DNA from: a virus
Taxonomy: Duplodnaviria; Caudoviricetes
Length of the DNA: 45,300 nucleotides
Virus record (IMG/VR): IMGVR_UViG_3300030207_002883
Span: 1 to 45,300 of that record
Reading direction: 5' to 3' (one strand)
The translations under genes and the position numbers were made by a program. How positions within the stretch are numbered: the stretch's first letter is position 1; each line of letters starts with the position of its first letter. The notes under the pieces are model-generated. The model did not search any database, was not told where the DNA came from, and saw only the letters and a list, made by a program, of their open reading frames with translations. Of this stretch, positions 1-45,300 are shown piece by piece.

Positions 1-44
1 CCGAGGCTTTTCATAATTGGAAAAACGCCACAAGGGAGGTATCT

Positions 45-281
45 ATGAGCAATAACGAAAAAGAAGACACTGTTCTCTTTACCGAAGAAGAGATCAAAGA
101 AATTAAAGATGCAAAAGATCGATTAATCGGGCCTGCTGCGAACACGGTAATGAGTGCTGATGAAATAAAAGCTATGATGTCTGAAATTCAAGACATAAAG
201 GGGGACGTAAACTCTATGATTTCACAGGCTCAACTTCTTGTACAAAGTATCCAGCCCATAATCGATAAGATGGATAAATAG
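45..281 (+). CDS. hypothetical protein (helical, acidic)
   Basis: 78-aa ORF with GGAGG RBS upstream; no recognised motif. Confidence 0.7.
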   Translation: MSNNEKEDTVLFTEEEIKEIKDAKDRLIGPAANTVMSADEIKAMMSEIQDIKGDVNSMISQAQLLVQSIQPIIDKMDK

Positions 282-373
282 GTGTATCCCTATTCCTTTT
301 AATAAAGTACATTAGTACTTGGGGAATTCTATTACATCTAGTAGTAACTTTAGTGGTCAATACTAATAGTATG

Positions 374-401
374 TATGGGTTACAATTTTCAGATTTTAAT
401 T
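374..401 (+). promoter_or_regulatory. copy of dispersed 28-bp intergenic motif (TATRGGT-N11-GAWTTTAATT)
   Basis: TATGGGTTACAATTTTCAGATTTTAATT; aligns without gaps to copies at 15390, 29211 and 40233(-). Confidence 0.6.
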
Positions 402-417
402 AGCTAGGAGTAGCACA

Positions 418-810
418 ATGGCAAAAGCCAAACCTTCCACCCCTGCTGTAGACGTAACAGCCCTTATTCAAGAAGCCACAGCAACCATTTCTGAGTCTGT
501 TGGCTTACTTAACGAACGACTATCAGTTTTAGAGTCCAAGGTAGAGCATATGACACCAAAGGATTCGTTGGTTCCTAGGGAAGTTTGGTCTTCTCTGGGG
601 CATGAGGCTGTGGTTGCATCAGCAATTAAAGGTGCTGTAGAGGGTGTTTTAAGTAATGCACCTCTTCACAACCTAAATCGGGGAGATACCCAAGAGGTCT
701 ATGCTAAAATGGCATTTGAACTCGCTGAGAGGATTCTTATCTTCTATGGCGAACGATTAAACCAAACTGTTAAGAAGGAGACCGCAGATGAAGATTCTGG
801 ACAATCTTAA
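418..810 (+). CDS. hypothetical protein
   Basis: 130-aa ORF with AGGAG RBS. Confidence 0.75.
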   Translation: MAKAKPSTPAVDVTALIQEATATISESVGLLNERLSVLESKVEHMTPKDSLVPREVWSSLGHEAVVASAIKGAVEGVLSNAPLHNLNRGDTQEVYAKMAFELAERILIFYGERLNQTVKKETADEDSGQS

Positions 811-1012
811 ATCAATGGCCTCTGACTGGTTGGCCTCTGCTAAGTCTAAACGACTACTAGCAGCGGTAATCACCTCTATATTCACCACAATCGGGGTGGA
901 GACTGGGTGGTTGACCACAGAGCAGGCTCTAAACATTTCTGGGATAGCAATCGCTGCAATTCTAGGCGATTCCTTTCGTCCTATGAATCCTGACAAAGGG
1001 AAAGAGAGTTAA
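788..1012 (+). CDS. small two-TM membrane protein, holin-like
   Basis: Two hydrophobic segments (LLAAVITSIFTTIGV; ISGIAIAAILG) after a basic SKSKR stretch, charged C-terminus. Confidence 0.55.
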   Translation: MKILDNLKSMASDWLASAKSKRLLAAVITSIFTTIGVETGWLTTEQALNISGIAIAAILGDSFRPMNPDKGKES

Positions 1013-1347
1013 TGATCATGGGGCGTAAACGACGAGAGCGTATGGACAGTCAAGGCTACTACACCAACTCCGAGGAATCCACCGAAGCAGAAGCTCACGG
1101 ATGGAAGAAGGAGTCTCGTATAGAAGCCAAGACGGAGGCTAAGTCTAACAAGTACGACTACAAAGTCTCAAAGCTAGACGCTAAAACTCAGAAGAGCCTC
1201 GCAACCGCCCAAAAACGGAACTCATTGGCAAATCTTATTAAATGGGTATTGATCGCAGTCGGAGTATTCTACGGACTCACTAAGTTCGGTGGACTTAACC
1301 TTGGAGGCGATCTTCTCGACAAGGCGAAAGGAATTTTCGGATTATGA
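1012..1347 (+). CDS. hypothetical protein with C-terminal TM helix
   Basis: Charged N-terminus followed by LIKWVLIAVGVFYGL; start overlaps the previous stop. Confidence 0.65.
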   Translation: MIMGRKRRERMDSQGYYTNSEESTEAEAHGWKKESRIEAKTEAKSNKYDYKVSKLDAKTQKSLATAQKRNSLANLIKWVLIAVGVFYGLTKFGGLNLGGDLLDKAKGIFGL

Positions 1348-1550
1348 GAACTCGATTTATTAAGCCCAACATGCGTAACCGTATCATGGTTCGTGGCCCG
1401 TTCACAGAGGATACGGTTCACTTATCTAAATATCTAATTTCCGCAGGATATAAACCAGCTACTCTAGTGCAGTTCTGGAAACATGTCCTATTTTGGAGAT
1501 GGGGTGCTAAAAAGGCTCGAAAGGCCACCTCTCCTCCAGAGAAGAAGTAA
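1344..1550 (+). CDS. hypothetical basic protein
   Basis: ATGA overlap with previous gene; 68 aa. Confidence 0.6.
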   Translation: MRTRFIKPNMRNRIMVRGPFTEDTVHLSKYLISAGYKPATLVQFWKHVLFWRWGAKKARKATSPPEKK

Positions 1551-1677
1551 CACCTCCCCGTGTCTAGGCGATTTATGGGGTAACAGCAGAATCTATAACC
1601 CTCACCTGCTGTTACTCCCGCCTAAGCGGGACTAAGCAGAGCGCAGCCTCTGGCAAGCTCACATTGGAGACAAGCCC

Positions 1678-2094
1678 ATGTCTGAAGATTCTCTTATTCC
1701 AGCTCCACCCTTTGAACCCAACAAAGATTATGAGGTTCGAAGCATCAAAATCGATGAAGGGGCTTTGTATTTCTACAAATGCAAGCCTGTGCGGGTCATA
1801 GACGGTGATTCTGTCGTTTTGGACATAGACCTCGGGCTAAGGACTTGGGTGCGTCACAGCGTCCGTCTGAGCGGTATAGACGCACCTGAAAGGCGTGGTG
1901 CGACCAAAGAAGAGGGAAAAATGGCAACTGACTTCTTACAATGGCTCTTATCAGGGCCTCATGAGTTCATTTGTCACACAATCAAGACTGGCAAGTACGG
2001 TAGGTACTTAGTCGAGCTATTTGTAGATTTTAACTGTGTTAATGACATTATGATCAATGAAGGGTATGCAAAGATTTATGGACAAGATGGCTAA
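1678..2094 (+). CDS. thermonuclease (SNase-like) family nuclease
   Basis: VRVIDGDS, VRLSGIDAPE, GKYGRYL and EGYA motifs typical of the staphylococcal nuclease fold. Confidence 0.9.
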   Translation: MSEDSLIPAPPFEPNKDYEVRSIKIDEGALYFYKCKPVRVIDGDSVVLDIDLGLRTWVRHSVRLSGIDAPERRGATKEEGKMATDFLQWLLSGPHEFICHTIKTGKYGRYLVELFVDFNCVNDIMINEGYAKIYGQDG

Positions 2095-2362
2095 CGAAAC
2101 TTACACTCCCGACCTTACCCAGAAAACACTCTGGGACGTAGCTTATGAGAGGCAAGGAGACCTTGTTAACGCTCCTAAACACTACAATATGGGGAATATG
2201 GAGACGGTAGATGCTATTATGGGGATGGGATTGGACTCCTGTGAGGGTAATGTAGTGAAATATGTTGCTCGACATAAATACAAAAACGGTGTCCAAGACC
2301 TTGAAAAGGCTAAACGCTACCTAGAACTGATGATAGAAAACTACGATAACTGGTACGGATAA
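2087..2362 (+). CDS. DUF3310 family phage protein
   Basis: VNAPKHY...GNVVKYVARHKYKNGVQDLEKAKRYL signature; start chosen at ATG 2087 (ORF track 2057). Confidence 0.85.
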   Translation: MANETYTPDLTQKTLWDVAYERQGDLVNAPKHYNMGNMETVDAIMGMGLDSCEGNVVKYVARHKYKNGVQDLEKAKRYLELMIENYDNWYG

Positions 2363-3882
2363 TGGAATTTAAGGACAAAATCTTAGAGCAGATTGAAAAT
2401 AACGATGGTATTTTCCATGGTTTACGCCCTAAATGGTCTCCATATATCCCTCATGACCCTACTCCAAAGCAATTAGCCTTCTTAATGATTCCTCATCGTG
2501 AGGCTTTCTACGGGGGAGCTGCGGGAGGGGGAAAATCGGATGCTCTTTTGATGGGGGCCTTGCAGTATGTAGACGTTCCGGGCTACGCTGCGATGATTTT
2601 CCGAAAAACGCTATCTGACCTCAAACAACCCGGGGCTTTACTCGACCGAGCGCACGCATGGCTCTCAAACACGCCTGCTAGGTGGAATGCAGGAGAGCAT
2701 ACTTACTATTTCCCTACTTATGACAAGCGTGGGAACCCTGCGGAGCCTGCAAAACTTACATTTGGCTACATCGGACAGACAGATGCGTACACTCGTTACC
2801 AAGGTATCGAGCTTCAGTACTGTGCTTTCGATGAACTTACTCAACACTGGGAGGACGATTATCTGTATCTCTTCTCCCGTATCAGAAGAAATAGGTGTCC
2901 AGAACATGGTAACGAGACAGACCCTGACTGCAATAATTGTGATGTTCGTGCTTCTGTTCCTATCAGGATGCGTTCAGCTTCGAACCCGGGTGGCGTTGGA
3001 CATAGTTGGGTTAAAGACAGGTTCGACATCGGGCCAGCACCCGACCCAGACAACCCAGAAAGACAAAGATTTATCGGGAGACACCCAGACCGTCCTTACA
3101 TCCCAGCTTACATTAGGGACAACCCTTTCCTCGACCAAGAAGAGTACGTCATCGGACTCGAACAACTTGACCCCGTCACCAGAGAGCAACTGAAAGACGG
3201 TGACTGGGCTATCAGTCAGGACTCTAGGTTCAAAAAGTCTTGGGCAAGGTATTACAGCATGCGTGGAGGTCATGTCTGTCTGGGGAAAGACGGGAAAGGG
3301 GCTGCTCACCCCCTAGAAGGTCTTCAAAGAGTATTCTGTACGATTGACCCTGCTGCTTCTGCGAGAGAAGGCCCCGGAGATAAAGACATTTGGCGTAAGC
3401 AACCTAGTTTTACTGTAATCTCTACCTTTGGTTTGACCGTAGATTACAATTTAGTGTGGTTAGACATGCGTAGGTTCCGTAAAGAAATACCTGACATCCT
3501 TCAGGAAGTTAGAGATGTATACAAGAGATGGACACCACAATACTTTATTTGTGAGTCTTCAGGTCTTGGAAAGGGAGCATTTCAAATGATTGCCCAGTGT
3601 GGTCTACCTGTACGTTCAGTACACCCACACCATGACAAGCTGGTTCGAGCCACGGATGCGATGAACCGAATGCAACAAGGCAAGATTTGGCTTCCTCAAA
3701 CAGCAGGGTGGCTCCATGATTGCGAGAAGGAACTCTTCTCATGGACTGCCCACCCTCACCAGAGCGATGATATCATTGATACTCTAGCTTATGCTGCAAA
3801 GGATGTCTCTTGGGAGGCTGCGCATGACGAACGAAGTTTCGTTGAGATATACACAGATGACCTACCGGGAATTATTATGTAA
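2362..3882 (+). CDS. terL: terminase large subunit
   Basis: Walker A YGGAAGGGKS, Walker B FDELTQ, motif III ASNPGG, DNPFL, nuclease acidic residues (TIDPA, DDIIDTLAY). Confidence 0.95.
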   Translation: MEFKDKILEQIENNDGIFHGLRPKWSPYIPHDPTPKQLAFLMIPHREAFYGGAAGGGKSDALLMGALQYVDVPGYAAMIFRKTLSDLKQPGALLDRAHAWLSNTPARWNAGEHTYYFPTYDKRGNPAEPAKLTFGYIGQTDAYTRYQGIELQYCAFDELTQHWEDDYLYLFSRIRRNRCPEHGNETDPDCNNCDVRASVPIRMRSASNPGGVGHSWVKDRFDIGPAPDPDNPERQRFIGRHPDRPYIPAYIRDNPFLDQEEYVIGLEQLDPVTREQLKDGDWAISQDSRFKKSWARYYSMRGGHVCLGKDGKGAAHPLEGLQRVFCTIDPAASAREGPGDKDIWRKQPSFTVISTFGLTVDYNLVWLDMRRFRKEIPDILQEVRDVYKRWTPQYFICESSGLGKGAFQMIAQCGLPVRSVHPHHDKLVRATDAMNRMQQGKIWLPQTAGWLHDCEKELFSWTAHPHQSDDIIDTLAYAAKDVSWEAAHDERSFVEIYTDDLPGIIM

Positions 3883-4096
3883 CACGAGGTTCCTCTTGGT
3901 TCCTGTAATAATTTTCCCAGTCTTTCTGCTGATCCTGATAGTGTTGCATCATATTCTGTCTTTGAATCATTATTTTAAGATGATATAACGCAACTGACTT
4001 CTGGTAAGTGGTGTAAAGTTCAAGCGCAAAATAAGATGTGGCTACAACAAAAAACAATGTTGCAGCCACATTTAGAGGATTCAATTTTTTAAGCAT
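3875..4096 (-). CDS. hypothetical membrane protein
   Basis: N-terminal hydrophobic helix; coupled to the upstream minus-strand gene. Confidence 0.6.
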   Translation of the reverse strand: MLKKLNPLNVAATLFFVVATSYFALELYTTYQKSVALYHLKIMIQRQNMMQHYQDQQKDWENYYRNQEEPRVT

Positions 4097-5013
4097 TATC
4101 TAGCCTGTATGATTTCGTAATCGATTCCCTTCGTTCGATCCAATCTTTCATACTTGAAAAACAAACGAAGCCATGTAGCACCGATGGGCTTCGGAGGTGC
4201 GCCTCTCTCAACATGCCACCCGCCATGTCCGTCCTTAAACTCTTCTTTGTAAGTAGGAATACAAACATGAGTTTGTACATCATGGTAGGTCATGTTGCGA
4301 CCTAACCTTAATCTTACCAGATCGAGCTTCCATGCTTCGTGGATATGTCCACTGATGACAATATCAGCGTCAGGAAGATAAACTGCTTTACGATTTGTTT
4401 GAATTACACCCTTTGTAACAGGCCCTCCACCTCCGTACCCGTGAGAGTAGTGAAGAGTTAATCCTTTTCCGTAGGAAAGATATTTCTTACCAACAGTATT
4501 TTGTTGTTCTACGGAGAATCGTACAAAGCCACCATATCCTCCGCTATGAATTTTATGCCCAGACCTGTATTTAATCTGTTCTGTCATCCTACCAATTAAA
4601 TCAGTCTCATGCCTTTTTAGGATGTTAGCTTCGTGGTTACCTCTACCAATAACAATGAACTGATCTGCGTATGGCATAAAAAAATCACTCGCAGTATTCA
4701 CCAAAGAGTCTAGGTAGTCTGCACCTTGATGCTCTGGTCTTAGATCATTTTTAGAAGATCGAGGGTCGTACTTGCCCTGCATTGCACAAAAGAAGTCACC
4801 ACAATCAATGATTCCAGCGTTTCTTTTACGAGCTTCTTTTAGATGCTCTATTTGTAAATCCCAGTCAGACTTTGGATTATCCCAATGCCTGTCTGAGGTG
4901 AGTAGAAACCATTGTTCCCAATCTGCTAAATCTCCTTTAGGAGAGCATCTCACCGTGAAGATATTTCTATTTAACTTACTTACTACATAACTAGGCTCAA
5001 ATTTAGTTGCCAC
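4096..5013 (-). CDS. calcineurin-like metallophosphoesterase
   Basis: All five motifs present: SDRH, GDFF, GNHE, SHG, SGHIH; GTG start with GGAG RBS. Confidence 0.9.
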   Translation of the reverse strand: MATKFEPSYVVSKLNRNIFTVRCSPKGDLADWEQWFLLTSDRHWDNPKSDWDLQIEHLKEARKRNAGIIDCGDFFCAMQGKYDPRSSKNDLRPEHQGADYLDSLVNTASDFFMPYADQFIVIGRGNHEANILKRHETDLIGRMTEQIKYRSGHKIHSGGYGGFVRFSVEQQNTVGKKYLSYGKGLTLHYSHGYGGGGPVTKGVIQTNRKAVYLPDADIVISGHIHEAWKLDLVRLRLGRNMTYHDVQTHVCIPTYKEEFKDGHGGWHVERGAPPKPIGATWLRLFFKYERLDRTKGIDYEIIQAR

Positions 5014-5025
5014 TAGAACTCTCCA

Positions 5026-6372
5026 TTAATCAGAAGCTAGGGAATCTGCAATACTTGGTGATGAGTCTGATGGAAGCTGTACGTTCAAACCTTTTCTGAA
5101 AAAGGTCTGGAACACGCCTGCATCATTGTTAGATATTGCAGAAGAATGTGTATCTCTTATCGTAGTCTTTCCTGACCCATCTACTAAGGCAAAGTTAACT
5201 CCACCAAAATATTCAACAGGCCCAAACTGAATATGGTCAATTAAAACTGTCTTCCCAGAAGTCAAACCTCCTGCTAAATCAACTTGTAATTTCATATCAG
5301 TAGGAATTGCAGAAGGCATCGTAATGTAAAAATACTCTACCCCGTATGCGGTCTGAGCAGCGAGTGCAGCAGCATTCATTTCGATCTTCTCAGAAGAGCT
5401 TGCTGTATAACCTGTTCCTGTAAATTTAATAGTTAATGCTCCTGCGGAAATACTGGCTTTGCCTTTAACAAAACAAGCAAGTACATACCTGCGATATCTA
5501 TCTAGACGAGATGTTGTGACTGCTTGCTCTATTCTCCATGTTTTACTACCGTTGCCTACACAAGCCATTGCGTAGTCACCTTTGTAAGCATCTACAGTTC
5601 TGTCTACAGGATCAAAACCTGAAACTTGAGTCCAAGAACCCGGAGTAGTACTATCTGTCCAAGTTTCAAAGTCTCCGTTTCCTAACCCATAATTGCTGGA
5701 TTCAGCATGAAGAGTTGATATTGTTGGGCCTGAATTTGAGCCTGTATCTCCATGGTGGTAGCCTGTAGACCCTTCATCCCCATGAATAATAAAATTCTCT
5801 TTTCCATCTGTAACTCCAGTTTCATCAGAGTCTTCTATGGCAGTTACCCTAAATGTTTCTGATGTTGGCCCTAATTCACTATCTATTCCTGATTGATGTC
5901 GAGTTGCAATCCCACCAGAAATAGGAATGTTATATCCATCTAACTTTTTATCAACTAATAGAATTGAAGAGTTTGCATTAGTAAGAGTGGATGAGACGGA
6001 ACCTACGGTAACAACTGATTGTTTAATGTGTTGCGAGGTATCAGTCATATCTTTAATGATTTCAGGAAGAATACCTTCCCAACCACCAGTAGTGACAAAA
6101 TTGTCTAAGACAAAATCATCGTTCTCCATTAATTGAGAGACTTTACTTACTAATTGATTTATCCAACTAACTACATTAGATTTGTACCCATCAAATATGG
6201 CAGTGTTGTCACCATAGAATCCTATAGGAACTGAGTTGGCTTCAAGCTCAGTTTCTATCTGACTTCTATCTGTTTCTAGATCGCTGATAATTGTTTGGAA
6301 GTCGTTTATTCGTTGAACATATTCTCCAATACATTCAAATAGATTGGTATACTGAGCAGAAGAGAGACCCAT
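5026..6372 (-). CDS. putative virion-associated protein with carbohydrate-binding-like (NGDFE) beta domain
   Basis: 448 aa; helical N-terminus, S/T/G-rich body, GNGDFETW...IDHIQF resembling a CBM-type jelly roll. Confidence 0.55.
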   Translation of the reverse strand: MGLSSAQYTNLFECIGEYVQRINDFQTIISDLETDRSQIETELEANSVPIGFYGDNTAIFDGYKSNVVSWINQLVSKVSQLMENDDFVLDNFVTTGGWEGILPEIIKDMTDTSQHIKQSVVTVGSVSSTLTNANSSILLVDKKLDGYNIPISGGIATRHQSGIDSELGPTSETFRVTAIEDSDETGVTDGKENFIIHGDEGSTGYHHGDTGSNSGPTISTLHAESSNYGLGNGDFETWTDSTTPGSWTQVSGFDPVDRTVDAYKGDYAMACVGNGSKTWRIEQAVTTSRLDRYRRYVLACFVKGKASISAGALTIKFTGTGYTASSSEKIEMNAAALAAQTAYGVEYFYITMPSAIPTDMKLQVDLAGGLTSGKTVLIDHIQFGPVEYFGGVNFALVDGSGKTTIRDTHSSAISNNDAGVFQTFFRKGLNVQLPSDSSPSIADSLASD

Positions 6373-6399
6373 TAGGTGAATTCCTTATTTATCTTTTAC

Positions 6400-6440
6400 T
6401 TGACACGAATTCTGTTAAACAACTATCCTTATTAACAGAA
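6400..6440 (+). promoter_or_regulatory. candidate sigma70-type promoter for the head operon with an overlapping inverted repeat
   Basis: TTGACA(6400)-18 nt-TATCCT(6424); TTCTGTTAA/TTAACAGAA inverted repeat at 6410-6418/6432-6440. Confidence 0.5.
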
Positions 6441-6454
6441 AGGTTTAGTTTATT

Positions 6455-6622
6455 ATGGCATATATGAACACTGGTGATCCAATTCAAGTTGCTCTCCAAA
6501 GAGCAGAACGAGTTGGTACTAAAAATCAACGAGTTACTTGGAAGAAGCAAAAACGTCGAGCGACTGAAGAAGCCAAGCGTAAACGTGTAACTAAACTTCG
6601 ACCAAAAAAACGAGGCATGTAA
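6455..6622 (+). CDS. small K/R-rich protein (55 aa, not in ORF track)
   Basis: MAYMNTGDPIQVALQRAERVGTKNQRVTWKKQKRRATEEAKRKRVTKLRPKKRGM; fills the gap before the protease gene. Confidence 0.65.
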   Translation: MAYMNTGDPIQVALQRAERVGTKNQRVTWKKQKRRATEEAKRKRVTKLRPKKRGM

Positions 6623-6626
6623 ATTA

Positions 6627-7883
6627 ATGCGTTTTAAAAAACCAATAGTCACTACTGGAATTTATACTATTCCGGGTGACTCGCCAAGAAAAGTAGAAAT
6701 AACAAACGATAGATTAAGCCATTGGGCTTCCCAATTTTCAGCTATGAAAGACGCAGGAGTTTCTGTTCCTGCTCCTTGGAATCATAGCAAAGAAGCTCTA
6801 CCAATGTCTGTAGGAAATGATGGAACACTTCCAAGAAGTGATATCAATGCAGGTTGGTGGGACAAAATTTGGGTGGAAGATAACACCCTCTGGGGAGAAT
6901 TGGATGTTCCCCGAAGCGAAGATGCTGTTAAAATTGGTACTAACGTCAAAGAGACATCTATTTATGTTCGTCCTGAATTCAGTGATGGTTCAGGTAATTC
7001 ATGGGATGATTCTTTAATGCACATAGCTCTTGTTACTCATCCCATTGAAAATGGTCAGGGTAACTTTGAGCCTGTTACTAATGAGGAAGAGGCTGGCATT
7101 GCGTTAGCCATGTCCCAACTTACGGAACCATTATCCATGTCGTCTATAGATAATGATCATCAAGTAGGGTCAGTCAAAACTAAAAGTGGAATCCAAGAAA
7201 TGTTGGAAGCTCTGCGTGCAGTAATGATTGATCTACCTGATGATACACATGAAGTGAATTTTATGGAGAGACTACTTGTAGCTCTTCGTCAAAAGAAGGC
7301 CTCTGAAAATCCAGAGGATTCGTCAATTTCTAACCCACCGGAGGGGGCTAAGGAACAACCTGCCCCAGTTGCTATGTCACAAGAAAAAGAAAATCTTGAA
7401 CAGGGTGCAGGTGTCGCTTCTAACGAAGAAGCTGTTCTCTCTCACCCAACTTACAAAGCTGCATCTAAAACTATTGAGTTTTTGATGAGCCACTTAAACG
7501 GACAGGAGAAAGATAAACTTTCTTCTCGTCGTGATGCACTCGTTAAGAGTGGAAAAATCTCAGAAGATTATGCGTCTAAGCATTTAGACCCAGCAATCAA
7601 TGAGTTCCAAATGTCTTTTGGAGATGATGGTTCTGTTAAAGTTTGCCCTGCATCAACAATTATGGAAGCTCTTGAAGCATCTCCATCATTGACCACTGGA
7701 ATTATCAGTGGCTCTGATTCAGACCAAGCCTCTTTACAGCAAATTGGATTGGCAATGTCTCAATCTGGTACAACAGGTCTTCCACAAGGATACCAAGAAG
7801 AAGGTAATCCTAATGAAGTTGGAGGCCCAAGTGCTGAAGAGATTGCTTTAGAGTTTTTGTCTAACACAGGTCATGCTGGTTAA
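6627..7883 (+). CDS. prohead protease/scaffold, Mu gpI-like
   Basis: PAPWNH, AGWWDKIWVEDNTLWGELD, SIYV and HIALVTHP motifs, then an acidic scaffold-like C-terminus; upstream of capsid genes. Confidence 0.8.
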   Translation: MRFKKPIVTTGIYTIPGDSPRKVEITNDRLSHWASQFSAMKDAGVSVPAPWNHSKEALPMSVGNDGTLPRSDINAGWWDKIWVEDNTLWGELDVPRSEDAVKIGTNVKETSIYVRPEFSDGSGNSWDDSLMHIALVTHPIENGQGNFEPVTNEEEAGIALAMSQLTEPLSMSSIDNDHQVGSVKTKSGIQEMLEALRAVMIDLPDDTHEVNFMERLLVALRQKKASENPEDSSISNPPEGAKEQPAPVAMSQEKENLEQGAGVASNEEAVLSHPTYKAASKTIEFLMSHLNGQEKDKLSSRRDALVKSGKISEDYASKHLDPAINEFQMSFGDDGSVKVCPASTIMEALEASPSLTTGIISGSDSDQASLQQIGLAMSQSGTTGLPQGYQEEGNPNEVGGPSAEEIALEFLSNTGHAG

Positions 7884-7913
7884 TTTTTGTCCCTTTAGTG
7901 AGAGGAAAGCGTA

Positions 7914-8738
7914 ATGTCTTTTGAATTCACTGGAGCCTTTGGACTCCCTTCCGTACAGTCTGCTCTAGAAACCAGCGAAAATGTTTTCTGGTGGGGACGA
8001 TTTGAACAGGAAGCGTTCATAGGTTCTATCATTGATGGTTCTGCACGAGATGCAGGCAACACGGGCTACACGGATGTTTTACGTCCGGGCCTCATTTTAG
8101 GTAGGATTACTGCCAGCGGTAAGCTGAAAGAATGGAACCCTGCTGCAACTGATGGTACTCAAGAAATCTATGGTATTCTTGGTTACTCACAAAAAATGCA
8201 ACGAATGGGCGCAAATGCTGATCGTTGGATTGGTTGGGTCTATGCTTGGGGATTCCTCAAAGCAGATCGACTTATTGTTCCCGGGACTACTGCTTTTGGT
8301 ATCTCTGGAAATGTAAGCGAACACCTGATTCGCGCGCAGCTTAACAAACGATTTACTTTCTCGGATCAACTTGAAGGTAATAGCTTTGGTGGTTACCGTT
8401 ATGTGTCAGCTAAGACTGCTGACTACGCTGTAACTGAAGCTGACCACGACACTCTATTCACCAACACTGGTGCAAGTGGAGCAGTTAACTTTACCCTTGA
8501 TGCTGATGGACACACCAAAGCTGGTTTGCGTTACGGATTTTATGTAACTGCTGACCAGAACGTGACTATCACAGGTGGTACTGCTGACAAAATGGTTACG
8601 TTTAACGACGCTGCTGCTGACAGTGTAGCCTTTAGCACCTCCAGCCAGAAAATGGGTGGTTTTGTTGAGGTCTACAGTGACGGTACTAAGTGGCTAGTCG
8701 TTCACCATGGTGCTAATACCCTTACGGTAGCAACTTAA
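7914..8738 (+). CDS. head decoration protein (lambda gpD-like) with C-terminal beta-domain extension
   Basis: LRPGLILGRITASGKLKEWNPAATDGTQ..GIL motif; lies between protease and MCP. Confidence 0.75.
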   Translation: MSFEFTGAFGLPSVQSALETSENVFWWGRFEQEAFIGSIIDGSARDAGNTGYTDVLRPGLILGRITASGKLKEWNPAATDGTQEIYGILGYSQKMQRMGANADRWIGWVYAWGFLKADRLIVPGTTAFGISGNVSEHLIRAQLNKRFTFSDQLEGNSFGGYRYVSAKTADYAVTEADHDTLFTNTGASGAVNFTLDADGHTKAGLRYGFYVTADQNVTITGGTADKMVTFNDAAADSVAFSTSSQKMGGFVEVYSDGTKWLVVHHGANTLTVAT

Positions 8739-8761
8739 TAATTACTAGGAGAAATTAAATT

Positions 8762-9919
8762 ATGGCTGGAGAAATCACTCTTCAACAGTTGATGCAGACT
8801 CCCGTAATTACTCGGGTTGTTTCCCGCATCAAAACCCCAATGACCCTGTTTCAGAGCTTTTTTAATATGAAGCCCGGACAGGCAGCTAACCAGAATGTTT
8901 CTGGTCGCTATATCGGTTGGGATATTTTTGACAAGACTCGTCTGATTGCTGAAGGTCGTGCGCCCGGAACTGGGCCATCAACCGTACAGCGTAAAGCAGT
9001 CGGTCATGTCAGTTCGGTAGCTTATCGTTCCTTCGAAAAGATTACTCTTCTTCACGAAGAAATCTTCCGTACTCGTCCACTCGGACAACAGTTCGGTGCA
9101 GTCGATGTGAATGGACAAAACTACATTACTCGTCAACTTGAGTACATGACGCAGCGATTTCGTAACTCTCGTGAGTTTATGATCTCTCGCATGCTTCGTG
9201 GTGGTTTTGGTATTAAACAATCTGGTGAATCTTGGGTTCCAGTTGAAAAAGGTGCAGGTACGTTCGACGTAGATTACAATCTACCCGCAGCTCACCTTAA
9301 TCAGCTCGATCTAGGAACCGGTTCTGATATTATCGATGCTGGATGGCAAACTGCTTCTACTGATGTTATCAAACATATTTTGGGCATCAATAAAGCGTTT
9401 GAACGACTTCATGGTCGTCCACTCCGTCACATTTGGATTAACAGCTCTACTTTCGAGTATCTGTTGAGCAACACTAGCCTGCAAAATGTAGCTGGTACTG
9501 CTTACCGAATCTTTGATTCTCTGACAGCTCGTCAGCAGAGTTCGGAAGAAGGTATTCCAGATAGTGGTTTCGATGTAGTCTTCCGTGGTCTTCCACTTCA
9601 GACCTTCCATATCTACGATGGCGTTTTGAATGTTGATCAGACTGTAGATAGTGACACTGTCGCTAACAGCAGCCTCTTCATCCCAGACAACCACGCTATC
9701 TTCATGCCTGATCCATCTCCAGATTGGATCGGATATGTAAATGCTTCTGAGTTCGTGAAAGAAAACATCATGGACAACGGTAAGCAGGTGTATGGTTTCC
9801 ATAGCTGGTCAACAAATGTAATTGACCCAGCTGGTATGGAACTGAAGATGATCGACAATGGTCTTCCTGTTCTCTATGTACCTAAATGCTTGGCATACGG
9901 TAAAGTAGCGAACTTCTAA
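8762..9919 (+). CDS. major capsid protein (lambda gpE-like)
   Basis: 385 aa; REFMISRMLRG, VDYNLPAAH, W...TDVIKHI and C-terminal DPAG..GLPVLYVP; followed by a strong terminator. Confidence 0.85.
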   Translation: MAGEITLQQLMQTPVITRVVSRIKTPMTLFQSFFNMKPGQAANQNVSGRYIGWDIFDKTRLIAEGRAPGTGPSTVQRKAVGHVSSVAYRSFEKITLLHEEIFRTRPLGQQFGAVDVNGQNYITRQLEYMTQRFRNSREFMISRMLRGGFGIKQSGESWVPVEKGAGTFDVDYNLPAAHLNQLDLGTGSDIIDAGWQTASTDVIKHILGINKAFERLHGRPLRHIWINSSTFEYLLSNTSLQNVAGTAYRIFDSLTARQQSSEEGIPDSGFDVVFRGLPLQTFHIYDGVLNVDQTVDSDTVANSSLFIPDNHAIFMPDPSPDWIGYVNASEFVKENIMDNGKQVYGFHSWSTNVIDPAGMELKMIDNGLPVLYVPKCLAYGKVANF

Positions 9920-9943
9920 GATTAGTCGATCCTAGTAAGCACG

Positions 9944-9982
9944 AACGGGCTATGGGCATTTGGCCTGTAGCCCGTTTTTTTT
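9944..9982 (+). terminator. intrinsic terminator after MCP
   Basis: AACGGGCTATGGG/CCTGTAGCCCGTT stem followed by a T tract. Confidence 0.85.
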
Positions 9983-9993
9983 AGGGAAAGAAA

Positions 9994-10116
9994 ATGTTTT
10001 ATTTTTATATTTATAAACTTTGGGATTTACTCTTTGCTGGCGTTAAAAATATTAAACCGCTATTAGTGAAATTTCTTCTTGGACTCTTTGCGCAGGCTAA
10101 AAGGATGTATGCGTAA
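9994..10116 (+). CDS. small hydrophobic protein (40 aa, not in ORF track)
   Basis: MFYFYIYKLWDLLFAGVKNIKPLLVKFLLGLFAQAKRMYA; stop overlaps the next ATG. Confidence 0.45.
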   Translation: MFYFYIYKLWDLLFAGVKNIKPLLVKFLLGLFAQAKRMYA

Positions 10117-10382
10117 TGAAGAAGCTAAAGAGAAACCTGACAAAGTTAAAACGTGGTTCTAAAAAACCTAAGATGCAACCTAACTCGCATAAAGGGCCAT
10201 GGCACGTTAAACAAGTAGCTTCTGACAATGATGGAATTCCTCCAAAGACAAAACCTTTGGGTCGAAAATTAAAGAAGCGTAAACGTAAACGTCTACATGT
10301 CCCTAAAAATCACGGGCAGGGAGCTATGGGAGATAATTCTACTGGCTCTGGTTTTGGAACATCTCACCCAGTTCAAAAATAA
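10116..10382 (+). CDS. small K/R-rich protein
   Basis: 88 aa with runs such as RKLKKRKRKR. Confidence 0.65.
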   Translation: MKKLKRNLTKLKRGSKKPKMQPNSHKGPWHVKQVASDNDGIPPKTKPLGRKLKKRKRKRLHVPKNHGQGAMGDNSTGSGFGTSHPVQK

Positions 10383-10685
10383 ATGAAAACACTATTTGCT
10401 TTTTTACCTCCATTACTGGCAGCGACTGATAGCATTACCCATTTTGAGTGGGGAACTGTTAGTGCAACAGGTCTTTTAGGTTGGTATCTTTGGTACACAA
10501 CAAAGGTTGTAATGCCTCGACACCAAGATCAAATATCAGATATGCAACAAAGTTTTGCCACACAATTACTCTCCCAGAGAGACCATTACGAGCGATTACT
10601 AGATGATCAGCAAGAAAAGCACGAAGAACGTCATAATAAGATAGTAGATACCTTAGAAACCCTAATAGAAAAGTTAGAGCAGTGA
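10383..10685 (+). CDS. membrane protein with coiled-coil tail (holin-like)
   Basis: Hydrophobic segment GLLGWYLWY followed by a charged helical C-terminus. Confidence 0.6.
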   Translation: MKTLFAFLPPLLAATDSITHFEWGTVSATGLLGWYLWYTTKVVMPRHQDQISDMQQSFATQLLSQRDHYERLLDDQQEKHEERHNKIVDTLETLIEKLEQ

Positions 10686-10810
10686 TTATTAGACAGATAC
10701 GTTACTGTTCCGAATGTAAAAGACACTACGAGGTAAAGTATCAAATAATCAATGACACAATCGTTTACCAGCAAAATTCAGACTCCTGCCCTCACTGTAA
10801 AGAAAATTAA
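10682..10810 (+). CDS. small Zn-ribbon protein (42 aa, not in ORF track)
   Basis: GTG start overlapping the previous TGA; CSEC...CPHC; stop overlaps the next ATG. Confidence 0.55.
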   Translation: MIIRQIRYCSECKRHYEVKYQIINDTIVYQQNSDSCPHCKEN

Positions 10811-11364
10811 TGGCTCAATACGCTCGACCAGATGCAGATGATACAGATGGTAACTGGACTGACAAATCCGGTGGTAGCACGCTGTACACAAGTATTGATG
10901 AAACCAGCGCAGATGACAGCACAACGTACATTAAAGTAACTGACAATGGAAGCAATGAAATATGTATCGTTAGGCTCAGTGATGTAGACACTCCTGACGC
11001 AGGGAATGCTTATATAAGAGTTAAAGCCAAAACTTCAGACAATGCTTGGACAGGAAATCCCCCTGATCTTAAAGTTGAACTTCTAGAAGGGTCTACAAGT
11101 CGAGTATCAAATACTTTCACCTCGGTATCTACCAGTGGTTGGGGGGATTTGTCTTATACCTTTAACGGTCTTGGAGTATCTATAAGTGATTGGTCTAACT
11201 TAAAATTAAGATTAACAATGATGGCAGGAGATGGTGGAGGAATGATGGCTGGTGACGAAATGCATGTCACTATAGCCTATTTAGAGACTCAAGATGCAGC
11301 AAGTGCTTCCGTTCCAATCTCAGCAATAGTTCATAATACATATCAACAATTAAGGACTCCTTAG
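10810..11364 (+). CDS. putative virion structural protein
   Basis: D/T/S-rich, beta-strand-like sequence within the morphogenesis operon. Confidence 0.55.
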   Translation: MAQYARPDADDTDGNWTDKSGGSTLYTSIDETSADDSTTYIKVTDNGSNEICIVRLSDVDTPDAGNAYIRVKAKTSDNAWTGNPPDLKVELLEGSTSRVSNTFTSVSTSGWGDLSYTFNGLGVSISDWSNLKLRLTMMAGDGGGMMAGDEMHVTIAYLETQDAASASVPISAIVHNTYQQLRTP

Positions 11365-11365
11365 A

Positions 11366-13618
11366 ATGTTTCTAAAACAATCTACAGCCTATACATTTCG
11401 TTTTGGGCCATTCCTAGATGATACGGATGGTAAAACAGCAGAGACTGGTTTAACTATCAGCCAAGCAGATATTCGACTCTCTAAAGGTGGAGGCAACTTT
11501 GCCCAGAAGAACGAAAGCTCTTCGTCGTCCCATGATGAGATAGGTTTCTACATTGTTGTTTTAGATGCAACTGATACGAACACATGTGGTGAACTATTAG
11601 TAGCATGTCACGAGTCAGGTGCATTACCTGTATTCAAAACATTTTATGTTCTGGAGGAGGCGATCTATGATGCCATGTTTGGGGCTAGTGCTAATGCTTT
11701 TAACAGCGATGGTCGTGTCGATGTGGCTAGCATCGAGGGTTCTGATGCCACCGATCAAATAAACGCAGCCTGTGATACTGCTTTATCTGATTACGATGCA
11801 CCAACTAAAGCTGAAATGGATTCTGCTTTCAGTACTACCAATGGGAAGATAGATACGGTAGATGACTTCTTAGATACTGAGGTCGCAGCTATTCTGGCAG
11901 ACACTAATGAGCTTCAAGCAGACTGGGCTAATGGTGGGAGATTAGACTTACTCCTTGACTCAGCTATTTCTAAGATTGATGTCATAGATGGAATTGTAGA
12001 CGATATCTTAGTTGACACTGGAACAACATTAGACGGGAAGTTAGATACTATCGATGACTTCCTTGATACTGAAGTTGCAGCAATACTTGCAGATACTAAT
12101 GAACTGCAAGGGGATTGGGCTAATGGCGGTCGTCTTGATCTTCTTCTCGACTCAGTCATTTCTAAAGTTGATGTTATAGATGGAATTGTAGATGACATCT
12201 TAGTTGATACCGGAACTACTATTCCCGCTACTTTAACCACCATTGATGATTTTCTGGATACAGAGGTGGCTGCAATTCTAGCTGATACAAATGAGCTTCA
12301 AGGTGACTGGGCAGACGGGGGTAGATTAGATTTACTTCTTGATTCAGCCATCTCTAAGATCGATGTCGTAGATGGGATTGTTGATAACATTCTTGTAGAT
12401 ACTGCTGAGATAGGAACAGCGGGAGCTGGGTTAACCGCAGTACCTTGGAATAGTAGTTGGGATGCTGAAGTGCAAAGCGAATGTACTGATGCTCTTAATG
12501 CCTACGATCCACCTACGAAAGCTGAAATGGATGCAGCACATTCTACGACAGACGCTCTAATTACTACAGTAGATACTGTGGTAGATGCAATACTTGTCGA
12601 TACAGCAGAGATTGGAGCAGCAGGTGCTGGTCTTACTGCTGTGCCTTGGAACAGCGCATGGGATGCGGAGGTTCAGTCTGAATGTAATGATGCTCTAGTA
12701 GCTATTGGTTTAGATCATCTTGTATCTGCATCTGTAGCTGGTTCAGACGTTGTAGATAACTCTATCATTGCCAAACTGGTTAGCAAAGAATCAACTGCTG
12801 ACTGGGATGATTATGTCAATACAACAGACAGTCTACAGGCTCTTAGAGACAGAGGCGATTCCGCTTGGACAACAGGAGGTGGAGGTTCTGCTCCTACTGT
12901 CGCTGAGATTCGTGCAGAGATGGACAGCAATAGTACTCAACTTGCAGCGATTGTTGCAGATACAAATGAGTTACAAGCTGATTGGACTAATGGAGGAAGA
13001 TTAGACCTTCTTTTAGATTCTGCCATTTCTAAAATTGACGTAATAGACGGAATCGTAGACGACATCTTAGTAGATACTGGAACCACTCTTCCTTCGACCT
13101 TGTCTACTATAGACGGGATTGTAGACTCAATTTTAGTAGATACGGGAACTACTCTCCCAGCAACTTTAGCTACTATAGATGGGATTGTTGATGCTATTCT
13201 GGTAGATACTGGTACAACTCTTCCCGCTACACTAGCAACCATTGACGGTATTGTAGACGACATTTTAGCGGATACAGCAGTCATTGGTGCTAACGGTGCT
13301 GGCCTCTCAGCGATTCCTTGGAATAGTGCTTGGGACTCAGAAGTACAGTCTGAAGTAACTGATGCCTTAAACTCCTACGATCCTCCAACCAAAGCAGAGC
13401 TGGATGCCACATGGACAACAGCTCAAACAGAAAGCTATGCATCTGACGGAGCTGCTGCTACTCCAGCGCAACTGTTGTACATGATCTACTGTTGTGTTAG
13501 CGAATTTGCAGTCTCAGGAACCACTATTACTGGTAAGAAGTTAGATGGCTCTACTACAGCTATGACTTGGACGATCAATGATGGCACTAACCCCACCTCC
13601 AGAACGAGGGCTAGCTAA
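11366..13618 (+). CDS. large acidic repeat protein, putative virion fibre
   Basis: 750 aa, extremely Asp-rich, with three families of internal repeats. Confidence 0.7.
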   Translation: MFLKQSTAYTFRFGPFLDDTDGKTAETGLTISQADIRLSKGGGNFAQKNESSSSSHDEIGFYIVVLDATDTNTCGELLVACHESGALPVFKTFYVLEEAIYDAMFGASANAFNSDGRVDVASIEGSDATDQINAACDTALSDYDAPTKAEMDSAFSTTNGKIDTVDDFLDTEVAAILADTNELQADWANGGRLDLLLDSAISKIDVIDGIVDDILVDTGTTLDGKLDTIDDFLDTEVAAILADTNELQGDWANGGRLDLLLDSVISKVDVIDGIVDDILVDTGTTIPATLTTIDDFLDTEVAAILADTNELQGDWADGGRLDLLLDSAISKIDVVDGIVDNILVDTAEIGTAGAGLTAVPWNSSWDAEVQSECTDALNAYDPPTKAEMDAAHSTTDALITTVDTVVDAILVDTAEIGAAGAGLTAVPWNSAWDAEVQSECNDALVAIGLDHLVSASVAGSDVVDNSIIAKLVSKESTADWDDYVNTTDSLQALRDRGDSAWTTGGGGSAPTVAEIRAEMDSNSTQLAAIVADTNELQADWTNGGRLDLLLDSAISKIDVIDGIVDDILVDTGTTLPSTLSTIDGIVDSILVDTGTTLPATLATIDGIVDAILVDTGTTLPATLATIDGIVDDILADTAVIGANGAGLSAIPWNSAWDSEVQSEVTDALNSYDPPTKAELDATWTTAQTESYASDGAAATPAQLLYMIYCCVSEFAVSGTTITGKKLDGSTTAMTWTINDGTNPTSRTRAS
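11852..12405 (+). repeat. three tandem 192-nt (64-aa) coding repeats
   Basis: DDFLDTEVAAILADTNELQ.DWA.GGRLDLLLDS.ISK.DV.DGIVD.ILVDT starting at 11861, 12053 and 12245. Confidence 0.9.
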
Positions 13619-13851
13619 TGGCTATTAGAGACTTAGTTGTACCTGCATTCCTGCCTACAAGTACTGTAGAGTTTGTAGTTCTGCGGGGAATGTCTGCTAA
13701 TCCTGATGTTACCGGAACTGGTACAGGGGTTGTAACTTTTGAGAGTGAAAGCATAACTCGCCCAAGAATTAAAACTGAATCATTAACCACTTCTAGTCTG
13801 ATTTCTGAGGGGTTCACAGCTCCTCAGTTTAAGTCTGAGACTCTTAAGTAG
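13618..13851 (+). CDS. hypothetical protein (morphogenesis operon)
   Basis: Start overlaps the previous stop. Confidence 0.65.
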   Translation: MAIRDLVVPAFLPTSTVEFVVLRGMSANPDVTGTGTGVVTFESESITRPRIKTESLTTSSLISEGFTAPQFKSETLK

Positions 13852-13860
13852 AGGAAAACA

Positions 13861-14253
13861 ATGTCTAGATCAACTCTTTCCAAAGAAGACAGACGGGTTG
13901 CTGAAGGCTCTTCTGCTCAATATACAGCTACTTTAACTGATGAGGCTGGGGTTGCTCTGGCTTTATCGTCTCTACATACAATCACATTGACGTTGTATGA
14001 CAAAGAATCCGGTACAATTATTAATAGCAGAAATGACCAAGACGTAAAAAACACCAACAATGTAGCTATAACTTCTGGGGGAGTTCTGACTTGGTCAGTT
14101 CAACCTGCGGATAACCCTATTTCAGGGAGTAACATCAGAGTAGGTGGGCATGAGACTCATGTAGCTCTTTTTGAGTACACATGGGATTCTGGAGCATCTG
14201 CTGGAAAACATGAATTAGAGATAGAAGTTCGTCAACTGGATAAGGTGACTTAA
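13861..14253 (+). CDS. putative virion protein (beta-sandwich-like)
   Basis: 130 aa with GAGGA RBS; beta-rich pattern. Confidence 0.6.
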   Translation: MSRSTLSKEDRRVAEGSSAQYTATLTDEAGVALALSSLHTITLTLYDKESGTIINSRNDQDVKNTNNVAITSGGVLTWSVQPADNPISGSNIRVGGHETHVALFEYTWDSGASAGKHELEIEVRQLDKVT

Positions 14254-14756
14254 TGGCTGTAGAAACACTAGCTTATAGATACACTAGCAGAGCTGAAATG
14301 CAACGAGTGCTTGGTGCGTCTGGTATAGATTTACGTTCAGATGATTTAGGTGGTTCTGAAGACAGCACTATGATCGATGAGGTCACAGGCGAAGCTACAG
14401 AAATGATTAACTTTTACGCAGGTCTAAATTACGACGAAAAGGATTTAGAAACCTCTTTCATTGTAAGACGTTGGGCTACATGGATCGCATGTTATCTCCT
14501 CTCCCAGAGAAGGGGTAATCCCTCTTTGTTCTCTGACAAGTACGAAGAGACTATTGCTCTTCTGGAAGAGGTGTACAAGTTTAACAGGATTATTCCTCGA
14601 CTTCCGACGAGAGAAGACCTTACTCCTGCAATGTCTAATGTACATATCGATGATCGTTTCCGAACTCACAAGATTCGAGTTCATCCTACGATCTCTACTG
14701 GTGGTACATACGGTAAACAAGACCTCAGTCCAAGATTTCCATTTGAGTGGCTATGA
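14253..14756 (+). CDS. head-tail adaptor, Mu gp36 (DUF1320)-like
   Basis: YTSRAEM...EATEMINFY...IACYLLSQRR...YEETIALLEEV pattern. Confidence 0.75.
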   Translation: MAVETLAYRYTSRAEMQRVLGASGIDLRSDDLGGSEDSTMIDEVTGEATEMINFYAGLNYDEKDLETSFIVRRWATWIACYLLSQRRGNPSLFSDKYEETIALLEEVYKFNRIIPRLPTREDLTPAMSNVHIDDRFRTHKIRVHPTISTGGTYGKQDLSPRFPFEWL

Positions 14757-15394
14757 AAATTAAAGGTGCTACACTTAGAGGCTTAGTAAAAGATTTACCT
14801 AAGTCACTAGGCCTTAAAAAGAAAACTCCTCAAACTGAAAAGCTGAGAGATGCTTTTTGGGGTCACTTTGCACATGCTTTTTATGAAGAAGCTCACAAAG
14901 CATTCATAACAAAGTCTAAAGGTGGTACTGATGAAAGTGGAATGAAATGGAAACCTTTATCTGAAAAGACAAAACGCAACCGTCTTTCTCAGACAAAAGG
15001 AGGTTTAGGGAAGTTACTTTCTAAACGTAATAGGAAAACCAATCCTGAACGTAAAGGAAAAAAGTATAAGACTAGTGCTTTTGCTCGTCTTGCTGCTGTA
15101 ATGGGAGAAAAAGACGCAAAGAAGATGGTTAGCAGCGGAAACGTCCCTATTTTAATTCGTTCTGGGAGGCTAGTAGAAAGTATTAAACCTGCAAAAATGT
15201 CAGGAAATAGGTACTATAAGAAGAAAGATCAAATATATGAACTGGGGGACGGAAGAGTAAAATTAGGTTCTGAAGTTCCTTATGCAGACAGACAAAATAT
15301 AGATCGTCCTTTGTTTGGTAATGAAGCAGTATTTATTGAAAGGGCTATGGAAAAAGCTACCCAAGCATTGTCCAAACAACTTGGACAACTATAG
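14753..15394 (+). CDS. virion morphogenesis/neck protein, Mu gpG-like
   Basis: G.KWKPLSEKT...ILIRSGRLVESI...LGSEVPYA...RPLFG; ATG 14753 preferred over GTG 14747. Confidence 0.8.
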   Translation: MKIKGATLRGLVKDLPKSLGLKKKTPQTEKLRDAFWGHFAHAFYEEAHKAFITKSKGGTDESGMKWKPLSEKTKRNRLSQTKGGLGKLLSKRNRKTNPERKGKKYKTSAFARLAAVMGEKDAKKMVSSGNVPILIRSGRLVESIKPAKMSGNRYYKKKDQIYELGDGRVKLGSEVPYADRQNIDRPLFGNEAVFIERAMEKATQALSKQLGQL

Positions 15395-15417
15395 GTATTA
15401 ATAACCAGATTTTAATT
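15390..15417 (+). promoter_or_regulatory. copy of dispersed 28-bp motif
   Basis: TATAGGTATTAATAACCAGATTTTAATT spanning the short intergenic gap. Confidence 0.45.
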
Positions 15418-15981
15418 ATGAGCTTAGGAAGATTACTTATCGCAACTCGTGACCATCTTAGGTCTGAATTAGACCTAAAGGACTTAGAGTGCAACGTAAT
15501 GCCCGGGCCTGAACCTCCACCGTCTTGCGGTCAAAGGTTTGTGTCCGTATATGGTTCAAACTGGTCAGCAGTATCTGACGATATTCAAGCAGACTTAGGA
15601 ATTCATGAAAGCTACGACATTGTTTGTGCAGTGACTTTCAGAAGTAGTTATGTTCCTTTTGATAAACTTGGAGAATCTCTTTACACAAAGAGACTCGTAG
15701 GTATTGAAGATTTTTGTAGAAAGGTAATAGGAAAAATTCATAGAAATCAAACCATCTTACAGAAGGTTAATGACATGATTGAAGAAGATCATAGCTCTGC
15801 TTCTGGGGGAATGGTGGAACAACTTAGATGGGTTTCTGCTGACCCTAACCCTTTACCTGTAACTGGTACATGGTTTAACAGTGATGAAACTTCAGCATCT
15901 GGTTTAGTTATGGAATGTAGATTTAACCAAGCAACTAGGTTTAGCTCTTTCTATAACGATGGAATAGGTAATTACACATAA
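15418..15981 (+). CDS. putative tail terminator/completion protein
   Basis: Size and position between neck and tail tube genes. Confidence 0.5.
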   Translation: MSLGRLLIATRDHLRSELDLKDLECNVMPGPEPPPSCGQRFVSVYGSNWSAVSDDIQADLGIHESYDIVCAVTFRSSYVPFDKLGESLYTKRLVGIEDFCRKVIGKIHRNQTILQKVNDMIEEDHSSASGGMVEQLRWVSADPNPLPVTGTWFNSDETSASGLVMECRFNQATRFSSFYNDGIGNYT

Positions 15982-16442
15982 TGCCCATTTACAAGCCTCG
16001 TATTCACATGCATCCTGTTATTTGTAAAAATTCAACATGCAGTGAACGTAAAATATTAAAGCATCTTCCTTTTAAGAATAAAAGGTTGATGAAAGATGTC
16101 TCTACCAAATGTCCAAAATGTAAAAACAATGTATCTCCTTTAGATTTAATTTGTTTACTAAGACCGGATGAAAATGGTGAGATAGATGGTTCAATGGCAG
16201 TCACTAAAATGGGACAAACATTGTTCGAAAATCATCCTATAAAAAGATGGACATTTTTTTGTGCCAGAGCAAGAGAAAACTATTATGTAGGAAACGAGTC
16301 TAGCCCTGACTATCCCGCAATGTTTACGACAAATCCTAATGCAGCGACTTGTTATGAATGTTTAGAGGAATTAGTTAAATACATTGAGAGTGGCGATAAC
16401 CAAGACGAAAAGTTAATGAACTACTTTAAGACAAAGGAATAG
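15981..16442 (+). CDS. Cys-rich putative Zn-binding protein
   Basis: CKNSTC, CPKC and CYEC motifs. Confidence 0.6.
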   Translation: MPIYKPRIHMHPVICKNSTCSERKILKHLPFKNKRLMKDVSTKCPKCKNNVSPLDLICLLRPDENGEIDGSMAVTKMGQTLFENHPIKRWTFFCARARENYYVGNESSPDYPAMFTTNPNAATCYECLEELVKYIESGDNQDEKLMNYFKTKE

Positions 16443-16446
16443 ACAA

Positions 16447-16968
16447 ATGGGTCTAACTTTACAACCAATTTCTGGTGCTTACTACATGACGTATGCTGGA
16501 ACATACGTTGGAGCTACTGAAGACGGATTCGAGATTGAACACAACTATTACTCGGAACCAGTTCGTGGAGACAACTTAGGTGACGCAATTCAAAATGAAA
16601 TTTACCGAGGGGTAGATGTTACTGTTAACACTACTTTAATCGAGTATGGAATAGCTAAACCTGTTACAGCAGATGCTGGAAATGTTTACTGGCCTTCGCA
16701 TGCAACTGAAGGTACTAATGGAGTTATAGGGGATGTTCATACAGATCAAGGGGGTGCTACTGTACTAACTAGAGCTGATGCTAACACCGCAGCTACTCCT
16801 GCGACTATGACATTTGCAGAAACTCGATTAGCAACAAATTTTCCTGTTAGAATTCAACTTGCTAACAGGTTAAAAAGAATACCGATAAGACTTCAGGTAT
16901 ACCCTCACAATGCAGCAGGGGCAGGATTTACAGCCTCTTACAATGCCAGCACAGTATGGTATAGCTAG
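16447..16968 (+). CDS. major tail tube protein (siphovirus type)
   Basis: YVGATEDGFEIEH...V.V.TTLIE pattern typical of tail tube proteins; 173 aa. Confidence 0.75.
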   Translation: MGLTLQPISGAYYMTYAGTYVGATEDGFEIEHNYYSEPVRGDNLGDAIQNEIYRGVDVTVNTTLIEYGIAKPVTADAGNVYWPSHATEGTNGVIGDVHTDQGGATVLTRADANTAATPATMTFAETRLATNFPVRIQLANRLKRIPIRLQVYPHNAAGAGFTASYNASTVWYS

Positions 16969-16973
16969 TTGAG

Positions 16974-17222
16974 ATGTCTTACGGTAGGTTTGACAATCGA
17001 ATCTCTTGGCTCTTCGCTAGAGGCCCACGTTCTGATGAAGAGGTAGCAGAGCTGGATGCTCATATAGCTGAAGAGGCTGAGAGAATTCGTAATTCTTGGT
17101 CGGATAAAGAAATGGAGAGTCGTGCTGCGAGGGCAGGCTCTCCATTTCGTAAAAACTTTGAAGTTCCCGTAATCCCGTCAGTCACTGGCCCAGTAATTAG
17201 AACGGAAATAGACGATGGCTAA
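16974..17222 (+). CDS. hypothetical protein
   Basis: 82-aa ORF between tail tube and tape measure genes. Confidence 0.6.
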   Translation: MSYGRFDNRISWLFARGPRSDEEVAELDAHIAEEAERIRNSWSDKEMESRAARAGSPFRKNFEVPVIPSVTGPVIRTEIDDG

Positions 17223-19023
17223 CTCTAAACATGAAGTAACTATTAAAGTTCAGGGAGAATCTTCTGATAAAGTTCAACCATCTCAAGCCCAAGCTCCTAA
17301 ACCAACTAACACTCAATCTGAGTTGGCTAAGGAGATGCATTCTCGTGCAAGAGAGTTAGTAGAACAAAGTAAAGATGAGTCAGGCAACCCGTCCATGACT
17401 TATCATCAAGCCCTTAGCCAAAGTGGTAAAAGTCTTCATCAAGAATACATGGAGGCTCGCCAAGCCCCTGAGCCAGAGCAGGTAGAATCCGCACTCTCTG
17501 TCCCACCCACCCCAGAAGAAGTTGAAGTAGAGCCTTTAGAGATTGAACCAGAACAGCTAATACCTTCTTTAGCTGAAATGGGAAAAATATGGGCAACAGT
17601 ATTCGATGTAGTTGCTGACTACGGAGGAAAGATAAAAGAAGAACATCTTTCCCGAGCAATAGAAATAACTAAAGATTTCTACGCTAGTATGCCTGAAGGA
17701 ACTAAAACAGGCTTTGCAGAAGATGTTAAACAAAAAGATGATGATAGTGACATCGTAGAGGGAGAGATTGTAGAGGAAGATGAAGTTGTTCCAGCAATGT
17801 CACCAAGCCCTACAAGTAAATCTGATGATGATGACGTTTTAGACGTTGAAGTCGTAGAAGATGATGACAATGTTATTAGCTCAGGAATTGTCAATGCTGA
17901 TGAAGCAAAAGAGCAAAAAGCTCTTACTACAGGGGGAGAAGTAGAAGAAGAAGACGGTCTCCTTGATGGTGATTTGATAAAACACGAAGGCGCTTTAGGG
18001 GATGCACAAGACGCAGCTCTTGGATTAGTAGGTGCGCATCTTCCTGACATAAGTTCAAAATTCGATACAGACACTGCTGGTCATTTTAAAGCCATGGGGC
18101 AAGCTGGTATAGCTGCTGCGGGAAGTACTTCTGGGGCAAGTAGTGCTGGAGATGCTTTAAGTTTCTTTGGAGGAATGGCCCGAGCTGGTGCTGGGATCGC
18201 TAGAGATATGCCAGCTAGAGGTCTTGGTCAGATGTCTCGCCAAGCAAAGATGGGCATTGGAATACTTACGGGAGGCACAATACAACCTACCTCTTCTGAA
18301 GAAGAGTTTGGAGGAGAGGGAGGCGGTGGTGGCGGTGGCGGTGGCGGTGGGGGTAGTTCCGCTGAAGGTGGTGACGGTGATCCTATGCAGATGATCAACG
18401 CTAAGATGGGTGACCTTATCGATGATATTTTTTCTGCGCCTTTAAAACCTATAGACATGTTTATCGAGGTCATGGAAAAAGGCTTCGAAATATTCATGCA
18501 ATTAAATGCTGCGGTTGAAAAAGCCTACGAAGAAATTATGGGCTTTAGCGGTGCAATGATTGAAGCACGAGTTTCTACCGAACTTGAGCTTATGAGCAAA
18601 CGAATGGGTCGTGCAGATAGAATGGGAGAACAATTTGCTGACTTTGAAGATAGCAGACGAGACTTGTTATCTGCTTTTGAAGATACAAAAGAAATTCTTC
18701 TTAGAGTGATCGTTCCTCTTGTTACTTTCATAATGAACATTGTTGCTGTTGTTGCAAAATTAATAAATATGCTTTTAGCTATCGTAATGGTGATAGTCGA
18801 GTTCTTTTACAAGATCATAGAACTAATCGGTTACATCATTCCGGTAACATCTATACTTGAAGGAATAGGTAATGCATTCGATTGGGTAACTGGTTGGTTA
18901 TTAGGTCAGGACGAAGGCGATGCTGCGACTTGGAAAGATGATTTGCGACAATGGTTAGGCCACCCACAAGGGGCTATGGCACCAAGACCTGCTGGAGCAA
19001 ACATATGGGCATTGGACGCTTAA
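17215..19023 (+). CDS. putative tape measure protein
   Basis: A/G-rich helical middle and amphipathic/hydrophobic C-terminal run; follows the tail tube gene; unusual acidic N-terminus and poly-Gly. Confidence 0.6.
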   Translation: MANSKHEVTIKVQGESSDKVQPSQAQAPKPTNTQSELAKEMHSRARELVEQSKDESGNPSMTYHQALSQSGKSLHQEYMEARQAPEPEQVESALSVPPTPEEVEVEPLEIEPEQLIPSLAEMGKIWATVFDVVADYGGKIKEEHLSRAIEITKDFYASMPEGTKTGFAEDVKQKDDDSDIVEGEIVEEDEVVPAMSPSPTSKSDDDDVLDVEVVEDDDNVISSGIVNADEAKEQKALTTGGEVEEEDGLLDGDLIKHEGALGDAQDAALGLVGAHLPDISSKFDTDTAGHFKAMGQAGIAAAGSTSGASSAGDALSFFGGMARAGAGIARDMPARGLGQMSRQAKMGIGILTGGTIQPTSSEEEFGGEGGGGGGGGGGGGSSAEGGDGDPMQMINAKMGDLIDDIFSAPLKPIDMFIEVMEKGFEIFMQLNAAVEKAYEEIMGFSGAMIEARVSTELELMSKRMGRADRMGEQFADFEDSRRDLLSAFEDTKEILLRVIVPLVTFIMNIVAVVAKLINMLLAIVMVIVEFFYKIIELIGYIIPVTSILEGIGNAFDWVTGWLLGQDEGDAATWKDDLRQWLGHPQGAMAPRPAGANIWALDA

Positions 19024-19036
19024 TAGGAGACAAAGA

Positions 19037-21373
19037 ATGACTGGCAGAAATATCCCGTTTACAACTACTTTTGGACGGATGTTATACAACGGTTTTAAGT
19101 TTCCTCCTGCGCTTCGATCTACAATAGATGCAGAACCAGTCTATGACAGATCAAAACGAAGTCTTATGTATGTTCGTTATTCTCTTAAAGTAGAATTCAT
19201 TATATGTTTACAGGACGTAACTTACTTGGGAGAGACAACTCCTGAAAATAGTAGCTACTATCCAAACATAGATTCAAATGGTAAAGGTTCTAGTACAAAT
19301 ACGAGCCTTGTTAGTACTGGTGTAACTAATGATAAAAACTCTATTGACCCTGCACTTGCTTATTTACGACGAAGATTAATGCAACCTGCTAGACATCTTA
19401 GAGTTTCTGATATGGGTTTTGGGTATGAGCTAAATATCAATGATCCTTTAGATGAGACGGGACTACATGACGTTGATTATGGCCCAAAACCAAGAAGTCT
19501 TACTTGGAAACCTATTGCAGCAAACAAAGCAGCGACAATTCAATATGAGATTGACTTTTGTATTCCTGAATGTGAGAGTTGGGAAAAGGGAGTGAAAGAA
19601 CAAAAGCCTAGTGTTTTTAATTTACCGGAAACAGGTGGCGCACTTCCAGTAGAGGTTATGGGCGCAACTTACAATCAATCTTGGGCGATTGATGAAGCAG
19701 GACAAACAATAAAATCATATCAATGTATACTTAAAATACGAGGGTATGTAGACCCTAATGATTTGACTTCGATACTTAGAAGTGCAGATGAGTACAGACA
19801 ATATTTTGAGCCAAATTTAGTAGAAGGATTTATCCGCACCAGAAAGTATTCATTAAATGAAGACAAGTCTCAACTAACTATTGATATTGAAGACAAAGAA
19901 CATGAAACTAGCTGGCCTTTGCCCCCGGGTGTACCTGACATCTCTGTAGACTATACAATTCAATCCGGTATTTCTATAAACTCTGCTTTTAACGATCATA
20001 CATTCACTGGGTGGCAAATATGGAAAGCAAATCTTTCTGGAAGAATGCGGTTAGCAAAAGGGTTCGATCCTTACTATCGAAGAATTTATCCTTATTACGT
20101 TTTCCTTTTAATCATTCGATCTAGATTTAATTTAAAACTAGAAACTGGTGAAGGGAGTGCTTCTAGTCCAAACACCTACAGTTCTTATGCTGGAGGCGAA
20201 TCAGGTTTTGGTGCGTTTGAAAGTGGAGACAAAGTTTTATCCATGCCTGTATCTTTTACTCTAAGTGAAAGTGTTTTTGGAAGAGACTTTAGTTTTAACT
20301 TCACATGGGAACTAATAGGTTGTAGACCTCAAGAGGCTCCATTTATTCTTCGTTTTGGTGCTGACCCTACACGATACATGGAACAGCAAGCCACTGTTAT
20401 GGGTGGAAACCAACACTGGACATGGAATTTATGGAGGCAAAGTCTTTACTACGACAAAGACAACGATAACTACTATTTTCAAATTAACATTGAAGTTCCC
20501 TCAGATAACTACCCACCAGCAAGAAATACTAGACCTAAATATAAAAACATAAAGATTCTAGAAAACTGGAAAGGTGTAGAACGCCCTGCATTTAATATGC
20601 GAGGAGCTAGAGGTTTATCTTTTGAAGGAGATTCAAGACAAGAACCTTGTCAACCAAGCCCTGATTTTTGGTACAAGGTAAACCCTAAAACTAACAAATC
20701 ATTTAAGCAGTTTGATACTCCTGATGTTATTAACAAAAACTACGATAAGAACTACACCATTCTTTCTACTGAAAGTTCTGTAGAGACTATAGAGTCACAT
20801 TCTAATGCTGTTATTTATCCTTTGAACAGTCCTAATGGAGGTGATACCCTTATTGGAGAAAGCCAAGATGGTAATACAGCTCAGGCAGCAGGAAGCTCTT
20901 ATCCCCAACAACCTCCATTAGCTACTGGAGCAGTTGCAGGGATTATACCTTTGAGTGGGTCAGAGCATATAGGGGATAGACATCAAGTAGCTGATACTAC
21001 AACTTCTGCTTACTCTGCTACTTCTAAAAAAGCTCCTGTTGCTCAAAGCTATGGCCCTACAATGTATACGATTAGAGTTACAGGACAGGCACTAAGCACT
21101 GGACTTCCCGTAACCCCTCCCAGAACAATGAGATGGGGGCAAGGCTATGCAGTATGCAAGAGTAAAAGAAATGAAGTTACAAGGAAAGGCGGGGGTGAAA
21201 TAGAAATTTGGCAATCCAAATGGCATATGGAGTATGATATTATTGGTAGCCCTAATGGTTTGTCACCAGTTGCGTTAAGTACTGGTCACGACCCACAAAT
21301 GAACCAACGATTGGTTAAGTCGCCAATCTTTACAAAGAGTCAAACTAACTTTATGAGAACTCATTACACTTAG
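19037..21373 (+). CDS. large putative tail/virion protein
   Basis: 778 aa directly after the tape measure gene; no family recognised. Confidence 0.55.
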   Translation: MTGRNIPFTTTFGRMLYNGFKFPPALRSTIDAEPVYDRSKRSLMYVRYSLKVEFIICLQDVTYLGETTPENSSYYPNIDSNGKGSSTNTSLVSTGVTNDKNSIDPALAYLRRRLMQPARHLRVSDMGFGYELNINDPLDETGLHDVDYGPKPRSLTWKPIAANKAATIQYEIDFCIPECESWEKGVKEQKPSVFNLPETGGALPVEVMGATYNQSWAIDEAGQTIKSYQCILKIRGYVDPNDLTSILRSADEYRQYFEPNLVEGFIRTRKYSLNEDKSQLTIDIEDKEHETSWPLPPGVPDISVDYTIQSGISINSAFNDHTFTGWQIWKANLSGRMRLAKGFDPYYRRIYPYYVFLLIIRSRFNLKLETGEGSASSPNTYSSYAGGESGFGAFESGDKVLSMPVSFTLSESVFGRDFSFNFTWELIGCRPQEAPFILRFGADPTRYMEQQATVMGGNQHWTWNLWRQSLYYDKDNDNYYFQINIEVPSDNYPPARNTRPKYKNIKILENWKGVERPAFNMRGARGLSFEGDSRQEPCQPSPDFWYKVNPKTNKSFKQFDTPDVINKNYDKNYTILSTESSVETIESHSNAVIYPLNSPNGGDTLIGESQDGNTAQAAGSSYPQQPPLATGAVAGIIPLSGSEHIGDRHQVADTTTSAYSATSKKAPVAQSYGPTMYTIRVTGQALSTGLPVTPPRTMRWGQGYAVCKSKRNEVTRKGGGEIEIWQSKWHMEYDIIGSPNGLSPVALSTGHDPQMNQRLVKSPIFTKSQTNFMRTHYT

Positions 21374-21383
21374 GAGAGTAGTT

Positions 21384-21713
21384 ATGCGTAAAGAACTTGT
21401 AATACCAAATCTTGATTGCATTTTGTCAGTCAAAGACGAAGAAGGAAATGTACTTCTGGAGGAAGAAGTGATTTACATTGACCACTTAGTTTCTAGAGCG
21501 CAGGATGGGGTTGATATTGAAGATGAAAATTCAGTTCTTCAATGGCTTCCAAAATTTACTGCGTTAATTCATGAGCATTACGATTGTGAATTATCTAGCA
21601 CAGACGCATTCTTTGTAGCCCGAGAAGCTACTAGATTGATGTGGGATATTAAAAAAAAATACGTCACCATGCTAATGTCGCAGCAACCTATGGAATCAAC
21701 CCCTTCGAGTTAA
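21384..21713 (+). CDS. tail assembly chaperone (gpG-like)
   Basis: Acidic ~109-aa ORF with a KKK-encoding A9 slippery site near its end. Confidence 0.65.
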   Translation: MRKELVIPNLDCILSVKDEEGNVLLEEEVIYIDHLVSRAQDGVDIEDENSVLQWLPKFTALIHEHYDCELSSTDAFFVAREATRLMWDIKKKYVTMLMSQQPMESTPSS

Positions 21714-21901
21714 GTGATCCTCAACTTCATTATCTTTATTTGTGGATACCTTACATAGAGGCTAAAAGAGAAGTTCAGCATCGAAATAGTGATGGAGTGT
21801 TAACCGCTGAGAGAGTCTATAATGTTATGTATGCAATACATGAAGACTCAGATAAGGCTGATAAACTTAGAGCTGATTTTATACGCAAAACGAGTAAATA
21901 A
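21659..21901 (+). CDS. -1 frameshift extension of tail assembly chaperone (gpGT-like)
   Basis: The -1 frame after A9 (21651-21659) is open for 80 codons (IRHHANVAATYGINPFELSDPQLHYL...RKTSK) and stops at 21901, adjacent to the portal ATG. Confidence 0.7.
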   Translation: MRHHANVAATYGINPFELSDPQLHYLYLWIPYIEAKREVQHRNSDGVLTAERVYNVMYAIHEDSDKADKLRADFIRKTSK

Positions 21902-23101
21902 ATGGTTAAAGCATCAGAACTATTAGGAAGCCCCATGACAGGGGATTACATGCCAAGTGGGTACCAAGGTATCTTCTTATTTGCTCGTAATCGCCCTCCT
22001 TTTGGTCTTACAGTCATCTCTGAGATGATGGCTGATCCTCGGGTCATATTTGGTCTTTGGCTGGTCAAAGGGCCAATCTTAGCGAACTCAAGGTTTAAGA
22101 TTGAATGTGAAGATGAGAATGTAAAGAAGTTTCTTATTAAGAATGTAACTCGTTTCTGGAGAAACTCAGCTGCTAGAGCATTAAAGGCTGTAGAGTGGGG
22201 TTACTCTGCTAGTGAAGTTATGTATCGTGTCGTAGATGGTAGCATTCATTTTGATACACTTAAAGACCTTCACTCACAGGATTGTGCCTGCGTAACTCAT
22301 CAGGGTAGACTCGTAGGGTTTACTGTAAGAAATGTGCCAGACCCAATTACTCAACAGGGTCGGAACAAAATCTTTCTAGGTACTCCAAAAGGATTCTGGC
22401 ACGTTCACTGGAGAACTCATCACCCATGGTATGGTTTGTCTCGTTTGTACGGTGCGCACATACCTTGGTGGGAGATGTGGTCTGACGGAGGCTATCGAGA
22501 CATTCGTCGTTTGTGGTTCCACAAGAATGCATTTGAAGGTGGTATTATGTATCACCCACCGGGAATTACACGAACAAAAGATGGTCTTCAAATCTCTAAC
22601 AAAGACCTAGCTAGAGAGATGATTGAGAAGAAGCGTACTGGTGGTACGTTGACTCTACCTAATACTCAAGGTGGTGAAGGGATTAGAAGTTGGGAATACC
22701 AAGCTCCTATGTCTAACCCTGTTCCAGCAGGATTGAGTGAGTACGGTCAAAGTCTGAAGGAAGAACTGTTTGAGGGAATGGGGATTCCCCCAGAAGTCTT
22801 CCAGAACGCAACAAGTGGCTTTGGTGGTATGTCAGGTAGACAAATTCCTGAAGAGGCATTTTATGCTGTTCTGCAAGAAATGGTTGGTTGGTTAATTTCT
22901 GATGCTGACCAGCAAATCTTTAGGCACTTAGTTCGTCTTAACTTTGGTGATATTGATTATGAGATCGTACCTTTTGGTCTGACTTACAAGGCAGAAGAAC
23001 GTGAAAATCAGATTAGAGAGGATGCTCGAAATGCTGAATCTGCTCAGGCTGGGATTATGGCAGGGACTGGTGGGCCACCAGAACCAGCTCCTGAAGAGTA
23101 A
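21902..23101 (+). CDS. portal protein, Mu gp29 (DUF935)-like
   Basis: EMMADPRV, AVEWGYSASEVMY, HPWYGLSRLYGAHIPW and QIFRHLVRLNFG motifs. Confidence 0.8.
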   Translation: MVKASELLGSPMTGDYMPSGYQGIFLFARNRPPFGLTVISEMMADPRVIFGLWLVKGPILANSRFKIECEDENVKKFLIKNVTRFWRNSAARALKAVEWGYSASEVMYRVVDGSIHFDTLKDLHSQDCACVTHQGRLVGFTVRNVPDPITQQGRNKIFLGTPKGFWHVHWRTHHPWYGLSRLYGAHIPWWEMWSDGGYRDIRRLWFHKNAFEGGIMYHPPGITRTKDGLQISNKDLAREMIEKKRTGGTLTLPNTQGGEGIRSWEYQAPMSNPVPAGLSEYGQSLKEELFEGMGIPPEVFQNATSGFGGMSGRQIPEEAFYAVLQEMVGWLISDADQQIFRHLVRLNFGDIDYEIVPFGLTYKAEERENQIREDARNAESAQAGIMAGTGGPPEPAPEE

Positions 23102-23113
23102 TGCTTGAGCGAA
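23101..23113 (+). repeat. ATGCTTGAGCGAA motif, copy 1 of 5
   Basis: Identical 13-mer also at 25898, 45115, 45160 and 45183. Confidence 0.85.
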
Positions 23114-23139
23114 TTAAAATCTGAAATTTGAAAGAAGTA
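23112..23139 (-). promoter_or_regulatory. partial copy of dispersed 28-bp motif
   Basis: Reverse complement TACTTCTTTCAAATTTCAGATTTTAATT. Confidence 0.45.
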
Positions 23140-23143
23140 GTTT

Positions 23144-25894
23144 ATGACTTATGCAGGCGCTAGAAACACAAGAATGGAACTTGTGGCTTACGGTGGTTCC
23201 ATTACGTTATATAACCCTTCTGATTTAATTTTGTCACACAAACAAAATAATAGAAGTGTAGAGACGTTAATAAATAAAGCTAATGAAGTACATTACACTT
23301 GTCGTGGAAGAACTGAATTAGAGGGTTGGTTTTTAGTAAAAGCAAATGACGTAAGAAACTACTTACCTAAGATATGGGAAGGTACTGGTTTTGACGAGTG
23401 TTCTATAAAGCTAACAGATGAAGCAGGAGTTTTACAAGCAGGGTACGACCCTGCGTTTGGTGGAGCAACTACAGGTAATCACAAGGTTACCGAAATAAAA
23501 AAGTTGTACGCTGTAGAATCTTATGCTGTTTCTGGTGTAGTTCGAGCAGATATTACAGAACATGATGCAGAGTATTCTAGACCTTCTTATCTACAAGCAG
23601 GCAATGACTTTGGTAGAAATGTTCTAACTGATACTTACGAAAATCAATTTTACCTAGTTAAGGTTGTTGATTATAGATACTGGCACAAACTATCACGTTA
23701 TCTAGGATCGTTTAACATAAAGACTCGGTTGTGGGAGGATGACTCGCATAACGTAAGATACCAAAAGAATAGTGGATACTCATGGCAAACTATGTTAGAC
23801 GAGCTATGGGGCAGTGGTGGAGTCTCTGCTTTAGATCATTCATCTGCTAACTATAGCCTTGAAGGCCCAATAAACTATTACTTTTGGGGAGTAAATAGTT
23901 TAGATGCATTCCATAAGGTACTTAACGATTTAGACCACACTATAGTAAGAAATCTCGATGGTACTACTACTGTTTGGGACATGGGAACAGACCCCCCATC
24001 TATCTCAGACCAAGAAAGAGAACTTTATAAAACTGAGCTAGTAGAGGTCAGCAATGACAGCAACGGGCTAATTCTCCCAGAAAAGATATGGGTACTCTTT
24101 CCTAAACTAGATTATCAATGGCAGACATCTTCTGACACAGAGGAAGTGACTGCCAATGATTACTGGCATAACAGACCTGTTTGGGGAATACAAAAAGATA
24201 CTGCTACTTTGTTGGCTGGAATGTCAGGTGCGCCTAGTGACCCCACTCTTCAAAGTGGAACCAATCAAATTTTGCATGACACTCTTCCTGCTCAGTTTGC
24301 AGCTAGATTACATGGGGCAGGTGAGCCTAATGAAGACCCAGCTGGTACAGGCTCAATTCTTCCTATCAATGATACAGAGATTCAAAACCAAGCTACACAA
24401 AGAGCTACTCGTTGGATTAAAGCTAGGCTGAATGGCGACAAGAAGATAGTAAGAGAAGTTTATAGAGGTTATATCCCTTTTACCCCTGCTCACGATATCT
24501 CTAAGATAATCTGGAAGAACAAAGGGCTAGGGGCTGTAACTATCATTGAAAGCTGTTCTATAGCCTCTGAAGAGGATTTCCTGCCCTCTGAAGGATATGG
24601 TGGCAAAGGTTCTGGAGGTGAATACAGTAATGCCTACGACTATCACGAAGCTCTTAGCAGACGGGTAGTAAACGAAAACCCAAGTCCTCCTGACCATGCT
24701 CGTTGGATGGAGCCTGCTTTCCGTTGGGCAATGATAGAACCTGATGCTGATATTCTTCCTGATAATGGGTCGAGTCCTCATGGTATCGGAACTTGTTCAG
24801 TTAAGTATGGAATCTCTTCTGGAGGGGATGCTGATCTTACGTTTTACACTTCGACAAAAAACATTGAAGTTAAAAACATTGATACAACAGCTAAACTAGA
24901 ACAGGGCAAGTACTACTTTGCTTGGTGGAACGAGCAGATGAGATTCTGGTTAGCTGTTCCCAGAAGTGCTTACAATCTTAGAGGCGGGGAGATATGTTCT
25001 ACAGTTAGCAGAGGTAGTAACTTAAGTCAGACTTCCGGTAAAAACACAGCTACTTTAGCGGACTATGGTCATGACGACTGTATAGAGACTGTAAAGTTCT
25101 TACGAGTAAACAAGCAGACTATGCTTAGAAGCTATGTAAGAACTGCTGATTACGTTGGAGGGGATACTTGTGGGTATGCATATGCTGACGCAGGGGGACT
25201 TAAAGAAGAAGAGATGTTAATCTCTTTCAACCCTTCTCGAAAAATTGGAGGGGCTGTTTTATGGTCAGATGGAGATGTTATACGTTGGAGTCGCGCACCT
25301 AAGTTAGCTTCTTATTTAACAATAGGTGATAGGTTTACCTATGAACCTCCACGCATTGAGTTTTTAGTAGGAGCAGGTAGGGCAGGAAGTAATGGGTTTA
25401 CTCTTAGTTGCCAGATGCCTGAAGCTGCTGAAGGTACAGGTACGCCTACTGGAGGAAACACTTCAAACCACTGCCCTGCGGGAACTACAGGTACTAGTGC
25501 AGGTAAACTTATATTTCCAGACGATAGTGCAACTCTAAATCAAGTTGTTTCAAGTTACGGTAATGGTTCATTAGCGGGACAGCATTTAACTGTTAAAGGT
25601 TACAATACTGGTGCTGTTAAACTGAAATGGACACTTCCCGGTCTAAGTGGGTCAGTAGGCGTTTTGCATCCAAATGGTAGTGACACAATTACTTTTAATT
25701 ATGAAGATGGAATACTTGTTGGAGCAACGAAATCTGGTAACGATCCTGTTCTTTCTGGTTTAGAAGCAAGATGGAATCCTAATATTGATACCTATGTTAG
25801 TTTTGTTGAAACTTTGCAAGACCCCTGTGCAGATGCTTACGCAGGTAATGCAAGCAATGGTTCTAATAGAGATGCCAATGGTGACCCGTCATAA
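23144..25894 (+). CDS. large tail tip/host-interaction protein (putative)
   Basis: 916 aa, last gene of the late operon, G/S/T-rich beta-like C-terminus. Confidence 0.6.
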   Translation: MTYAGARNTRMELVAYGGSITLYNPSDLILSHKQNNRSVETLINKANEVHYTCRGRTELEGWFLVKANDVRNYLPKIWEGTGFDECSIKLTDEAGVLQAGYDPAFGGATTGNHKVTEIKKLYAVESYAVSGVVRADITEHDAEYSRPSYLQAGNDFGRNVLTDTYENQFYLVKVVDYRYWHKLSRYLGSFNIKTRLWEDDSHNVRYQKNSGYSWQTMLDELWGSGGVSALDHSSANYSLEGPINYYFWGVNSLDAFHKVLNDLDHTIVRNLDGTTTVWDMGTDPPSISDQERELYKTELVEVSNDSNGLILPEKIWVLFPKLDYQWQTSSDTEEVTANDYWHNRPVWGIQKDTATLLAGMSGAPSDPTLQSGTNQILHDTLPAQFAARLHGAGEPNEDPAGTGSILPINDTEIQNQATQRATRWIKARLNGDKKIVREVYRGYIPFTPAHDISKIIWKNKGLGAVTIIESCSIASEEDFLPSEGYGGKGSGGEYSNAYDYHEALSRRVVNENPSPPDHARWMEPAFRWAMIEPDADILPDNGSSPHGIGTCSVKYGISSGGDADLTFYTSTKNIEVKNIDTTAKLEQGKYYFAWWNEQMRFWLAVPRSAYNLRGGEICSTVSRGSNLSQTSGKNTATLADYGHDDCIETVKFLRVNKQTMLRSYVRTADYVGGDTCGYAYADAGGLKEEEMLISFNPSRKIGGAVLWSDGDVIRWSRAPKLASYLTIGDRFTYEPPRIEFLVGAGRAGSNGFTLSCQMPEAAEGTGTPTGGNTSNHCPAGTTGTSAGKLIFPDDSATLNQVVSSYGNGSLAGQHLTVKGYNTGAVKLKWTLPGLSGSVGVLHPNGSDTITFNYEDGILVGATKSGNDPVLSGLEARWNPNIDTYVSFVETLQDPCADAYAGNASNGSNRDANGDPS

Positions 25895-25897
25895 GGT

Positions 25898-25910
25898 ATG
25901 CTTGAGCGAA
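25898..25910 (+). repeat. ATGCTTGAGCGAA motif, copy 2 of 5
   Basis: Exact 13-mer just after the stop of 23144..25894. Confidence 0.85.
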
Positions 25911-25953
25911 TAAAAAAGCCCCCTTGGGAGGAGCCTAACAAACCCAAGGAGGC
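25911..25953 (-). terminator. intrinsic terminator (minus strand)
   Basis: GCCTCCTTGGG-14 nt loop-CCCAAGGGGGC-TTTTTT; one G-U pair forms only on the minus strand. Confidence 0.8.
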
Positions 25954-25973
25954 ATGAACCGAACCGTTTCAAT
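25911..25973 (-). ncRNA. candidate ~60-nt small regulatory RNA
   Basis: Bracketed by a TTGACA-17-CAGAAT promoter and an intrinsic terminator; no ORF; complementary to the polA leader and to RBSs. Confidence 0.5.
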
Positions 25974-25977
25974 AACA

Positions 25978-26006
25978 ATTCTGATTTATAGACTGTGTTC
26001 TGTCAA
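25978..26006 (-). promoter_or_regulatory. candidate sigma70-type promoter (leftward)
   Basis: Minus strand TTGACA(26006-26001)-17 nt-CAGAAT(25983-25978). Confidence 0.55.
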
Positions 26007-26030
26007 CAGCTCCATACAGTCTTATTTATT

Positions 26031-26101
26031 AAAAAGCTGACAGGGCGTGACTACACCCCATATGTAGCCTAGCCCCGAGAGTTTAGCTAGACCCTGTCAG
26101 C
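26031..26101 (-). terminator. three-way-junction RNA structure with U tract, ending the leftward operon
   Basis: 10-bp outer stem GCTGACAGGG/CCCTGTCAGC, two inner hairpins and T5 on the minus strand. Confidence 0.6.
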
Positions 26102-26111
26102 CTATCCCAGT

Positions 26112-26528
26112 TTAGTTTACAGAAACGTCTACCCAACCTTCACAATTCTCTTGAATTGCCATGCCATAGGCACGTTTGATATGGTCGACTCTTTCTATCT
26201 CTTTACTCGGACAATCAACCCACACTTCATCACCTATATCTCCAACTAAGAAAACATTTCCGTGAATACCTGTTGGGGTAATTGAACCAAGGTGATGAAG
26301 TACCGTTCCATGTAAGTAGCTGGTTGCTACTTTGTTTATTGGGTCACCATCCATAATGCCATTGTCATTAACAATCATAGTAACTCCATCTAAAAACACA
26401 GGCTGACCAACATCATACCCTGCAATAGCTTTCATCTCTTCCAGAGCTGTATTTTGCTTTACAGTAGTCTGTATTGTTTCTCCAGACCACTGAATGCCTA
26501 GAACCTTAATCATCTTATCACTACTCAT
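26112..26528 (-). CDS. DUF3846-like protein
   Basis: LEEMKAIAGY...MIVNDNG...PINKVAT...IHGNVFLVG; start at ATG 26528 after AGGAG. Confidence 0.7.
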   Translation of the reverse strand: MSSDKMIKVLGIQWSGETIQTTVKQNTALEEMKAIAGYDVGQPVFLDGVTMIVNDNGIMDGDPINKVATSYLHGTVLHHLGSITPTGIHGNVFLVGDIGDEVWVDCPSKEIERVDHIKRAYGMAIQENCEGWVDVSVN

Positions 26529-26539
26529 TTTATCTCTCC

Positions 26540-26947
26540 TTATTTCTGAGAACAATCTACACAGAGTTCCTCTGCGTTTATACACATTTCTATATTTACT
26601 CCACACTTGCTGCACTTACGTTCACTGTTGTAAATGCCTGTTGAAGCTAACTTAACTTTCATATCAGCAAAGGCTTCAGGATAAATGTACTCCATGATAA
26701 ACCTACTAGCCTGCTGTAAGCTCCTCATGAGGCGTGCTGTCCTGTTGTAGTCTGACCAGTAGTTTTCTACTATCTCTGGAGACACAGCCTCTGGATCGTA
26801 CAATGACAGCTCTTCTTCCACCGCCAAAGACCCTTCATCAATTTCCTCAAACAGTAATGACAGTTGCTCTATCTTACTGAGTTCCCTCTTCCAGAGAAGA
26901 ACCTGTTCCATCATTTCTGACATTTGCTTATCGTTATAACTAGCCAT
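26540..26947 (-). CDS. hypothetical protein with C-terminal Zn finger
   Basis: CSKC...CVDC; AGGAG RBS. Confidence 0.7.
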   Translation of the reverse strand: MASYNDKQMSEMMEQVLLWKRELSKIEQLSLLFEEIDEGSLAVEEELSLYDPEAVSPEIVENYWSDYNRTARLMRSLQQASRFIMEYIYPEAFADMKVKLASTGIYNSERKCSKCGVNIEMCINAEELCVDCSQK

Positions 26948-27194
26948 TGGTTAGCTCCTTTTCTTCTGTGACAACTTTTAACTTTGTTTCCACCCAGCAC
27001 TCTGCTCCGCAGGTAAGTGGTTTATCTGGGCTGTAGATGACCGTGGCTACGACTTCTCCATTTTCATCTACGATATGTGCAGTGCTTGTATATCTATTCT
27101 CTTTATAATCTTTAACCGTAATGCATGGTTCAGATTTATTGTTCTTACGGTTGTATTTAATAATGTGCTGATTGATATGTATTTTTGTCTTCAC
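26940..27194 (-). CDS. conserved-looking phage hypothetical protein
   Basis: IHINQHIIK.N.K....P.ITVK...YSPDKPLTCGAECWVET; GTG start. Confidence 0.75.
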   Translation of the reverse strand: MKTKIHINQHIIKYNRKNNKSEPCITVKDYKENRYTSTAHIVDENGEVVATVIYSPDKPLTCGAECWVETKLKVVTEEKELTNG

Positions 27195-27219
27195 TTTTAG
27201 GTTCCTTTGAAATAAAGAA

Positions 27220-27421
27220 CTGGCTTATCCGACTTACATAAGACACGATCTTACTCGGTTACGGTTTTGGACTACACCGGACTTGTAGCCTCGCCAGCCC
27301 TCGTTGGAGGACACTAGTGTCGGAAAGGGTAAGTGACACTAGGTCAATGAAACGCTGCGGTTACAAAGCCACTCACAGCTTGGCCCTCCCTGCTGATATA
27401 CAATCAGCTAATTGTCGGGAG
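27220..27421 (-). ncRNA. candidate structured RNA element
   Basis: Six or more stems plus a pseudoknot candidate fill a 235-nt intergenic gap. Confidence 0.45.
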
Positions 27422-27429
27422 CAACAAGT

Positions 27430-27627
27430 TTACCATTTAGACTTTTTCATTCCCCGTCGAGCTTCTTCAGCTTCTTTCTTGGTGTTATATGGGCCATAGT
27501 ACTCAACTGACTCATCCTTGAAAGTGACCTTCACTTCCCACTTCCCTACCTCCATTTCTGGATCGAGGAAGTGGTACTCTTTTGCTAGGGATTGGGTTAC
27601 TTTTACAGTTTCTGTTTGTGTATTCAT
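27430..27627 (-). CDS. hypothetical protein
   Basis: 65 aa with YGPYNTKKEAE motif; directly downstream of the helicase gene. Confidence 0.7.
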   Translation of the reverse strand: MNTQTETVKVTQSLAKEYHFLDPEMEVGKWEVKVTFKDESVEYYGPYNTKKEAEEARRGMKKSKW

Positions 27628-27628
27628 T

Positions 27629-29185
27629 TTACTTCCTCACAAAAACTAAAGTGTTTTTACTTCGAGTTAATGCTACATAACGAATATTATGTTCCTGCCC
27701 AATCTCCCACTCCAACTCTGCCATTGGGTGAGGCATCATATGCTCCTCCAGAATGTAGACTGTATCTGCTTCCAGACCTTTAGCACGATGCACAGAAGAC
27801 AGTACAATCTTGTTCTTACGTTGACCCTTGCTGGTATCATCAAAGAGTTTCTTAATACGATTGATAACGTCTCCGACGATGTCAGCCCCTTTGCAGAGCA
27901 ACTCAATACACTGCACCTTGTCTCCCAGCATTTCATAAGCAGTTTTGCTTACCCGAGTCTGAATAGCCTTAGCGTCTAATCGCTGAATTTCTTTAATGTG
28001 GTACTGGCTGAGTCGAGTTTGAAACTCAGGAATGCTCATTGAAATGTTTTTACCTGCTAACTTGTTGCAGAGAGTTGAAAGTGAGCTACCAATATCTTTG
28101 CCTTGAATCATACATGGGATGTCACGAGAGATACACTGGTAAGCGAATGCCATTAAAGGAGCATTCATACGACACAGAACTAGTGTTTCATTAGGATCAG
28201 CAAACTGTTCATCGTTATAGAGAGCCTCTATAGGCATATTTGTTACTGTACCTTCAATCGCATCATCCATTGGCTTGATGTCTTCAACGATCTCCTGAGC
28301 CAAAGCTACATGGCTTTTAGGGCATCGTCGAGTGATAGTCAAAGGAAGAGTCATTACGTCCTGATGCTCCACACGATTGCGAAGATTGATCATGCTGTAA
28401 GCATCTGCTCCAGCAAATCCGTAGATAGCCTGCTTTGGGTCACCTACAACAATCAGGCGACCATGGTCTTCCATCTCATGACGGACAGCATTTAGAGCTA
28501 GCTCTTGTCGTGACTTGTTTAAGTCCTGAGCTTCATCAACGAACAACATGTCGAAGGTATCGACAGAACAATTAGATAGTGTTGGCAACCAGATCATATC
28601 GTCAAAATCAATGATGCCATTTTCTAAAACATCATCTTCGCTGTGCTGAAGTACTTCTGGGAGCAGAGCCTTGATAGCTTCCTCAGCACCATTCAACTGA
28701 AGGTTGTAATGAGCAACCAAAGAATTGAACTGGCGAGTGTAATCCTCTTCCCAATCTAGCAAGGTATTCTTAGCAAGGCTTACCACTTTGCGAAGACCCA
28801 TTTGGAATGAAGCTCCTGCCCCCTTCCACTGTCGTTTGCCCATCAACTTTTCAGCGATGTTGGCGGTCTTCCAGTTATCGACTTTGACTTTACCGTAGCG
28901 TTCACGAACAGCCTTAAAGCCAAGACTGTGCATAGTGCAGGCGGTGACTCCAGCAGGAACCTTTTCCTGAAGTTCGGTAGCGATAGATTTGTTGTAAGCG
29001 ACCATTGCAATCTTAGCGTCTGGATGTTTATCCAAGTATCGCTTGCAACCTTCTATGCAACTGAAAGTCTTTCCAGTCCCTGCACGGGCTTCTAGAAAGA
29101 TGTGTGAATTCCCATCAACTAGTTCCTTCCAGAATGCTTCTTGTTCTGTGGAACCAACGATTGTTTCTGTTTCAAAAAGTGACAT
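27629..29185 (-). CDS. superfamily 1 (UvrD/Rep-like) helicase
   Basis: ARAGTGKT, TMHSLG, DFDDMI, VDEAQD, VGDPKQAIYGFAGA, SSVHRAKGLE, YVALTRSK. Confidence 0.95.
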   Translation of the reverse strand: MSLFETETIVGSTEQEAFWKELVDGNSHIFLEARAGTGKTFSCIEGCKRYLDKHPDAKIAMVAYNKSIATELQEKVPAGVTACTMHSLGFKAVRERYGKVKVDNWKTANIAEKLMGKRQWKGAGASFQMGLRKVVSLAKNTLLDWEEDYTRQFNSLVAHYNLQLNGAEEAIKALLPEVLQHSEDDVLENGIIDFDDMIWLPTLSNCSVDTFDMLFVDEAQDLNKSRQELALNAVRHEMEDHGRLIVVGDPKQAIYGFAGADAYSMINLRNRVEHQDVMTLPLTITRRCPKSHVALAQEIVEDIKPMDDAIEGTVTNMPIEALYNDEQFADPNETLVLCRMNAPLMAFAYQCISRDIPCMIQGKDIGSSLSTLCNKLAGKNISMSIPEFQTRLSQYHIKEIQRLDAKAIQTRVSKTAYEMLGDKVQCIELLCKGADIVGDVINRIKKLFDDTSKGQRKNKIVLSSVHRAKGLEADTVYILEEHMMPHPMAELEWEIGQEHNIRYVALTRSKNTLVFVRK

Positions 29186-29210
29186 GTTTCAAGTCTCCAA
29201 AAGTGATAAC

Positions 29211-29238
29211 TATGGGTAACAAAATTCAGAATTTAATT
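29211..29238 (+). promoter_or_regulatory. copy of dispersed 28-bp motif
   Basis: TATGGGTAACAAAATTCAGAATTTAATT. Confidence 0.6.
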
Positions 29239-29249
29239 CTGATATAACA

Positions 29250-29344
29250 TTTCTATCGTCATTTAATTTTTATTGCAATACCAGTAGTACTGTTTTTTGT
29301 CATATTTTTTTGCTGTTGACAACTCAGGGCTATGTTCTTAGGCT
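29250..29344. promoter_or_regulatory. divergent promoter region
   Basis: Leftward TTGCAA-17-TAGAAA (29278-29250) and rightward TTGACA(29316)-17-TAGGCT(29339) in the AT-rich gap between divergent operons. Confidence 0.55.
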
Positions 29345-29384
29345 TATACATATAACAAATTAACCTCCACTAAAGGATATTCGT

Positions 29385-29624
29385 ATGAATTCTGAAGACA
29401 GGAATGACGATAACGTACCAAAGGAAGCTGTACCTGCGCCTAAGCCAAAATCAAAACCAAAGGCAAAGAAGGCAGCCCCTAAGTCAGATGTCGTTAAGAA
29501 GATAGAAGCTGCTGGAGTAGACCCAGCATTATTGAAATCCGCAATTCTTAAATACGAGGATGGTCGTTTTGACGAAGCTCGAATTGACGAATGCATAGAA
29601 CAAGTAAAGAAAGAAAGTGAGTAG
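29385..29624 (+). CDS. hypothetical protein (P/K/A-rich N-terminus)
   Basis: First gene of the rightward block; AAGGA RBS. Confidence 0.7.
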   Translation: MNSEDRNDDNVPKEAVPAPKPKSKPKAKKAAPKSDVVKKIEAAGVDPALLKSAILKYEDGRFDEARIDECIEQVKKESE

Positions 29625-29626
29625 TC

Positions 29627-30112
29627 ATGCCCTCTTTAAGCAAAGAAAAAGCCCGTCAAAAATCTCTCTCCCAGAGGAAGGCTGATAAAGTTGATCCTTC
29701 CAATCTGGAGAAGATTCTTGATATCCAAAAGACTGAAGACCCTCCTCGAAAAGCATGGCATAGAACCCATGGAAAGAAGACAGGTTTGGGGATTATGGCT
29801 TTCTGGAAAACATTGTTTGAAGGTAATGAGATTTTACCTAAGTCCAAAAAGATGACGAATGCAGAAATTGAAAGACAAGTTCGTTTAGAGTTTCCTCACG
29901 AAAAAACACTTCTGGAGAATCTGGACACCGGTCGTCAATCTGTAAATTACTATCGTCATCTATACAACAAAGGACGTATGACCAAGGGTGATACGCCTGA
30001 ATATATTTCCTTTCGCTATGATGGTGATGGCAAAGTTGTTAACACCAGAACAGGCAACCGTCTGTTAAGCGAAGAGGAGATAGATGCCTACATCGAAAAA
30101 TATCAAGGATGA
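29627..30112 (+). CDS. hypothetical protein, possibly DNA-binding
   Basis: 161 aa, basic; MTNAEI...VNYYRHLYNKG helix pattern. Confidence 0.7.
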   Translation: MPSLSKEKARQKSLSQRKADKVDPSNLEKILDIQKTEDPPRKAWHRTHGKKTGLGIMAFWKTLFEGNEILPKSKKMTNAEIERQVRLEFPHEKTLLENLDTGRQSVNYYRHLYNKGRMTKGDTPEYISFRYDGDGKVVNTRTGNRLLSEEEIDAYIEKYQG

Positions 30113-30581
30113 TGTATTGGGAATTTCTAAACTCAAGAAATGGTACATGGGAATTGACGTTGGTGTTTCTGGTGGAGTAGCCTTCATCAGTGAAAACGGT
30201 GACGAGCAGTTTGCATGCAAGATGAAGGTTGGAGAGGAAGAACTCGTGCAGTACGTTTCTCACTTCCAGAAATCTGTAGTAGCTGCCAGACTTGAGTTTG
30301 TACGCAGTAGCCCTCAAATGGGAGTAGTGTCAGCGTTCACATTTGGACAAAGCAATGGCTTCCTGAGAGGGATGCTTGTGTCACTTGGCATTCCTTTTGA
30401 AACAGTTAGGCCCATCGTATGGATGGACTACCTTGATTGTCGTACTGGAGGTGATAAAAACATCACCAAGAGAAAAGCCCAAGAACTTTACCCCAAGCTC
30501 AAAGTAACTCACGCAGTAGCAGACGCAATTTTGATTGCAGAATACTGTCGACGAACGGAGCTGGAAAATGTTAAAGATTAG
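30084..30581 (+). CDS. RuvC-like Holliday junction resolvase
   Basis: GIDVGVSGGVA, LEFV, SAFTFG, P..W, DK and ADAILIA motifs. Confidence 0.85.
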   Translation: MPTSKNIKDDVLGISKLKKWYMGIDVGVSGGVAFISENGDEQFACKMKVGEEELVQYVSHFQKSVVAARLEFVRSSPQMGVVSAFTFGQSNGFLRGMLVSLGIPFETVRPIVWMDYLDCRTGGDKNITKRKAQELYPKLKVTHAVADAILIAEYCRRTELENVKD

Positions 30582-31131
30582 TGGAAGAGTTTACGAGATT
30601 GCGTGGAAGAATCATCGTTTACGTTGGGAACAATGTACCGATTGTCCTTTACACAAAACAACAGATAGAAGAGTTTTAGTGCGGGGAACTTTCCCTTCAG
30701 ATATACTCTTTATTGGAGAATCTCCTGAAGTAATAGATAGTGCGACTGGGCTTCCTTTCACTAGTCCTACAGGTAAATTATTAGACAAGCTCATAGAAGA
30801 CACGGGGATGGAGTTTTCTTATGCAGCAACTAACATCGTAGCTTGCTGTGCAAAAGGCGATGAGGGGGAGGTAAGACCCCCTACAAGCTATGAAGCAGAC
30901 AAATGCTCTGATAGGTTGTATCAAGTTTTGATGATGAGCAAGCCAAAAGCGGTAATATTATTGGGTCGAGGCTCACAGAGTTTAGCTGTTCCTGTGATGG
31001 AAAAGTATAAATATCCATTTACCCATCTCAATATGTCTTCGTTATCGCACATAATGAAGGCAGGGGGCAGAGAATCATCTGCCTACCAGAAAGATTTAAA
31101 AACATTAAAACAATTCCTGCAAAGGATTTAG
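30568..31131 (+). CDS. uracil-DNA glycosylase family 4-like protein
   Basis: CTDCPL Fe-S ligands, FIGESP, GLPFTSPTGKLLD, TNIVAC, RPPT..E...C; start at ATG 30568. Confidence 0.85.
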   Translation: MLKISGRVYEIAWKNHRLRWEQCTDCPLHKTTDRRVLVRGTFPSDILFIGESPEVIDSATGLPFTSPTGKLLDKLIEDTGMEFSYAATNIVACCAKGDEGEVRPPTSYEADKCSDRLYQVLMMSKPKAVILLGRGSQSLAVPVMEKYKYPFTHLNMSSLSHIMKAGGRESSAYQKDLKTLKQFLQRI

Positions 31132-31133
31132 AT

Positions 31134-31328
31134 ATGAAGAATAAAAAAGAATGGCAAATTGTATCAAACGATATGGATTGCTATTACGAATTAGTAAGCC
31201 CACTTAAAGTTATTGTAAGACGCTACCCGACCAAAGCCCAAGCAGAAGAAGGTCTGGAAGTTATCTTAGAAGCTGTACGAAGGAGTAGCAAAAATGAAGA
31301 GCAAGAACAGAAGATCGATCCCGTTTAG
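31134..31328 (+). CDS. hypothetical protein
   Basis: 64-aa ORF filling the operon gap. Confidence 0.6.
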   Translation: MKNKKEWQIVSNDMDCYYELVSPLKVIVRRYPTKAQAEEGLEVILEAVRRSSKNEEQEQKIDPV

Positions 31329-32256
31329 GGATATAGAAGCAGATGGAATCACTTATTCATTTCTGGACGAGTGGTTACTAGATAGAGAACAAGCCCGTTT
31401 ATCATACGTCGAGGGTTGGGCCTCAGAAGGAGGTTCAGACGCTCTTAACTTTGGGTTAGTGTTCCATGACTGTTTGGAATGGATCGCTGCGGGGAAGAGT
31501 GTACGCTCTATTCGAAGATGGATCATTAATCCATACCTCGACAAAAAGTCTCACAAGCTGCTTCCAGAGGACTATGACAATCTTGAAGTTCTCATGGAGA
31601 TCGTCAAAGTAGTCTTTACCGAATACGTTAAGTTCTGGGGAGATTACGATGCGGACTTTGACTACCTGTATCAGGAAGAGTCTTTTAAGGTAGAGCATGA
31701 AACCTCTTCAGGACATGTAGTACCTCTTCGAGGTCGATGGGATGCAGTCTATCGTGATACCACCACAGGTAAGATGTGGTTGATGGAGAACAAGACAAAA
31801 AGTCGAGTGGATCAAGAAGCTATTCTTGCATCCCTTCCATTTGATTTGCAGACCATGCTGTATGTACATGCTCTTCAAGAGCGAGAGCAGGAACCTGTAG
31901 CAGGAATACTATACAACGTCATCCGTAGGCCTCTTCTGCGACAGAGGAAAAATGAAAGTGTTGCAGAATATCTTTGGCGAGTTGAAGATGATGTTGTTAC
32001 CCGTCCTGAGCATTATTTCATGCGATGGAAGATTGACTTACTAGAAGATGATATTGTAAATTGGGTTTCCCGTAGCCTGAACCCAATCTTAGATCAGGTT
32101 GCTTTGTGGTGGAGGTCAATAAAAGACAACCCATTCGAACCATGGGATAGTCCACTACACTACAGCAACCCACAGGCTTTATTCACAAAGTATGGTAAGT
32201 CTCGTTACTTCAATCTGATTACCAGAGGAAGTACTGAAGGCCTTTACCAACGCTAA
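31294..32256 (+). CDS. PD-(D/E)XK exonuclease (RecB/Cas4-like)
   Basis: ALNFGLVFHDCLE, E, LRGRWD, ENKT and QTMLY motifs. Confidence 0.9.
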   Translation: MKSKNRRSIPFRDIEADGITYSFLDEWLLDREQARLSYVEGWASEGGSDALNFGLVFHDCLEWIAAGKSVRSIRRWIINPYLDKKSHKLLPEDYDNLEVLMEIVKVVFTEYVKFWGDYDADFDYLYQEESFKVEHETSSGHVVPLRGRWDAVYRDTTTGKMWLMENKTKSRVDQEAILASLPFDLQTMLYVHALQEREQEPVAGILYNVIRRPLLRQRKNESVAEYLWRVEDDVVTRPEHYFMRWKIDLLEDDIVNWVSRSLNPILDQVALWWRSIKDNPFEPWDSPLHYSNPQALFTKYGKSRYFNLITRGSTEGLYQR

Positions 32257-32273
32257 ACAAAAGGAGCAATACT

Positions 32274-33137
32274 ATGGCTAGGACAAAACGAGTTCCAGCA
32301 AAAAAGAAACCAGCTATCAAACTAGAGATTCCTAAAGAGGTAAACATACCGCCCGAGAACCTGAGCGACTACTGCATCTGTCTCTTTGGTGAAAAGGGCG
32401 TAGGGAAGACTTCATTGGCTGCTCAGTTTGATGACTCTCTGGTGATGATGTTAGAGCCAAAGAGACGTAACCTAAGCATTCGTCAGGTGAACATAGAACC
32501 AAGTTCTATCAAGCAACTAAACGAGGGCCACACAGACATGACTCCATGGCGATACTTGCAGGAGTATATTTATGCAGCCATGGATGATGAAACCGTAGGG
32601 ACGATTGTCATCGACACTGTGGATCGAGCATACGAAGCCTGCTTAGTACACCACTGCTACCAGAAAGGTTTGAATCATCCCTCTGACGCTAATGATTATG
32701 GGGCCACATGGGCTGCAATTAAGTCAGACTTTGAAGCTACCATGAATCAGCTTTTGTACAATGACATGGGTTTGATTTTTGTCAGCCATGCACATTTGCG
32801 AGAAGTGGAAGCTCACGATGGTATGGAGCAATGGATTCCAACCTGCGCTCCCGCTGCGTGGAAGTATCTAAAGGCTGTGTGTGACTTTGCACTCTATTAT
32901 GGTTATGATGGTACAGACCGAGCGATCACTCTACGCAACAATTCTCTTGTTTGGAGTGCCTGTGGTACGGAAAACAATTTCCTCCGACAGGACGGTACTC
33001 CCATTGGTCAATTCGCTACTGGAAAATCTCACTCAGAAGCGTACCAGAACCTGACCAAGGCTTTCAAAAATCAGTTGGAGAATGAAGAGATTCTGGAACC
33101 TGCTGTAAAGAAAGAACGTAAAAGTAGTCGAAAGTAA
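32274..33137 (+). CDS. Sak4-like (AAA_24) ssDNA annealing ATPase
   Basis: FGEKGVGKT, TIVIDT, IFVSH; lies between exonuclease and SSB genes. Confidence 0.85.
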   Translation: MARTKRVPAKKKPAIKLEIPKEVNIPPENLSDYCICLFGEKGVGKTSLAAQFDDSLVMMLEPKRRNLSIRQVNIEPSSIKQLNEGHTDMTPWRYLQEYIYAAMDDETVGTIVIDTVDRAYEACLVHHCYQKGLNHPSDANDYGATWAAIKSDFEATMNQLLYNDMGLIFVSHAHLREVEAHDGMEQWIPTCAPAAWKYLKAVCDFALYYGYDGTDRAITLRNNSLVWSACGTENNFLRQDGTPIGQFATGKSHSEAYQNLTKAFKNQLENEEILEPAVKKERKSSRK

Positions 33138-33148
33138 CTCTGGTGGTG

Positions 33149-33177
33149 TTGACACAATTACCACTAGTACTTCTAAT
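33149..33177 (+). promoter_or_regulatory. candidate promoter upstream of the SSB-like gene
   Basis: TTGACA(33149)-17 nt-TCTAAT(33172). Confidence 0.45.
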
Positions 33178-33220
33178 TACTATCCAACTAACAGTTTCAT
33201 TTTTATCTAGGAGCATGAAA

Positions 33221-33928
33221 ATGCCACGAACTAAACAATCCCAAGGATTCGCATCAGCGATGAAGAAAGCAGGAGATGCGTGGGAAACATCCCGAGAAGT
33301 TAAAGACACAGGAAATAGTTATGAGCAGCAACCAATCGACGATGGGACTTATGTTGCAGGTCTTACATCAGCTCGCACAGGGGTCGACAAAAACGGGAAC
33401 GGGTACGCCTCGTTCAACTTCAAGGTCTTACGGGGAGAATTTGAGGGCGTTAGCGTCTCAGTCTTCCACTCCATGGCAGAGACCGAATGGCGATCCATCG
33501 AGCAATCACTTAAGTCACTCTTCGTGGATTTACAGAGGCTATCTGGAGAAGATGACTTCTCAGAAATAGAGCCTGAAGACATTGAAGAGATGGTTACTGA
33601 ATTGAATGAGGAATGTCCTACTATTCAAATTGGTATCAAAAACTGGAAGTCAGATAAGTCTTCTGGTATTAACGTATACATCAACAAGCGACTTGATGAT
33701 GTAGCAACCACCACTGAAGAGACTATTCCCGAGGAAGGTGATGTGTTCCTCTGGAAGTCTCCCAAGTCAAAAACACAATCGCAATACGCTGTCCGTGGAG
33801 TAGACGAGGAAGAAGAGACTGTGACTCTTGTCCGTCTTAAGGATGCGAAAGCCTTTGAAGATGTGCCTTGGGAAGCTCTTGGTGAGCTGGTAGATGACGC
33901 AGATGTTGAGGACGATATTCCGTTCTAG
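33221..33928 (+). CDS. single-stranded DNA-binding protein (DUF669-like)
   Basis: PIDDGTY...FKVLRGEFEG pattern and acidic DDIPF C-terminal tail; start at ATG 33221 after AGGAG. Confidence 0.8.
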   Translation: MPRTKQSQGFASAMKKAGDAWETSREVKDTGNSYEQQPIDDGTYVAGLTSARTGVDKNGNGYASFNFKVLRGEFEGVSVSVFHSMAETEWRSIEQSLKSLFVDLQRLSGEDDFSEIEPEDIEEMVTELNEECPTIQIGIKNWKSDKSSGINVYINKRLDDVATTTEETIPEEGDVFLWKSPKSKTQSQYAVRGVDEEEETVTLVRLKDAKAFEDVPWEALGELVDDADVEDDIPF

Positions 33929-33951
33929 AACCGAACCGCTGTGTCAGTTGG

Positions 33952-33989
33952 GGGTGGAGAGTAACCTTGAATGCTCTCCACCCTTTTTT
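33952..33989 (+). terminator. intrinsic terminator between the SSB and polymerase genes
   Basis: GGGTGGAGAG/CTCTCCACCC stem followed by T6. Confidence 0.8.
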
Positions 33990-34007
33990 ATGAATAAGGA
34001 GCCAAAC

Positions 34008-35933
34008 ATGTTAATTGCAGTCGATACAGAAACAACAGGACTTGATCTATTTGGGGGTGATTGCCCCTTCGCAATTTCTACTTGCGATGAAACCGGAGCC
34101 ACTAGATTCTGGGAGTGGGACGTTGATCCAAAAACTAGACAGGTGATGCCCCCTTCAGAAGAGATAGCAGAATTTACTGACTACATTGATGGAAACACTC
34201 TAGTTTTCCACAACATAAAATTTGACCTGAGGGCTTTAAGTAACCTTGGAATAAGAATTCACTTTAAGCAGGTTGATCCTATACGAGAGCAGGAGTGGAA
34301 GACACTACCTTACTGTGACCACAAATACGAAGCAGTTTGTGAAACCTTCGAGGATACACTGTTAGCAGCCCATGTCTGTGACAGCGTCGAGAGCCACGGT
34401 CTAAAGCCCCTCTCAGAGAAGTACTTAGATATTCTAGTTGATGACGAAGAAGAGCTTCTGGAGGCTGTGAGAGCGTCTAGGAGGGCAGCGAAGAGTAAAA
34501 AGAACTGGAACCTAGCCCCAAATGTGAAAGGGGACTACTGGCTCCCTAAAGCCATTGATAGTTCTTCTACTGTTCTTAAAAAGTATGCAGTGCAAGATGC
34601 AGTCAGAACTATGTTGTTATGGCACATGTACTCTGGGGTAATGGAGCGTGAAAAGTTTACGCCCCAGTACAGAACCCGTAAGGCTTTAACTCCAATTACC
34701 TACCGGATGGAGACTACCGGAGTTACCGTTAAAAAGGTTTTACTGGGAAGAGAAATAAAACGGTATGAGGATGCAGCATTAGTTGAAGAGGCTAAGTGTA
34801 TCCAGCTTGTTGAATCCAGAGACTACTTGGATGAAGAATTTAACATTCGTTCTGGGAAGCAGATACAGAAGGTACTGTATGGCGATCCTGAAGGAGCCTC
34901 TTCCCTCAGAAAGAGAGGATTAAATTGTCCTATCATTCAGTTCACAGAGTCGGGTCAACTGAGTACATCAGCAGATGTTCTTCTAGAGTTGTATGAAGGT
35001 CATGTACGACCTAGATCAAAAGCCAAAGAGTTTGTAGCAAACATACTCAGGTATCGAAAGAATAAAACCTGCGCTCAATACTTAGAGAGTTACAAGCAGG
35101 GGTTACAAAGGGAAGGGAAGAGAACCTTACTGCACCCTTCGTTTAACCAAACTGGAACTAGAACAACACGATGGTCATCTAGTAATCCTAACGGACAGAA
35201 TATTGGGTCTGGAGGCAAGGATGCGTTTGGAAATGAAGTGGACGATTTTTGTCTTCGTGATGTGTTTGGCCCTTCCGCTGGACGGGTATGGTTATCCATT
35301 GATTATTCTCAGCTGGAGCTGCGGATACTTAGTGTGCTTGCGCAAGAGCATAAACTTCTCGAAGCCTTTGAAGGAGACGGAGACATCCACACCCTTACTG
35401 CTGACCTCTGTGGAATCTCTCGTAAAGCAGCTAAGGGCGTTAATTATGGAATCATATATGGGGCAGGACAAGAAAAACTAGAGGCCATGACGGGTCTAGA
35501 AAACTTCAATGAAGTATTTAGTAAAGCCTACCCCAGAGTTAGTGAGTTTATGAATGAAACCACTCGTAAGGTGAAGAAGGATGGGTATGTAAAAACCATT
35601 GGAGGGTATCGCCTCACTGTCCCCAGAGACAAACCTTACATCGGAACTAACTATATCATTCAGGGGTCTGCGGGTGACATTCTAAATCGAGCAATGATTC
35701 AGGTAGACAACTATCTTAAGTTTAACGATGACTTTCCTGATAACAATGATGGCTACCTGATCATGTGTATTCATGACGAATTAGTTTTTGATTTTGATAG
35801 GAAGTCATTGGGAGATGCTCCCCAAAAGATTAAAAAACTCATGGAAGAGGCAGGAATTGACCTTGGAGTTAAGACTCCCGTTGATGTTGAACGTATCGAT
35901 CAGAAATGGTCAAAGGGAAAGGTCTTAAAGTGA
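34008..35933 (+). CDS. polA: family A DNA polymerase with 3'-5' exonuclease
   Basis: Exo DTETTG, HNIKFD, YAVQD; motif A DYSQLELR, motif B RKAAKGVNYGIIYG, motif C IHDEL; start at ATG 34008. Confidence 0.95.
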   Translation: MLIAVDTETTGLDLFGGDCPFAISTCDETGATRFWEWDVDPKTRQVMPPSEEIAEFTDYIDGNTLVFHNIKFDLRALSNLGIRIHFKQVDPIREQEWKTLPYCDHKYEAVCETFEDTLLAAHVCDSVESHGLKPLSEKYLDILVDDEEELLEAVRASRRAAKSKKNWNLAPNVKGDYWLPKAIDSSSTVLKKYAVQDAVRTMLLWHMYSGVMEREKFTPQYRTRKALTPITYRMETTGVTVKKVLLGREIKRYEDAALVEEAKCIQLVESRDYLDEEFNIRSGKQIQKVLYGDPEGASSLRKRGLNCPIIQFTESGQLSTSADVLLELYEGHVRPRSKAKEFVANILRYRKNKTCAQYLESYKQGLQREGKRTLLHPSFNQTGTRTTRWSSSNPNGQNIGSGGKDAFGNEVDDFCLRDVFGPSAGRVWLSIDYSQLELRILSVLAQEHKLLEAFEGDGDIHTLTADLCGISRKAAKGVNYGIIYGAGQEKLEAMTGLENFNEVFSKAYPRVSEFMNETTRKVKKDGYVKTIGGYRLTVPRDKPYIGTNYIIQGSAGDILNRAMIQVDNYLKFNDDFPDNNDGYLIMCIHDELVFDFDRKSLGDAPQKIKKLMEEAGIDLGVKTPVDVERIDQKWSKGKVLK

Positions 35934-36025
35934 TTTTGTTTTTTGGAATACTTACTGGCTTTATCCTCTCGTTAAGTTTCTTCATTTATCAAGTAAAGGA
36001 GTATTTGAAAATCAATGGACATTGA
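35930..36025 (+). CDS. small membrane peptide (31 aa, not in ORF track)
   Basis: GTG overlapping the polA stop; ILFFGILTGFILSLSFFIY. Confidence 0.4.
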   Translation: MILFFGILTGFILSLSFFIYQVKEYLKINGH

Positions 36026-36287
36026 TCGTGAAATGTTTAAGAAGTACCTTACTCCAAAGGATAAATTTATGCTTCAAGACGAACCGCCTAAACCAGTTAA
36101 TCCTGAACCACAGGGGACAAAACCATGTCCCTTCTGTGGTCATTTCTTCCCGCAGCTTCTGGAATCAGATGATTTGTGTTGGATATCTTGTATCCAATGT
36201 GATGCTGATGGGCCACCTAAACCTACTGCTAATGAAGCACAAAGAGCGTGGAACACTCGACCTTACCAAGGAGACGGTAAGAATTAA
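36015..36287 (+). CDS. Lar-like restriction alleviation Zn-finger protein
   Basis: KPCPFCG...CIQCDADGP...EAQRAWNTR signature. Confidence 0.8.
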   Translation: MDIDREMFKKYLTPKDKFMLQDEPPKPVNPEPQGTKPCPFCGHFFPQLLESDDLCWISCIQCDADGPPKPTANEAQRAWNTRPYQGDGKN

Positions 36288-36343
36288 ATTCAGGATTTTG
36301 TAAGGAATACCGTTTGACATACCGATATGGGTTATAGTAAGAT
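36282..36343. promoter_or_regulatory. partial 28-bp motif (minus strand, 36282-36309) adjacent to a rightward promoter candidate
   Basis: Reverse complement TATTCCTTACAAAATCCTGAATTTAATT; TTGACA(36314)-18 nt-TAAGAT(36338). Confidence 0.5.
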
Positions 36344-36380
36344 TCTTGTATTACTAAATCAAACCTTTGAGGAGATAAAA

Positions 36381-36548
36381 ATGTCAGACTGTCCCCAAAC
36401 ATCACAGTACGAATGGAACCGAGGCGAATCGAACAGCCCTCTTAGACTAAGTGCGGAAGAAAGGTTCGAACTCAAATGGGATTCCATTTACTGGGAGATC
36501 GAAAACGCAATTAAAGCTACACAACCAAAACAACAACCCAACTGGTAA
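36381..36548 (+). CDS. hypothetical protein
   Basis: GAGGAG RBS before ATG 36381. Confidence 0.6.
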   Translation: MSDCPQTSQYEWNRGESNSPLRLSAEERFELKWDSIYWEIENAIKATQPKQQPNW

Positions 36549-36568
36549 GAATGACAGGAGCCTAAGTC

Positions 36569-37210
36569 ATGAATTTCTCAGCACTACTAGAACAGAAAAT
36601 CGAAGAACACAAAGCACAGCGAAAAGAGCTGGAACTACAGCATGATCGTCGTATAGTAACCCAGACGAACAATCTGAATGCACTTCTGGATGAGATCAAA
36701 GCACCTCTCGAATCGCTTGGTTACTACGTTAATGTTCACTCTGGAAGTATGAACTACTCTCGAATGTGGAAGAATCCTAGTGACGAGCTGGAAGCTAATC
36801 AGCAGCGTTATCAAGACCATCCACATCTGCACGGAGCGTGGATTGATATCCACATTGGTCGTGACAAGTTGCGACCAGAAGACCGTAGAGTTCGACCTTG
36901 GGGTCGCCACGGTCATGCTCAGTCTTGGAGTCGTAAAACGGGTAAACCTGCTGGTGGTAAGCATGATGCTTTTATCAAGATTGCTTGGTTTCAGGATGAA
37001 ACTGGTGGGTGCGAGCATCGATGGGTTATCTCACCCAATGTTTGTTATAAGGACAACGAGCGTGTCTCAAGTGACCTCGTGAACCACCAAGTGGTTTACC
37101 GAGAAACTCGTCATGATTGCAAAGCGACCGTACTGCGATTCCTTAGTGACATTATTGCAGAAGTAGTTAATTACGAATCACATTTGAAAAACGAATTAGG
37201 AGTCAAATAA
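36569..37210 (+). CDS. hypothetical protein
   Basis: 213 aa with AGGAG RBS. Confidence 0.75.
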   Translation: MNFSALLEQKIEEHKAQRKELELQHDRRIVTQTNNLNALLDEIKAPLESLGYYVNVHSGSMNYSRMWKNPSDELEANQQRYQDHPHLHGAWIDIHIGRDKLRPEDRRVRPWGRHGHAQSWSRKTGKPAGGKHDAFIKIAWFQDETGGCEHRWVISPNVCYKDNERVSSDLVNHQVVYRETRHDCKATVLRFLSDIIAEVVNYESHLKNELGVK

Positions 37211-37578
37211 TGAGTAGCCATTCTATAACAACCGCCCTCACTGGTGAGGTCAAGATACTTGAAGGACTGCATCTGGATTACCAGTGTGCGATAACCGCAG
37301 ATGTTAATGTTGATCACGACAAGGGTGATCAATGGAACCCGCCAACGACCGACTACGAGGTAACTGAGATAACCTCTCTTGAGTTTGAGTACATGAGTTA
37401 CTTCGATGATGAAGAGAAGGACTTGACGCTGACTGAGTACTGTTTGCGTCACGGAGAAGAGTATCACAAAATACTTTCGATAGTGACCGACATTACGAAG
37501 GAGTATGTGGAAGAGCATCTTAATGAGTATGTCTCACAAAACCCATGCGAACTTGACGACTACGAATCCTACATCTAA
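37210..37578 (+). CDS. hypothetical acidic protein
   Basis: 122 aa, D/E/Y-rich. Confidence 0.75.
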   Translation: MSSHSITTALTGEVKILEGLHLDYQCAITADVNVDHDKGDQWNPPTTDYEVTEITSLEFEYMSYFDDEEKDLTLTEYCLRHGEEYHKILSIVTDITKEYVEEHLNEYVSQNPCELDDYESYI

Positions 37579-37604
37579 TCGAATCAGCCATAAGGAGCTA
37601 AACA

Positions 37605-39647
37605 ATGGCAACTAAAGTAAAAAGCAAGAATGGTGACAACAAGGTAGCAATGTTTACCTGTCACGGAATTGAACTCCAAGACAAAGGTGGAACTCAAGTC
37701 ATTGGTGACTGCCCCTTCTGTGACAAGGAGGGTAAGTTCTACGTTTCTAAAGCCAGAGGTCAGTACCACTGTAAGACCTGTGGGGAGAAAGGTAATGGTT
37801 ACAATTTCCTGACTAAAATAGCTGAACAGTGTCGTGAAGATACGACTGAGAAGCAGTACAAGGAATTTGGCAAAGAACGGGGAATCTCTCAGTACGTTTT
37901 GAAACGTGAGAAGATAGCCTACGACAAGTTCACTGATCGTTGGTTGATTCCCATCTGGACTCCCACTTCAGAGAATGTGGTTAACCTGATGACCTACGAC
38001 AAATCCCTTACCAAGGGGAAGACTCGTAGTACCACAGGTTGCGCTCGACATCTCTACAGAGCTAACAAGATTGGTGACACTGGCCCTATATACGTCTGTG
38101 AGGGCGAATGGGACACTCTAGCCCTCCTGAGCCTAATGGATAAGGCAGGGATTACAACTGCGTCTGTAGTGGGCGTAGGAGGTGCTGAGACGTTTAAGAA
38201 AGACTGGGTTCAGTACTTTAAGGATCGTCATGTAATACTTCTGTACGATAACGATGCTTCTGGTCAGGACGGTAAGATTAAAGTGATTGATACCCTCCGT
38301 GACACTGCGAAGACTTTACAGTCTATCCATTGGCCTGTAAACACTCCTGACAAGTATGATGTCCGTGATCTGATCAATGAGTATGGAACATCTAAGAAGA
38401 CTTGGAAGAGGCTTCAGGAGATGATTCTGGACGATGCTGGTAAGTCCTCTAAGCCCAAGGTAAAGAGAACCAGCTTCAATTCATTACTGAAGGACTTCAA
38501 GTCCAAGCTACACTTCAACAAGGACATGGAAGAAGCCTTGTTAATGACCATCTCAACTGTTGCCAGCAACATGATTATTGGCGATCCGTTGTGGATATAT
38601 CTGGTTGGCCCCCCCGGTTGTGGAAAATCCATGATCCTTCAATCCTTCCAGAATGCTGAAGCCTGTATCTTCAGGTCTAAGCTAACAGCTACTGCTTTCG
38701 TTTCAGGGATGAAACAAGAAGATGGCTCTGACCCATCCCTCCTGTCTCAGCTAGATGGTAACACTCTACTGATTAAAGACTTTACTGCCATCAAGAGTAT
38801 GCCTATTGTTGTTCAGGAGAATTTGTATGGAATCCTTCGTGATGCCTATGATGGTTCGGTTCTTGTTGAGTATGGGAATGGGGTTAAGCGTAATTACCCC
38901 AAGGTTCACTTTTCTATCGTCGCTGGGATTACTGATGTTGTTCACGGGGATAATAGGGCTGCTCTTGGAGAACGATTCTTAAAGGTGGAGATGATCCCCT
39001 CTGACAAAGAATACAATCAGGATGCGCAGATCAGGGCTTCCTTAAAGAACTTGGTAGCAAACGTAAAAGCAGAGCATGGTCTTAAAGATTGTGTGGAAGC
39101 ATTTATCTATCACCTGACTGAGAAATACAATGAAGATAACCTTCCAGATGTTCCAGATTGGGTCATCGACAGGGTGGTATCTCTATGCCAGATCGTAGGT
39201 AAACTACGCTCCAGCGTTCTCAGAGAGCGTAATGAAGACGTATCTTATCGTCCTAGACCTGAGATTGGTACTCGACTAGCTAACCAGTTAGTGAAGTTGG
39301 GGCGATCCTGTGCTTACGTTAAAGGCAAAGATGCTATCGACGAAGAGATTTATAAACTGATGGAGAAGGTAGCATTCTCGACTGCTCATGGGTGGCACAG
39401 TGAAATCTATCGTGAGATGATTCACAACCCTTATGGCATAACCGTAGAGAAACTTGCAGAAGCCCTTCAGATATCAATCTCTTCTGTTCAGCGACGACTA
39501 GTAGACCTTCAGGAGCTGAAGATTGTAGTCAGCGAGAAGATTAAGAAAGGTAAGGCAGGTCGTCCTACTAATCTGTGGAAAGTTACCGACGATATGAGAC
39601 AGCACTGGGAGAATGCCAGTGTGAGTTTGAAAAGGATTAAACGATGA
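37605..39647 (+). CDS. primase-helicase (Zn finger + TOPRIM + AAA+/MCM-like ATPase + C-terminal HTH)
   Basis: CPFC..CKTC; CEGEWD, YDND, DVRD; GPPGCGKS, LLIKDF, GERFL; EKLAEALQISISSVQRRL. Confidence 0.85.
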   Translation: MATKVKSKNGDNKVAMFTCHGIELQDKGGTQVIGDCPFCDKEGKFYVSKARGQYHCKTCGEKGNGYNFLTKIAEQCREDTTEKQYKEFGKERGISQYVLKREKIAYDKFTDRWLIPIWTPTSENVVNLMTYDKSLTKGKTRSTTGCARHLYRANKIGDTGPIYVCEGEWDTLALLSLMDKAGITTASVVGVGGAETFKKDWVQYFKDRHVILLYDNDASGQDGKIKVIDTLRDTAKTLQSIHWPVNTPDKYDVRDLINEYGTSKKTWKRLQEMILDDAGKSSKPKVKRTSFNSLLKDFKSKLHFNKDMEEALLMTISTVASNMIIGDPLWIYLVGPPGCGKSMILQSFQNAEACIFRSKLTATAFVSGMKQEDGSDPSLLSQLDGNTLLIKDFTAIKSMPIVVQENLYGILRDAYDGSVLVEYGNGVKRNYPKVHFSIVAGITDVVHGDNRAALGERFLKVEMIPSDKEYNQDAQIRASLKNLVANVKAEHGLKDCVEAFIYHLTEKYNEDNLPDVPDWVIDRVVSLCQIVGKLRSSVLRERNEDVSYRPRPEIGTRLANQLVKLGRSCAYVKGKDAIDEEIYKLMEKVAFSTAHGWHSEIYREMIHNPYGITVEKLAEALQISISSVQRRLVDLQELKIVVSEKIKKGKAGRPTNLWKVTDDMRQHWENASVSLKRIKR

Positions 39648-39874
39648 TTGCTAATAATGACCCCGCTAGTGATAATAAAGAAGATATCACAGCTCAGATA
39701 GGCTCCAAAATTTTGAAACTGTTAGGACAGGAATGCATGGAGCATGATCTGGACTTAAAGTCCGGTGCAAGAATTTTGATTCAAGTTATTGATCACATTA
39801 AAACTATGGATGAGCTGTTTACAGCTTTAGAGAAAGTTAAAGCCCAATCAGAAGGAGATAGCAATGGCAATTAA
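39644..39874 (+). CDS. hypothetical protein
   Basis: ATGA overlap with previous gene; 76 aa. Confidence 0.65.
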   Translation: MIANNDPASDNKEDITAQIGSKILKLLGQECMEHDLDLKSGARILIQVIDHIKTMDELFTALEKVKAQSEGDSNGN

Positions 39875-40238
39875 AGGTTTTCAGGTAGAGATGCGTGTAG
39901 TGGTTTTTGATGAAGCAGGGGCAAGGCCCCAAGGGTTTTGTGGGGTCGGAGGATACAATTTTGTGTCCGAAGACCTGATAGAACCAGAGAGGTTCGACTT
40001 CCTCCAGAAAAGAGTGCATATGATTGCAGATGAGTTAATTAACAAAGCATCAGCTCGGGTAAACGCAGAGGGAGTAGTAGAACCATTAGACGGTGACGAG
40101 TATACAGCTCTTCAAATACATGAGATGGCTGATATTGTGGCTGAAGGGAAGTTCGATTGTAAGGTTTTCAAAACGACCAATGAAGATGGCTCGATTTCCC
40201 TTACTTTCACCCTGATAGACCCTGAACCTCTTAATTAA
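39864..40238 (+). CDS. hypothetical protein
   Basis: 124 aa with AAGGAG RBS. Confidence 0.7.
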   Translation: MAIKGFQVEMRVVVFDEAGARPQGFCGVGGYNFVSEDLIEPERFDFLQKRVHMIADELINKASARVNAEGVVEPLDGDEYTALQIHEMADIVAEGKFDCKVFKTTNEDGSISLTFTLIDPEPLN

Positions 40239-40260
40239 AATCCCGATTTTGTAACCTATA
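40233..40260 (-). promoter_or_regulatory. copy of dispersed 28-bp motif
   Basis: Reverse complement TATAGGTTACAAAATCGGGATTTTAATT. Confidence 0.6.
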
Positions 40261-40306
40261 GTATATAACTTTTTACTCTATTTTTACCGTATGCAAAGGA
40301 GTAGCA

Positions 40307-41599
40307 ATGGCTCGGACAAAAAAAGAAAACCCCCCTGCACCCCCCACAGCAGGCATCAGGGAGTTAGTATGGGTTGATCCTCAGACTCTTGATGAGAATC
40401 CTCTTAATTGGCGCAAACACCCCAACAGGCAAAAGAATGCCATTGGAGCATCTATCAAGGCTAACGGTTGGGCTGACACTCTTCTCTTTAATGAGACGAC
40501 TGGAAGACTAATCGATGGTCATGCTCGACGGGCTGTTGCTATCAGAGAAGGCATCGACTCAGTCCCAGTCTTAGTTGGAGCGTGGACAGAGGAGCAAGAG
40601 AAACATCTACTTGCAACTCTAGACCCCATGGCTGCAATGGCTGAGACTGATGCTGGTGCTTTATCAACTCTTACCGACATGATAAAGCAGGACAAAGAAG
40701 CCTTTTCGAAGCTGGAAGAGAAGGATCAAGAGATACTAGAAACAGTCACAGAAGAGATAGATACCTATGCCTTTAATGTTTCTATCGGTGATGATCGAAG
40801 TACTTTTCTTCCCAAGCAAAAAATTATTACAGAGGTAGAACAGGTTAGTAGACATGAGGGCCACGAGTCCGCTATCGTTTTAGAAATTGATGAAGATGTT
40901 ATTTTTCATTCAGATAATGAATGGGGAATACCTGATCTGTTAGAAGAAGGACTCACTGAACTTGTACCCGAGGGAACTTGGGACAGATCAGAAGACTCTA
41001 ACTTAGCCAGCTCTTGGTATTGTCAATCTGCAAGACCTTTTCCTAAAGATAGAGAAGGGGGGATACTAGGTTTCTTTACTGAAGATTATCGTTTTGAAAC
41101 CTATTGGAATAATAAAACTTCTAACCTCCATAGACTGGCATCAGAAGAGTGGGGAGGCGTTTGTACCCCTGATTTTTCTGTTTATTCCGATCAACCTTTT
41201 GCGGTACAATTACATAATGTCTACAGGTCACGATGGTTAGCGAGATTTTGGCAAGAAGCAGGTATTCCTATTCTTCCCACAATTCAAGGGATGTCTTATG
41301 ACAAGACTTCTCATGATTGGATACTAGAAACTTTACCTTTGAGACCGCCTGTTATTGCTTTACAGTGTAGAACAATAACTCGTAGGAGTAGTAGTAAAAG
41401 ATATTGGACTGAATTCCACCAACTCATTGAGGATACAGTACGAATTCTTCAACCTAAAGTACTAGTACTTTACGGAGGAATTGAACTTAAAAGACATCTA
41501 GGAGCTGGTCTAGCCAGTATAAAATCAACAGAATTTGTTTTACTCGATAGTTATATGACTAAACGAAGACACAAAATACAGGAAGAAAAAAATGGTTAA
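40307..41599 (+). CDS. ParB/Srx-like N-terminal domain fused to a DUF4417-like domain
   Basis: NPLNWRKH...LIDGHAR (ParB); NEWGIP, FFTEDYRFE, TPDFSVYSD, NVYRSRWLARFWQEAGI.ILPTI (DUF4417). Confidence 0.8.
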   Translation: MARTKKENPPAPPTAGIRELVWVDPQTLDENPLNWRKHPNRQKNAIGASIKANGWADTLLFNETTGRLIDGHARRAVAIREGIDSVPVLVGAWTEEQEKHLLATLDPMAAMAETDAGALSTLTDMIKQDKEAFSKLEEKDQEILETVTEEIDTYAFNVSIGDDRSTFLPKQKIITEVEQVSRHEGHESAIVLEIDEDVIFHSDNEWGIPDLLEEGLTELVPEGTWDRSEDSNLASSWYCQSARPFPKDREGGILGFFTEDYRFETYWNNKTSNLHRLASEEWGGVCTPDFSVYSDQPFAVQLHNVYRSRWLARFWQEAGIPILPTIQGMSYDKTSHDWILETLPLRPPVIALQCRTITRRSSSKRYWTEFHQLIEDTVRILQPKVLVLYGGIELKRHLGAGLASIKSTEFVLLDSYMTKRRHKIQEEKNG

Positions 41600-42095
41600 A
41601 GATAGCAGCAGAGAAGCCTACATGGGTTCAAAGAAGAAAGCGACCTCGTTTGCTAAAAAAGAAGCAGATATGCGTCAGAAGCATAAAGCAGCAGTTGCTA
41701 AACATGGAAAGGATAGTAAACAAGCTGCATCTGCTTGGGACAAAGTTTTAAGCGCGCAGCGATCTGCGGGTCGAGCTAGAAAAACTCAAGAGCGTCGAGG
41801 TGAGGCTTACGGTTGGAAAGCAGGAAAGACTTCTAAAGCAACTGAAAAGGCTACGAAGACATTAGCAAAGGCAACAAGAGGTTTTAAAGTCTCTAAGGGG
41901 AGACAAGCAACTATTGATGCCAACAAGGATTCGAGAAGACAAACCCGAGCAGCAATCAAAAAAGACCCAAGCTGGTCTAAAGCGAACAAGGCTTATAAAA
42001 ATGCTAAGTCTTCTAAAGGTAGAGCGCAAGCATCCAGAAGAAGAAATGCTGCTGCTAACAGAGTAAAAGCTAAACTTGCAAAAGGTAAAGGCTAA
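41592..42095 (+). CDS. highly basic K/A/R-rich protein
   Basis: 167 aa, low complexity, histone H1-like composition. Confidence 0.75.
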   Translation: MVKDSSREAYMGSKKKATSFAKKEADMRQKHKAAVAKHGKDSKQAASAWDKVLSAQRSAGRARKTQERRGEAYGWKAGKTSKATEKATKTLAKATRGFKVSKGRQATIDANKDSRRQTRAAIKKDPSWSKANKAYKNAKSSKGRAQASRRRNAAANRVKAKLAKGKG

Positions 42096-42177
42096 TAAAA
42101 GGGCTTGGGGCGGTGTAGTGATTGGACTTGGCTACTCAGTTTATGATCTGCACCGCCTTCCTACTTAGGAAAAAACA

Positions 42178-42471
42178 ATGGCAAAGAGAAAATTAAAAAA
42201 GCCATTCAAGGGTTACAACAAAAAAAAGAATCATCCCGAGGGAGGACTCAAGCCTTCCTACGCAAAGAAGTTAGGCATCAGGGCAGGCATCGAAACCAAA
42301 AGAGAAGCAGAACGCAAAGGTGGTGTCCGCAAAATGTCCAAAAAGACTCAGGCTAGACGCAAGAGTTTCTGTGCCAGAATGAAAGGTATGAAGCGTAAAC
42401 TAACTAGCGCTAAAACTGCCAACGATCCCAACAGTAAAATCAACGCATCATTAAGAGTTTGGAAATGCTGA
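42178..42471 (+). CDS. basic phage protein (DUF6321-like)
   Basis: RRKSFCARMKGMK...DPNSKINASLRVWKC motif. Confidence 0.75.
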   Translation: MAKRKLKKPFKGYNKKKNHPEGGLKPSYAKKLGIRAGIETKREAERKGGVRKMSKKTQARRKSFCARMKGMKRKLTSAKTANDPNSKINASLRVWKC

Positions 42472-42472
42472 T

Positions 42473-42742
42473 ATGACTAAATTACGAAAAACTTTGCCTC
42501 CTCCAAAGCCATTACGCCCAGTAGAGCGTTCTAGGGGAAGAAAACCAAAAGGTGGATATGCGTCTCATATAAAGAAGCAGCAAGAAGGGAAATCCTTTAA
42601 CAAAAAAGCTCTAACAAATTTGAGTAGAGTTAATAAGAAAAGAGGCAGACAGGCTATGAAAAACCTTGCAGCGTCAGGAAGAAAGTATCGTGACGGGACT
42701 TTTCATGGCAGCTCTAAAGCCTTCAAAGATATTAGAAAGTAG
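42473..42742 (+). CDS. small K/R-rich protein
   Basis: 89 aa, tightly packed in the operon. Confidence 0.65.
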   Translation: MTKLRKTLPPPKPLRPVERSRGRKPKGGYASHIKKQQEGKSFNKKALTNLSRVNKKRGRQAMKNLAASGRKYRDGTFHGSSKAFKDIRK

Positions 42743-42749
42743 AGAAATC

Positions 42750-42890
42750 ATGCCAAAGTTAAATGGAAAGAAATTTAGTTACACCGCCAAAGGTAAAAAG
42801 GCTTATCAAAAAGCGAAAGCCCAAAAGATGAAGGGTAAACGCAAAGTCGCTGTTCGTGAAAAGATGGGGATAAACTATAAATCAGCATGA
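42750..42890 (+). CDS. small K-rich protein
   Basis: MPKLNGKKFSYTAKGKKAY...; start at ATG 42750. Confidence 0.7.
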   Translation: MPKLNGKKFSYTAKGKKAYQKAKAQKMKGKRKVAVREKMGINYKSA

Positions 42891-43063
42891 GTAAGTTCTT
42901 ACCAAAACGAAGTACATTAACAAAACGTGGCAGCTATACCCGTGGAGCTTTTCGCAAGAGTCAAGCTACCCGACGAAAGCTAAAACATAAACGGTCACAA
43001 GAACAAAATCTTGGCAAAGTTATGCGTAAAGCCTTGTCTAAGAAAAAAGAAGGCTTCTATTAA
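42887..43063 (+). CDS. small K/R-rich protein (58 aa, not in ORF track)
   Basis: MSKFLPKRSTLTKRGSYTRGAFRKSQATRRKLKHKRSQEQNLGKVMRKALSKKKEGFY; overlaps both neighbours. Confidence 0.7.
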   Translation: MSKFLPKRSTLTKRGSYTRGAFRKSQATRRKLKHKRSQEQNLGKVMRKALSKKKEGFY

Positions 43064-43767
43064 TGACAAATAAAAGAATCAGCCACAAGGTTCCGTGGCC
43101 TCTTAGTTCTTACCTCAGTAGACAATTAGAGATTCACCCATTTATGGGAGATACTACTGTAACTTACGGTATTACATCAAATAATGATGATGGCTACTGG
43201 AGAACCTCAAAGACATATGCTCATGATCCTTTTGCTAATAATCTGTACACAAGTGCAGTAAAAGGTTCTGGTGATTTTTATATTGGTTTTGATAGATATT
43301 AACAAATGTCTCACAGATACAGATATTACAAGGCTTTCTTTAGATTCCAAGATGTAATGGTGCCTCAGGGAGCTACTATAAAGAGTGCATATTTGAGTCT
43401 ACCTTTTCAAGCAGGAAATACTCAAGTATTTAGAGTGGCTGGGCTAGATGCTGATGATGTTGATGAGCCTCCTTTAGATGCACAACATACATACGCTGAT
43501 CATGATAGTGAGACAACTGCATATGTTGATTGGACTCTTCCTGATCAATCAGGAGCAAGTGGCGTACAATACAATACAACTCCAGATATTAAATCTATCA
43601 TAGAAGAAATTGTAGGTAGAAGTGGGTGGGTCAAAGGAAACAATTTGATGCTGTTTGTTTACCACTCTACTGCTAATCAATCAGCAGATAAACGCAGAAC
43701 AGTGTATGCAGTTGAAGATAATACTCCAACAGCAGACGAAGAAACAAAATTAGAAATAACATATTAG
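43063..43767 (+). pseudogene. DNRLRE-like beta-sandwich protein interrupted by one in-frame TAA (43300-43302)
   Basis: ORFs 43063..43302 and 43306..43767 are in the same frame; SNNDDG...FFRFQDVMVPQGATIKSAYL reads as one domain. Confidence 0.55.
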
Positions 43768-43783
43768 TTGTGAAGGAAATCAA

Positions 43784-44092
43784 GTGGCTTTTACAAAAGT
43801 AATGACTACTGTTACTGCTAATAGCAACAGTACTGTATATAAATTCAATGGTGGAGAAGGTCAGATTGTAGTATCTGGTACATTTGATACATCAACAGTT
43901 ACGCTACAAATGTCTCCAGACGGAGGTACTACATGGGTGGCTGTAGGTGATGCATCTACTTTTACCGCAGAAGGAGCTGCTGGATTCTCAGTTCACCCCT
44001 GTCAATTACGAATCAATGTAGCTTCTGTTGGCTCTAGCACATCTGTTAATGGTTGGTTATCCGCAGAAGTTGCTGATGATCTATACACATAA
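43784..44092 (+). CDS. putative small virion beta-sandwich protein
   Basis: VSGTFDTSTVTLQMSPDGGTTW pattern; GTG start with AAGGA RBS. Confidence 0.65.
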   Translation: MAFTKVMTTVTANSNSTVYKFNGGEGQIVVSGTFDTSTVTLQMSPDGGTTWVAVGDASTFTAEGAAGFSVHPCQLRINVASVGSSTSVNGWLSAEVADDLYT

Positions 44093-44103
44093 GGAGTCTA
44101 CTA

Positions 44104-44397
44104 ATGGCAAAGCTAAAGTCAGCTCAATCCTCTAGGCCACGAAATAATGCTGAGTTAATCTCTAAGTATGAACGAGGTAAACTTAGACCTAAAAGAAATG
44201 ATGGAAAAATGGAGGGCCATCAAAGGCATCAAATCTCTAAATTAGCTGCCTACAATAAACAAAGAGCTAGAGGTAATCCTAAAAACGTACCAACAAAAGT
44301 TCGTGGACAGAGCAAGCCTCGTATGACTTCAGCTATGACACAAGACAAAATTAAAAAGGCTGGTAGAACTCTAAGCAAGATTAAATGGAAAAGATAA
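44104..44397 (+). CDS. small K/R-rich protein
   Basis: 97 aa with AAGGAG RBS. Confidence 0.7.
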   Translation: MAKLKSAQSSRPRNNAELISKYERGKLRPKRNDGKMEGHQRHQISKLAAYNKQRARGNPKNVPTKVRGQSKPRMTSAMTQDKIKKAGRTLSKIKWKR

Positions 44398-44445
44398 GGG
44401 AATAAACACCAAGCGCGCGCGTTACGGAGTATCGATTCTCTTTAC

Positions 44446-44492
44446 AACCCCGTCTATCAGTTCAGTTAATGAGCTTTTAGTCGGGGTTTTTT
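44446..44492 (+). terminator. probable intrinsic terminator
   Basis: AACCCCG...CGGGGTT outer stem with inner AGTTCA/TGAGCT pairing and a T tract. Confidence 0.55.
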
Positions 44493-44499
44493 AATGTAT

Positions 44500-44528
44500 T
44501 TGCATCAAAAGAGGCGCATTGGTACATT
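44500..44528 (+). promoter_or_regulatory. candidate promoter for the terS-like gene
   Basis: TTGCAT-17 nt-TACATT with a TGn extended -10. Confidence 0.5.
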
Positions 44529-44534
44529 TAAGGC

Positions 44535-45104
44535 ATGGATGAGCAAACAGAAAACATGACTGAAAACCTTGAACAGCCCCCAGTCAATGTTTCAAAAGGT
44601 GGGCGACCAAGTAAACTAGATCAGCTTCTCTCCCAGAGAGATAGATATGAGCAGATGTTACAGTATCTAAGGCTTGGTGCGACTGTAACTAGTATTTGTG
44701 GTGTTCTGGGTGTTGCTCCGAATACGTTCGCTACTTGGATGCGTAAAGGTAAGGATGCTACCAAGGGTAAGTATCGAGAGTTTTATTGGGATGTCATCGG
44801 TGCTATCGGTCATGCCTCTGTAATGGTCGAGGCACAAATCAAAGTAAATAACCCTATGGCATGGTTAAAGAATGGGCCAAGACGTTTGTTGGGAGATGAA
44901 TGGCGAGATGATCCAGACCAATTAATCAGGTTTGAAGCTGAGGTAGAGCATGAACATATTGTCTATGACGGGCGTGCGCCAGCTACTAATGAGTCTCTAG
45001 CAGCAGCATTAACAGAGCTAAAGAATGCAGGGCTAGTGTCATTCAATAAGAATATTGTGGACGGAACTGTAGCCAAACCAAATGCTGATAAGAAAACTGA
45101 CTAG
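44535..45104 (+). CDS. probable terminase small subunit (HTH)
   Basis: GGRPSKL...LRLGATVTSICGVLGVAPNTFATWMRKG; would lie upstream of terL if the genome is circular. Confidence 0.7.
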   Translation: MDEQTENMTENLEQPPVNVSKGGRPSKLDQLLSQRDRYEQMLQYLRLGATVTSICGVLGVAPNTFATWMRKGKDATKGKYREFYWDVIGAIGHASVMVEAQIKVNNPMAWLKNGPRRLLGDEWRDDPDQLIRFEAEVEHEHIVYDGRAPATNESLAAALTELKNAGLVSFNKNIVDGTVAKPNADKKTD

Positions 45105-45195
45105 CATCATCTCTATGCTTGAGCGAATTATATGTACTAGAATGAGTAGCATCACTTGAATGCTTGAGCGAATATATTTCTTATGCTTGAGCGAA
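45102..45195 (+). repeat. three clustered ATGCTTGAGCGAA copies (45115, 45160, 45183)
   Basis: The first two are preceded by TAGCATCA, giving AGCAT-N7-ATGCT dyads. Confidence 0.85.
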
Positions 45196-45215
45196 CCTGA
45201 ACAGGAGAATAAAAA

Positions 45216-45300
45216 ATGCCTAAACGTGACAAACAACTAAAGAAGAAGTTCAGAACTCCCCAAGCTAGATCAGGTCATCTTGGTGGACTAAAAGGTGGGC
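45216..45300 (+). CDS. partial basic protein, truncated by the window end
   Basis: AGGAG RBS; MPKRDKQLKKKFRTPQARSGHLGGLKGG... Confidence 0.6.
   Translation, partial: MPKRDKQLKKKFRTPQARSGHLGGLKGG

Follow-up and report, generated by a model that had tools for sequence, protein, structure and literature searches.

In the literature examined, control of phage genes by phage RNAs falls mostly to cis-antisense RNAs with a single target gene and to C4-like immunity RNAs, and the trans-acting RNAs studied best have host genes as targets. Sar of P22 and OOP of lambda, both cis-antisense RNAs, repress the translation of genes of the element that encodes them, and plasmid copy-number antisense RNAs give dosage feedback on replication. 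C4 RNA of P1 and P7 is described as occluding a ribosome binding site (RBS) with one loop, while a second element binds upstream and provides specificity (PMC5320573). Phage trans-acting small RNAs (sRNAs) are reviewed as short, with imperfect pairing near the RBS of several mRNAs, and one of them, VpdS of VP882, is reported to affect host and phage mRNAs via Hfq (PMC12197685); PreS of lambda is reported to act on the host genes dnaN, which it activates, and alaS (10.1101/2024.10.31.621285). SviR of the PLE satellite is described with a conserved promoter, two seed regions and a terminator, and blocks an RBS (10.1101/2022.04.08.487710). Among bacterial RNAs, LhrC of Listeria carries redundant motifs that pair with Shine-Dalgarno (SD) sequences, one of them in the terminator loop, as shown by compensatory mutation (PMC4132741), terminator loops that act on fepA in E. 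coli probably form no pairs (PMC11979758), and the toxic small RNA family (RF02278) consists of terminator-ended RNAs of 57–92 nt (PMC4603805). Our literature search, with subscription papers and supplements mostly outside its range, returned no description of the sRNA family reported here or of a phage sRNA directed at the phage's own replication genes, and a term search of the available text of the 2025 phage-sRNA review (PMC12197685) found neither "polymerase" nor "primase".

The locus considered here lies in a complete 45.3-kb virus record of a tailed phage (IMGVR_UViG_3300030207_002883; all 45,300 nt were analysed and are referred to as the window), in which terminase, capsid and portal genes were recognised by PHROGs and Pfam matches. 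Its rightward module encodes a resolvase, a UDG-like protein, an exonuclease, Sak4, Ssb, a family A polymerase (polA, whose product matches Pfam DNA_pol_A) and a primase (PHROGs, Pfam), and a leftward early operon terminates at 26112. The candidate sRNA unit sits at the convergent junction between this operon and a 916-codon late gene that ends at 25894. No cultured relative was found (the closest polymerase showed 27% identity), and two queries against 185,579 species genomes yielded two weak matches only, with neither a prophage relative nor a host. Several relatives bear TARA contig names, which suggests marine waters. A contig in run X1 (contigs of unstated kind) spans 25817–26249, with 2 of its 26 differences inside 25911–26006, and is uninformative on transcription. 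Near the start of the rightward early operon, a clade-marker gene (29627–30112, plus strand) encodes a highly conserved, mostly helical protein of 161 aa (model pLDDT 89), which was examined as a possible repressor and showed no Pfam or PHROGs match and no PDB fold match at E <= 0.001; it could be a regulator. TTGACA promoter-like sites were observed upstream of this operon (29316–29344, plus strand) and of gene 36569 (36314–36343, plus strand).

The first-pass annotation of the window had proposed a self-contained minus-strand unit of about 60 nt without an ORF, transcribed from TTGACA-17-CAGAAT, whose 5' arm is the exact 11-nt complement of a site between ssb and polA. Each of these elements was recovered (Table 1): the two hexamers are present exactly, the hairpin is followed by a U6 tract, the sole minus-strand ORF in the unit has 6 codons and no SD, and the seed match lengthens from 9 to 11 nt in the window by reaching 25966 (25966–25956). 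The predicted RNA has a mostly open 5' arm and a single hairpin with an 11-bp stem, in which 25953–25943 pairs with 25928–25918, and its fold energy was -23.4 kcal/mol (z -2.66; equalled by 4 of 200 shuffles). Read on the plus strand, the hairpin folded poorly (z -1.09) and lacked a U-tract. Taken alone, the promoter match is no more than chance, with 23 promoter-like sites in 19 kb vs 35.4 in shuffles, the unit's promoter being one of five that score 10/12. For an 11-mer from anywhere in the 17-nt arm, 0.11 matches are expected per genome, and for the specific 11-mer 1.2e-5 in an 80-nt leader. The unit stands above chance because it is conserved in relatives. A cis-antisense RNA or type I antitoxin was considered and rejected, as the plus-strand gene before the unit ends at 25894, outside it, and a 28-codon plus-strand ORF at the unit, with an SD-like run 1 nt from its start, has this start codon absent or shifted in L109, L113 and L133.

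Table 1. Predicted features of the sRNA unit and of its candidate target sites in the window, with analogous units in distant phages
Feature	Position	Strand	Evidence or remark
Predicted sigma70-type -35 hexamer TTGACA	26001..26006	-	TTGAC(A/T) at like distance in 17/17 synteny-defined relative loci
Predicted -10 hexamer CAGAAT	25978..25983	-	17-nt spacer from -35; each of the 11 distinct units agrees with the consensus at 4–5/6 positions (best of three spacings)
Predicted small RNA of ~59 nt	25912..25970	-	5' end inferred, unmapped
Invariant 9-nt 5' seed GUUCGGUUC	25956..25964	-	Invariant columns in alignment A2; target enrichment
Terminator stem, 5' arm	25943..25953	-	99/99 pairs kept in 9 distinct units
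Terminator loop, 14 nt, extended anti-SD	25929..25942	-	Anti-SD loop in 8/11 distinct units
Stem 3' arm (25928–25918) and U6 tract (25917–25912), predicted intrinsic terminator	25912..25928	-	
Branched terminator-like element of leftward operon	26031..26102	-	Upstream of the unit, insulates it here, separate from it
Perfect 11-nt seed site at ssb stop, 80 nt before polA	33928..33938	+	Lineage-specific
Predicted intrinsic terminator between ssb and polA	33950..33990	+	Hairpin and U-tract after ssb in the relatives displayed
polA RBS and start (34008)	33997..34010	+	Loop match 11/12 (33997–34008)
Gene 36569 (function unassigned) RBS and start	36556..36571	+	Loop match 10/10 (36556–36565); 8/299 shuffles as good
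Primase(-helicase) RBS and start	37593..37607	+	Loop match 11/13 (37593–37605), one difference G-U; 13/299 shuffles as good
Analogous units in distant phages	L203 9800–9885 (= L216 7468); L220 7003	-	Different seeds

An Rfam search of the window gave nothing at threshold, and the three hits at E <= 10 (PyrR, mir-9418 and toxic sRNA) were far below cut-off. The branched element upstream of the unit, which follows a DUF3846 gene, has no Rfam match either; its AAACUC(U)CG loop is conserved in the window and in G001, G002 and G003, and G002 and G003 carry a second hairpin with a similar loop; in L002 the structures lie at about 4270–4345 and 4180–4230 (minus strand). This structure is possibly a second structured RNA.

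Relatives were gathered by protein similarity and not by the RNA. Among the 40 loci examined (L106–L145), 17 span the late genes and the conserved gene at 29627, and all 17, plus an eighteenth locus, carry the unit; in each of the 17, the minus strand shows TTGAC, GTTCGGTTC (9 nt) and a U-tract preceded by a GC-rich hairpin. Several of these loci represent the same phage, one being identical to the window, so that 11 distinct unit sequences remain. Their promoter spacers average only 32% identity. The stem sequence varies with pairing retained (99 of 99 pairs in nine distinct units, with more than one pair type at 10 of the 11 positions), vs 6.2 of 11 pairs on average when arms were mixed between phages; the arms were registered automatically from the U-tract with the best-pairing 11-mer as 5' arm, which favours pairing, and these same arms served for the mixed-arm control. 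U-tract registration was preferred to RNAalifold on a MAFFT alignment, which placed the stem in the wrong register (9 pairs, of which 4 had a compensatory change). The -10 hexamer lies 7–8 nt before the seed in 8 of the 11 units, which would place the seed at the very 5' end of the RNA. Pattern scans of viral contigs returned 20 and 41 stretches, respectively, and the second found terminator folds of <= -21 kcal/mol in clade members only; stretches in L164/L169 and L199/L201 (-18 and -19 kcal/mol) were set aside because clade genes were absent and no gene start carried a seed site.

Gene content around the unit differed among relatives. The large helicase gene of the leftward operon is missing from G003 (L003), which still has the sRNA unit. 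Small leftward ORFs run into the sRNA promoter in L002 (3990–4170, minus strand) and L006 (about 5250–5330, minus strand), with no separate terminator evident, and in these two the leftward operon may share the terminator of the sRNA.

Complements of the seed were sought at gene starts in 21 contigs and loci, hand-grouped into 10 lineages and counted as one unit per lineage and gene family. Automatic gene starts were left uncorrected, and some polymerase starts were miscalled, which counts against the seed-site test. Full seed pairing (at most two G-U pairs) within the last 15 nt before the start was found in 15 of 150 early units vs none of 178 late units (Fisher p 5e-6; p-values are optimistic because lineages were assigned by hand and units share ancestry). 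These 15 units represent 13 gene families, including polA, primase, ssb, exonuclease and sak4, and the complement lies between the SD and the start codon. Of the perfect seed sites outside the sRNA, 6 of 10 end 0–3 nt before a start codon, vs 24 of 381 for 139 composition-matched motifs, and the true seed ranked first of 140, first of 1,260 permutations and first of 16,384 9-mers, the last set comprising every 9-mer in which the two bases overlapping the SD are retained. Every start-region site has sense orientation, and the seed is antisense to it. Perfect sites precede polA in L003, L129, L133 and L135, primase in L120 and L122, the exonuclease gene in L137 and, in L002, a small gene inserted after the ssb terminator; wobble variants precede ssb, sak4, resolvase and leftward genes.

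The signal was unevenly distributed, with full-pairing counts by lineage of 0/23, 2/27, 1/13, 2/22, 0/5, 3/18, 3/16, 4/10, 0/10 and 0/6. The four lineages without a fully paired start are that of the window (0/23 early families) and three sparsely covered ones (0/5, 0/10 and 0/6), and the polymerase starts of L002, L006, L122 and L207 show no good seed match. A second, weaker class of sites was found at -90 to -15 (9 of 150 early vs 3 of 177 late units), and none of 60 control seeds reached nine. Substitutions that keep pairing through G-U (23 of 34) were non-discriminating, because seven of the nine seed positions tolerate a transition. The claim of the first-pass annotation of a trans-acting sRNA on the replication module is supported by the relatives (early-only sites, covarying stem, 17/17 loci) with a change of emphasis, as the conserved module is the 9-nt seed facing the SD-to-start spacer and not the site upstream of the ssb terminator.

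That upstream site is specific to the window's lineage. GAACCGAACCG occurs in the genome only at 25956 and 33928, and the latter is the best arm site outside the unit's own locus (-20.9 kcal/mol). The ssb stop codon ends on the first G of this site, which lies 12 nt before the ssb terminator stem; because a strong hairpin and U-tract part ssb from the next gene, polA would need read-through or an unseen promoter. The site was present only in the window and its roughly 92–95%-identical relative, and none was found after the ssb stop in L109, L110, L113, L119, L121, L129 and L207. The polA start codon is most likely at 34008, and the window's polA RBS pairs with eight of the nine seed bases (one A-C mismatch, one G-U) in the register of the relatives' perfect sites; the primase RBS shows the family register with an A-C mismatch to the seed. 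Opening the polA RBS or the 33928 site would cost about 2 kcal/mol each, and in the predicted polA leader fold the terminator hairpin stays intact and the 33928 site pairs only outside it. In a test of -45..+3 against each phage's own leaders, the window was the weakest of six genomes (80 of 1,000 shuffles). By these predictions, the window is an atypical member of the sRNA family. Both matches behind the control originally proposed at two sites in the polA leader are present, and the 33928 site is not kept in other lineages; a two-site model may hold for the window's lineage. The ssb-polA interval also holds additional genes in some relatives: L139 has a TET-associated glycosyltransferase gene (PF20691) inserted there (13818–15086), and L107 and L122 have a gene of the same family at this position, which suggests DNA base modification.

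The terminator loop was examined as a second pairing module. It ranks gene 36569, polA and primase first to third among 58 start regions, and its matches to these three RBSs (Table 1) agree with those originally reported. When everything but the SD part was shuffled, 9 of 299 loops did as well on polA and primase together in the window, so that the true loop is only modestly better than such shuffles; in addition, the loop is short, unrelated and without an anti-SD in three of the 11 units (L133, L135 and L138). Against primase, 23, 17 and 20 of 300 shuffles were as good as the loops of three relatives, in which polA gave no signal, and no start region of polA or primase pairs in full with a 9-mer from the loop of its own lineage. 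Lineages L002 and L006 are set apart by two changes, in loop and primase RBS, that compensate each other, and in a cross-table a phage's own loop was not always the best partner. The anti-SD loop is probably, at about an even chance, an accessory, lineage-specific module.

Thirty distant loci (L209–L238) were scanned for units composed of a promoter, a short RNA and a terminator. Leftward units just upstream of the 29627 homologue were found in two distinct phages only, L216/L217 (the phage of L203) and L220, both without homologues of the leftward operon. The two RNAs lack the family seed. The L216 RNA matched its own sak4, polA and primase leaders over 9, 10 and 10 nt (0 of 1,000 shuffles as good) and the L220 RNA over 7, 9 and 7 nt (2 of 1,000), respectively, the three genes having been chosen after inspection of L216 and L220; matches to the leaders of the other five genomes were only 3–7 nt. 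On a simpler 8-nt count L220 failed (55 of 150 shuffles as good), the energy shuffle was weak for L203 (40 of 500), and two seed-family RNAs matched the L220 primase leader at 9–10 nt. The apparent seed swap in distant phages is supportive, not conclusive. Other units of this kind were observed in L213 (11721, plus strand), just before polA in sense orientation, and in L224 (14868, minus strand), just before primase in antisense orientation. In L203, copies of the motif CCCACGTT (1700, 4928 and 16360) lie immediately before the RBSs of three genes, one of them primase; the L203 locus showed no small RNA matching this motif.

The comparison of relatives shows, at the level of sequence, a conserved unit with a covarying stem and an invariant seed, whose SD-to-start complements are confined to early genes. 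The unit appears to represent a real and apparently undescribed phage sRNA family, and the comparative evidence that it targets the phage's own replication module is unusually strong. We consider it likely that this sRNA acts in trans by pairing at the translation starts of early and replication genes carried by the phage itself, whose translation it represses. The host sigma70 polymerase would transcribe the predicted RNA from early in infection, its invariant 5' seed would pair with early-gene start regions in the cell, with the anti-SD terminator loop adding pairing in some lineages, and pairing would block 30S loading, because the site is inside the ribosome footprint, and so lower the translation of replication genes. 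A host-type promoter and a terminator-protected RNA would lead to accumulation with time and gene dosage, so that the RNA could build up with genome copying and, towards the late phase, hold back polymerase, primase, ssb and recombination proteins; this purpose of a delayed, gene-dosage-linked brake is the weakest part of the model. In the window lineage, the polA and primase RBSs have drifted one mismatch from the seed and are likely covered by the loop. The seed would find its anchor on the other side of the ssb terminator hairpin, 80 nt upstream of polA, in a two-point grip like that of a' and b' in P1 C4. Late transcription continuing beyond 25894 would give RNA antisense to the sRNA, and such RNA could, speculatively, neutralise the sRNA. 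A more tentative, wider proposal is a self-directed sRNA regulon in a group of uncultured tailed phages, in which the seed of one RNA of ~60 nt would co-evolve with the RBSs of polymerase, primase, ssb and recombination genes and distant phages would form seed-specificity groups, giving RNA-only control of copy number and superinfection for phage DNA replication.

The main rival concerns purpose. With the same RNA and the same pairing, the role could be immunity or persistence, with replication genes silenced in a carrier or pseudolysogenic state or in a relative that superinfects, much as C4 RNA acts for lysogeny and immunity in P1 and P7 (PMC5320573). The host-type promoter would fire without phage proteins, the seed is invariant in the clade, so that the RNA of one member would pair with the polA or primase of another over 8–11 nt, and distant phages have other specificities, like immunity groups. 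We nevertheless regard this role as rather unlikely, since no integrase or recognisable repressor was found among 55 proteins compared with PHROGs and 21 compared with Pfam, the species-genome queries returned no prophage relative, and the conserved 29627 protein lacks a fold match at E <= 0.001.

It is improbable that the main targets are instead host mRNAs or host translation, with the RNA acting as an anti-SD decoy in the manner of a toxic sRNA and the phage matches being secondary. The loop, being an anti-SD sequence, would be able to bind a wide range of RBSs, host genes are the targets of known phage trans-sRNAs such as PreS (10.1101/2024.10.31.621285), and there is a very weak Rfam match to the betaproteobacterial toxic sRNA (12.9 bits vs a cut-off of 50). 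Host targeting, however, leaves unexplained why early genes have seed complements at their starts while late genes have none, and why swapped seeds track the phage's own leaders; moreover, three units have no anti-SD loop. Host mRNAs may be targeted in addition to those of the phage.

Still less probable is that GAACCGAAC is a protein-binding motif, either a DNA operator or an RNA site, next to a hairpin that is merely the terminator of a convergent junction. As a short direct repeat just downstream of the promoter, the motif lies where operators often sit, and the small ORF entering the promoter in L002 and L006 means that the hairpin may end the leftward operon there. The window, however, has a separate upstream terminator, the plus-strand reading of the hairpin is a poor fold, and L203/L216 and L220 carry the unit with different matching sequences and without that operon. 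The sites are also fixed relative to the start codon, in sense orientation in the targets and antisense in the unit. A LexA-type direct-repeat operator was considered and dropped, as its spacing and placement differ. Least probable of all is activation, for example by read-through of the ssb terminator or opening of the polA leader: the window's best site does lie just before the terminator stem, and PreS activates dnaN by exposing its RBS (10.1101/2024.10.31.621285), but relatives have their sites in the SD-to-start spacer, where a paired RNA would obstruct the ribosome and repression is far more likely, and in the window the polA RBS and the 33928 site are already cheap to open and the leader fold spares the terminator hairpin.

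If repression of the phage's own replication genes is correct, these phages would time or dose their DNA replication by RNA, through a multi-gene regulon, instead of by a protein repressor. With the seed, the register of the targets and naturally occurring seed swaps in hand, reporter testing is possible without the host. The analysis also offers a discovery route in uncultured phages, with a search first for motifs over-represented in the SD-to-start spacer of early genes and then for their complement in a short promoter-terminator unit.

Compared with described systems, the unit may resemble C4 RNA (RF01695), in the window's polA leader, as a phage RNA that would act on a phage mRNA at two points. 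C4-style recognition fits the window's polA leader, and upstream sites are found in both early and late units at the frequencies given above, with that at 33928 not conserved. Unlike C4, which is an RNase P product with three stem-loops and a' and b' loops and is directed at immunity and antirepressor functions, the unit is a predicted primary transcript with its own promoter, terminator and a single hairpin, and its predicted targets are many replication genes 1–12 kb away; RF01695 was not matched in the window, nor among the hits at E <= 10. It shares with Sar, OOP and plasmid antisense RNAs the predicted repression of the element's own genes; those RNAs overlap a single target with long perfect complementarity, whereas the unit overlaps none of its predicted targets. 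RF02278 is similar in size and terminator end, and its consensus opens with a CU-rich anti-SD-like run, but it is chromosomal, its score is below the cut-off and its seed shows no similarity. LhrC, which is chromosomal, multicopy and stress-induced and has a different motif, is a precedent only for the terminator-loop module. By description, SviR is alike in its conserved promoter, two seed regions, terminator and (here predicted) RBS block, but it is about 210 nt long, satellite-encoded and phage-induced, and represses a late gene of the helper phage. The features of the trans-acting class are present in sequence, namely an own promoter and intrinsic terminator without a conserved ORF (17/17 loci) and a short conserved seed complementary to several distant mRNA starts. 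The unit is like PreS and VpdS in being a short RNA with a 5' seed and predicted imperfect pairing near the RBS of several mRNAs, and it differs from them in its indicated targets, which are the polymerase, primase and neighbouring genes of the phage itself.
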